Shown here one piece after another: positions 1-64,000 of a DNA stretch of 64,000 nucleotides. A model generated the notes under the pieces. It did not search any database, was not told where the DNA came from, and was given only the letters and a program-made list of their open reading frames with translations. Position numbers and translations under genes: made by a program. This DNA comes from Raja brachyura (Eukaryota). How positions within the stretch are numbered: position 1 is the stretch's first letter; every line of letters starts with the position of its first letter. The stretch is from positions 14,508,001 to 14,572,000 of the forward strand of contig OY740814.1 in NCBI GenBank assembly GCA_963514005.1, read 5' to 3'.

Positions 1-1725
1 TCAAATTGCAATGTATTTGCGATTGTTACCACTAACACCCACTCACAGCCTGACCTCAGTCTGCAAAGATTGGGCCTTTCTACACCCACCCCCCTCCAAT
101 CACCACTTCACACCCACACCCTCTGTGCTGCACAACCTAACTTATCCAATATCAACAATAAAAATAGAGGAGGTGGAGAGGCTTTTCAGAGGACAAAAGA
201 GCCGGAAATCTCCAGGACCCGACAATGTTTCCCCCTCTACTCTTACGCTCTGTGCCAAACAGCTGGCACCGGTCTATACAGACATTTTTAACCAGTCCCT
301 GCAAATATGTACTGTCCCTGCCTGCTTCAAAGTCTCCACTATTGTCCCTGCGCCCAAAAAAGCAAGGATTACTTGTCTTAATGACTACAGGCCTCTCGCA
401 CTGACCTCTGTAGTCATGAAGACACTCAAAAGGTTTGTGGTGGCCAAGCTGAAAAATATCGCAAACTCCCTGCTGGACCCTCTGCAGTTTGCATATTGTG
501 CCAATAGATCTGTGGATGATACAGTCAACCATGGCCTGCACTTCATCCTACAGCACCTAGACTGCCAGGGGACCTATGCGAGGATCCTGTTTGTTGATTT
601 TAGCTCTGCATTCAACATCATTGTGCCAGAGCTACTACACTCCAAACTTTCGGAGTTGACTGTGCCTGAACCCCTCTGTCAGTGGATCACCAACTTCCTG
701 ACAGACAGGAAGCAGCATGTGAGGCTGGGAAAGCACATCTCGGACTCGCAAACCTCAGCATAGGAGCACCGCAAAGCTGCGTACTCTCTTCTCTACTCTC
801 TCTACACCAACGACTGCACCTCCACAGACACCTCTGTCAAGCTTCTCAAGTTTGCAGACGACACAACCCTGATTGGATTGATCCAGGATGAGGAGGAATC
901 TGCCTACAGACGGAAGTGTCACAGCTGGCGTCCTGGTGTCGTAGCAACAACTTAGAGCTCAATGCTCTGGAGACAGTGGAATTGGTTGTAGGCTGTAGCA
1001 GAGCTCCCCCTCTCCTCACCCCACTCACCATCAACATCACAGTCACATATGTGGAGTCTTTTAAGTTCCTGGGAACCATCATCTCCAAGGACCTTAAGTC
1101 GGGGGCTACCATCAACTCCACAGTCAAAAAGGCACAACATAGGATGTACTTCCTATGGCAGCTGAGGAAGCACAATGCCACAGGCAATGATGGTCCAATT
1201 CTACACAGCCATCGTAGAGTCTGTTCTCACCTTCTCCATCATGGTCTGGTTTGGCTCGGCCACCAAGCACGACACCTGGAGGCTGCAGCAAATGGTCCGA
1301 TCAGCAGCGAAGATTATTGGTTGCAACCTTCCCTCCATTGATGAACCGTACACTGCAACTTGCCAGGAAGCGAGCGGGCAAGGTCATCTCTGACCCCTCT
1401 CACCCTGGCCACAAACTCTTTGAATCACTTCCCTCTGGAAGGCGACTCCGGATTGTCAAAGCTGCCACAGCCAGACATAAAAACAGTTTTTATCCACGAG
1501 TAGTTGCTTTACTCAACAGCCAAAAATCTGTAGTCTCCCTGGGATCTGGTATTTTGTTGGTTCACAAGCTTGATCAATGGTGTTTTATCATTAATGTTTT
1601 ATTATTATTAATGTTTAGTGTTTTCGGAGTCATTCGTAACTGTCACTGTATGTCATGTTGTTACTTGTGGGCGGAGTACCAAGGCAAATTCCTTGTATGT
1701 GAATACTTGGCCACTAAACTTACTT
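1..1725 (+). mobile_element. Rex1/Babar-type LINE, 3' part of a decayed reverse transcriptase ORF plus 3' tail
   Basis: The ORF pieces carry RT motifs SPGPD, NDYRPLALTS, QFAY, FVDFSSAFN and KFADDT, then the Rex1 C-terminal KKAQHRMYFL motif. There are several frameshifts, and the element ends in a short (TACT)-like tail near 1725. Confidence 0.9.
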
Positions 1726-4164
1726 AGCAGTAGAATTCGAAAACTGGGTGCCTTCTATGGAACCTTTAAAAAGACCTTGTTTCCAAAGGTGATGGCTATT
1801 ATTTCCTAAGGTTATCTATCTATGCAGCATCTGGCAACATTAACTGAGCTCTCAGTTGATCAATCGAAATAATGTTTGGATTGTGAAAGCATCATGTCTA
1901 CCAAATCAAAATCTAACAATGGACATAAAATAATTTCTTATCCCGGTAAAACGTTGAAGATCAGATCGATATTTTACTGCCTTTGCTGGATTCGTAGAAA
2001 AATGACGAATGCACTTTCTATGAATGTATAGAGACTATAGTAAGGAGCTGAGAGAACAGCCTTATGGGCCACCAGTGTTGAGAATTTCCATGGATTTGTT
2101 TTGATGTGAACAGTTGGGAAAATTCAGAGCCAACATAGACTTCTCTCACACAATTATAAGAGGAGCAGGACATATGCTCAGCCACATGAGCAAGAGGAAA
2201 TGGTGCAAGACCTCACTCTTAATTACTTATGATAGTGTTGACTCGTACTCGTTTATAGCAAGCATCACTTGTATACGAGTGTTGTAGATCTTTGTTCAAC
2301 AACCAACCTCATCCATCAACTTGTATAATGTATCACCATTGGACAGCCAGCTATGATCACAATTGAATTCCTTGTGATATATAATATACACTTACACTTT
2401 ATATGTATTTTGTTTAAATTTGCAGAGAAACCCTCAAAAGGACGACGACAATCCAAAAGCAAGATCATCCTTTTTTGAGATGACAAAATATTTAAGCTGA
2501 ACTAAAAGAACAATCAGATAAACTCAATGAAGGCCACAAAATGCATATAGGTTCATCCCCATATTGTACAATTACATGGTATGTAACGACTGTACAATAC
2601 ATTTCTAAGGGAAATAGTAAGGGAATTTAGAGTAGATTTTAAGGCAGTAAACACGCATACAAAGCCAGAAAGGCTTTAATTATGTCAAAACACTTCCTGA
2701 TCTGCTGTTATCTTGCACAATATAGAGCTCACTTCCATTTTTGTAAAAAGCAACCATCTTTCCACTTTCGTAAGGGGACTAAACAGATGATGCAATTGTT
2801 AGCAAGTGCCGAGTAATATCAAAAGATAATAAAACTTGCACGGACAACTTCTCGAGGGATAAGCACAATAATTGAAATAATTGAAAAAGAGCATGCTCAA
2901 TGAAATCATGTGAATAGTTCCTGAAGCCAGCTCCTTGACTACTCAATCTATTTTTCATCTCCTTCCCACATCCTTTTAAACTGTTCATTTCCAAATAGTG
3001 GACTTTTGATTAACCTGCAGCTATTTTACTGGTTTGGAAATTGACCACACTAGATTTGAATGCAAACCTCTGTAAAGTTTCTAGAAAGTACAAAGAAAGT
3101 AGCAAAGAAAAAGAGATAATGTATTCACTACAATTGAAATGCAATGCATTCAATTGTAGAGCAAATTATAGTATCAATGCTTTCAAGTAAATTGAAGCTT
3201 AGTGTTAGTAATATTGTTTCTTAGACTCCTTTAAATATTATTTCATGCACTTGCATTATCCATATACCTCTCTATTACTGAATAATGGTTATTTACATGT
3301 CATTGTTATTAGTGAGTTACCATATCTGTGGTTTTTCCCTATTAGGTCAATTGCAATCAACAAGAATGGCTGAGTGTCCACATGACCAAATAGCATAATT
3401 GGAACGGGTGAATAAACACCAATAAAAAACAGGACTGGATGGATAAAATATCCATGCAACTGGGAAAATAATTAATTGTAAACACATGGCACTAAGGCAC
3501 TCTTGGATTGGGAAAGTCCAAACTCCTCAAGGGAAATATAACAGCTCTATGGGCACCTGAAGTCTAACAGAAAAATTCTGACCTAATGAACAGGTGGTGG
3601 GTTTCGCAACACACTAATCCCATGACAAGCATAGATTCCTCAACACTATCAAATCTATCAATGGCAAAAACACCCTAGGGCCCAACCCACTGACAGAAAA
3701 GAGCAAAGACGATCGAGATGCTATCTGCATTCACTGGAAGGAACAGTTCTCAAGACTCATCAGCTGTGTCTCTGGCCTTGACGTGAGCATCCTTGAATTA
3801 ATTCCATGGCAAATTATCCAATCCACCCTTGACATCCCTCCCCCCCCAATCAAGAAGAAGTCAAGAAGATCATTTGTCAAACAATAAACAAGGGCTTTGG
3901 AGCAGATATTATTATAGGGATTCACAATCTCATTTTGTAATGTCTGGTAAAAGCACAACATGCTCGTGTAATTCAGAGAGGCCATAATTGTGACCAACCT
4001 TAAGAAAGGAGACAAATCAATTGCAGGCCCTTCCGGCTGCCTGCCACATGGGACATCATTCCCAGTGGCTAAATTACCCTGTGGAATCTGTCAACCTAGA
4101 GGCTCTATAGACAGCATCTTGATTATGTGACAGCTCATAGAGAACTGCAGGAAACAACATTAAG

Positions 4165-4300
4165 CAAAATAAAAGTGCTGGAGGAACATCTGTGGAGGGA
4201 ATGGACAGACAAAGTTTTGATCTGAAGAAAGGTCCTGACCCGTAACCTCAGCTGTCCATTCCCTGGAATACCCTGTGGATTCCAGCATCTGCAGTTTCTT
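4165..4300. mobile_element. Short inverted Penelope-terminal-repeat insertion with a degenerate hammerhead core
   Basis: AGGGAATGGACAG ... CTGTCCATTCCCT form an inverted pair. CTGAAGAAAGGTCCTGACCCGTAAC lies at 4222-4246, and the insertion ends in the family tail CCAGCATCTGCAGTT. Confidence 0.6.
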
Positions 4301-5194
4301 TAATATGCTTCTACAACAGAACAATATTCAAAACTGTTCAGTGGGAACCTAATCAATCAAAACATACAGTCGGTCATACAGCACAGAAACCAGCCCTGCC
4401 ATGTCCATGCCGTCAGTCAAGTGCCCATTCTTACTAATCTCTTCCACCACACTTGGGTCATTACCCACTCCAACTTCGCATTTTTAACTGCAGTATCTGA
4501 AGTGTAGTTCAGGTAGCCATGGGAGTCAGTAGTCTATCACCTGCGATGGAGATAGTGAGGTCTAGCAATGATAGGGAAATGTTAGAAATGGTCCAGGTGT
4601 ATTTGAGTGCAGGATGGAAGTTAGTGGTGGGGGGGATGGAGGTGTAGATTGACTGATTTTTGAGTTCTTTTCTTTTTTTGCTCCTTAATTCAACGTTTTT
4701 TTAATGCTTTAGCACGTTTTGCTATGAAGATTGCAGTTTAAAAAAATACTCTTACGTTATAATGAGTAGGTTTGGGAAATAAATGTTTATGGATTTGCAC
4801 TTCTCATGTTTGCTCTTTGTCCCCAAATACCTATTGGTCAATAGCACAGCTACGAGTGAACAGTGCTGGTCACTAGCCTCAATAAACAACTTATGTCTGC
4901 CTGAGATTAAGTCCCGTTCACTATAAAATGAGCCCACTATAGTGTATGAAAACTGCTTTGATACTAACTTATAACGCAAATTGAGAATTATTTCCAGCCA
5001 TACAGAAGTTAATTCTCTGGAGTCAGAGACCACCAAGCGTGGGTATTCACGGGCCAGAATTCACAGAAATCTGCTAAAAACAAGTAATTTTGAATCAAGA
5101 AAAATCTAATATTTCTGAAATTAAGCGTTAAATGCTACTGGGCTAAGGCAGGACAAATTTACGTAATTAGAGATGTGACCTCACACCCCCACTG

Positions 5195-5480
5195 ACATTG
5201 GTTCAATCGTGATCTCAGGTGTGGTCCATGTGGAGCTCTTCCCTCTAACCACGTATCTCCTTCAGGTACTCTGATTTCTTTCCACATCTAAAATACAAGC
5301 TGTTTGGCAGGTTAATTGGCCACTGAAAATTATCCCTTGTATTTGGTTAATAGGAGAATCTGTGGTTGTTGATGGACAAAGAAGGAATGGGTCATTGGGA
5401 AATAAGTGGAGGAATGTGATTGATGGAATTGCTCCAAAAGATGACGGAGACTCAAAGGACCAAATGGCTTCTATATCAAA
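5195..5480 (+). mobile_element. Degenerate HE1-like V-SINE
   Basis: B-box-like GGTTCAATC, V-domain-like TTTCCACATC...GGTTAATTGGCCACTG-AAATT, and a CR1-like tail. Confidence 0.55.
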
Positions 5481-8400
5481 AGGAGATATGACAGAGAGCA
5501 TAATTAACAAAGCCAGAGAAGTGCCAAATCCAAGCAGTTCAAAACCAATTCCACTTGGGCTTAAACCAATGTTATCAGTTTTGTAACAAGCATAAACCTG
5601 TAACCATTTTATAATAGAGCTTTCTGATTGGTACCTGGCTATACAAATAAGGCAGAGCTGTTATTTCTGCAGACAACATACAACCCCATAAAAGGTGATT
5701 TCAGAGCCACTGGGGACTTCACAGTATCCAGATGCTTAATTATCATTTTCAACTTAAAAACAGTAGCGTAATCACAGTTCTTTTAATGTTGCTATACTCT
5801 TGCGAAAACGATCACATGATTGGAATGGAGAGGTTTCCAGAGCTCGTGGAAGTTTAGAAGTATGGCAGAAAGTTTCCTAAGATAGAGCAACATAAACAGA
5901 GACACAAAGTCAGGCAAATTATCAATCACACCACCTGGAAACCAATCACAAGCTAGCACAGGGAATTGAACACCTGCTTATCTGGCTCTCCTCCAGCAAT
6001 TTTGCACTCATACGGGAACTAAAACTAAATTAAAACTCCACTGGGAAGTAATGCAATAGAGTTAAAGTGTCTTAGGAAATACTGTTTACGAACAGAGAGA
6101 GGCATAACCGATCAACAATAGTGAACATAACTCAGCGTTCAATTCAATTCATTGTTTGTTTCAGAATTACAAACTTATATATCAGCCAGCTAAATTATTC
6201 ACATTTATAGTATTGACCACATAGCTATAAAGTTTATGCAGAAACATAATTTGAGAATATTTAATTCTTCAAAGATTACCCCATTTTATTCCTGAAGTGG
6301 TGAAATCACAGAATACAACACGTGGGGAGTATTAAAATATCTTGCCCAATTATCTCAACTATACAATACAAAATTATCATATCCAAATTCCAAGTATTTT
6401 ACATATCAATGCAGAAACACAAACGCTCTTTACAACTGGAGATTATTTATGGATGGCGTTATGAGTGTGGAATCCTAGTTGTTTCCCAATTTACACAGTA
6501 AGTGTCTAAGGCATAAATATGAGCCAACTTCAAGGTTTAATCCTCCATAGTAGGCAAATTAGCTAACAACCATTGAACAGTATACAGCATCTTTGGATAA
6601 ATAGCCCAATATGGAAGCGACAGATTTTAAACTGCTTAAAGTTTCCTTTACAGAAAATAATGTGCAATGGAAATCTGCAATAATTATTTTAACAATATCC
6701 CACTTTGAAACAAAAAAAAATGCAGCAGCGCGGGATTTAGGTTTTCTTAACCATCTGCCAATTAGCAGGCACGATACAAGAAAAGTGAAGCCAGGTTTTT
6801 AAATGAAGCTTTCAATTCTTGATTCAATGGTTATTGTTTATACATTAGACCAGTCACTAGGATTTTACACAGCTTGCTGTTAACAGCAAGGGTAGTATCC
6901 AAATTTGTAACTTGTTATCCACTGAATCAGGCAATTCAAATGTATACTTTATGAAAATCAAAATTCTCAACCTTGCACTGCAACAAGAAGTTCTTTTTCC
7001 CAACCATAACAATCGCATGCTTTGAGTACACAATACAATGCTCCTTTCGTGAACAAATCTCACATTATTTAATCTGAATGAACTTCAACTCCATTGAAAA
7101 ACACTGAACATTTCCCCTACTTAAATTTTAAAGTGATTGATTTTGACTATTAAAAAATGTGTAATTCCTAAAGCAAAGAAAAAGAATGACCACAAATCCT
7201 TGAAACTTGATACAAAATCAGAAAACATTGGGATTACTCAGCAAGTCAGACAACATCTCTGGAGATAGAAACAGAGTTAATAATCTAGGCTAAACAATTC
7301 ACCAGAAGTGTTGAGAATTCACTGATTTAAAATGTTCACTCTATCTTCCTCTCCACAAACAATTCATAACCCCATTTACATGACAATTAATAGCATTTAT
7401 TTCTTTCCATTTATTGCAACAGAACATTGTTTCATACAACAAGATTAATATTTGCTCCCACACAACTTCAACATAGTGTACTTTGTAAAAAAAAGTGTGT
7501 TTATATTTGAGCTAAAGTGCTTTCCTGGTGATATCCCAACTGGCAATATCAAAATGAAGATCTATGGAGCCAATGTTAAATCCCCATGGGACCCTAAGAA
7601 AATCCCTGTTGACAAATGCATGCAGAAATGACTGAATGAATCTGGACTTCTAAAAATCACATTGATGTGATTCACATCTAATTTCTGCAGGAACTTCTCC
7701 ATGAAAGTGTTATAGCTGAATAAATTTCCAACAATGTTTGGGATTGTCACAATCAATACGTGTTCTTGTTACCTTTACATATGCTAAATTAATCTCTTTA
7801 AAATATTCTGTACAAGACCACAGTTACTGTTTGGCAAGTGATTCCTCAAACAGAATCTACAAGGCTTTGTTTAACTAATATGAAACATGAATTCTAACCT
7901 GAGAAAATCTAGTTCAATCTTAAATGGAGCATGATGCAAGGATAAGTAGAAACACATAAAATTATCCCTCAGTCTTTAAACATTTTTTGGGCTGGAATTA
8001 GAAACAAGTCGCCAATTAAAAATATTTATTTTCATCATAACCTCATTCAACTAGCATTTCATTTGTTACTATAGAATTTCCACTCTGTTGATAGCAGCTC
8101 AAGATATGTTAAATAATAAATACTGGCATCTATAATTTATCCCGCTGCTAGCCCAAGGATAGAATACTCTCCAGAAACTCTAACTCAGTATTGAATACAA
8201 TCTCCAAAGGGATCCTGTTCCATACCCACAACAAACAGCAACATATTTCCTCATGGCAACAGAAACAACCACAACCACCTACAAGGAGCAGGCAGGCCCA
8301 CTTCCATCCCCACCCAACAGGCAGCAAGCATTCGCATGGACCAACCCAAGACCCTAACCCACACCAAACATGCAAGGAATAACAGTCCTCTGGCAAAGAG

Positions 8401-8689
8401 AGAACAACCATGTTCCAGACACTCAGAAACAAGCCACACGACAAGCCTCTCTCTCCAATCCTGTGAACACATCGAGCTGTAAACCAGAACAAATGCTGCC
8501 TCACCACAAAACTGCATAATAGGCCAATGGCATTCCTTAAAACTCAGCAAACATTAAGTTTTCTATCCTCCTAAAAAAATGGGAAGGACTGAGACACTCT
8601 TAACCCCTTCCCACAAAGAGGCCAAGCACAGAGAAACCAGGTAGACACTGGTCTCTTCCCTCACCCCAAAACAGAGAAAAACTGGGCCC

Positions 8690-8965
8690 TACCTCATAAA
8701 CTCAGCACAACGGACCAACAACAGGTGATCTCTGCCCACCCACAAACCAGACCAACACTGGGGAACCTCCCCACCCACTTAATGGGCCAACACTGGGGAT
8801 CTGCACCCCCAAACCAAAACAACACTAGGGAATCTGTTTCCACCCACAAACCAGGCAGACACTGGGATCTTTCCCCAACCCACAAACCGGGCAAATACCA
8901 GGGGATCTCCCACAACCTACAATCCAGATGGGCACTGGGGGATCTCCCCCCACCAACAAAGGTGC
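8690..8965. repeat. Degenerate ~35-38 bp C/A-rich tandem repeat
   Basis: About 6 imperfect units of the form CCCACAAACC..CACTGGGGATCTCC, directly left of the first gap. Confidence 0.65.
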
Positions 8966-9002
8966 CAACAATTGGTATCTGCTCTTTCTTTCTCCCTCTC
9001 CC

Positions 9003-10156
9003 NNNNNNNNNNNNNNNNNNNNNNNNNNNNNNNNNNNNNNNNNNNNNNNNNNNNNNNNNNNNNNNNNNNNNNNNNNNNNNNNNNNNNNNNNNNNNNNNNN
9101 NNNNNNNNNNNNNNNNNNNNNNNNNNNNNNNNNNNNNNNNNNNNNNNNNNNNNNNNNNNNNNNNNNNNNNNNNNNNNNNNNNNNNNNNNNNNNNNNNNNN
9201 NNNNNNNNNNNNNNNNNNNNNNNNNNNNNNNNNNNNNNNNNNNNNNNNNNNNNNNNNNNNNNNNNNNNNNNNNNNNNNNNNNNNNNNNNNNNNNNNNNNN
9301 NNNNNNNNNNNNNNNNNNNNNNNNNNNNNNNNNNNNNNNNNNNNNNNNNNNNNNNNNNNNNNNNNNNNNNNNNNNNNNNNNNNNNNNNNNNNNNNNNNNN
9401 NNNNNNNNNNNNNNNNNNNNNNNNNNNNNNNNNNNNNNNNNNNNNNNNNNNNNNNNNNNNNNNNNNNNNNNNNNNNNNNNNNNNNNNNNNNNNNNNNNNN
9501 NNNNNNNNNNNNNNNNNNNNNNNNNNNNNNNNNNNNNNNNNNNNNNNNNNNNNNNNNNNNNNNNNNNNNNNNNNNNNNNNNNNNNNNNNNNNNNNNNNNN
9601 NNNNNNNNNNNNNNNNNNNNNNNNNNNNNNNNNNNNNNNNNNNNNNNNNNNNNCANNNNNNNNNNNNNNNNNNNNNNNNNNNNNNNNNNNNNNNNNNNNN
9701 NNNNNNNNNNNNNNNNNNNNNNNNNNNNNNNNNNNNNNNNNNNNNNNNNNNNNNNNNNNNNNNNNNNNNNNNNNNNNNNNNNNNNNNNNNNNNNNNNNNN
9801 NNNNNNNNNNNNNNNNNNNNNNNNNNNNNNNNNNNNNNNNNNNNNNNNNNNNNNNNNNNNNNNNNNNNNNNNNNNNNNNNNNNNNNNNNNNNNNNNNNNN
9901 NNNNNNNNNNNNNNNNNNNNNNNNNNNNNNNNNNNNNNNNNNNNNNNNNNNNNNNNNNNNNNNNNNNNNNNNNNNNNNNNNNNNNNNNNNNNNNNNNNNN
10001 NNNNNNNNNNNNNNNNNNNNNNNNNNNNNNNNNNNNNNNNNNNNNNNNNNNNNNNNNNNNNNNNNNNNNNNNNNNNNNNNNNNNNNNNNNNNNNNNNNNN
10101 NNNNNNNNNNNNNNNNNNNNNNNNNNNNNNNNNNNNNNNNNNNNNNNNNNNNNNNC
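9003..10156. other. Assembly gap (N run)
   Basis: Run of N with a stray CA at 9654-9655. Confidence 0.99.
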
Positions 10157-10510
10157 CGGCTGTTTGGGTTTTGTCCCCAGCTACGCATGCGCCCTGGCCG
10201 GGCCGGCTGCGCTCTGACAGGCGAGCCGGTGATTTCCTCGCCGGTAACTAGAGGCCACTCACCGCTGCCGGAGAAGCTCCCCTCACCCTTCGCCAAACAA
10301 GGACCAATGTCACAAATGTTCTCAGGGCGTAATTTTCATTCATGATCAGTGGTGACCGCTGGCAGTGATCCCGCGAGTGTCCTCCGCTCCTTGCCGGCAG
10401 CCATCTTGGTTGTGAAGGCAACGCGCGCGCCCGTGATGCCGCTACCTGGCCCCGCCTCTTTCGTTGAACTGCTGCTGCCTCAGGGTCCTAGCGCCATCCA
10501 TGTGCGTGCA
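10157..10510 (-). promoter_or_regulatory. CpG-island promoter and probable non-coding first exon of a minus-strand gene (likely DENND4A by synteny)
   Basis: CpG-rich. It has an NRF1-like CGCATGCGC near 10184-10192, a YY1 motif CAAGATGGC on - at 10400-10408, and a consensus donor GCG|GTGAGT on - at 10263|10262. In mammals DENND4A lies divergent from and upstream of RAB11A, but no DENND4A coding exon is seen in this window. Confidence 0.6.
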
Positions 10511-10669
10511 ATCTTACCTCGCTCAATGCCACCAATTTTGCAGGTTAGCGAGAATATTTATGGGTTACTTTCCTCTATTTCAAACGTATTCCGTGACTGT
10601 CTTTTGTAACTCTAAAATAAGGTACTGCAGAAAATCGGTTCTTTCGTGTGGCACACTTATTTTACTTAT

Positions 10670-10812
10670 AAGTAAAGCTGTATGTATTTATGTATGTATT
10701 GTTGATCTATGTACCACTGTTTGTAGCAAGTTAGTACCTGAACTAATGTAAAGCATTTTGGTCAACGAAAGGTGTTTTTAAATGTGCTCTAGAAATAAAT
10801 TTGACTTGACTT
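10670..10812 (+). mobile_element. L2-type LINE 3' end
   Basis: TGTAAAGCATTTTGGTCAAC...TTTTTAAATGTGCTCTAGAAATAAA followed by a (TTGAC)n tail. Confidence 0.65.
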
Positions 10813-11310
10813 ATCGAGACCTTTCTTCAGACTAGTCAGGGGAAAGGGAAGCTAGAGATATATTGACAGTGATGTAGAGATATAGAACAAATAAATAAAA
10901 GATATGCAAAAAAGTAACGATGATAAAATAAACAGGTCATTGTTAGCTGTTTGCTCGGTGAGAACGAGAACCTGGTGCGACTTGGTACCTGGGGAGGGGG
11001 TGGGAAGGGATGAGTTAACCATGGGGTTGCGGAGGGAATGGTCTCTGCGGAAGGTGGAAAAGGGTGGAGATGGGGAAATGTGACTCTTGGTGGGATGCCG
11101 TTGGAGGTGGCAAAAATGTTGGTGGATTATGTGTTGTATGCGGCGGCTGATAGGGTGAAAGGTAAGTACTAGGAGAACTCTGTCCCTTTTGCGATGAGGG
11201 GGCGCAAGGGCGGAGCTGCAGGGTACTGAGGAGACATGTGTGAGGGCCTCATCTATGATGGAAGAGGGGAAACCCTGTTCCCCGAGAATGCGGACATCTC
11301 GGAAGTCCCT
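10813..11310 (-). mobile_element. Penelope-like element fragment
   Basis: The minus strand reads DRVLLVLTFHPISRRIQHII..HFCHLQR..FRRDHSLRN, typical of the PLE linker. It is followed by the start of the terminal repeat GTCTGAAGAAAGGTCTCGA. Confidence 0.8.
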
Positions 11311-11339
11311 GCTAATGCTATCCCTGCCTTATAGGTTGT

Positions 11340-11550
11340 GTACATAAGTTCTTGGAGCAGAAATAGGCCATATGGTCCATCAAGTCACTTCTCCATTAAA
11401 TCATGATCTATCTTTCCCTCCCAACCCCATTATCCTGCCTTCGCCCCATAACACCTGACACCCTTCCTAATCAATAATCTGCCAATCTCCGCCTTAAAAA
11501 TATCCATTGACTTGGCCTCCACATCTGTCTGTGGCAATGAATTTCACCGT
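11340..11550 (-). mobile_element. CR1 LINE 3' end
   Basis: Similar to the 3' end of the better-preserved CR1 at 62154-62400 (TAGGCCAT...CCTGCCTTC.CCCC.TAAC...TTGGCCTCCAC). Confidence 0.75.
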
Positions 11551-11784
11551 GTCTCAAAACTATTCTTTCCTCAACATGAGATAATGAGTAGCAATGGACA
11601 AAATATTATGCAGACTGATGCTTGTTTTCCTGAGTAACAACCACACACATCTTAATGGAATCAAGGGCGCCATTATGACTTGAAGAGAATACACAGAACA
11701 AATGTAACCCCAAGAGATCACAAACTCAGTGGTGTCCATGAAACACAATCTCATACAGCTGAATTCCACTTGTAGCATTTTGCA

Positions 11785-11883
11785 AAAGATAGATACAAAT
11801 AGCTGGAGTAACTCAGCGGGTCAGGCGACATCTCTGGAGAAAATGGATAGGTGATGTTTCGGGTCAAGGCCCTTCTTCAGACC
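11785..11883 (-). mobile_element. Penelope terminal-repeat insertion with hammerhead core and ~14-bp TSD
   Basis: The minus strand reads GTCTGAAGAAGGGCCTTGACCCGAAACATCACC. It is flanked by TGTAGCATTTTGCA (11771-11784) and TGTAGCATTCTACA (11884-11897). Confidence 0.75.
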
Positions 11884-12071
11884 TGTAGCATTCTACAGCC
11901 TGAGTCAGCCCGTGTTTCAGATTTACTCTGTGTGGCAGATTGCAGCACTGGAACACAATTGAAGGGACTGGTTGCACTACAATTCCAAGCTCCTGATCTT
12001 AGGCAAAGGAAGAGCAGCTGGAGAAACTGGGGATGATTCCGCAGCCTGATAAGACAAACGTGTATTGATCA

Positions 12072-12172
12072 TAGACAAAAACGCTGGAGAAACTCAGCGG
12101 GTAAAACTCACCTGTTGAGTTTCTCTTTTTGTCTACCAATGATTTTCCAGCATCTGCAGTTCCTTCTTAAAC
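12072..12172. mobile_element. Short inverted Penelope-terminal-repeat insertion
   Basis: TAGACAAAA..GAGAAACTCAGCGGGT and ACCTGTTGAGTTTCTC..TTTTGTCTA form a hairpin, followed by the CCAGCATCTGCAGTTCCTTCT tail. Confidence 0.7.
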
Positions 12173-12696
12173 ATGTGTAGATCGTACTTAGGCTGGCTTA
12201 CATTAATTTTAGTATCTGTGCGGAGTAGGAAGAACTGTGAAAGAGAAAATTGACATGGAGAATTATAAATCGATTATTCCCTCTTCTGTGCCCTGAAGAT
12301 TTGCAGAATTGCAAATAGGGTTGCTTTGTTATCTATATTACTAAAAGTCTGATCTTGACCACTACATGTTGTTCTGTATATTGATTTTAGAAAAAAAAGC
12401 TGCCACTTACGGTTGTGATTTTACTCAGAGTCCCCCTCCGCTGCGCAGGACAAGAGGATTTTTCCCATCGATGAAAAATAAAAGTGTTTAAAAAATGTTG
12501 AGATTCTCTCTCCTGAAAGCCACGGTGGGACTATAAAACCCGGAAATGTTGAGTGCCTCAGTCAGTCTCTGCAAGATGGGGGAGCGTAAAATTCACGTCT
12601 CTCAGTCTGAGCTGTGAATAACACTGAACACATGTCTACTAAACTGTGAGTGGTTTTACTGACCTGTCAGTGCCCTTAATGTGTTTTGAAAATATA

Positions 12697-12879
12697 GTTT
12701 GGAAATGCTAAAGCTGTGTTGCCTTTGGTTTGGAAATGCTAAAGCTGTGTTGCCTTTGGTTTGGAAATGCTAAAGCTGTGTTGCCTTTGGTTTGGAAATG
12801 CTAAAGCTGTGTTGCCTTTGGTTTGGAAATGCAAAAACTGTGTTGTCTTTCGTTTGGAAATGCTAAAGCTGTGTTGCCT
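12697..12879 (+). repeat. 31-bp minisatellite, 6 copies, inside the Helitron
   Basis: Unit GTTTGGAAATGCTAAAGCTGTGTTGCCTTTG starts at 12697, 12728, 12759, 12790, 12821 and 12852, with no spacers. Confidence 0.95.
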
Positions 12880-13260
12880 AATTAAAGCTGCCTTGCCTAA
12901 TTAAAGTTGCCTTGTCTTGTTAAAGTTGCCTTGCCTTCTATATAATTAAAAGTCTAATCTTGACCACTTCCTGTTTGCGCTTTGTATTGATTTTAGAAAA
13001 AACACTACCACGTACGGCTGTGATTTTTGGCCATCTTACTCGGAGTCCTCCTCCGCTCATCATGTGCCGAGGACCTTTCCCATTGGTGAAAAATAAAAGA
13101 GTTATTAGTGTTTAAAAAATGTTGAGATTCCCTCTCATGTCAATCACGCCATGGCCACGTCCCTTCTGGTGGGGGGGGGAGGGACTTAAAACCCAAAAGT
13201 GTGGGTGTGGCTCACTCGCTGCAAGATGGAGGAGGGAGAGGTCACGACTCGCTGTCTTTA

Positions 13261-13385
13261 GTGGCCTTGCGCCCTGCTTGAAATGGTATGAAACCGCACT
13301 TGAATTTGGTGGCCTTGCACCCTGCTTGAAGTGGTAAGAACCTGCACTTGAATTTGGTGGCCTTGCACCCTGCTTGAAATGGAAT
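13261..13385 (+). repeat. ~48-bp tandem repeat, about 2.5 copies, inside the Helitron
   Basis: Repeated GTGGCCTTGCACCCTGCTTGAA.TGGTA..AACC.GCACTTGAATTTG. Confidence 0.9.
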
Positions 13386-13924
13386 TTCAAGGAATAGCCG
13401 TGAGTCAACTGCCAGCCCACCAGCCATGAGTGAGTGAGCTGCCAGCCCAAGAATCCATTCCACCCACAATGTCCATACTAGCCCTCTGGAAACCAGTCCC
13501 TTCAGCCCACAACATCCATACTAGTGTCCAGAAAGCCCCCCCTCCCCCCCACCCCACTGGCCACCAATATTGGAATTGAGGTGGAATATTGCTTTGGGGG
13601 ACCAGCCCTCCCGTGTGATGCTGGGACCCAATGGGTCCCACTTAGTCTAGTCTTCTAATATTAATTCTTCAACTCACTTCCTACTGACTGCTTTGAATTT
13701 GGCTTTTTACATTTGCAAGCCAGTGAACTACAAACCAATCAGCCTAACAGTTATCCAAAAGTTACTGAAGGGGTTTCTGGGAGACAAGATTGATCTGCAT
13801 GTAGAAAGGTAACAAATGAATGGGGACAGTCGGCAGGCATTTGTGCGTGGGAAACCTTGTCTCACAAATGTATTTGAATTTTTTGAAGAGGCGACCAAGA
13901 GGATTGATGAGGACAGGTTTATTT

Positions 13925-14530
13925 ATACGATACGATATGATACGATAAAACTTTATTCATCCCTGGAGGTACACGAAAAACTTGAAAATAAAAGTGAAAA
14001 CAAAACGAAAAGACAAGCGACTGTTGGCTGGCTGCTGTGTGTACTGCGCTTTCACAAGAACAAATAGACAGACAAGCAACCAAACACAGACTTATCACCT
14101 GGGCAAAGGATTCTAAACCAGAGTGCCCAACACCCCTCCCCTGCACCGGATCCCCATTTATTCTCCCACCGTCCCTCACAGCGGGACCCCACACCGGATC
14201 CCCATTGTTCTTCACAGCGGTCCCCCCACGCTGGGATCCCATTGTCTACCCCTCCCCCCTCACGCTCATCGACTCCCATTGTTGCTGAGGCCCCACCATC
14301 GCCGGGGCTCCTGTTGCCGTCAAGGTTCACTCTGTCGCCGAGGCACCCTCTGCCACTGCCGAGGCTCCCATCGTTGTCTCTGCTGAGGCTCGTCGGCCCA
14401 GGCAGGCTTCGCCACCCTGCTTCTCTGCAGTCCCCCGGGAGGCCTGTGGGGCGAGTTGGGCCTACCAGGTCATGTTTCAGTTGGTGCCACGGCGACCCGG
14501 GACACTGGCCACGCGTGCGGCTCCTGGGAC
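13925..14530 (-). mobile_element. GC-rich non-autonomous retroelement with AATAAA + (ATCGT)n tail, copy 1
   Basis: The minus strand ends GGGATGAATAAAGTTTTATCGTATCATATCGTATCGTA. The body is homologous to 34522-34940. Confidence 0.65.
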
Positions 14531-14919
14531 ACCGCACGTCATATATCATATGTGGCTAAGGGGATCAGAGGGTATGGAGAGAAGGCAGGTACAGGATACT
14601 GAGTTGGATGATCAGCCATGATCATATTGAATGGCGGTGCTGGCTCGAAGGGCTGAATGGCCTACTCCTGCACCTAATTTCTATGTTTCTATATATATTG
14701 ATGATTTGGATGAGAATGTAGGTGGCATGCTTACCAGGTTTGTGGATCACAGCAAAAGTGGTGGTATGGTGAACAGTGTAGAAGGTTGTCTGAGGTTACA
14801 ACAAAATCTAGTTCAACTGGGAAACTGGGCAAGGAATAGCAGATAGAATTTAACTCAGACAACTGCAAAGTGATGCATTTTAGGACGTTAAACCAGGGGA
14901 GGACGTACACAGAGAATTG

Positions 14920-15210
14920 AATGATTGAAAGATACAGCATGGAAACAGGCCCTTGACCTCAATCACCTGTTCATACTAGTTCGACGTTATCCCACTTTTG
15001 CATCCACCTGGGGCTACACACGAGGGGCAATTTGCAGGATCTAATTAACCTAATAAAAACTTTGGATAGGGGAGGAAACCAGAGCACCTGGAGGAAACCC
15101 ACATGGTCACAGGGCAAACTCCACACTGACAGAACTGAAGGTCAGGATCAAACCTGGATCTCTGGCTCTGCAAGGCAGTGGTTCTATCAACTGCACACTG
15201 TGCTACCCCA
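14920..15210 (-). mobile_element. HE1-like tRNA-derived V-SINE
   Basis: The minus strand has a tRNA-like head (GGTAGCACAGTG...CAGGTTTGATCCTG), a V-domain (CCATGTGGGTTTCCTCCAGGTGCTCTGGTTTCCTCCC) and a CR1-type tail. Confidence 0.85.
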
Positions 15211-15499
15211 CACAGCAGGCCGTGTGGTGTGTTGCAGAGCTGAGAGACCTGGGGTACTAGTCCATAGTTCCCTAAAGGTGGCAACTCGGGTAGTCAATGT
15301 GGTAAAGAGGGCATATGGCATGCTTGCCTTCATCAGATGGGACAATGAGTACACAATTGGGATGTCATATTACAGCTGTGGAAAACATTAGTGAGACCGC
15401 ACCTGGAAGTACAGTTCTGGTTGCCACACTACAGAAAGGATATGATTAAGCTAGAGGGTGCAGAAAAGATTCAAAAGGATGTTGCCAAGACTGGGCTGC

Positions 15500-15830
15500 A
15501 GAACTGCTTCAGTGCTGCCCCTCCGACATTATGGCAGTCCTGCAGCAGTGGTCATTTTGTGGGCTGGCACTTCCTCAGCACTGTTCCTCCCACTGTGCTG
15601 AGTTCCCTCAGCACTGCCACTACAGCAATGCAGCACTCGCTCAGTACTGTCCATTTCACATTACATAACCTTCTTCAGTACTGGTCCTCTGACAATATAA
15701 TCCTCTCTCACTCCAGCCCTCTCTCAGCTTTTCCCCCTTGCAATGTTATATTTCCCCAGTACTGTTCCTCCAACAGTACTATGCTCCCTCAACAGAGCCT
15801 TCTGCCAGACTGCTCCTCAAACAGCAGCAG
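15500..15830. repeat. Degenerate ~32-bp tandem repeat (CAGCACTG..CCTCC.ACAGTG..CACTCCCT)
   Basis: Recurrent CTCAGCACTG / CTCAGTACTG and CCTC..ACA motifs at about 32-bp spacing. Confidence 0.55.
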
Positions 15831-16390
15831 TCCTTGGGACTGGCCAAATGTTGTGCCTTCCACCACAGTGATGAATGCTGTGGTGGATGTTTGTGTTAAA
15901 AAAATTGTATTGTGTTTTTGTGTGTTCTTTCTCATTGTACCGCTGCTGGCAAATTAATTTCACTTGCACTTCACTTTCACTTGCAATCCCTGGCATGGGA
16001 TTGAACCTACAAACACCTGCCTCAGATGCAAGAACACTGAGATAGATGTTGTTGAAAAGACAGTCAGGCATTAATTCTCCTGAATGCTTTGACCTCTTGA
16101 ACTGAATTTGCAGCCAACCTTGTATTTACGCTGATATCCTCCACGCCTGACTAACTGACAGCACCCTCTGCAGGCACGCATTAGCTCTACAGGGCTGTCA
16201 ATGTTTTCTGTCGAATTCCTGCCAACTTCCTCTTTGAAAGCCATTATTTGATCTGCTTATATTACCCCTTTTGTTACTGAATTCCCTATCACGATCACTT
16301 GTTTCAGTAAAGGTTTTTCCAGATGAATTTGAGATTTTTGAGATTATAGAAAATGAGGGTCATCAGAAATTAGAACAAATTACTTGTGGT

Positions 16391-16536
16391 TAGATAAAAA
16401 ATGCTGGAGAAACTCAGCGGGTGAGGCAGTATCTATGGTGCGAAGGAATAGCTCCAGAGATGCTGCCTCACCCGCTGAGTTTCTCCAGCATTTTTATCTG
16501 CCTTAGATTTTTCCAGCATCTGCAGTTTCTTGTTTA
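16391..16536. mobile_element. Hairpin-forming inverted Penelope-terminal-repeat insertion with a perfect 14-bp TSD
   Basis: TSD AAATTACTTGTGGT at 16377-16390 and 16537-16550. A ~47-bp inverted repeat spans 16391-16438 and 16454-16500. Confidence 0.85.
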
Positions 16537-16675
16537 AAATTACTTGTGGTAATTATTTCACATTCTCTGCAGAAAAAAATGTATATTCATGAATAAACTG
16601 AAAATTATTTAATATATATAAACATACAGGATTAATGCACGAAGGTTACGCTGAGCAAAATGATCAGTAATAACC

Positions 16676-17041
16676 AGAACTGCAGATGCTGCTTTACAAT
16701 AAAGGGCTAGAATAACTCAGCAGATCAGGCAGTATCTCTGGTGATCATGGACAGGTGACATTTTCATTCAGGATTCTTCTTCAGACTTATTGTAGGTTGG
16801 GGGAATGGGGAGGGGTGGGTGAAAGCAGCTGGAAGAGGCAGGACAAAGCCTGGCAGGTAATACGTTAGAGGATTTTAGATAGGCAGATAGTTGGACAAAG
16901 GCCAGAGATGAAAAGTTAGAAGATGTGAAACAAAGGGATTGAAAAGTTGTATATTGTGACGCTAGAGAAAGGGGAGGGTGGAAGGGGGGTTAGGGGAGGG
17001 TGGATGGGGAAGGGCAGAGGTGTGGGGGAGAGGAAGGGGGA
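16676..17041 (-). mobile_element. Degenerate Penelope terminal region
   Basis: GAACTGCAGATGCTG...AACTCAGCAGATCAGGCAGTATCTCTGG...TTCTTCAGAC followed by a purine-rich PLE 3' region. Confidence 0.7.
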
Positions 17042-17177
17042 NNNNNNNNNNNNNNNNNNNNNNNNNNNNNNNNNNNNNNNNNNNNNNNNNNNNNNNNNNN
17101 NNNNNNNNNNNNNNNNNNNNNNNNNNNNNNNNNNNNNNNNNNNNNNNNNNNNNNNNNNNNNNNNNNNNNNNNNNNNN
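17042..17177. other. Assembly gap (N run)
   Basis: Run of N. Confidence 0.99.
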
Positions 17178-17891
17178 ATGCAACCGTGTGTCACAAACGC
17201 TGTCAGCAGCTCTATGGAATTCAGGGAAGGAGCCTATCGCGTCACACACACACACACAGTGGGTCCGATCTAAGCTGTCAATGAAGACTGTCTAAAAAAC
17301 TGTCTTTGAAATTAAAAGTTATTGTTAAGAATTAGAAATAATTAAATTAAATTAAATGAAAAACAATGGAATCAACAACCTGGCAGGCTGGGGGGGCGGG
17401 GCCGAGCGGGGCCAAGAGGCAGGTGGGGGGGGGGCAGTGCCAGGAGACAGTTGGCCCAGGTGCAAAGGCATTGTGAGGTCAGCAGCTGTGCAACCTAAAT
17501 ATTTTTTTAAAATATCAGTTTGGTTATAAATTTTAGTAAATATTTCGGGAAATAATTGACCAAATGTATAGAGGATTGGATTTTTGAAATCATAAGGAAA
17601 ATTTCTATCAGAAGATGTAACAATTTCACTGTTATTGTAACGTCAGCAGCTGGGCAGCAGTCAGATTTTAAAAAAGGTCAGATCGGTCAACAATTTTAAT
17701 TAAAAAGTCAGGAAAATAATGTACCAAATGTACAGAGGAGTGGATTTCTAAAATCACAAAGAAAATCTCTACTGAAATATGTGAACATTTTCTCGTTTCG
17801 GCGTCTGGTTTTCGAGGAAATACGTTTCAAAGGCAAAATGATACACACTCACACACACACACGCACAGTTTTAAAAGTATATATAGATAGA
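17178..17891 (-). mobile_element. Probable non-autonomous Helitron (5' part; 3' end in or beyond the gap)
   Basis: The minus strand starts A|TCTATCTATATATACTTTTAAAAC followed by a (TG)n microsatellite, which is typical of Helitron-N 5' ends. There is an internal ~160-bp imperfect duplication (17478-17635 vs 17642-17795). Confidence 0.6.
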
Positions 17892-18285
17892 TCTGATGCC
17901 ACCCGCACAGTCCTCTCAAAATGAATGCCAACATTTATTTGCCTTCTTTACTACCAATCCAAATTGCAAATTAACCTTTTGGGAATCCTGCACCAGTACT
18001 CCCAAGTCCCTTTGCACCTCCTAATGTTTAATCCTCTCCCCACTTAGAAAATAGTCTACACCCTTATACCTACTACCAAAGTGCATGACCACACACTTTG
18101 CTACTCGGCATTCCATCTTCCATTCTTTGCAAACTCTCTCAACCTGTCCAAGTCCTTCTGCTTCCTCGACACTATTTTCCCCTATGTAATGCAGGCAAAT
18201 GGGAGTTGTGTAGATGGATTAAAAAGTTAGCATGGCCATGATGGGCTAAAGGGCCCATTTCTATGCAGTACAAATCTATGACTGT
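17892..18285. mobile_element. CR1 fragments (minus, then a plus-strand 3' tail)
   Basis: ATGCCAACATT..TTTGCCTTCTTTACTACC...ACCAAAGTGCATGACC resembles 62795-62960. A 3' tail GGGCTAAAGGGCCC..CTATGAC follows. Confidence 0.7.
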
Positions 18286-18954
18286 TTATGAATTAGCATT
18301 ATAGGCCATTTCATTTACAATTAAGGATTAAAGGTAAAGAGTAGGTAAATAGATTGGATAAAGAGATAATGGAGAAAGAGTAGGATTTAAAAAAATTATA
18401 CTAATTTCCAACAGATTCCAACAATGCAAAATATGCTTGAATACCAGAGAGCAGATTTTTCAATAACTTATTTCTGATGAGTATAGCAAACCTTTAATTT
18501 CATTGCTGGCGCAACAGGTTCTGGTGTTGGAGCACACTTAGACCTGAAACTCTGTGATTTAAGGGCATATTTTACCAAATATCAATATACAGTGAATACT
18601 GGCAGTTTCATTACAATTTCAATGCTATTGATCACAACAAGAGGTTGTTCAATTAATTTAAAATCCATTATAGTTATCCATTCAACTCAGGCAATTGCCA
18701 TTAAAACCTATAAAGAGGTTACAGCATTGAGATCTTATCCTTCAAAGCAAATTGCTTTTCTCTTCATCAGTAGGTTTCAATGAGCAATAAATAATTATCT
18801 AAGGCAAACCACGATATACGTCAATTAGATGTGGCTCATTGGACCCAAGTTAAGAGGGGCTGAATGGACTTTTAAACTGCTGTGGTCTCCATCTGATCGG
18901 ATTTACAACTGTGATAGTTTCGCACATGACCTCAGTGACAAAACTTCAATGAAC

Positions 18955-19240
18955 GGTAGACACTAAATGTTGGAGTAACTCAGCGGGACAGATAGCATCT
19001 TTGGAGAGAAGGAGTAGGTGAGGTTTCAGGTGGAGACCCTTCTTCAGACAGAGTCAGGGGCAAGAGGAACTGGAGAAATGGAAGGGTACAGAGAATGTAA
19101 GGTGCGAAAACGACAGATCAAAGCAGGCGGTGATCAAGGAAATGTAGAATGGTTCATTGTTGGCTGAGGGGAAGTTGACAACAAACAGTAAAATTAATCA
19201 GGAGGACATTGAAACTAGTCGGAGATGAACGGGAGATTTG
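18955..19240 (-). mobile_element. Penelope terminal region with hammerhead core
   Basis: The minus strand reads GTCTGAAGAAGGGTCTCCACCTGAAACCTCACC at 19017-19049. Confidence 0.75.
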
Positions 19241-19483
19241 GAAAGGATGCGGTCGGCAGTATGGAAGTGTAAACGTGCACAGACAGGACAGGGAAGGTGC
19301 TGGGACTCGGGGTAACGAGCAGACGACACATCTGAAGGCCTTGGTGCAGCTTTGGACCCGCCAAGAATTGTCGGAGCCAGGCTGAAGGTGCAGCTGGATT
19401 CAGGGCAGTACCAACCAAAGGGCTCCGCTCCATGATCTTTTGTACCAACAACCACAACAAGAAACAGCATGCTGGAGGAATTA

Positions 19484-19670
19484 GTGTGCAAGAAGGAACT
19501 GCAGATGCTGGTTTAAAGCGAAGATAGACACAAGAAAAGTCTCGACCCGAAACGTCACCCATTCCTTCTCTCCATTGACGCAACCTGTCCCGCGGAGTTA
19601 CTCCAGCTTTTTGTGTCGATTAAACGGGTCAGGCAGCATCTACAAAGGGAATAGAGAGGTGACGTCCCCG
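19484..19670. mobile_element. Rearranged Penelope terminal-repeat pieces just upstream of the RAB11A promoter
   Basis: GAAGGAACTGCAGATGCTGGTTTA..GAAGATAGACAC (reverse) joined to GTCTCGACCCGAAACGTCACCCATTCCTTCTCTCC (forward). Confidence 0.7.
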
Positions 19671-19689
19671 GATCGGTCTCTTGCGTCAC

Positions 19690-20280
19690 CTTGTCCACTG
19701 GATGGGCGGGGCCTCTGGCGAGGGGCGTGTGCACGGGCAAGGGGCGTGGCCTGTGGAGAGGGGCGGGGCTTCGGTCACGCCTCCGGGCACTGAGGGGCGG
19801 GGCTTGCCGGAGGGGAGGGTGCCTCCAAGACGGCGTGGGGGCGGGGCCGCCAAGACGGCGTGGGCGGGGGGCCGCACCTCCTGCCAGTCATGCTCGGGCA
19901 CCGCCGCTGGGGGCGCCAGAGGCCGCCTGCCCCCACCCAACGGTGGATGAATGATTGACAGCGTGTCTGTCCAATCCCAACTCGCGCCTCGACCACTGGA
20001 GTCCCTCCCCATCCTGACAATGACGTAAGAATATCGCCCAATTTCAAAAGCTGATCGATGAAACTTGCTCTCCTCCACCAGTGACAGAGTCTGAAGGGAT
20101 TTGGTAATATTCCCAATTAAACGAAATAGGAATCGCGTAAAATAATTGCAGGACTGAATCTGAAGCTTTTTTTATGAACTTTGGCCCGGAAGAGGAAGTG
20201 CAGAGTCAGTGTTCTGGTGGACTGGCGTTTGGTCGCTGTCTCCAACTTTTCCTTTAATTTTATTTTTATTACCGACAGGA
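19690..20280 (+). promoter_or_regulatory. RAB11A: RAB11A CpG-island promoter and 5' UTR
   Basis: Multiple GC boxes GGGCGG (19704, 19761, 19795, 19839, 19862), CCAAT at 19971, CRE-like TGACGTAA at 20021, and tandem ETS sites CCGGAAGAGGAAGTG at 20186-20200. No TATA box is evident. Confidence 0.8.
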
Positions 20281-20320
20281 ATGGGGACGCGGGACGACGA
20301 GTATGATTACCTGTTCAAAG
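20281..20320 (+). CDS. RAB11A: Ras-related protein Rab-11A, coding exon 1
   Basis: ATG...MGTRDDEYDYLFK followed by the donor AAG|GTGAGT; 40 nt. Confidence 0.97.
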
Positions 20321-20442
20321 GTGAGTGTCCTTCACCTCCTTCCGCGGCGGCTGGTCCCTCAGTCCCGCAGAGAGGCAACTGTGACCCGCTGCGGTGGGCG
20401 GTTTCTGCGACGCGGGCGCCTCACGCCGCGGCTGATGCCCCC

Positions 20443-20575
20443 GCCCTGGCCCTTCCTCTGGCCCCGGTCCTTCCTCTGGCGATGGCCCGGACCCTTCCTC
20501 TGGCCCCGGCCCTTCCTCTGGCTATGGCACGGACCCTTCCTCTCGCCCTTCCGTGGCCCCGGCCCTCTCCCTTCT
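20443..20575 (+). repeat. Pyrimidine-rich 18/21-bp tandem repeat in RAB11A intron 1
   Basis: Repeated CCCTTCCTCTGGC(CCCGG / GATGGCCCGGA) units. Confidence 0.85.
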
Positions 20576-21833
20576 CCAGTTGCCGTGTTCCTTGTGATAA
20601 AGGGTCGCACTGACTTTGGCTTGGAGTCTCCGTCTGCGCTGAGCCAGGACCAGGTTTATTCGATAAATTGCTTTTCCCCTCGTTGCGCCAAGGTTTCTGA
20701 CCCGACGAGATCCTTTTATAATCACATGTCTGTTTTCGCAGAAGACCTTAGGCTCTACTCTGTGAAATACAGTCTCGAAGTATTATCCTGTGTTAAAATT
20801 AGTCCCTGTTTAAAAAAAAAACTATTTGGTAGTTTAGGAATTTGATCATCTGTTTAGGCCCAGACCAATTATATGTCTACATTGTGGTGTAACATAAAGA
20901 TTATTAAACACATATGAAGCGCATAGTATTCGGATAATATGCTGAAGTGAAAAATTTAAAACTTATCTGGGGGAAAACAGAGCAGGCAATGGGTTGTTTT
21001 GGCGTTGGATGGGACGCCAGTTCACAATCCTTGTCATTGACTTGGATAAGGAGATCAGGAATAATATTCATGCTTGCCCTTAGAACAAAACTAGGTGGCA
21101 GTAGACTGCAAAGAGAATGTGGAGATGCTTTGGGGATCGAGACAAATTAAGGAAATAGGCCAGGACATGCCAGATAGAATGTAGACTAGAAAAAATGAAG
21201 TCATCCACTGTGGTAGATAAAGTAGTAGTTTTTTTTTAATTTGAGGGATTGGCAGTTGTCTGTGTTCAGAGAGCCAGAGTCTTTAACCATGAGTCACCAC
21301 ACATACAACAAGCAGTTAAGAAGGCAATGATAATCTGCTTTTGTTTCAAGGGATGATTTTAATGCAAACATGGGGATGTTTGGCTTCAGTTTTAGAGAGC
21401 CTGGAGACACTATCTGGAATACGAGTACAGGTCTGGTTTTCCTACCCACGGAGTCAGAATAGTACATCGCAGAAAGAGTCCTTGCTGCTCACCATGTCCT
21501 CAATTACCTTTCCGAACATGTACATGAATCGCATTTGTCTACACAAGGATTGGATACTTTTGTCCCTCACGTAAAAGTCTCTAAAACAAAGTAATTGTAT
21601 CTGATTGCACCACCTCCTCTGGCAGTGAGCTCCAGATATGAACCACTCTCTGTATTTAATAAAAATTTAAAAACCCTCTCTAAAGCTCCTACTTTAAACC
21701 AATGATCTCTTGTTTTTTGATTCCCCTGCAATGTCAAATTATTTTGAGTATGTTTCCTATTTAAACCGCTCATACTTCTATCAGGTCACCTCGACCTCCT
21801 TCACTCCAGGGAAAACAGACCCAGCCTATCCAA

Positions 21834-22285
21834 GACCAAGTGCAGGCTCGGCATTTGTTTCGCTGAACACCTCTGCTCAGTAAACCTACCTGATCTGCCG
21901 GTTGCTCAACACTTTAACTCCCCCTCGCATTCCCACACTGACCTTTCTGTCTGGGCTGCCTCCATTGTCAGAGTGAGGCCCAGCACAAATTAGAGGAACA
22001 GCACCTCGCATTTCGCTTGGGTAGCTTGCACCCTAGTGGTATGAACATTGACCTCTAACTTCAAGTAGCCCTTGCTTTTCCCCTCTCTCCATCCCCTTCC
22101 CAGTTCTCCTACCAGTCTTACTGTCTCTGACTGTATTTTATCTCTGTACTGCCCACATCCCTGAAGAAGGGAAGTGACTGAGATGTCACCCATTCCTCCT
22201 TTCCAGAGATGTTGCCTGTTCCGCTGAGTTACTTCAGCATTTTCTGTCTACAATTTAAACCAGCATCTGTTGTTCATTCCTGCAC
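21834..22285 (+). mobile_element. 5'-truncated Penelope-like element (GIY-YIG endonuclease C-terminus + terminal repeat) with a 15-bp TSD
   Basis: Encodes (frameshifted) TKCRLGICFAEHL..PDLPVAQHFNSPSHSHTDLSV..CQSEAQHKLEEQHL.FRLGSLHPSGMNID. TSD ACCCAGCCTATCCAA at 21819-21833 and 22286-22300. Confidence 0.88.
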
Positions 22286-24491
22286 ACCCAGCCTATCCAA
22301 TCTCTCCCTATAACCGAAGGCATCTCATCTGGGCAAGATTCTGGTAAATCTCATCTTTACTCTTTCCAGAGCAATCATGTCCTATTGTGTGGTAACTAGA
22401 ACTACACACAACAGTCCAAGTGCAACAAGCCATATGCTGCCTTTACCACCCCATGTCCACCTGTTTTGGTCCTTTAAGGGGAAACTATGGGCTTTATTAT
22501 GGACCCATAAATCTCTCTGTTCATTAATGCCCTTAGCACCCTAGCAGTTACTATATATCCTACCCCAACTTTGCTTTGTATTTATGATAGAGGGAGTGCA
22601 GTGCATCAGCATGAGTCTAAACTGGAGAGTTTGAAACGTGAAATGGGATTAAGCAAACTGGGCTCTCGACTCTCAAGCTTTTGGAAGAATAATGGGTGAT
22701 CTCATTGCAATATTTCAATGTTTGACATGGTGATGAGGAATTGATAGATTTTAGAATCAGTGGTCACAGTTTCTAAATAAAGGGTCAATCATTTGAGAGA
22801 TAACGGGGACCTCTTCACCAAGAGTCTTTGGAACCCCCTGCCCAAGGAGGATGTGGGAGCACAGATGAAAAGTATATTCAGGGCAGGTTGTTATGTATGG
22901 AATTAAAGGATATGGGGATAGCGCAGGAAAGTAGTACTGAAGGGAATGATCAGCCATTATCTTGGTGAATGACAAAGCGTACTCCAAGGGCTGAATGGCC
23001 ATCTCTTTCTATACAACTGAAGCAAAATGTTTGCTTGTTAGGTTTACTGTAACTGCTGTTGAGCAGGAGAGATGTGATGAAGTAAGCAGTTGTTTAATTT
23101 TTAATGCAACCAACAGCTGCTTTACTAAAAGCACAGTTCCTGTTGCTTCACTCTTTTTGTTATTTTAAACTTGCATTATCCAACCATGTCTGTAATTGGT
23201 CAAAATTTGATCAAGTTAACCTGAACTGGGTTTATGGTGCATGGCTTCAAGATCTGGGCAAGATTAAGATTGGATATGTTCTTGAGTACACTACTGACGT
23301 ATTTGGAGGTCTTGTTGTGTTGTACCAAATTTGTTGAATGTTTGTTGTCTTATTTTGATTAATATTAATCTATGTCTATTGAAAATCAGCTGTCTTTAGC
23401 AATCTGGTCATGGGCTTGGGTTGCATTATCACTTTAGCAAATTCACCATTCCTTTTTATGCAACAGGCCAGAGTTTGCTGATTGTATGATCTGACTTCAA
23501 TTGACACGCTCTTTCTAAATACTGTTTTGCAATGTTTCTCAATAAAAGATGGAAGTTGTTTGTCTTTTGTGAGCTCATTAGGGCTAAGTGCAGTATATCC
23601 AGAGGAATAGTCTTTCTCGGCCCTCTGCCCATGCTGACCATAAGGCCAATTTAAACTACACATCTGCCTGTTCATGTGTTTGTCTTAAAGCTTATTAAAC
23701 ATTATCATTTCTGCTTTCACCATTTCAGTCAGCTGTGCGTTCCACACACCTTTCATTCTGTTTAAAAAATAAATACATTTTTTTAAAATATTGCCTTGTC
23801 ATCTTCATTAACTTTCCACATCTTACCTCAAAGCTATGCCCTCTAATATTTGATATTTCAACCATGAGAAAGATTACATTTTAAACCTGAGAAAGACTCT
23901 CCCTGCCCTATCAATGCCCCTCAGAATTCTATATACATCTGTTGGGTTGCCTCTGTTTCTACTCTAAAGACACCAGTCCAAGTTTAGCTAATATTCTTGC
24001 TAATATTGTATCCTGCTCTGTTTATTTTCTCTTTAGGCACTGCGTGATGTCCTTGCATACTTGCCTCAATAGCTCAATTTGTTTTACTGTATCTCAGTAT
24101 GCTTGACAATAATAAGCCTGCACTGATATACTCTAACCCAGTTAACATCCTGGTAAACATATTCTGCACCCTCTCCAAAACTGCCACATCCCATAAAGTG
24201 CTGAGGAGAACTACACAAAATACTAAAATATGGCTTAATTTTTTTTAACCAAAGTTTTTTGGAGTTGCAACATTACTTTGTACATTAAACACAAAATCTA
24301 GTAATCCAAAATGTATACTGTACCTGATTGATGAAGGCAAACTGTAAACTTCCTTTACCAACTATCTACTTGTGTTGCCACTTTGTTTGAACTATGGACT
24401 TGTATCCTAAAATCCATTTGTGCATCAATGCAGTTAAGGGGCAACCAGTGCTACCCAGAATCTAGAGCTCATAATGTCCAGGCTTATGGAC

Positions 24492-24612
24492 TGTGAAGAA
24501 GGATCTCGACCCAAAATATCACTATCCATGTTTTGCAGAGATGCTGCCTGACCTGCTGAATTACTCCAGCACATTTTGTAAACCAGCATCTGCAGCTCCT
24601 TGTTTCTACATT
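24492..24612 (+). mobile_element. Penelope terminal-repeat fragment
   Basis: TGAAGAAGGATCTCGACCCAAAATATCAC...GATGCTGCCTGACCTGCTGAATTACTCCAGC...CCAGCATCTGCAG. Confidence 0.7.
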
Positions 24613-26859
24613 TTACTGGCTAATGTATATCCTTGCTCGGTTCACCTACCTGACTTTCCCTTAGCAATTAAACTACATCCAATTTTATGCCTAGCTTCTC
24701 CTCTGGGATATTGTGTCTAGTCGAACAAATTCTAACGACAGTCATTTGTAACCACACTCTGTGCAATGGCGCAGTGTTTGCGTGTATGGTCTGAAATTAG
24801 ATCCTTTTCCAATACTTGGATTTACCTGTGTATTTCCATCTAAGAAGCAGGCTTCTGTGGGGGAAAAAAAGCAGCAGACAATGTTATGCTTCCATGACCT
24901 AATGTTGGATTTCATACTGATGTCTGAATCAACAAAAAAAGTGATTTGTGCTTTTTTGCTATCTTGTCATTGAGCCAGCTGCTACAGCTTTTGCTTGCAA
25001 CACTGAACACTGAATTGATCAGGTATTCCAGAATCTTTGGTGCAGAACATTGCTGACATTGTGATAATATAAATAGCCATTGGAGTTTTTTTTTTACTGC
25101 TGTTGGATAGTTCGAATTTCCAACAAAATATATCTGGATGAACGAAAAGTGAATCTGCTTGTCATAAAAATGTGAATGTGTTTAATTGGGAAAATGAAAT
25201 TTCCTGATTCTTTATTGAGATGCAGCTCATGCCCAGTATTACCTAAACCTTTCTGGGAATGAAACCAGCTGTTCTTGCCCAGACTAAGGCTTTTATCGTG
25301 ACGGCATGGATGGCAAATCCCAGGATTTTGTGACCCAGCAAATGGCTTCATCCAATGTTTGAAGCTGACCAACAATGGCCTCCATAAAATTATCTTTTCC
25401 TGATGTAATTTCTTTGTTGCCTTGGCCGTTTACCTCAACATAAAATGGACATAATCACTTTCGAAAGATCATGCAACATTTGGATATAAATATGAAACCA
25501 TTGTTTTAAAACCAGGTAATTACGTGTACTTTACAATTTAGAAAGCACCTGGGAGAGTGGACATTTTAGATTGAACCTTTCATTAAAGTAAATGTGAAAA
25601 GTAATCTACCTGCAATGTTTACCATTTCACTCTCCTTGGGTGCTGTCTGATCCAAGCTGTTCCTGTTTTTTTCTAAGTTCAAATCGGCAGTATGTTGCTT
25701 CTGTAATGTATTTTGGTTGTCATCAGCATTAAATAAGAGAATGTTTCCTTTGTAATGTTTGTGAAATGGTATTGGGTAACGACAATATCTTAGGTCAATT
25801 TAAAGAGGAAATAAGGGTGAGGGGTTTGAGATTCAAACTGAAACAGCAGAATCTTCAGTTTGGCCCTCAATTGAACCAGTCTGTAGCTCTCCAGTAGATC
25901 ATAGAAATGTTCCTAATTTATTATTTTAAAGACTTGATTGAGTTGAGTTCTAGATAATTGTTGCTCATGGCAACTATCCACCTATTGTGCGTGGATTAAA
26001 AAATTCTCTGGAAAGTCAATTTAAATATCAGCTATTCAAACAATCCCTATCTGTTTTGGCATGCAGTTTAATGCATGATCACCTCTCGACCTTCTGCTCC
26101 AGCTTTGATTATACTAGTCATTCTTTCCAGAAACACCCAGCTTATCAGCAGCTGCGATAGGTTTCCTCCACCATTTGAGATCTGGACATGCTCAAACTCT
26201 CATCCTGCTACTGGCTGCATACTTTGAAATTGTTCATCATAAATCCAGGCTTGCATCTGAAATTTAAACTCTAGACAGCCTTGGTTGGGTTCTAAAAGGA
26301 CTGATATAATTGTTCTCACAGCAGCCCTGCCTGGATCCAGCCAGATGCAGAAAGGAAAGGTCTTGCCATTTAGACAGAAATGCTGATCAAATGTTACCCG
26401 AGTACATCTTTCCTTCCCAAAATGTCCACCACCCAGTGACCTGTCATTTTTTGCTGAAGATTCAGGGTTGACGGATTGAAAATATTACACTGTGTTTGTC
26501 TGTTCAATAAACAGGTCACCGACTGTCCATAACTATTCAAGCATAATTTAATTTGTTGCAACAAGAATCATGCCTCGGAGAAGCTAAAGCCAATCACTAA
26601 TTTTATTGTCTCACTGTGGGGGAGAGGGAGGAAAGAGCGGTAGGGGTAGAGTGTGGTCCAGTTAAAGAACTCAGAAAACTACAAAACAAGTGATTAGAAT
26701 TCCAGGGGGAGAAAGATGTGGCAAATAAAAGGAAGTGTCTGGGATGCTCACCATAGTTGTTAAGGTAACAATGAATAAACCAGTAGTTGGAGACAAAGAA
26801 ACAAACTGAAATTTAAATATCCAGTAACTTCTGTGTAAAGGGGGGGGGGGAGAACTGTG

Positions 26860-27510
26860 AACTGTGAACATGTTAACTTCAATGAGTGGTGGTCTGCATT
26901 GTGCCCAGATGGGGGATGAAACGTTGCTCAAGCTTACCCTGAGCGTCATTGGGACAGTGTAGGTGGCCCAATACTGAGGTCAGAGTGGGAGTAGGTTGGT
27001 GAGGTTAAATGCCATGTATCTAAACATCGGGGTCACCTTGTTGGTGTAATGGCGATGTTTTGAGAAATGGTCACCCAATCTCCACAGTGTAAAGGAGACC
27101 ATATCATGAGCACTGAATGTGGCACACTAAACAAAGTGTGAGTGAATTGCTGCTTCAAATAAAGGGCTGCTTGCCTGTTTGGATGGTGGAAGGGAAGAGG
27201 TTGGGATAAGTGATACAACTCCTGACGTTGTGTGGGGAAAGTGCCAGGGGATTGGTGGAGATGGAAGACTGGAGCAGGGAGTCAATGGAATAGTTGCTAC
27301 GGAATATTAGAAGGATGTGTGGAATTCTGTTTAAGGTGGCAAAAATAATGGCAGATGATCTGAAGAATGTGTAAGGTGAGGACATTTGTTATTCTGGTCG
27401 AGAGGAAAGCAGCAGGAGGAGCAGCATGCAGAAAGCATGAGACACAGTGGAGAGCCCTGTTAACTGGCAGAGGGAGAGGCGGCAGTTCGGAGAAAGGAAG
27501 ACATCTCAAA
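26860..27510 (-). mobile_element. Old Penelope-like element ORF remnant
   Basis: The minus strand resembles the PLE linker and GIY-YIG region (AGCAACGTTTCATC..CATCTGGGCACA; CAGCAATTCACT; ATATGGTCTCCTTTACACTG). Confidence 0.65.
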
Positions 27511-27559
27511 GTCTTGACTTTAACGTTTTAGTAAAAATGTTAAAACTGAGGCCCCTTCT

Positions 27560-28170
27560 GCTACTTAGCTGGTTATAGGAGTTCTCTGCAATCCATGGCA
27601 ATGTTTATCCCAACATCATTAAAACTAATGAACTGAGCAGTTATCTTAATGTTATTTGTAAGTCTTTGCTCTGCAAATTGGCAGCTGCATTTCCTACTTT
27701 ACAACAGAAGCAAAGTGCTTTGAGACTTCCTGAGATGGTGAAAGGTTTGTAGAAATGCAAGCCTTTATTTTCCAAAGGAAGCTTATCAATAGCACAACTG
27801 TGCTGAATAGAACAAATGCTTTCCAACAAAAGCAGATTAATTTTTGTTAGTTATTATCACAGTTTGGTTAGAACGGTTTCCCCCGAGTCGAAGTGGATTG
27901 ACCCACTCTGAAAGCTTGAGTGGACATCCAAAGTGAACCTTGTGTGGACTTTCAAATGAAATATTAAACTCGAACCCACCTGCTGCTCTAGGACAGGAAC
28001 TTTCTCAATGACTGTACGTATTTGCTTGTCTGCTGTCATCTACAACATATTTCCTTTTTCTGTGTGTGAGATCTTGCCACATGCAGATGTTGCGACACCT
28101 CAGTTAACTCATTGCCAGTAATTAGCTTTGAGTTGTCCTGAGGTTGTGAAAAGTGCTTGGAATATCTCTG
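27560..28170 (+). mobile_element. Two degenerate DeuSINE (SacSINE1/AmnSINE1-like) remnants
   Basis: GCAAATTGGCAGCTGCATTTCCTAC.TTACAACAG...GCTTTGAGACTTCCTGAGATGGTGAAAGG..TAGAAATGCAAG, and a second copy ending TCCTGAGGTTGTGAAAAGTGCT. Confidence 0.65.
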
Positions 28171-30594
28171 TCGTTAGGTTTTGCAATTCTGCGAGTTGGA
28201 TGCTAACCAGATATCGGCAAGTAACTCTATCGTGGGCCTTTGCTGATGCCTCAAAGCATTCTGAGTTTAATATCTCTGCCCTACCCCAACTGTGTCACTT
28301 AAAGAAATTTGGATAATGGGTTTCTTTGGGTGCTGGGGGAGGGAGAGGTAGGCAGGCACACAGAACATGCAGAAACCTGGCCTGGTCCAGCGAAAGCTCA
28401 CCCATGGTGCTCATCACGGAGGTCGGGTTGCTGACTCATTCTCCATGAGTCAGTGTCTTGTCATTTCCTAAATGGCTTGGTTTTTTAAACCCTTGTGTGG
28501 GAATATTTGTTGTCTTAAGGGCAATGTATCAGTGTCATTTTGTCCTGCTCCCTGCCCTCCACACCCAGGGTTTCAGAGATGAAAGTGTTTGCCTGGTTGC
28601 TTTGTTTTTCATCCTACAACGCGGCAGTGAGTTGAAAGCGGGAGGATCTTCTGTAGATTATGTCATAGTATCTTTAAGGATTGCAATATAAAGTATCCTT
28701 GTAGGGTGGGGCTGCATTGTAACACTGCCTCAATTTTGTACAAAGTAAAACTGAAATTAGAGTGCAACATGAAGTGTAACCTTAGTTTCTTGAGGCAGGA
28801 CGAAGCCACTTTCCTTGCTCCTGAATTTGAAGTCTGTAATTGGGGTCCAGCTGAATGTTATGAATAATGAAGATATTTGCTTTAACAATGTGATAACATG
28901 GTTGGCAGTGTAATCCGAGGCCTGCCTGGAGTTTCCATTTTCTGCTTGCGAGCAACTTCTGCTTGCACAATGGCAAGTTTGTAATGATGAGGTCATGCAT
29001 TAAAGGAACTGCTGTGAGGTTAGACTTTGCCGACTAGTTTTTCCTGCTCTGCTGACAGGTGGCCATTGTTTAATGTGATTCCCTGCCCTGGACAGGTTGC
29101 CACTGCTTGATGCCCAAGTGGTGAAATCATGTTTATCTTAGAAACTTTAATTGTCCAGAAAGGACTGAAGTGAAGGGACGTGATGTAAAGTGGGCTTTAT
29201 ATGCTGATTTCACTGATGCAGCATGGAATATCATAGTCAAAACAAACTCTTTATTATTAATAGGCGCTGCTAATAAGTGATGTCAGTGGAGTTTGGTGAG
29301 AGCATTTTGGGGGCAGAGGAGGTTCCTGTGGAGTTTTGAGGCTCTCATTGGAAGGACATTAAAGGGAGGAGAAAAGATTAGGCACTCCCTCTAGGGCAAA
29401 GTCAGTGAGAAGGGGATTAGTTGTGGACTGGTGGAATCTACGCAAACAACGGCAAATTTAAATAGTAATTATTTGGGATTGTCTCTTAACCAACAACCAA
29501 AGCAATTGGTTATTACATTTGGTTGGGCTCTTGCTGTGCATGCTGCTGTATTCCACTATCCTAACCAGATGTTCTCTCCAGGAGCAGAACATTTACAGAA
29601 AATGCCTCCTGTTCATAAATGATAGGAAAACTGTGCAACAGCTGTCTCCAATATTAGTACACGGACCGCACTTCAAAGGTTCTTTGTTTTGGTGTGCCCT
29701 GAGATTATTGAAGGCATTTTAAAAATGCGAGTTCTCGATTTATGATAAATAGGGTCTGAGCAGATTATTGTATCGGATGGCAAAAGGCTGGATGTCTGTG
29801 CAGTTACAAATCTGGTTTTTGAATTTCTAGACTGACAATGGGCTGTCTCTGTTCCTGCTCCACAAGTGATTGTAGTGTCCTGATACCATTCTCTGTACCT
29901 ATCCTGAGTTAGAATCAACCAGTGCAGGTTGTAGTCAGCTGATCGTATTGGTCTGAATAATACAATGATGCCACAATGCTTGCCTCTTACCTCGAGGGAA
30001 GCTGTACAGAAAGTTCCAGTAATCTCCTGGGCAGATTTGGAAATATCTGTGAGGGAATTACTGATCGTGTAGAAGAGAAATCTGTGTTTTAGGACCAGAG
30101 GATTCTCCAGTATCCATGCTTTTACAACACCGTGCGATGTTATGTGGGGATTTCTTTGGGAAATCTGAAGTCTTCAATGACTTCCGGATGTTGAGGATTT
30201 TGGGATGTGGGGGTGGTGCTAATAAGTATTGCCATGATAATAGATCGGTTCTGATGTTGGTGAATGTCGATGCAGGGTTGCAACCCAGGGCCTCCCATTT
30301 CTTGTTTGGATTTGTTGACTCCTGCTGTCTCCCGCACAAAACATTGCATTCCTCGGAAGAGCTGGGAATCAGTGTCTGGACACATGCAGTCCAGACTCTC
30401 CCTTTTCGGCAGTGTGATGATGGCAGTTGATGACAATTCCTAACATTAGCCGATTAAAGGCCGTTAACTCTGGACTTGCTGCAGTTGTTGATTGTCGGGT
30501 TTGAGTATGAGGCAGTGAATGATTTTCTCATACGTCGCTTCTAACTGCATCTGGTCACAGGCCTTTGGATTAGTGCACTGCATTTGATCAATAA

Positions 30595-30810
<216 letters not shown>

Positions 30811-31141
30811 TAAGTTTGGCATTTACTGGATCATGGAATTATCTTTGTACAGAATTCTCCTTCCTCTTACCGCTCCCATATGCAGGTGCAAAGATGAAGT
30901 GGGTGCAGTAGTGTTTGGGGTTAAGTATTTATGGGCTTGGGAAAGCAGGCTGTCAAACGGAGAACTTTCAGACGCAGTTAGTGATGGTGGGGAAGGGAAG
31001 TGTGATGAGATCTGGGTGGGGTGTAAGACGGGCTGGGTGTTAACAGGGTGTTGCTGTTTGCAAATGTCAGATCAGCCAATTTGGTTTAGCATTCCCTGTT
31101 TTAGTCTTTTACTCAATAGTAAATTAGGTCATTTTGGAGTA

Positions 31142-31340
31142 CAGGTGCTCCCGATTTACGATGCCTCGACTTGCAATATTTTGACTTTACGATTGGCAAA
31201 CGCTCGGCAACGGCAGCGAGCCACACGTCACTTCCAGTCACGTGACCGCAATATATCGCAATGTGTTTTCGACGTGCGATATTTTCGGTTTACGATGGGT
31301 TTATCGGAACGTAACCCCATCGTAGGTCGAGGAGCAGCTG
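31142..31340 (-). mobile_element. TcMar-Tigger (Tigger4/Zombi-like) MITE in RAB11A intron 2
   Basis: TA TSD at 31140-31141 and 31341-31342. TIRs CAGGTGCTCCCGATTTACGATG / CATCGTAGGTCGAGGAGCAGCTG. The minus strand starts CAGCTGCTCCTCGACCTACGATGGGGTTACGTTCCGATAAACCCATCGTAA. Confidence 0.85.
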
Positions 31341-31473
31341 TATACAGCAAATGTAAACACATAAGCCATTAAAGTGTTTCAGTTTGGGTGCACTAGCATT
31401 TTATTCTAGTTCAATCATCCAACATTTCAGTCTAACTTAAAGGTTGAATGCCTCTTTAGAGTTATTGAGCTAA

Positions 31474-31695
<222 letters not shown>

Positions 31696-32508
31696 TGATC
31701 CTGGCCCATTTTTGGGCCGTTTCTGTTTAATAATGGATTTCACAAATTAATGCGTAGAGAAGGGTGGTTTCCTCCAACTCTTTGCAGGATTCGGCTGAAC
31801 ATGGGTTTCTTGTGAGGGACTTTGCTCTGTGGCTGATCAACATTTGCCCTGGGGACCGGACACGTCTCCTGCAGATTATATGTTCAGTATTTTAAGGCTT
31901 CAAAAACAAATCTTGATTTCCACCCAGTTTCCCCGGGGATGGACCCGCCACATTTAGAGCAATCTGTCAGCTGGCTGGTTCTCTGGTGCAACTTCACTTG
32001 GGCCAAATCATTCTCTGTGATCCTGGGTAGCCAAGAGTTTTGCACCCATTCCCAAAGCTGTGCTTTGCACACAGGAATGTGTCCAGGGCAGGAGGTACTG
32101 AGTGGATGGGAATTAACCAAATTTGCAAGAATTCAGCCTTCTAAATTCTGTTGTTTTTATATGAATTTATTCAAACTAGATTAAATTTACTAAAAGATCC
32201 AAACAAGTAACAATTTGGGGAGCAGGTGAGCCTGGCGGATCAGTGGAGATTACGTGCTGTGCAAGGTTGCAGTGGAAGGTGGTCCATTTGAGTGAAGGTT
32301 GGGAAATTGGCTGGGGGTTGGTTGCCTGTCACCGTGAGGGTGGGAGGAGGGACGTTCTGCCACCATGGAATTTGTGCGGTGATTTGGACATCCTCTATTG
32401 GTCACTGAAGAGGGACAACTGATCTGCCCTTTGTCCAGACCTACCAAACAAGCTGAAAATAAAATAAGGATTTGTTTTGTGATGAAATTGTTGTGGCTTT
32501 CATTCCAG

Positions 32509-32589
32509 AGAAAAATGGACTGTCATTTATTGAAACGTCAGCTTTGGACTCGACAAATGTAGAGACTGCATTCCAGACTATCCTCACAG
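32509..32589 (+). CDS. RAB11A: Rab-11A coding exon 4 (ETSAL)
   Basis: Acceptor TTCCAG|; encodes [27 protein letters not shown]; donor CAG|GTATGT; 81 nt. Not captured by the ORF track. Confidence 0.97.
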
Positions 32590-32596
32590 GTATGTT

Positions 32597-32722
32597 CTTC
32601 TGTGTAGCGCGTACAGCCTAAAGTTGTGGGTTGACTTGTTCTATTTGATTTATTTGTGCACGTCAGGTTGATTGCATTAGTTGAAATAGAGTGGACCTCG
32701 TGAAGGTTGTAATCTCCCACCC
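32597..32722. mobile_element. 126-bp unclassified insertion whose 12-bp TSD duplicates the exon-4 donor
   Basis: Direct repeat CACAGGTATGTT at 32585-32596 and 32723-32734. Confidence 0.75.
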
Positions 32723-33565
32723 CACAGGTATGTTGATTCATTGGGACTAAAATAAAGATTGTCTTAAAATGCAAGATGCAGACCTGATAAACAATACGTG
32801 TGCTAATAGTTATATTGTGCAAAAGAAAGGCAATTGCCGTTTTTATTTGTGACACTAGCTTCCTCTCATTGTGTGGGGGACAGTGGTGGTTTCTTTGGGT
32901 AATTTGTCTTCCTGAGGGAGGCTTCTGTGGCTTGTCTCTGCACGTCCTGAGTGTGGTTACTCAAAGATGTCTGTGCATGCAGCTTGGAACAACTTCCTAT
33001 CATTTGCAGCTGTAACTTGATGAAAAACAAGATTTCCCACTGCCATCAGCCTCTGAGATGGGGAGGAAAATTTGCAAGAGATATTTTGAAATCTCACTGT
33101 TTTGTGTGCAATATTTTGGGTGGTGAATGTGAATAGTTTAGATAACCAGTGTTTGCACTACCCACCTAGTAAGAAATATCTCTCGGTAGATAAAAAGATC
33201 CGTTCCCCTGCCTTAATATAACAGCTCGTACATACTTTCACATTAGTCCACTTTGGGCAGCAGACTTCTCTGGTGGATTCATGATACTTGATTTGACTCC
33301 TATCATGCAGAAAGATCTTGATGCCTTTGGAGAGCCTCATTTTATTGTCTAGATCAGAACCCTGTACAAGTGGTGAAATAGCCACTAACCCAGGGTTTAA
33401 CTTCTCATCTAGCTAAACAAATACCAAGGCAGAGCTGTGGCAAAATTTCAGAAGTGATGAACTGGCTGTGTAATTATTTCTGTGCTGGACAAACCTTGAT
33501 GCGGTTGTCAAATGAGCTGCCATTACAGATGCAGAGTCTAGCAAGTGCAGAGTTTGTGTTTGGGA

Positions 33566-33730
33566 GAAAAAGATCCAAGCTGCTGGTGGAAGTCAGCAGG
33601 TCAGATATGATTTATGGCGGCAAAAAGATAATCGTCATTGCCTGCACAGATACGACCTGACCTGCTGAGTTCCTCTTGCTGTTCTTTTTGGGTTTTTTGC
33701 TCTGGATCTGCTGTGTTTTGTCTCCAGTTT
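33566..33730. mobile_element. Old inverted Penelope terminal-repeat insertion
   Basis: TCAGCAGGTCAG ... CTGACCTGCTGA inverted pair, in the family context. Confidence 0.6.
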
Positions 33731-34081
33731 GAGTTCTGTGTAAGTTTCCATATAATTATTGTTGTGTGATTGCAGGTGAAAGGACAGCCGAGCTGGTTTT
33801 TTACAAGCATACCTCTGTGGAAACTTTAATAGTAGTTCAGTCAGAATGAGGTGTTGTATTTTTCCAAAGGAAAAAAGGCATCTTAATATTTGGGCATTAT
33901 TGGGAATGTGGACACTGAGATTCGAAATGAGTATGGAGTATTAGTTTGGGTATGAAAAGGATGTGGAATAGTGTTATTGCTTATAAAGGGAAGTGAGAAA
34001 GGATATTGATTCCAATAGTGTAGCCCAGTGCAAATTGGAGGAACAGCACCTCCTATTTAGTTTGGGCAGCTTACACCTCAG

Positions 34082-34305
34082 CAGGGCTCGAAATTAGCGG
34101 TTGCCCGGGTGCCAATGGCAACTTACAGTCCCGCCGGGCAACCTAAAAGCCATGCCAATTTTGCCCAGCTTGGCAAGCAACCGAGACACCCGTCCAGCTC
34201 TCCGCTCTGCACTAGCTCTCAGGTCTCCTCTCGGCTTTCGGGTCATCTCTCGGCTCTCAGCACTAGGTCTCCGCTCTCGGCTTGGGTCTCCGCTCGGGTC
34301 TCGGC
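34082..34305 (+). mobile_element. Truncated hAT-like DNA transposon end
   Basis: Begins CAGGGCTCGAAATTAGCGG, has CpG-rich subterminal short repeats (CTCTCGG), and has no matching second TIR. It sits between a Penelope fragment (34020-34081) and a CR1 fragment. Confidence 0.45.
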
Positions 34306-35815
34306 AGATGATTTTCTGCACAAATATGTCAAAGAACCAACCACAGAACAGGCAATCCTGGACTGGGAATTGTGTGATCCAAACAGATTAATTAACAGTT
34401 TTGATGCTGGAGATCCTTGAAATAGTGTGACTGCTATATGGTAGAATTCTTCATTGAGATGGAGAGATGGGTGTGGTGGATTGAGATGACTGTCCTAAAT
34501 TTAAATAAAGAAAATTACACTGATATACGATACAGTAGAACTTTATTCAATCCCGGAGGGAAGTTGGTCTGCCAACAGTCATAACACACAACAAGTTACA
34601 CGAAAACTTCAAATTAAAATTAAATTAAAAGTGAAATTGGAAACAAAAAAGAAAAAGACGAGCAACTGTTGGCTGGCTGCCATGTGCATGGCACCTTAAC
34701 GAACAAATGAAGGCAGGGTTATCCACTGGGCAGAGGATTGTACAACTAGAGTGCGCCCCCCCCTCCCCACACTGGGTTCCCCTTTGTTCTCCCGGCGGCC
34801 CCCCAACTCCGGGTCCTCCATTGTTCTTCACGGCTGGCTCTGACCCGCGAGGTGAGGTTCCTCCTACCGACACGCATGGCCCCGGCCGGGCCACAGCCTG
34901 TGCATCTCTGTGGCTATTGCCGCGGACATCTCCCAGGTATGAGATGAGAGTTGGTTAGTTGAGGAACATTATTTGAAGTTCACAGTGGATCAACAATGGC
35001 AAACATTTAAAAGGCGAGTGGAAGAACTCCAAGATTGTTCATTCTGGTCTGGGACAAAAATGAAATGGGAAGAATGGCTCAACTTGGGCTCGCAACGTAA
35101 ATTAGGGATAGTATTGAATCCAATAAGATGCATTCCCTAAGAAAGCAGCAAACCTGAGGCCTGGAAACAATTGAGAACTAAGCAGAGGTACACCAGGGGA
35201 TTTAAAATAAAAGGAGAAACATTGGGCATACGAGTAATCTTAAAGAAAAAGCCTGAAGTGTAAAGTGAGGTATTGAGTACTGGAGCGTGGATGTATTGCT
35301 GCAATTGTAATGGGGGAGGGGCTTGTGAGAACACCTTGATAATGTGTGACGTTTTGAGGAAGGATATTCTGGTAGCAGGACTGCAGTGAAGGTTACTCAG
35401 ACTGCCTCCCAGGATGTCAGTGTTTGTTACTGAGGAGAGATTGGAAAGGTTGGACATTTTCACTGGAGATCAGAAAAATGAGAGGATCTCATTGAATCTT
35501 ATAAAGTTGCGATGGGAATCAACAGTGGATGTTCCTGTTCATGAGGATTTTGGAACCAGGGGTCATGGATCAAGGATGTGGACAAGTTGTTTGAGGTGGA
35601 GGAGGGAGAAATGTCTTTGTCAGGAATTCTCTGTAGATAGGGGAATTCGCTATCAGACAGTTGAGGTTAGATTGTTAAATTTAACGTGGGGTTGCTGTCA
35701 GAAAGGAGATCCAGTGCACAAATGTATATGTCCAGCCATGTTGAATGGTAGAACGTGTTTAAGGGCCAAATGGCCCAGTGCTCCCATTTCATTTTTCTAA
35801 TTTTCTATGTTTTCT
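34306..35815 (+). mobile_element. Degraded CR1 (endonuclease to 3' tail) with a nested insertion
   Basis: DDFLHKYVKEPTTEQAILD-type endonuclease motif, and a 3' tail TTTCTATGTTTT near 35805. Confidence 0.75.
34522..34940 (-). mobile_element. GC-rich non-autonomous retroelement with AATAAA + ATCGT tail, copy 2
   Basis: Shares CTTTATTCA.TCCC.GAGG, ACACGAAAA, CTGTTGGCTGGCTGC, CTGGGCA.AGGATT and CATTGTTCTTCAC with 13925-14230. Confidence 0.65.
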
Positions 35816-38690
35816 AATCTATATACAATGGGACTTCTGGAAAACTAATGGTGTGGGAATGGGCCTGTTATTAGGGCATAAGTTAGTGCAGCGATGACCC
35901 ATGAATCGCCCTGTCACAAGGAGGTTTGCACTGTTCTATTAGCTGGTCCTTGATTTTGTGAAATTCATGTGTTGTTAATTGTGTGTTAAACTTCCACTAA
36001 AATCATGTAATTAATAGCAGTCTTGCCAGCAAATGAACAATTAAATCCTTCAGATAGATAATTCAGATTTTAATACTATAAATATTTTATTTTTCCTCTG
36101 TGCAGTATTTCTTTCTGAACTTGGCTCATATCTTTTAATTTCTTTATCAATCCTACACTCACTCGTTTACTGGATACCTTTGCCTCTTCAGTTTCCTGAC
36201 ATTTCTGTTGTCCTTGCCCCATCATTCCTGGAAGTTGGAACGGAGGGTGAAAATGATGGGAAAGATCCATCAGTAAATTCCAACCCAATCATATTCTGAT
36301 GACTTGTCTTCCAAGCTGCTCTCGGTCTGAAAGGGTTTGGTTATGTTATTGGGTGGTGGGAATGCAGAGTCCCAAACCTCTCTGGAATTTTCACGAGTCT
36401 CTGCATGACAACAGAACAAACTTTGTTTGAAGCTATCTTGTAATAAACTGCAAGCGATGACTGGGTCCTGTTGTACAATAAGCAATTTACAAATCCCTTT
36501 AACCTTTTTGTGATTGTATTCTCTGACTGGCAACTGTTGATTTCCATGCACTGACATTACGGAATTCAGCTCTCCAGTTATCTGATATCTAGAACGTCCT
36601 TTGTGGAATGTAAGAGCTGTATCCAAGGTCATCATTCAGCAGCGTTGTTGACTTTGCACACAGATGAGGCCGCATTCATAAATTAAAGTGGAAATTAAAA
36701 CGCTTTTTCAAAGATTGAGCTCATCCAAAGTTGTATCCACCAATTTCTGTGGAGGGCAGGATGATCCGCTGTCTAATCTGAGTTACTGCATTAACTGGCA
36801 AAAGACCGTGTAGTCTGTAACCATGATCTCTGAGCCTGGAGATAATCGGGGAGCTTGGGGTTGATTTGCTTGTTTTGATAATGAGTTTGGTGTAGGCTTT
36901 ATTTCAATTGTCATTAGTGTTGAAATTGATGCGGCAAAGGTGGCAAGATCAAAGATGTCCTTCCAACCATATGGGAGCTGGCTGGTAATGGGGGTCCAGA
37001 TGTATGTTGCAGCATTTTGCTGGATATGAAGTCATTGAGTTAAGATCAATTGGGCTTCTTGTTACAGCCTAGAGGGCAAGACTAACAAAGCCACATTCCA
37101 GGGTCTGGAATCTACTGGTGTGGCCTGGGGATGCAACAGAGGAGGTGGCAATGCAAAGTCGAGTGTCCATGATTGTGGTAATAAAGGAAATTCAAAAAGG
37201 GATGTTCACCTTCATTATCTCCTCACAGTGAGAGTGTGAGAGAGAATGTGGATGTGAAAATTCAGAGATCTGATTAGTAAGTTTGCAGGTCTTGTTGATT
37301 GTAAGGAAATAGTTGTACGATGATACCGGATGGTATTGATCAATTACTAACATAAGCAGAACGGATTGTGTTGAACCTTTAATTGTGATACTCATTTGGA
37401 GGACTAATAAGGAGGGTACATACACTAGGGTGCTTGAGAATGTGAGGTAAAGAGGGACTTTGGTGTACAGGTTCAAGCTACAAATTGTTCTCATGTATAC
37501 CATGTTACATTGAAAATGCATTTGTGTACTATCCAGGCAAATCATACCATACACTAGTACAACAAAGTGCAGAGAAAAATAACCAGAATGCAGAATAGTG
37601 TAACAGTTACAGAAAGTGCAGGGTGGGGAGGGGTTAGTTAGTTGGACTGGGCTACATCACCATTGCTTGAGGTATTGGGCAGAGCAATTTCCAAACTAAA
37701 TTGTGATACAATATGTTGGTAAAAGATGATGCTTTTTATTGTGCATCTGTAGTGATTGGTAAGCATCATTGGAGGCATGCTACAGCAGCTCTTCAGGGCT
37801 GAATAGTTCATTTTGAATTTGCCCCACATTATGCCTATTGGCAATTAATGACAATGGCCCAATGCATTATTTTGGAGTTTGTATTGACTGTAGAGATATT
37901 GCACTACAACAGACTACCTATCTTTTTGCTCTTGGCATGACCAGCCTTGGCCTCTTGGTCGTGCTATTGAATTGTGGTTCAATGTTGCTTTGTTACCCCT
38001 GGTGAACAAAGCAAAAGCTACAGCATTGGCTAGTAAACTAGGAGACAGGAAGTGAGAAAATAAAGCAGGTTCAAAGTCCACTTCCTTTAATTGAATTGTG
38101 GAAAATTCTTAGTTTGCGTGACTTTCTTCATTTAAAGATTTGCTGTTGGATCTTATGAATTTAGTTTTTTCACTAAATGAAACACAATTAAGATTCTGGT
38201 TTCAGTTAATGTAAAAACCTGTTTTTTTGGTTAGGCTGTTTTAGCCTATCTTTTCACAACGTTATTTGAAATGATTCAAACTCTCATTCCTGGGGAACAT
38301 TCAGCTCCTGCTTACTGGCTAAAGGCAGATTAAAATGTACCTGGCAGAGACCACTTTAGATTAATTTTAACAATGTAAAGCAATGGCCATTATTTCATAG
38401 TTGATCTGTGATTACCCATGTACTGAAAACATTGTAACCTACTTGGAACAAGGTTTAGGCTTATTGCTTGTTTGTTTCCGAAATGACAAACTCAGCTTGG
38501 CATCAAACTTGGGCGACGTGAGTAAATAACGAAAAAGGGCTCGTCTTTACTCCATCTTTATTCTAGGGACACTCCTATACTGTCACCAAGATTTTTGTCA
38601 ATGCTAAATTAATACACTTGGTAAAATGATCAAAAATGATCCTTGAATTAGAGCCAGCTTGATTTTTTTTCAATTTAAGGATTGTACTAA

Positions 38691-38849
<159 letters not shown>

Positions 38850-39106
38850 ACTGACTTCCTTCACCATTCCCTGGGCCTCGGTATATTGTATGTATGTCAT
38901 GCTTGCCGTTTGTTTTTTGTAATTCAAAACTTGCTGATTAATGTGACAATTATCTTAAACATGTTGCACTGTCTTTCTAAGCAAATTACTGCATTAAATT
39001 AATTTCAGCTTTGGAACATTTTTATAATATTCACAAGTAGTGTAAAAATAAGTTTATCATGTAAAGTGATGGGTTTTCTAAGTGGTGTTAGCAAAAGGGC
39101 AAATTG

Positions 39107-39112
39107 AATAAA
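39107..39112 (+). promoter_or_regulatory. RAB11A: Candidate RAB11A polyadenylation signal
   Basis: First AATAAA after the stop; ATTAAA alternatives at 38993 and near 39266 and 39384. Confidence 0.4.
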
Positions 39113-40029
39113 ACACCCATAAGCCTTACTATCGTAGGTGCTTTACAAGATTCACGTGCTGTTTAAGAATAGGAATGTTCATGAAGTGTTAACCACACAG
39201 ACGGCGTTTCTTTTCCACTCAATCACTAATTTGTCCTTCCATTTCTTTCTGTCACGTTTCTTGGTATTAAATGTAATTGTTGTTTTGTAAATTACTCCTG
39301 TGTATTTTATGCATGTACTATGATTGTTTTCCAAATTTTCAGTTTATAACCGTTTAAAATATATTCTGTGCATTTAAATCTTAATTAAAATGAAATGTTG
39401 GGGAATTTGTTTTGTTTATTTCAAGGCAAGGTGATGCTACCATTTGTAGGACTGGGCATTAGACGGTGGTAGACAAATGACAATTCCTTGGCGCTGGGAC
39501 CAATCCTGGTCTCAGACTGAGCATGTGCTCCACAGATGCACTCGACCAATTCTGGTATTTAAATTTTAAGCACAAGTACCCAGATTGTCCCAGATCTTGG
39601 AGGGGGGTGGGAGGGGAGGATTTATGCCATTATGTATGGAACATTGTTGGTGGTATCAATACTGTCTGTCTCCAGAAGAATAATGATTAAATAGGTCTGT
39701 ATCACATAGAATCCATACATCTAAAGCTGCTTTTGCCTAATCCACACTTGTTTCTGTTCTTCAGGAGTTCCAGAAGCATTGAAGGACGGTGCTTGTGGAG
39801 CTATTGTAAAAATGTATGGCAAACCTGTATGCCAGCCAAAATTGAGTTATTTGGATTAGTTCTACTTCCCGATCTTGGTGCTCAGCCGAGGGTTGCAGCT
39901 CTTCAGGAGCTCATCGGGCACGTTTTAAATGCAGTGAACATTTTTGCCTGTGAATTCCATACCTCACATCTGGGTAAAAGGTTTGTTCCTCCACTCTAAT
40001 CCTGTCAATCTTCACTTTGTTTAAAACCC

Positions 40030-40282
40030 CACGAGGTTCGATCCTGACCTTTAAGTTTGCCCTTTCTCCCTGTGTCCGCATGGGTTTTCTCCAGGTTTTT
40101 TGCTTTCTTCCACATCCCAAGATGTGGGTTTGTAGGTTAATTGGCCTCTGTAAATTACCCCTCGTGTGTAGGGAGTGGATGAGAAAGTGGGATGACATAG
40201 AACTTGCATGAGCAGGTGATCCATAGTCGGCTTGCTCTCGATGGACCGAAGGACCTGATTCCATGCAGTATCGCTAAACTAT
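40030..40282 (+). mobile_element. HE1-like V-SINE
   Basis: B-box GGTTCGATCC, V-domain GCATGGGTTTTCTCCAGG..TTTCTTCCACATCCCAAGA..GGTTAATTGGC, and CR1-type tail GGACCGAAGGACCTG..CCATGC. Confidence 0.85.
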
Positions 40283-40359
40283 ATGCTTCAACTAAGTTCT
40301 GGTTATTTTCTTTGGAGCAAAAATTGAACTAATTGATCTTCCCCTGTGATAGTCCTGAC

Positions 40360-41360
40360 AATATCATGGAGGCCCTTCAGTCCACCATAAACCATGTTGA
40401 TCAAGTGTCAATCTATACTAATTCAATTTACCAGCACAGATACATAGTTCTCTATGCCTTAGCATTTAAATGTGTACATGATCATTAAATAACTAAGAGT
40501 ATTTCTCCACCATATAAACCACCCTCTTGGTGAAAAAGGTATTCCTCCTATCCTCTGTAAACCTCTTTCCCTCAGCCTAACTTTAGACATCTCTGCTGAT
40601 AAAAAGTTACCCACTATCTACCCTGTCTATCCCCTGCAATTTTATATTTTGCTCCCACCTCTAACCTGAGCAAATCAAATCCAGTCTCTCTTAACTGCTC
40701 CCTATATTGTATCTCTGCACGTTCTCTAATACTGTTCAATCCCTCTAGTGGTGTGACCAGAACTATATGTGCACTTACTGGGAATCATTTAGTTCTAGCC
40801 TTGTGTCTTTGGGAATTTCTGCTTTTCTCCCCTGCCTCTGCAATTGACATGTCCTTGAAACCATATCCTGTCCCTTGTTAAACCAAAAAAAATGAACTGC
40901 TTCACAATTCTGAAGATTGCATTTCATTTGTCACTCTTGTGCCCACCTATTTACTGATTTTTGGTGCTGCAGCTTTGAACTTTCTTCTTTGGTAATCCTA
41001 TTACCAGTTTTGATATCAAAGGCAAACCACGTACCCACTTTGCTTCCAGTCTAAAGTTTGTATCTGTCAAGAAAAGCAATAAGTCTAGTACTGAATCACA
41101 TACCCACAACTCGTGTTGGCTATTACCTTTTGATCTTCCACGAGACTAGTTTTTACTACTTATGTTATGAGACCAGCATGTTGCTACTTTCTCTAGAACC
41201 TTGTCACATGCTTTTCTAAAACCATGCCGGCTGCTTCAATTATGCTGCTCTCGCGAGCGCTCCTTGATACCTCAAAACAATCATGTTGGGCAGAGTTTCT
41301 TCTTAATAATCAACATTGACCATCTTTGATTAATCAGCATTTCTCTAAATGCTAATTTCT
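40360..41360 (-). mobile_element. Old degraded CR1
   Basis: Scattered similarity to minus-strand CR1 (GGCCCTTCAGTCCACC, CTATCTACCCTGTCTAT, GGTGTGACCAGAACT, AAACCATGCCGGCT). Confidence 0.55.
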
Positions 41361-44300
41361 GTTTTCATTTCTCCACATTTTCCGTATATTGATTTTGGGT
41401 TGACTGCCTGTGACTTTTTCTAATTGAGTCTGCCTGATCAGCATTCTGGCATTAATGATTCTCCTTGATGGCATTGACTGGAAAACCAATTGGAGTTGAT
41501 CCATACCAAACAGTGAAAGCAGGTGATCGCCACCACTTTTTGTGGAGATTGTGGGCAATCCAACATTAACCAGAAGACTAGATGAACAGATTTGACTCTT
41601 CTTGCCACTGATACCTTTCCCCTTGATTGTTGTCCCAACGAAATTGAATAAAGTGATTGCATATTGAAAGGCATTAAAATATAATTTTGGTGAAAGTAAC
41701 ATTTATTTTTAAAGTGAAAACAGCAAATATGACAAAATAGGTCTTAAATGGAGAAGTACCTGCAATTATGGTGTTATCCATACTGTTAATGGAGCCAGTG
41801 CCACTGATCTGTTTTGCATTAATCTATTGCATGTTTTGACTAAAGGGAAATAATGTGAAGGATTCTGTCAAAAGTTACAATTTGTGATGCAATTTCAAAG
41901 GTTAGTATGGTAAAACCAGTCCAAACTTCTAGATGTTTCATACTTCTGTATGTTGGGCACAAAACCTACTAAAAGGTTATCTGTCTTAAACTGAAAAGAA
42001 CAAGATTGTTAATCCTTGAACATTAAATTATTAATAGGATATGCAAGAATGAACTTTCAAACAAACCTCAAGATACAGCGACTTTGGAAATGCTCCAATA
42101 ATCTTTTGGCAGTTAAAATGAAATATTCCCCTTTTACTACTTTTGGAAATAATGTTGCTGCTGTTTTATATTGATTGGTGCCTGGGAGAATGGGCAGGCA
42201 GTCACTATCACGATTGTTTTGTATTTTTTAGGAGTTGTACAACAGTGACCCGGGGGGGGGGGGGGGATTTCATATGGCACTTTCACCTAACGTACTGTAC
42301 AAATATTAACTGCTTTCTTTCATAGCGACACCTAGCTTTTTACTGCTAAAACCTACCTCTTTCTTGTTCATGTGATTTAATTTATTTCACCTCCTGGCAT
42401 TGCTGCCAACTATTCATTAAACAAACTACTTTAACCCTTGATCACTGCTCTTTCTAATTCAGGAATATTGAATAGGGAAACTAAATCCTACTGCTACTTC
42501 CTACTGTTACTGTGCATTCATCCCACTCCCGGACAAATCTTTGAGTAGTTTGTCCTGATCTCTGATTACTGAATTAATATTAATTTCATTACTCATCTCT
42601 GCAGTTTGAGTAAATGACAATTTCTGATCTCGGCACCACAATTTATTTGATAATTTGCACCTGTCTCGATTTAATCCTGTGATTTTAGTTTATTCCCAAC
42701 CAATTGTGTTGCAAGATTTGATAAGAATTAACAGACAGTACCAACTGCTAACAACGTAGGTTTTGGTCCTAGTATACTCCCAGGTAAAACATCTGATCAC
42801 AAGCTTAAAAATACTTTTTCAAAAACTGAGGACATGCTGGAAAGTTTAAGAGCTGAAATATATTGCAATTTGACAGTAAATAGCTCACTGCAGTGGTGAA
42901 AAATAACCCCCATCTTCATGTTAGGTTTATTTTCACATGTAGTAAGTTGGTGAATGATATTTAATTTCCTTGTTACTATAGTATTCCCATAGGTGTAACT
43001 ATACTCGCTGCAATTTAGTCTGGTTTAATTTCAATTGCCAATTTTTGTGTCACATGTACTCGGGGAAATTTCCCATTGCTCCTGTTTCTCTTCATCTCAA
43101 CTGTCTCTGATGACAACTAACCAATTAGGTTGGGGAGGAGGGGGAGAGAGGGGAATGAATAGTTCATGTGGCAAGTAGTGCTATATTAAAACTGAGGTGC
43201 AAATTGCAGCATTGCTCAAACCAGCTCAATGTTTAATGGGAATGTTGGAGTTTCAGAAGACCCTATACAATAAACATTCTAAAGCGGAGAAATATGAAAA
43301 AACATTTAAATAAAAAATGGTATTGGTGGCCTTCAAATCTTGGTATTGCTGTAGTGGTTTGCAGTTCAATTACAGATATACAAGCCAGACAATAGCAAAA
43401 TAATCACTAAATTGGAAAGACAAAACCATGCACATATACTATGAATGTTTTAGATACGAAATCTGCTTCAAGGACTCAGGAGCTGTTAATCTTGTAATAT
43501 TGTAACCTCCTACAAGAGGACAGCATGAACATTCTTTTTATAATTAGTTGCAGATGTCCAACTGGAGAATCCTAACACTAATATTATATGTTAACATAAT
43601 TCAACCTGAATAATGCAATATGTCAGTGTCAATCTTTTTAAAAATATAGAATTATCATTTTATTGCTCAAAGCAAAGTTCTGTCCCAAGGAATGTTGATG
43701 GTGCAGCTGCTGCTGGGTTCTCATAACCCTCATAGCTTCAACAGCAGCAGAGATTGAGTGGATGCTATCTTATAACTATTTTACAAAAAAAACATTCTCA
43801 TTGCTAATTGTAGTCTCTTCCTGTTCCTACCCCGAGCGCACACACACAATCTGTATCAAGTAATATCCTTGACAAAGATACTGCTCAGCCACCTGCCAAT
43901 TTCACAGAAAGTAACCAGGACAAGAAATGGAACAATAGTGATGGATAACACATCTCAGTGGTATCTCACACTCTATTCCACTGTTAATCAATCGAAAACA
44001 TGCTTGATTGTGGAGCTTGTAACTGTATCTGTCCACTATGACCAATGGATTTTGTGATCTCCATTGCAATTCTGCCAAGGATTATTCATTACAGTGACAA
44101 AACCAATTTTGTCTTCCTCAGAATTATTAATAGCAGAAGCCGTCAATACTTTGTTTGGCATGCCACCTACTTGGGACTTCCTTTGTGTCTGATGTTTGTT
44201 TCAGCACAATATCTATTCTTATGGTTTATTTGTGATCTTGATACAACATGCAGACAAACCTGTCAGGAAAATTCATCCTCATGACAAATCCAAACATGAA

Positions 44301-44811
44301 TTTTAAAGTCAGAAATTTAAATTTAACTCTTTCCAAATCTTCAAACATCAATTTTGTCTACTGCTCCTTTAGCTTAGGTTCTAAGACAGTAATTTACTCT
44401 TGCATATAAATCTGACCCCAGAATAATTCATGGTGATTTGAACATAAAGATCAAGGTGGAAATATTCATTTCCCCCTTCAATATCTTAAACTGACCCTGC
44501 AGTCCTTCTGGGGGCCAGCCGACCAAACTATACACTGCATCTGATGGGCTTAAACGATTGAACCAGAATGGTCAATTAAGCTGTGGCTACAATATTATTA
44601 ATATTCTTAACTGATGCCACTCGATCAATGCCATTAGAATTAAGTGACAATAAAGTCATTAATACAAATTAATGTCAAAGCAAAATTTGCTAATTTTGTT
44701 ATTGCCTCAATCGTGAAATTGTATTTACAACATTCAACTCTGCTGCTGTGAGATTGAATCATTTCCCTGACACCCTAAGTTATAGTACATTGTTGGTTTA
44801 ACCCTCTACTA

Positions 44812-46401
44812 CAGAGCCCTCAATAGTGTTTGGGACAAAGACCCATCATTTATTTATTTGCCTCTGTACTCCACAATTTGAGATTTGGAATAGAAAATAA
44901 AATCATGTGGTTAAAGTGCACATTGTCAGATTTATTTATAGACCATTTTTATACATTTTGGATTCATCATATAGAAATTACAGCTGTGTTTACACATACC
45001 CCCCTCCCCCATTGTGTTTAATTGCCTCCTTAATACAGGTATAAGAGAGCTCTCAGCACCTAGTATTTCCTCCAGTCTTTCCATCACATTTGGAAACTTT
45101 TATTGCTGTTTATCAGCATCAGGACCCACAAAGTTTTGCCAATGAAAGTCAAAGAAGCCATTATGAGACTGAGAAACAAGAATAAAACTGTTAAACATCA
45201 GCCAAACATTAGGCTTACCAAAATCAACTGCTTGGAACATCATTAAGAAGAAAGAGAGCACTGGTGAGCTTACTAATCACAAAGGACTGGCAGGCCAAGG
45301 AAGACCTCCACAGCTGATGACAGAAGAATTCTCTCTTTAATAAAGAAAAATTCCCAAACACCTGGCCGACAGATCAGAAACACTCTTCTGGAGTCAGGTG
45401 TGGATTTGTCAATGACCACTGTCCGCAGAAGACTTCATGAACAGAAATACAGAGGCTACACTGCAAGATGCAAACCACTGGTTAGCCGCAAAAATAGGAT
45501 GCCCAGGTTACAGTTTGCCAAGAAGTACTTAAAAGAGCAACCACACTTCTGGAAAAAGGTCTTGTGGACAGATGAGACGAAGATTAATTTATATCAGTGT
45601 GATGGCAAGAGCAAAGTATGGAGGAAAGAAGGAACTTCCCAACATCCAAAGCATACCACCTCATATGTGAAACGCAGTGGTGGGGGTGTTATGGCTGGGC
45701 ATGTATGACTACTGAAGGTACTGGCTCACTTATCTTCACTGATGATACAACTGCTGATGGTAGTAGCATAATGAATTCTGAAGTGTATAGACACATCCTA
45801 TCTGCTCAAGTTCAAATAAATGCCTCAAAACTCATTGGCCGGTGGTTCATTCTACAGCAAGACAATGATCCCAAACATACTGCTAAAGCAACAAAGGAGT
45901 TTTTCAAAGCTAAAAAATGGTCAATTCTTGAGTGGCCAAGTCAATCGCCCGATCTGTCCCCAACTGAGCATGTATTTTATATGCTGGTGAAAACTGAAAA
46001 GGACTTGCCCCCAAAACAAGCATAAGCCAAAGATGGCAGCTATACAGGCCTGGCAGAGCACCAGAGAAGACACCCAGCAACTGGTAATGTCCATGAATCA
46101 CAGACTTCAAGCAGTCATTGCATGCAAAGGATATGCAAAAAATACTAAACATGACTACTTTCAGTTACATGACATTACGGTGTCCCAAACATTATGGTGC
46201 CCTGAAATGGGGGAACTATGTATAGATACTGCTGTAATTTCTACATGGTCAAACCAAAATGTGCAAAAATGACCTTTATTAATATCTGACAATGTGCTCT
46301 TTAACCACATGTGATTTTTTTTCTATTCCAAATCTTAAATTGGGAGCACAGGCAAATAAATAAGTTATGGGTCTTTGTCCCAAACATTATGAAGGGCACT
46401 G
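44812..46401 (+). mobile_element. Near full-length Tc1 (DD34E) transposon with long IR/DR-type TIRs; transposase inactivated
   Basis: TA TSD at 44810-44811 and 46402-46403. TIRs of ~200 bp (CAGAGCCCTCAATAGTGTTTGGGACAAAGACCC / GGGTCTTTGTCCCAAACATTATGAAGGGCACTG). The transposase spans ~45142-46150 with WTDETK, QQDNDPKH and SPDLSPTE (34 residues between the second D and E) and has frameshifts. Confidence 0.95.
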
Positions 46402-46429
46402 TAGCTGAGCTTGGCAGTGCCGGCAAACT

Positions 46430-46584
46430 TTTATTTCAGAAAAAGTTAATTTCTTGGTCTGGACTTACACCTTCTCATTTGATTAAATTACATATTTTGT
46501 CTTAAATACCATACAGAAAATCCCATGAGGCTGACAGGTTGCCAGTATGCGATGTCCACATTAGGTTCAGGATCAAAGTTTATT
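46430..46584 (-). promoter_or_regulatory. MEGF11: Candidate proximal MEGF11 polyadenylation signals
   Basis: AATAAA on the minus strand at 46584-46579 and 46435-46430. Confidence 0.3.
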
Positions 46585-46675
46585 TTCAAGTTATCTTTGA
46601 GTTTCAGCATATTTTAGGGCAAAAAGATTGTCTTCTCTGCCACCATTTCTCGTGAATAACTGACTGATGTGTGGA

Positions 46676-46972
<297 letters not shown>

Positions 46973-47738
46973 TTATGAGATGGCAATTCAGTTTGAGCAA
47001 TTGTCCCCCTACACCTCCATTTAAATTATTTGAATGGATTAGTTTTCAGAGATTGTCCTTGGCTAAAGTGCAATAGATCCTTGGATAGGCAAACATTCAA
47101 GCTAAACATTTGGATTCAGAATGGTGTTGACTTAATTAGTAGCCTCAAATTAGGAGAGATAGGAATGAGGCCACAACCCTACAGCACAAGGTTCTTGCTC
47201 CATTCTCCTAGTTGACTGCTGGGATATGTGGAAAAGGTCAGAGCCACTGCCACAACTGTGTAAAAACTGGGCATCAGATTCTCGTCAGATTCTCGTCCTT
47301 CAAGAAATGAATGGAACCCTGCGTCATTGTTTTTATATTTTAACAAGAGAATGTCTTTCCAATGATCAGGAACGTTTATCCAAGGGTTTGTTCAATACAA
47401 GTCTTAAGTCTTTTGATATCCTGAACTAAAGTAAATTTTACATCTGCGTGGATCCTGTAGTCAATTAGGGATGAGACAATCATGGAACTAATTATGGGTC
47501 AAGACCATGGAGTCTGTAAGAACCCAATAAATAAAGGGTTGAAAACAAAATACCAATCTCTAAAAATTCACATGAAGTAGGGTGGAGGTAATGGAGGCAG
47601 GAATGTGAGGTGGATGACTGTTATCACTGGGAAGATGATAGAGATAAGCATGAATAAATAATATTTGACCGTAATATTACCCTTTCTTAGAATTATGACG
47701 TGCAGGATAAATGCAGAAAAAAACCTAAATATTATTTA

Positions 47739-48095
<357 letters not shown>

Positions 48096-48469
48096 TCAGC
48101 AAGAATCCTTGCTCTGGAACATTGACTTACCTCCTCTCCTAGAGTACGCAAAGCACTCTTGATGTCATTTAGTCTCACATCTTACGCTATTACACTCTAT
48201 GCAATAGGACCAGATGCCTCTCTAATACGATCAACAATACCCATCTCTGCTCACTTTAAAAATGTCTTCTGCCCTCTCTCCTTTTCTCCCAATTTCATAT
48301 GAATTTTCCCAGTCATACAGTCCACTCTCACTTCCTGTCTACGACAGCCAGTTATAGTTTTCAGACCATGCCATTTTCTGAGGTGATCATACTCGGACTC
48401 AAGTTTGTCCAGGTATTGCCTCTTGACATCCTTAATAGCTTTACAAAGATCATAGTGAGCTTTCTTGTT

Positions 48470-50030
48470 ACGCTCAAGATTGTTTGACTTATGACAGTTG
48501 TTGGGGACATGCTGAACCTCCTAAGCCTTCTAAGGAAGTAGAGGCATTGGTGTGCTTTCTTGGCCATTGCTTCAATAGGGTTATAATAGGACAAGTCAGG
48601 CAACATCAATGGTGATAGTGCACCCGTGCCTAATGTACAGTGCTTTCTATGTTTACTTGAGCAGAAGGCCAATAGGGCTATGACATCCGTCGCATCAGAC
48701 TTGTGTGCTCTTCCAGGGTCACTGTTGCAGAAGTTAGACTGTCCTTCCTGAGGGTGAACCCACAGAAAACAACTGGCCTGAGCAGAGTTCCTAGTCCCCT
48801 GTCCTTAGAAACTGTGGATCATCTAGCGGGAGTATTCACGGACATCTTTAATCTCTCCCTTCTCCATTCTGAGGTACCCCCCTGCTTCAAGAAGGCCACT
48901 ATCATTCCGGTACTGAAGAAAAAAAAGATTTCATGCCTTAATAACTACCAACCAGTGGCCTTGACATCCACCATCATGAAGAGCTCGCGAGACAATTAAG
49001 GAACGCATTAAATCCAGCCGACAAAGCAGCCTTGACCCACTGCAATTGGCCTACGGCCATAACAGGACCACGACTGATGCCATCTCCCTGGCCCTATACT
49101 CATCCCTGGAACACCTGGATAGGAGGCACACTTACATCAGACTTCTATTCATAGACCACAGCTCTGCTTTTAATACCATTATTCCATCCAAGCTCATCAC
49201 CAAACTCATGGAACCTGTAGTCAGCACTCATCCCTCTAACTGGATCCTCGTCTACCTGACCAACAGGCGACAGACAATCAGTGAGGATAGGAGACAAATC
49301 ATCCTCTACGATAATCCTCAACACTAGTGTTCTCAGCCCCCTTCTTTACATCCATGATGGTGCAGCCAAGTACAAATCCAATTCAGTTTACAAATTTGCG
49401 GGCAACTCCACCGTAGCGGGCCGGTTATCAAATAATGACGACATGGAGTACAGGATTGAGAGCTTTGTGATCTGGTGGCAAGACATCAACCTTTCTCTCA
49501 ATGTCAGCAAGACAAAGAAGATAGTGATAGACTTCAGGAAGCAAAGCAGTACGCATGCATTGACAGCGCTGAAATAGAGATGGTTGAAAGCTTCAAGTTC
49601 CTAGGAGTAAATATCACCAGCAACGTGTCCTTGACCACCCAAGAAATCACACCAATGCTTCTATTTCCTTAGAAGGCTTTGGACGTTCGGCATGTCCCCA
49701 ACAACTCTCAGCAATTTCTACAGATACGCCATAGAAAGCATTTTATCGAGATGCATCACAGTATCAGGCAACTGAACCATCCTATCCACAACTAGAGAGC
49801 GGTCTTGAGCTACTATCTATTGCTACTTTCTATTGAGCTTCTATCTATTGCAATCTGGTACTACTGACCTCATTGGAGACCCTCGGACTATCATTAATTA
49901 GACTTTATCATGCACTTTATCATGTATCTGTACATTGTGGACAGTGTGATTGTAATGTATAGTCTTTCCGCTGGCTGGTTAGCACGCTAGAAAAAGCTTT
50001 TCACTGTACCTCAGAAACAATAAACTAAAC
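48470..50030 (+). mobile_element. Decayed Rex1-type LINE in a MEGF11 intron, preceded by an inverted fragment
   Basis: RT pieces VFTDIFNLSL..NNYQPVALTS, FIDHSSAFNTI, YKFAGNST and VESFKFLG; tail CAATAAACTAAACTA near 50020. Region 48490-48590 encodes AKKAHQCLYFLRRL on the minus strand. Confidence 0.85.
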
Positions 50031-50079
50031 TACTTTGTCCTGCCTCTCTTCCATTCCAGCTCACTTATTCCTCACCGCA

Positions 50080-50200
50080 ACAAGTTGAAAAAGGGTCCTG
50101 ACCCGTAACGCCACCGATCTAGGTTCTCCACGGATGCTGCCTGACCCCTTGGCAGCACTTTGTGCCTTTTTTTTGTAAACCAACATCTGTAGTTCCTGAT
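50080..50200 (+). mobile_element. Penelope terminal-repeat fragment
   Basis: TGAAAAAGGGTCCTGACCCGTAACGCCACC...GATGCTGCCTGACCC...AAACCAACATCTGTAGTTCC. Confidence 0.65.
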
Positions 50201-50973
50201 TTATCCTTGGAAACATAACATCTAGTCTCTTCAGCTAAACTGTTGATGTCAATTGTGAAAAGCTGGGGCCCAAGCATCAAACCTGCCCCAGCCTGCTCAC
50301 CTGAGAAGCATCATATACCTACTCTATGCTTTCTGTCTGATAACTATTTCTTAATCTATGTCAGTTCATCACCCCATTTCTGTGTTCCCTAACATTGTTG
50401 ACCAACCTGCTCTGTGGAACATTATTAAAAACCTTTTGTAAATACAAACAGGTCATATCCACTGGTTCACCATATCAATTGTACAAGTCATAAATACAAA
50501 GCACCCCAATAAATCCATGCTGACACTGCTTGGTCCTTTTATTTTTTTCAAGATGTTCTACCTTATATCCTTCAGTGAAAACTCTATGTTGCACCAAACG
50601 GGTCAGTAATTATGTGCTTTCTGTGTCCTTTACCTTTTAAGTAAGACCTCCAGAAACATTACAAATGTAAGACAAAAATAATTTGACATCAGTGATTTCC
50701 CTGGTTTTCTGGGCTAACGGGACCTTCAGCTGTGCTGTAATGTATTTTGAGTGGTGGGACCCAAATAATCTCAGGACCTGCCAAAACCAACAGCAGTAGC
50801 CATAAAGGTTGTAGCAACTTTAATATTGGAAACACCCAAAGATGCACTGCTGAAGCAGGCACTGAGCTACATAATGAGATCTAAGAAAAAAAAGCTTAGT
50901 TAAACAGATAGATTTAGAGCACATCTTAAAAGTAGAAATGAGTTCAAGAGGATTAGAGAGGAAGCACAGAGTA

Positions 50974-51486
50974 AAGGGCCTGTCCTACAAGCATGCAACT
51001 CTATGCGATTATCGCGACCTAACGTGGTCGCTTGAGGCGTCCGGCGTCGCGGGGCCGGTCCCACTTCGATTGCCGGAGCCGTGCGGAGTTCGTCCTGACA
51101 TCGCGCGGGGCTCCGAAAAACTGACTATGTTCAAAAATTCCGCGCGGCAACGGCTTGTCGGCTCGCGGTCGTCTCGATATCGTGCTTCCGTGACCCTATC
51201 TGTAGGTGCCTCCGTGACCCTCTGGGTGTGTGTGCCTCTGTGCCCCTCTCTGTCCTGGCGAACTTACCTTAAGACTTCGCTCCAAGTTCGCCTCACTTTG
51301 CGCCGCGTTGCGCCACTCACCCATCCTCCGCGCGGCCCTCGCTGCCGGTTTGGTCGCGCTTGCCGCATGCAGGCGCATGCTGGTGGGAACGGCCCTGTAC
51401 AGGGATCACCCGACCTCCGCGCGGCCCCCGCTTCTAGTTTGATCGCTTTCATCGCATGGAGTCGGATGCTGGTAGGACAGGCCCTT
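50974..51486. mobile_element. CpG-rich MITE with ~36-bp TIRs (PIF/Harbinger-like or TA-duplicating)
   Basis: AAGGGCCTGTCCTACAAGCATGCAACTCTATGCGAT versus the reverse complement of the right end, AAGGGCCTGTCCTACCAGCATCCGACTCCATGCGAT; flanked by TA on both sides. Confidence 0.85.
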
Positions 51487-52574
51487 TAAGGCTTTAGAAT
51501 TTGAAACCATTAACTCTGTAACAGTATCCCCTGTTATTGGCTCTAGCCTTCTTGAAGTCATTTAAAATGTGCTCAAAATCCATCCAAGTCTATCTTTATG
51601 CTGTGTGTTTATGGGAGAGCGATGGGTGGGGACTTCACTCACAGCATCTCCCATTTTTCTTTCAAGGTTTGTGTTTGATCACTACATCCCCAGGACGTTC
51701 CATTCCATGTTCATCTCTCAGTGAGCTTGGCCATAACAACTGCCCTTACACCATCACTGAGTGTGTAAGAGATTCATACCCATACAAACAGGTAATAAAT
51801 AAACACAATGAGATTGAGGGAAGCAACGGAAAAAACATATATAGTGCATCCTGATGCGCAGGAAGCTCAAGGGACAGCTTACCAACCTCGGGTCATTTCT
51901 CCAACAAGCATCACAAAGATTTGTAGCAAACTAGCAACATTTCACACTTCAAAACAAACCCATTATTTCACACATAAAACATTGAGTGACGGCTGTAAAA
52001 ATTCAAACATACGAGAAGGGAACTTTACAAATAATATTTGAATAATGCAGAATAATGACTGAAAGAGGGAAAGAACTACTCCTGCCCCCTCCAGCTGCCC
52101 CTCTGCCACTGACAGTAATCCGCTGAAACTTCCTCCAAGCTCCAGAAATGGCTGGAAGGGACGAAAGAGGAAAAGTTGGTTAATGGCAGAGGTACAGACA
52201 TCTCACCACATTGTTGGCCAGGTTTGGTTTGCCAATTACATTTGTTTGGTTTTGCTTGGTCATGACCTGATTCTGCTTTTCATATCATCAGGCATCCTTA
52301 CACCCCTCAGTTACGTCCACGTGTCTAGCAAATACCAAAGGCCAACTCACAGAATCCCTGGTGCACTTGGCCCTAGAGCATTACTTTAGCAGCCCCTCCT
52401 CCTCCTTTTCCTGATGACCCCCCCTTCACTGTGTGCAGGTCCAAATCCTGATGGCACTTCACCAAAAGCATAAATTTAAGGTGTGCCTAGATGGTGCCGA
52501 AAGCATCACAACTGCGTCAGACCTGGTCCTCAGGTTACATGATGCAGAGCGGTTACAGTGCTGGCAAAGCCAAC

Positions 52575-52658
52575 CTTTACTGAGATAAATATGGAATTTA
52601 GTTAAAACCCGGAACCAGCTGGGATGAGTAGAATCTGCTTTACTGTAGAAGTAGAAAT
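52575..52658 (-). CDS. MEGF11: Candidate MEGF11 cassette exon (84 nt, phase 1-1)
   Basis: Strong acceptor TTTTTCTTTCAG|, open frame (D)FYFYSKADSTHPSWFRVLTKFHIYLSK, weak donor AAG|GTTGGC. No clear homology recognised. Confidence 0.3.
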
Positions 52659-53530
52659 CTGAAAGAAAAACTAAAAATGCTGGAAAAGCAACTGAACGCG
52701 TTTGGAAATAATTATAGGGTGACAAGGAAAATGTTGAGCAGTGGAAATAAACTGGAATGCTCTTTAAAAGAGCGAGGACAGACACATTCTGTGATCCGAC
52801 ATTCACAGCAGAACAAGCAGCATCTGTGGAAAGAGACGATGGATTATGCGGTTTTAATTGGATATAAATACACCATCAAATGGAGACAAAATGTCCCACT
52901 ACATTTTCAAAGAAGAGCAGGGGCGTTGTGCCAGGCATTTTGCAACAATACTTTCCCTGGACTTCACAACATAGGTGTGGCAATGATCTCTCCCTTTGCA
53001 GAGTCCAAAATTATGGTCACAGTCTCAAAATTAATGGTCAGCCATTCAGGACAGATTTGAAAAGAGGTCATGAGTTATTTTTAGAGCATTAGAACAATGT
53101 GCATGGCAATCTGTATGCCAGTATGTCCGAATTTCTTCCATTATAGATGCAAATTGTAAGACTACAGCTGTCTGTAGCTGTGTTTCCACACTGTGAGAGG
53201 GCATTCCATAACCTCACACTGCAACTTTCGTACATGAATCAATAATGCATCAACCTCAATTATCATGTCGAGCTCCTTTCTGTGATCGTAGTTTGGGTTG
53301 TCAGTCTACAGCTTTGCAATAGAGGCACATCAGTCATTCTGCTCAAATAAAGAAAGCAAAGGCTGTGCAGTACTTTGTCAGAAATGTGATTCTATGGGAG
53401 CTATAGAGGGGAGATAGGACAATAAAGTGATCATTCACCTTGTTACCAGTGAACGAGGTCCATCTACAATATTACCACTGCCATTTTAGCCAAAACATTT
53501 CAAAGTAAAATCATGTGAGGGCTTACTGAC

Positions 53531-53654
53531 CTAAATCATTCAAGTTACTGTAGTTTCGCCATTCAGGATGCAATGAGTTGTTGATATCTTGTCTACAGCC
53601 TTCTTGCCCAGAAACCTCTACACTCTTGAGACTTGAGAAAAGCTGTTTTTTTGT
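53531..53654 (-). CDS. MEGF11: MEGF11 cytoplasmic exon
   Basis: Acceptor AAACAG|; encodes TKKQLFSSLKSVEVSGQEGCRQDINNSLHPEWRNYSNLNDL; donor TAG|GTCAGT; 124 nt, phase 0-1, fitting its neighbours. It resembles the MEGF10 segment QLFVNLKNV..WKH..YLNELG. Not in the ORF track. Confidence 0.8.
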
Positions 53655-54601
53655 CTGTTTGTGAATTAATAAAAGATTCAAATTTAGTTAATCGGGCTAA
53701 CTTTTGGTATGACAGAGTTGTCACTTCAGTATAAAAGCTCATTTTACATAATGTAATGCATCGCCCAGTGTGTATCAGGACATCGCTATAGGGGTCAAAT
53801 AAATGATTACAAGTTCTTAATTGATTAATAATCTCTGCTCCGATCTGACGATGGAACAGAGCCTACAAATTTTAATATGTTTTTAAAAAATACTGCCGCA
53901 TGTCCTCGGTGATTGGATGTGATCATGTACCAAACTCATGGCTGTGTTTTGTTTAGTGTCTTTCCCCTTCCTCTGGACCCCAGTTTACAGCTTGGATTTC
54001 CCTCCCAGACATGGTATCTGCATCGTGGCTGTGTAAAATCCCAAGGGAGATTGCCTCCCAGGCGAGAGGCTGACCCGAGTGAAATCTCAAGTCTTAACTA
54101 TATAAAACTGCAATTGTGTAACCGAGCTTCTTGACACAATGACACCAAGCTGCTTTCTTTGAAGCGTAAGGCTCCAAGTTGCTCATTTAATCTACTTTTC
54201 TCTGTTCTCAGCTGTAGCTTTGAGAACAGGTAGCATGCTCTTGGCTCTGCCTTTCTGATCATTATTGCCAGGACATTTGAAAACACCGCAGTGATAGGGT
54301 TCGCAATGTTCTCTCTGCCACAATGATTAGCAGCAGAGCTATCTACATCACTTGAGCCTGCTGCAGTGTTTTATACATTTATCTTGCTCGGATGTCGGTT
54401 TGGGAAGAAATATCAGTAAAACATTTAGCTGCATTTAAAAGGTGGAAATTATTTAATCAGTTGAGACCGTCTTTAATGCTTGCCAATTTTCCTCAAAGTA
54501 ATTTTCTAATTAGATTTGCAGCATTTGTGGCTTTAGATCACAAGGTCACAAGTGAGTGCTACAGCCACTGCAATTTAGTGGAATATTATTTTGATACATA
54601 C

Positions 54602-54720
54602 CTTAATGTGACAACTTCCATCTGAGTTATTGATAAAACGAGTGAGGCGGCCACATTGGGCGAGTGTGTGGTAACTAGGGTTGGTGAAACAGTGAAGGGT
54701 GCTGGTACTCTGAGATGGAT
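54602..54720 (-). CDS. MEGF11: MEGF11 cytoplasmic exon with NPxY motif
   Basis: Acceptor CTTTCCTTAG|; encodes (D)PSQSTSTLHCFTNPSYHTLAQCGRLTRFINNSDGSCHIK; donor AAG|GTATGT; 119 nt, phase 1-0. Confidence 0.88.
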
Positions 54721-55694
54721 CTAAGGAAAGATAAGTCAGCACAAAATATACGCACATGGAGTAAATATAAATATATCTAATAGTGAGACAAGCAAAGACT
54801 GAGCAGAGGGACAGACAGTAGGAAATGTATGGTCCAAAAGAAGAGTCTGAAAAGCGGGAACAAAAATAAGAAAGGAAATAGAGACAGAGAAAGAAAATTA
54901 ATGAACAATTAATGATCTCCAGTATCATAATCATCAATATCTTCTACATTAAATGCCTGTGGACACTTTAATGCTATTAAGACTGTCAAATAAGTCACAA
55001 GTGTAAAGCAGAAACAAAATACATTGAAGTAGAATAAATAAGCACACATCGCCACAATATAACACACTGGTTGTATTTTGAAAACAAATCTGAACCAAGA
55101 ATAAATGCTGTAGAGACACTAAAATGTGCCAATATGTACCAACTCTGCAGAAAGAACATCTGAGATGTTGACGGAATTCTTGAGACCAGTCACTTACACA
55201 AAGTCACTGTAAAGATTACATCAGTTCAACCCTGCAAATGTTTGCTGAACACATTATTTCTGACATCAATAAGATTTTGTGGAAAATTGGAACGCTTAAA
55301 CACATTACTCGAGGAATTGAGTTACCAGCTTGAACTACTCCGAGGGGAATAAAGCAATTGGGAGTGAGAAATGTTTGACTTAAACTTTCTTTTTATTTTC
55401 AGTCCGTAAGATTAGTTCTCTTATACTTGAGGTCTCCCCATAATTATATCAACCACAGTTTCCTATTCATTGTATGTGATCTGTAGGATACCTATTAAAG
55501 GGAATGGGATAAATTGAGAGCTTTTCCAAAAAAGCATCACCAGCAGGATGGGAAGAATGTCCTTCTTCTGTATTGTAGAATTCAATAACTTCCAGCTAGC
55601 TGCCAAAAGTTGAATCAGTGGTGATATCAAAGTTTGTTTATTTGGCCGAGACTGAGAAAATACTGCAAAGCCAAATGCCACAGAGATATTAAAT

Positions 55695-55885
55695 AAAAAC
55701 AGAAATGGCTGGAAATATTCTGCTGGTCATGCCACATCTGTTGCAAGAGAAACAGAGTTAATGTTTCAAGGCAAAGACCTTTTATCAGAACATTCAAATC
55801 TGGACTTCGATCTGAAATGTTAAGTCGTTTTTCTCCCCACAGATGCTGCCTGACCTGCTGAGTATTTTCTGCAGAGTTTTTAATT
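55695..55885. mobile_element. Old inverted Penelope terminal-repeat insertion
   Basis: AAAACAGAAATGGCTGGAAATATTC..CACATCTG ... CAGATGCTGCCTGACCTGCTGAGTATTT inverted arrangement. Confidence 0.65.
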
Positions 55886-57019
55886 TTAATGTTCAAACAG
55901 TCCCCAATTTACACCACATGCATCTCTATTCAAGTCCCATCCTTCACATTCAAAGTTAGGTGGGATCAAACATCTGTGGGTTCAAACATCTCCAACTCCA
56001 AGTACCATTCAGACATTCACTACTCCGTGTGAAATCCGTACCCAGACATGTCCCTCGGTGAAGCATGGTAGTGTTACAGATGGTGAATACTAGCAGGGAC
56101 GGTTCATTGGTTTCAAAGGCAGGATCAAGTATTACCATGAATCGTATCTGATCACTGGACATTCTTTTAAAACTACTAAATAAGTAACACCACATTTCTC
56201 GTCACATACCTAACTATATAAACTAAACCAAGTGAGTTGCAGTTTGACTGGTCGAAGATAGTTTTATTTTTGTTCCTAAAAAGGTTCTTACAATTAGCCT
56301 CATGAGCTAAAGCCAATTGTGACACATAAATGACCTATGATATCAAGATGAAATGCAGAGAATTGCAGATGAAATACAGAGAATGCCATACAGAGAATTG
56401 CAGATGCAAATATTGAACATTTTGTGCCTCCAAAAGGTCAAAGATATCAGCTATAATTCTGCGATGGAAAACATAATGGCTCTGACTATAACATTTTCCT
56501 ACCTTCCCTGCCTCAAATCATACCTTGGACCAGACGCTCTAATTCACGGACACTCTTGCAAAATAGAATAGATAATTCTAAAACTCCATTCACAATCAAC
56601 TAATGACATTTCAACTGAATTATTTATCCATGGCACATAGTTTCCCAGAAAATATATTTCATGTATCATGGTGAAAAATATATAAATTTACAAAATGGCA
56701 TTCAAGGATGAGCCACAGATCATGTTGATTTCTTGAATCTCTTCCTCTTCCCCACCATCACTGACCTTGGACACACTGCCCAGTCATTCTCACCCCTCCC
56801 TACCATACGCCCACTCCATTAGTCACTATACAGTGATCCAATGACTACCTCTCTTCTAGATCCTTATGCCAGCATAGAATAATCACACACTGCCCCGCCT
56901 GGTGAAACAGTAATTGATAGATGTGGGTACAGCTTTTTTGTTAAAGAGAATGAGTATTCCACCAAAACTATTCTACCCTAAAAAGCAGTTGAACTGTTTA
57001 ATCTCCCACGGCAACCCTG

Positions 57020-58182
<1,163 letters not shown>

Positions 58183-58555
58183 CTACATGGAATGACAAAA
58201 AATGTACAGCATGGAAACTGGCCATTCAGCCCATTTCCCTCCCACACAGCCCGCACAAGCCTTCTTCACATCTCCCTACCACAATATCCCTCTCGTAACC
58301 CCTCCAACTTAACATTAAAAAAAACTAGAAACAAAAGCTGGCCACTGGCCTTTGATGCATGATCTACCATTCAGTACGTTCGTGCTTAATCTTAAACTCA
58401 GACCACTTTCCTGCACTAACCGCATATTCCGCAATTCTATCAATAACTAAAAATCTATTGATAGGTATCTTAGTAGAAACTCTGTGACTGAAGTGTCATG
58501 GCGGCTCAACATCCATTGGGTGAAGAAATTTCATCCCATCTCAGTCCTGAATGGC

Positions 58556-58832
58556 TAGTTTAGTTTAGAGATACAGCACGAAAACAAGCCCTTTGCCCCA
58601 CCAAGTCCCGTACACTAGCACTATCCTACACCCTAGGGACAATTTACAACATACAGAAGCAAATTAACTGACAGAACTGTATGTCTTTGGAAAGTGCAAG
58701 GATTCCAGTGCTCTCGGAGAAAACCCACGCAGCCACAAGGAGAAAGTACAAATTCCATACAGACTGCACCCGCAGTCAGGATCATACCTGGGTCTCCGGT
58801 ATGACAAGGCAACAACTCTACCACTGCGCCAC
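58556..58832 (-). mobile_element. HE1-like V-SINE inserted in a CR1 remnant
   Basis: Minus-strand head GTGGCGCAGTGGTAGAGTTGTTGCC...CCCAGGTATGATCCTG, V-domain GCGTGGGTTTTCTCCGAG, and a (CTAAA)n tail. Confidence 0.88.
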
Positions 58833-59404
58833 AAATTCCTATTTTGAACCTACGATCCCTGGTTCTAAACACCTCAGTCAGGGGATATATCCCTCTGCAT
58901 CTAATCGTGAAAGAACCCTAAATTGAACAGAGTACAGGTCCAGTCTGTTTAATCTTTCTTGATGTTATAAATATGTAGCTGAGGAATTAATCAGATAAAC
59001 CTTTAAGACACTTGCCAAAGCAGAGAGACCAGAATTAGGTGTGGTCTTACTGCACATCATTCCTCTCACTAAAATCACCTTGTCACCACCTAGTATGTGG
59101 AGAATTTTACTTTCCGGAGATGAAAGGGTGAAGTCAAACAAAAAAATATTCTGATGTTTATGCAAACTTTGACAAAGCCTTTCCAGTTTTCATTAAAATC
59201 ACTCCCAAATTCTGGCATCCAATATGATGTTTTCAAATTGTGACTGCATAGACACAAATCTGTAGTTCCCACTTTATTTACAATGTTCATTTAAATGCCA
59301 CTTGCAATTCCTCAGTGAATTAGATCAAGATTTCCCAAAGACCCAAATCTTAGATTTAGATTCAGGCCAGTAATCCAACTGACAACTACTTTTTTTCGTA
59401 GTCA

Positions 59405-59590
<186 letters not shown>

Positions 59591-62153
59591 TCAATATTTC
59601 AGTAGCATAAGGTTTACAGCAGTTTGTAACAGTGAGCATCTGAATTAGCAGTTCTTCTTGGAAATGTTCTTTAAACAATGTTGTACTTGTTTATTTTTTC
59701 CCCATATAAAGGGAGGTTATTATATCGAACAAGGAAGGATGCTTTATTGAGCTTTCCTAAATGCACATTCTATTTATCCAGAACCTATTAAAAATCTTGC
59801 CTCTCTACCCTTGTCCCAACAACCCACTACATTATAAATGTTCTGTCCTCATTTATAAAAGAGTCTGACTATATAGATTTCTTGCTCATTACCAGTGAAG
59901 TATGTAATTATAAACTAGTCAATCCCTTGTCAAGCAGGGGCAGGCAGGCAAGCAGAATGTCATTTTCAGGTTACAGTATAAAGCATAAATGAACCCACAC
60001 AGCTACATTATACAGATCCCTACACTCAACTCAGACAAATATCAACTGCTGTTAGATGACTATCAGTTTGTCGAATGATTCACTTTGATTTTCTCGAAAC
60101 TTGCAAGTCATCTAGTTCAAGAAGCTTTCCATGGCCCAATGTGGCACATTGAAAAGGGCCAGAGTAGGTGCTTAGCGGACATACTGCAGCTCGTGCAGAC
60201 CAGAGAAGAAAGGAAAGGTCTGAGAGGAAAGGTGGCAGATTAAGGCCCACCCATCAATGCACACTAAGGGGCTGGAACCCACAGAAAATCACCTCACATT
60301 CATCAGTCATAAAGATTTACGCCATGGAAACAAGCCATTCGGCCCACCACATCTGCACTAACTAACAGTTATCCATCTAATCTCATCTCCCATATCCTTT
60401 TATGCCTAAGCAATTCAAGTGTTCGAGTCTTTTTAAATGCTGTTAATGACCTTGTTTCAATGACTCTCTCACCGCTCTCTGAATAATTCACCTAGGAAGA
60501 GTTAGTGAAGTGAATGGATAGAGGGTCCAGATGCAGTTCCCCTTTCAGTTAGTTCTGTTTCTTTTAAGTCATGCAACATTTCCTTATTTTATATTTGCAT
60601 TGTAGAAATGTTACTCAAATTGTGTTAGTTACTTTTCAAACACTCTGGAAATACTAAAAAAAAAACAACTCCTCAGTGATTTCCCAAATATGTAAATCCT
60701 AGGTGCCATTAGAGAATGCCATTCTAATTGTGTGGTAGTCATATAAATGGTGACAGGAAACTTGGCACTTGCTTTGACTCAGTCTGTGCTACAATTTTAA
60801 TTTCAGGCTTTGCAGGCCAGGCCTAAAATATTTATGGTACAACCTAAACTTACAGAAGATAGATAGGGAAGTTTAATCAAGATAATATAAAACATTTGCA
60901 AACGTGTTTGTGTATTGATCAGACCTTTGCTATATTAGCCCAGCATTTCATGTTTGGTTATACCATAAATGCTGATTATTCTGTAATCAAAACTAAATGC
61001 TTCCACGTGTTATGTGCAGTCAATCCACTGACAAAGTGAAAATAGAGGCATTGTCAACAGCCCAGCCTACTTTGGTGCAATGACAGGTTCAGTACCTACT
61101 CATCTTCAAATGGGGATGTGCTGGCCCCAATAGAGAAGTAGTGGGAGACAATGAACAGCTGGTGCATTGGCTCCTACAGAAGAGCTCTAATTCTGTCCGA
61201 CAATGCATTACTCCAGTAAACAATCGAGGTTCACGAGTGCAGCTCCTTTGAAATACAGTACTGACAATTAAGCAAACATTAAGCTGTGTATATAACTGCT
61301 GTCATGTCGCAGGCAGAATACTTCACTAGCAAATTGTTATGTGTTGCCTTGAGGCTGTAAGAATAAAACAGAAAAAAATGGATCAATACATACAATGTTG
61401 AAACTTATTCCCACTTTACTTAAATGTCTTGTTCATTAATGATTCCATTTCCAACCAACCTAATACGTGAGAAAATGGATAATATTGTTGGGTCCCTAAC
61501 TTTGGTAGATTCATCTGTGACTGCAATTTTTGGTGCCTATAGTATTTATATATACAGTGCCTTTGGTATGATAGGGAATGGTTTCCTAACCACAGGGAAA
61601 TCTAGACTTAACATACATTACATGAATAATCCCTGTGGTGAAGGAACATGTATAACTAACTGAATTTCATGGTTTCCTGTTAAAGAGGGAGGACCAATCT
61701 TCACTGCACAGCTACAACCAAGAGACACATGGTGTGCAGACAGGTAGGAATGTAATTACAGAGAAGGGTTTGTACATTAATTGGAGTGAGCGTGGGGAAA
61801 AAAGATATACAGATTGGTTTTTGGTTCTCATTTTGTGTCTACCTCACTATCGTATGAATGACAAGGAGCTCTCTGCAACATGGCTCTATACTGAAAATAT
61901 GCAGAAACACCTTTAAATACCATCTCCCAACAACTCATTAAGGTTATGTCTAAGGCTAGTGAGGAACAGAAAAGGTTTAAACCCATCCTATTCTTGAAAA
62001 GAACTACTTCCTGCATTAATGGCTGGTTCTTTTGTTGTACTTCAGAAATATTCACGGGGAATTAAAATATCAGCACCTGAGGGTTCCCTCCATTGAAATT
62101 AATACAGGGAAATTGCACATCATGTGTTCGGCTAGAAGTGGGCTTAAGTAAAT

Positions 62154-63920
62154 TAGAAACATAGAAACATAGAAAAATAGGTGCAGGAGTAGGCCATTCG
62201 GCCCTTCGAGCCTGCACCACCATTCAATGTGATCATGGCTGATCATCCAACTCAGTATCCCGTACCTGCCTTCTCTCCATACCCCCTGACCCCTTTAGCC
62301 ACAAGTGCCACATCTAACGCCCTCTTAAATATAGCCAATGAACTGGCCTCAACTACCTTCTGTGGCAGAGAATTCCAGAGACTCACCACTCTCTGTGTAA
62401 AGAATGTTTTCCTCATCTCGGTCCTAAAGGAATTCCCCCTTATCCTTAGACTGTGACCCCTTGTTCTGGACTCCCCCAACATCGGGAACAATCTTCCAGC
62501 ATCCAGCTTGTCCAACCCCTTAAGAATTTTGTAAGTTTCTATAAGATCCCCCCTCAATCTTCTAAATTCCAGAGAGTACAAGCCGAGTCTATCCAGTCTT
62601 TCCTCATATGAAAGTCCTGACATCCCAGGAATCAGTCTGGTGAATCTTCTCTGTACCCCCTCTATGGCAAGAATGTCCTTCCTCAGATTTGGAGACCAAA
62701 ACTGTACGCAATACTCCAGGTGTGGCCTCACCAAAACCCTGTACAACTGCAGTAGAACCTCCCTGCTCCTATACTCAAATCCTTTCGCTATGAATGCTAA
62801 CATACCATTTGCTTTCTTCACTGCCTGCTGCACCTGCATGCCTACTTTCAATGACTGGTGTAACATGACACCCAGGTCTCATTGCATCTCCCCTTTTCCT
62901 AATCTGCCACCATTCAGATAATAGTCTACCCTCATGTTTTTGCCACCAAAGTGGATAACCTCACATTTATCCACATTATACTGCATCTGCCATGCATCTG
63001 CCCATTCACTCAGCCTATCCAAATCACCCTGCAGCCTCCAAGCATCCTCCTCACACCTAACTATACCCTCAGCTTGGTGTCATCTGCAAATTTGGAGATG
63101 TTGCATTGAATTTCCTCGTCCAAATCATTAATATATATTGTAAATAGCTGGGGTCCCAGCACTGAGCCTTGCGGTACCCCATTAGTCTCTGCCTGCCATT
63201 CTGAAAAGGACCCGTTTACTCCTACCCTTTGCTTCCTGTCTGCTCGCCAGTTCTCTATCCACATCAATACTGAACCCCCAATACCGTGTGCTTTAAGTTT
63301 GTATGCTAATCTCTTATGCGGGACCTTGTCGAAAGCCTTCTGAAAGTCTAGATATAACACATCCACTGGTTCTCCCTTATCCACTCTACTAGTTACATCC
63401 TCGAAAAATTCTATCAGATTTGTCAGCCATGATTTACCTTTCGTAAATCCATGCTGACTTTGTCCAATGATTTCACCACTTTCCAAATGCACTGCTATCC
63501 CATCTTTAATAACTGACTCTAGCAGTTTCCCCACTACTGATGTTAGACTAACTGGTCTGTAATTCCCCGCTTTCTCTCTCTCTCTTTTTTAAAAAGTGGG
63601 ATTACATTAGCTACCCTCCAATCCTCAGGAACTACTCCAGAATCTAAGGAATTTTGAAAAATTATCACTAATGCATCCACTATTTCTGTGGCTACCTCCT
63701 TGAGTACTCTGGGATGCAGACTATCTGGCCCTGGGGATTTATCGGCCTTCAATCCATTCAATTTACCCAACACCACCTCCCGGCTAACCTGGATTTCACT
63801 CAGTTCCTCCATCTTATTTGACCCCCGTTCCACTGATATTTCCGGCAGATTATTTATGTCTTCCTTAGTGAAGACAGAACCAAAGTAGTTATTCAATTGG
63901 TCTGCCATGTCCTTGTTCCA
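62154..63920 (-). mobile_element. Young 5'-truncated CR1 LINE (ORF2 RT to 3' UTR)
   Basis: ORF pieces 63543-63995, 63061-63534 ([35 protein letters not shown]) and 62252-62866. It ends in an (ATGTTTCT)n tail at 62154-62175 and has few frameshifts. Confidence 0.95.
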
Positions 63921-64000
63921 TGGCAGACCATTGTGTGGTATTTTAATTGCAAGAAAATCCCTACTTATTTTTTTAAAGACGTGAAGCAAAAGCACAGTGG

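What the first reader, a model, noticed from the sequence alone, without database searches (positions are those of the whole stretch)
32585..32734. Insertion duplicated the RAB11A exon-4 splice donor, creating a potential poison or truncated isoform
Seen: CACAG|GTATGTT occurs at the exon end (32585-32596) and again 138 nt downstream (32723-32734), flanking a 126-bp insert, so the TSD straddles the exon-intron boundary. The two donors are identical from -5 to +7, and the distal one keeps the ancestral downstream intron context. Using it adds [10 protein letters not shown] then TAA (32619-32621), 106 nt upstream of the final exon junction. Known: stops more than 50-55 nt before the last junction trigger NMD, and Rab11 lacking the C-terminal CC cannot be prenylated. 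Inference: a transposon-born competing 5' splice site in an essential housekeeping gene. It could tune RAB11A dosage or yield a soluble, possibly dominant-negative GTPase core.
Basis: partly seen in the sequence, partly recalled or inferred. Interest (0 to 1): 0.7.

Follow-up and report, generated by a model that had tools for sequence, protein, structure and literature searches.

The report
Retroposon duplicated a RAB11A splice donor
A small jumping element landed on the exon-4 splice donor of the RAB11A gene and copied it, as the same element did in MTOR and one other gene; the spare donor is likely almost unused, so this is likely a tolerated accident, not a dosage switch.

Summary
The sequence observation holds. 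The exon-4 donor of the single RAB11A gene occurs twice, 138 nt apart, and the in-frame TAA lies 106 nt above the second donor. The insert is a 127-bp antisense copy of a short retroposon (13,418 exact hits of one 14-mer). It is built from the 5' and 3' ends of a Vingi-like LINE, has an (AAG)n tail and an 11-bp target-site duplication (TSD), and its 5' end fits an HDV-like ribozyme fold. DNA runs of related organisms carry the same insertion. The family duplicated a donor in two other genes, MTOR and an uncharacterised gene, where the downstream copy differs at 1 and 2 positions. No usable RNA data were available, so donor choice is untested. Human experiments on equal tandem donors favour the first. 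Best reading (0.65): the upstream donor dominates, any leak is degraded by NMD, and the insertion is neutral. A dosage-tuning poison isoform or a dominant-negative protein has no support here. The boldest open reading is that the second copy (YAG|GT after a pyrimidine tract) acts as a recursive splice site that removes the insert.

The parts
32509..32589 (+). RAB11A exon 4 (81 nt, phase 1/1)
32586..32596 (+). TSD copy 1 (11 bp), holds the upstream donor at 32589|32590
32597..32723 (-). 127-bp non-autonomous bipartite retroposon from a Vingi-like LINE; 16 mismatches in 127 aligned bases to a near-consensus copy
32670..32723 (-). 54-nt HDV-like ribozyme fold at the element's 5' end (predicted; one P2 mismatch in this copy; antisense to RAB11A, so absent from the pre-mRNA)
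32597..32635 (-). 3' end shared with the partner LINE, ending in a short (AAG)n tail
32619..32621 (+). first in-frame stop (TAA) if the downstream donor is used or the intron is retained
32713..32727 (+). possible acceptor made by element 5' end plus TSD: 10 of 11 pyrimidines (only 2 T) at -15..-5, then ACAG
   Evidence: sequence
32724..32734 (+). TSD copy 2 (11 bp), holds the downstream donor at 32727|32728
38710..38850 (+). RAB11A exon 5 coding part (last coding exon, ends ..QCCQNI stop)
20281..20320 (+). RAB11A exon 1 coding part
30614..30809 (+). RAB11A exon 2
31497..31690 (+). RAB11A exon 3

Best explanation
A short LINE-derived retroposon sits antisense just inside RAB11A intron 4, flanked by an 11-bp duplication that contains the splice donor; the upstream donor is likely the one used almost always, and the downstream copy is likely a near-silent pseudo-donor whose rare products would be removed by nonsense-mediated decay. 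Steps: (1, shown) the insert is a member of a high-copy family made of the first ~80 and last ~39 nt of a single-ORF endonuclease/RT LINE. (2, inferred) Target-primed reverse transcription with nicks 11 bp apart duplicated the donor. (3, inferred from human experiments) With equal donors the first one transcribed, closing an 81-nt exon, wins. (4, inferred) Leak transcripts carry a stop 106 nt above the last junction and are degraded. (5, inferred) The insertion therefore cost little and drifted to fixation in an ancestor of several related organisms; it has no selected role.
For: Family: 40 of 40 scored hits among 4205 candidates; 13,418 exact 14-mer hits against 1 for the reversed control; 23 of 29 other copies have 8-13-nt flanking repeats. 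Shared: contigs of three DNA-like runs (X4, X6, X9; organisms C, D, E) run across both junctions and one of X1 (organism A) across the right junction; no empty-site joint in 4 of 4 runs; X4 has no difference from the window and may be its source. Donors tie at 8 of 11 U1-matching positions. Mikl et al. (PMC6783452, section 7 read): with equal tandem donors the first is predominantly used. Borensztajn et al. (PMC1557585, abstract and Discussion read): identical downstream donors in F7 intron 7 stay silent. The extension is 36% T with stops in all frames, against 26% T in exon 4. Same accident in MTOR (42 of 43 residues identical to human; three consecutive open exons at one locus) and at L064; there the downstream copy differs at 1 and 2 positions, consistent with drift.
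Against: Donor choice was not observed. Mikl et al. say context can break the first-come rule, and the F7 paper notes older duplication experiments with opposite results; F7 donors are 37 nt apart, here 138. The downstream donor keeps the ancestral intron context and is still perfect. A predicted hairpin (-6.9 kcal/mol for a 40-nt piece) pairs the upstream donor with the element's tail, and the downstream donor is predicted 2.4-4.6 times more accessible, though the gene's own exon 1 and 3 donors score lower still. All splicing rules cited come from mammalian cells.
Confidence: 0.65

Rival explanations
1. The downstream donor is used appreciably (above about 5-10%) and couples RAB11A to NMD, lowering or tuning its dose.
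For: Identical donors; 219-nt exon is a normal size; stop meets the NMD rule; downstream donor unchanged in X4, X6, X9; slightly more accessible in folding.
Against: First-donor preference in published tests; identity of 11 bp expected by chance about 0.3 at ~10% divergence; in MTOR the downstream copy has a weaker +3 base; nothing points to regulation. A selected role is at most a third of this probability.
Confidence: 0.18
2. The second TSD copy works as a recursive splice site: the 138 nt are first removed as a small intron (32590-32727), which rebuilds the ancestral donor, and the rest of the intron is then spliced, giving normal mRNA.
For: CAG|GT preceded by 10 of 11 pyrimidines; 138 nt is a workable intron; MTOR copy has the same CCCCCAG|GT layout; the product would be exactly the pre-insertion sequence.
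Against: Tract has only 2 T against a T-rich real acceptor at exon 5; vertebrate recursive sites need a downstream exon-defining donor and the EJC represses rebuilt donors (PMC6224609, passages), and the best donor within 400 nt matches U1 at 6 of 11 (32899); L064 has AAG, a poor acceptor, yet is tolerated.
Confidence: 0.1
3. A stable 180-aa unprenylated Rab11a core is made and acts as a dominant negative.
For: Residues 1-170 are kept; Rab11a constructs of 165-173 aa have solved structures, so the core would likely fold; no terminal cysteine motif.
Against: Needs both downstream-donor use and escape from NMD; a harmful product in a housekeeping gene is hard to square with an insertion shared by several organisms.
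Confidence: 0.03
4. The repeat is chance or an assembly error.
For: 4 of 100 shuffles give two matches somewhere in 64 kb at 1 mismatch.
Against: The repeats abut the exact ends of a family member whose copies have such TSDs; independent runs cross both junctions.
Confidence: 0.01

Closest known systems
Human F7 intron 7 minisatellite pseudo-donors (PMC1557585)
   Same: Sequence-identical donors downstream of the real one, created by duplication across the exon-intron boundary.
   Different: Tandem 37-bp repeat with 5-9 donors, shown silent; here one TSD copy 138 nt away, use untested.
Bipartite non-autonomous LINEs: RIME (ingi), NARTc (L1Tc), Vingi-1_EE derivatives, Bov-A (PMC5786205)
   Same: Only the 5' and 3' ends of the parent LINE, no ORF, no small-RNA head.
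   Different: Very short (about 130 bp); about 13 nt between the two parts are not traced to the LINE; no name could be assigned (no repeat library in the tools).
L1TcRz / Pr77 HDV-like ribozyme of the ingi clade (PMC3185411, PMC4035085)
   Same: Nested P1, P2, 3-bp P3 at the very 5' end of LINE and short derivative; shared 5' block of 77-80 nt.
   Different: 54 nt with almost no P4; no Rfam match; cleavage untested.
Poison exons / alternative-donor AS-NMD
   Same: Alternative donor would add a premature stop above the last junction.
   Different: No shown use, regulation or excess conservation.
Vertebrate recursive splice sites (PMC6224609)
   Same: AG|GT that rebuilds a donor after a first splice.
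   Different: 138 nt from the exon in a 6.1-kb intron, transposon-made, no good downstream exon-defining donor.
De novo Alu/L1 insertions at NF1 splice sites (PMC3219598)
   Same: Retroposon insertion at or near a splice site with TSD.
   Different: Those disrupt splicing and cause disease; the passages read describe skipping and cryptic sites, not a duplicated intact donor.

Membership tests
Non-LTR retroposon insertion | Flanking target-site duplication | tested here: met
   11 bp here; 8-13 nt in 23 of 29 other copies
Non-LTR retroposon insertion | 3' simple-repeat tail and many dispersed copies | tested here: met
   (AAG)n tails; 13,418 exact 14-mer hits
Non-LTR retroposon insertion | Empty site in an outgroup | not testable with these tools
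   All 4 runs laid carry at least one junction; no empty-site joint; no relative genomes held
Bipartite non-autonomous LINE | 5' end shared with an autonomous LINE | tested here: met
   19 of 20 LINE ORF-start loci carry the element's 5' block directly upstream, 15 of 20 nearly whole
Bipartite non-autonomous LINE | 3' end shared with the same LINE | tested here: met
   20 of 20 LINE 3' loci match the last 34-39 nt; L168 holds both ends
Vingi clade (partner LINE) | Single ORF with APE endonuclease and RT | tested here: met
   Pfam PF03372, PF00078, zf-RVT in order in broken copies; many full-length homologs are ~1000-aa APE+RT proteins
Vingi clade (partner LINE) | No RNase H (separates Vingi from Ingi, PMC13708176 passage) | tested here: met
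   No RNase H family in 6 of 6 pieces nor listed for 75 of 75 homologs; pieces are degraded
Vingi clade (partner LINE) | RT phylogeny with named Vingi elements | not tested
   No named reference sequences at hand; one Anolis homolog at 41% (P0066)
HDV-like ribozyme | P1 (7 bp, G1-U), P2, 3-bp P3, 7-nt L3, C at start of J4/2, in nested order, starting at base 1 of the element | tested here: met
   Own descriptor: reference fits; 0 of 1000 shuffles strict, 1 of 1000 with one mismatch; 54 of 133 copies strict, 78 of 133 with one mismatch; the common P1 variant keeps pairing. Descriptor layout is from recall and was fitted to this family
HDV-like ribozyme | Match to an Rfam HDV-like model | tested here: not met
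   No such family at E<=5 in the window copy or 10 loci
HDV-like ribozyme | Self-cleavage before G1 | not testable with these tools
   Needs in vitro assay
Poison exon / AS-NMD event | Stop more than 50-55 nt above the last junction | tested here: met
   106 nt
Poison exon / AS-NMD event | Isoform seen in RNA and raised by NMD block | not testable with these tools
   No usable RNA run
Poison exon / AS-NMD event | Conservation above neutral | tested here: inconclusive
   Donor unchanged in runs 1-5% diverged; too shallow; chance of identity about 0.3
Recursive splice site | Pyrimidine tract + YAG followed by a donor motif | tested here: met
   10 of 11 pyrimidines, C-rich
Recursive splice site | Downstream donor defining an RS-exon | tested here: inconclusive
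   Best GTR site within 400 nt matches U1 at 6 of 11; no trained scorer available
Recursive splice site | Intermediate junction or lariat reads | not testable with these tools
   No nascent RNA data

The most novel reading that the evidence does not exclude
Antisense copies of this ribozyme-bearing retroposon are self-erasing at splice donors: the element's 5' end supplies a pyrimidine tract and the TSD supplies CAG|GT, so the insert is spliced out as a mini-intron and the ancestral donor is rebuilt (transposon-born recursive splicing) in RAB11A and MTOR, while sense insertions are purged because they put a self-cleaving RNA into the pre-mRNA.
Probability: 0.1. Interest if true: 0.75.

Novelty: new member of a known kind. 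Interest (0 to 1): 0.33.

Why it matters
If the best reading holds, this is an ordinary tolerated insertion, but RAB11A, MTOR and L064 form three natural experiments on how a vertebrate picks between two near-identical donors 138-149 nt apart, testable with one RNA-seq data set. If the downstream donor is used, it would be a young transposon-made AS-NMD switch in a housekeeping gene. If the recursive route is used, it would show how recursive sites, or new introns, can arise in one step from a TSD. Separately, the family is a likely source of over ten thousand very small HDV-like ribozyme copies in one vertebrate genome.

Tried and rejected
RNA evidence: no RNA holder listed. Three runs guessed to be RNA (X1-X3) were laid on 32400-39600: patchy intron contigs of depth 2.5-8, no cover of exon 5 or the 3' UTR, and no joint at either donor, not even the normal one; the tool drops human-like records, so this is no verdict. 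One X1 contig crosses the downstream donor unspliced (DNA or pre-mRNA, uninformative). Rfam: nothing relevant. First guess that the partner was an RTE element: dropped after the partner's ends and domains were found. Searching with the 3' 65 nt returned only short copies (30 of 30 loci); the LINE was found in 2 of 40 unselected 14-mer hits. First run of the strict ribozyme descriptor failed through a one-base offset and was redone. RNA folding of the region is not unusual (z 0.65) and accessibility does not separate real from spare donors. Targeting of donors by the family: not shown; 2 exons among 15 unselected antisense loci against about 0.6 expected (P about 0.13, using assumed donor numbers). 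Sense-orientation search: 0 recognised exons among 25 element loci of 29, but Pfam also missed the real L064 exon, so an orientation bias is not shown. Literature: no paper held all of 'recursive splicing', 'transposable element', 'target site duplication'; listings showed no report of this locus or family by title or abstract start; PMC9714508 passages had nothing on RAB11A exon 4. Three wanted papers (a 5' splice-site review, the Vingi description, Ruminski 2011) were not held. No supplements were read; Repbase-type entries could not be searched, so the family may already be named. Three look-ups in earlier scan findings returned nothing.

Full report
1. Observation. The 12-mer occurs exactly twice in the window, at 32585 and 32723, with 126 nt between. 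The first copy spans the end of an 81-nt exon of a five-exon gene that gives a 216-aa protein; the exon's best PDB matches are RAB11A, ahead of RAB11B and RAB25, and its DNA is single-copy in G000. Use of the second donor, or intron retention, adds [10 protein letters not shown] and stops at 32619-32621, 106 nt above the second donor; the product is 180 aa without terminal cysteines. The host is a vertebrate with a 2.7-Gb assembly; flanking repeats suggest a cartilaginous fish, from recall only.

2. The insert. It has 4205 first-look candidates, and the 39 best other copies are 84-91% identical. One 14-mer of its 3' end has 13,418 exact hits against 1 for the reversed control. Copies start sharply, end in (AAG)n and, in 23 of 29, are flanked by 8-13-nt repeats; 4 gave only 6-nt repeats and 2 none. 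Position 1 is G in 109 of 133 distinct 5' ends, so the element is 32597-32723 on the minus strand and the TSD 11 bp. Two of 40 unselected 14-mer hits were ends of a longer element. Of 20 loci of that element, all 20 share the last 34-39 nt with the short one, and 19 of 20 loci at its ORF start carry the short element's 5' block, up to about base 80, directly upstream. The long element has endonuclease, RT and a C-terminal zinc-binding region in order, with no RNase H hit in 6 of 6 pieces; many of its 75 homologs are ~1000-aa APE+RT proteins, one from Anolis. This fits a Vingi-like LINE (PMC13708176 passages), without a tree. The short element is thus a bipartite non-autonomous LINE like RIME or NARTc (PMC5786205, parts 1-2 and passages).

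3. Its 5' end. The first 54 nt fit an HDV-like layout: 7-bp P1 with G1-U, 7-bp P2, 3-bp P3, 7-nt L3, almost no P4, C opening J4/2. My descriptor, recalled and fitted to this family, hits 0 of 1000 shuffles strictly, 54 of 133 copies strictly and 78 with one mismatch; the commonest variants keep P1 pairing or lie in loops or CpGs, and P1 positions 1-4 vary most among the LINE-linked ends. Rfam found nothing. Such ribozymes are known at the 5' ends of ingi-clade elements and their short derivatives (PMC3185411, PMC4035085, passages). Activity is untested. In RAB11A the fold is on the other strand and absent from the pre-mRNA.

4. Age and spread. The window copy differs at 16 of 127 bases from a near-consensus copy. 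Contigs from X4, X6 and X9 run from exon 4 into the element and from the element into the intron; X1 covers the right junction. Differences from the window are 0, 7 of about 790, 14 of about 790 and 8 of 200. X4 may be the window's source. No run shows an empty site, so the insertion predates these organisms and the outgroup test remains open. The downstream donor is unchanged in X4, X6 and X9, but at about 10% divergence since insertion an 11-mer stays intact about 0.3 of the time, so this does not show selection.

5. It has happened elsewhere. Pattern searches for donor-like TSDs gave 11 and 5 antisense loci and 29 sense loci, 25 of these with the element. The patterns miss diverged copies, so these are lower bounds. 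Besides the window, two antisense loci follow real exons. L076 is an MTOR exon, 42 of 43 residues identical to human, in the only MTOR locus found; its downstream donor differs at +3. L064 is an exon of an uncharacterised conserved gene; its downstream copy differs at two positions. With 263 such motifs per Mb and an assumed 60,000 matching donors, about 0.6 exons are expected among the 15 unselected loci; 2 is not a clear excess. So donor duplication is what a large family with 11-bp TSDs produces by chance, and it is survivable in housekeeping genes.

6. Which donor is used. This could not be observed (see Tried and rejected). The donors tie at 8 of 11 U1-matching positions. In a large human reporter library the first of two equal donors was predominantly used, with exceptions set by context (PMC6783452 section 7). 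In F7, identical downstream donors stay silent though functional; the same Discussion notes older conflicting experiments (PMC1557585). The extension is T-rich with stops in every frame. Against this, the downstream donor keeps the old intron context, and folding predicts a weak hairpin over the upstream donor and 2.4-4.6 times more access to the downstream one, although the gene's exon 1 and 3 donors score lower than both. I put upstream dominance with a small NMD-degraded leak at 0.65 and appreciable downstream use at 0.18. A dominant-negative protein needs both use and NMD escape (0.03), though a core ending near residue 170 would likely fold.

7. The overlooked route. Because the duplicated site is AG|GT, the second copy is also a possible acceptor, and the element's 5' end supplies 10 of 11 pyrimidines before it. 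Splicing 32589 to 32728 would remove the insert and rebuild the original donor. MTOR has the same layout; L064 does not. The tract is C-rich, no good downstream donor defines an RS-exon, and the EJC represses rebuilt donors (PMC6224609 passages). Probability 0.10. One search found no held paper joining recursive splicing, transposons and TSDs.

8. Verdict. Real insertion, real duplicated donor, recurrent in this genome, most likely neutral. The parts are of known kinds. Interest 0.33, mainly for the three-gene natural test and the small ribozyme-like element.

Noticed in passing
L076:1390-1665 (G000:C33:20379893 region, minus strand): Same family inserted antisense at an MTOR exon donor; 11-bp TSD, downstream donor differs at +3; extension 145 nt with an early stop.
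   Followed up: partly
L064:1246-1525 (G000:C4:101405925 region): Same family at the donor of a 122-nt exon of an uncharacterised conserved gene; downstream copy differs at two positions; extension 149 nt.
   Followed up: partly
L066 (G000:C6:9797334 region): Possible fourth case: a 29-nt stretch between a T-rich acceptor and a donor-like 14-bp TSD; exon status not verified.
   Followed up: no
window 32670-32723 minus; L028, L107-L146: 54-nt HDV-like ribozyme fold with almost no P4 at the 5' end of the family and of its partner LINE; no Rfam match.
   Followed up: partly
L168:2642-5730: Near full-length Vingi-like LINE copy with a short family copy inserted into its own endonuclease region, with TSD.
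   Followed up: partly
window 32516-32569: At 85% likeness a second sequence covers part of exon 4 in all four runs (depth about 10 in X4, 220-240 in X1): probably a paralogue such as RAB11B.
   Followed up: no
window 33846-34327 and 34569-34809: Further high-copy repeats in RAB11A intron 4 (very high depth in DNA run X9).
   Followed up: no
L113, L123, L126, L130, L133, L134, L136: Several family copies are split by later insertions of other repeats, useful for ordering repeat waves.
   Followed up: no
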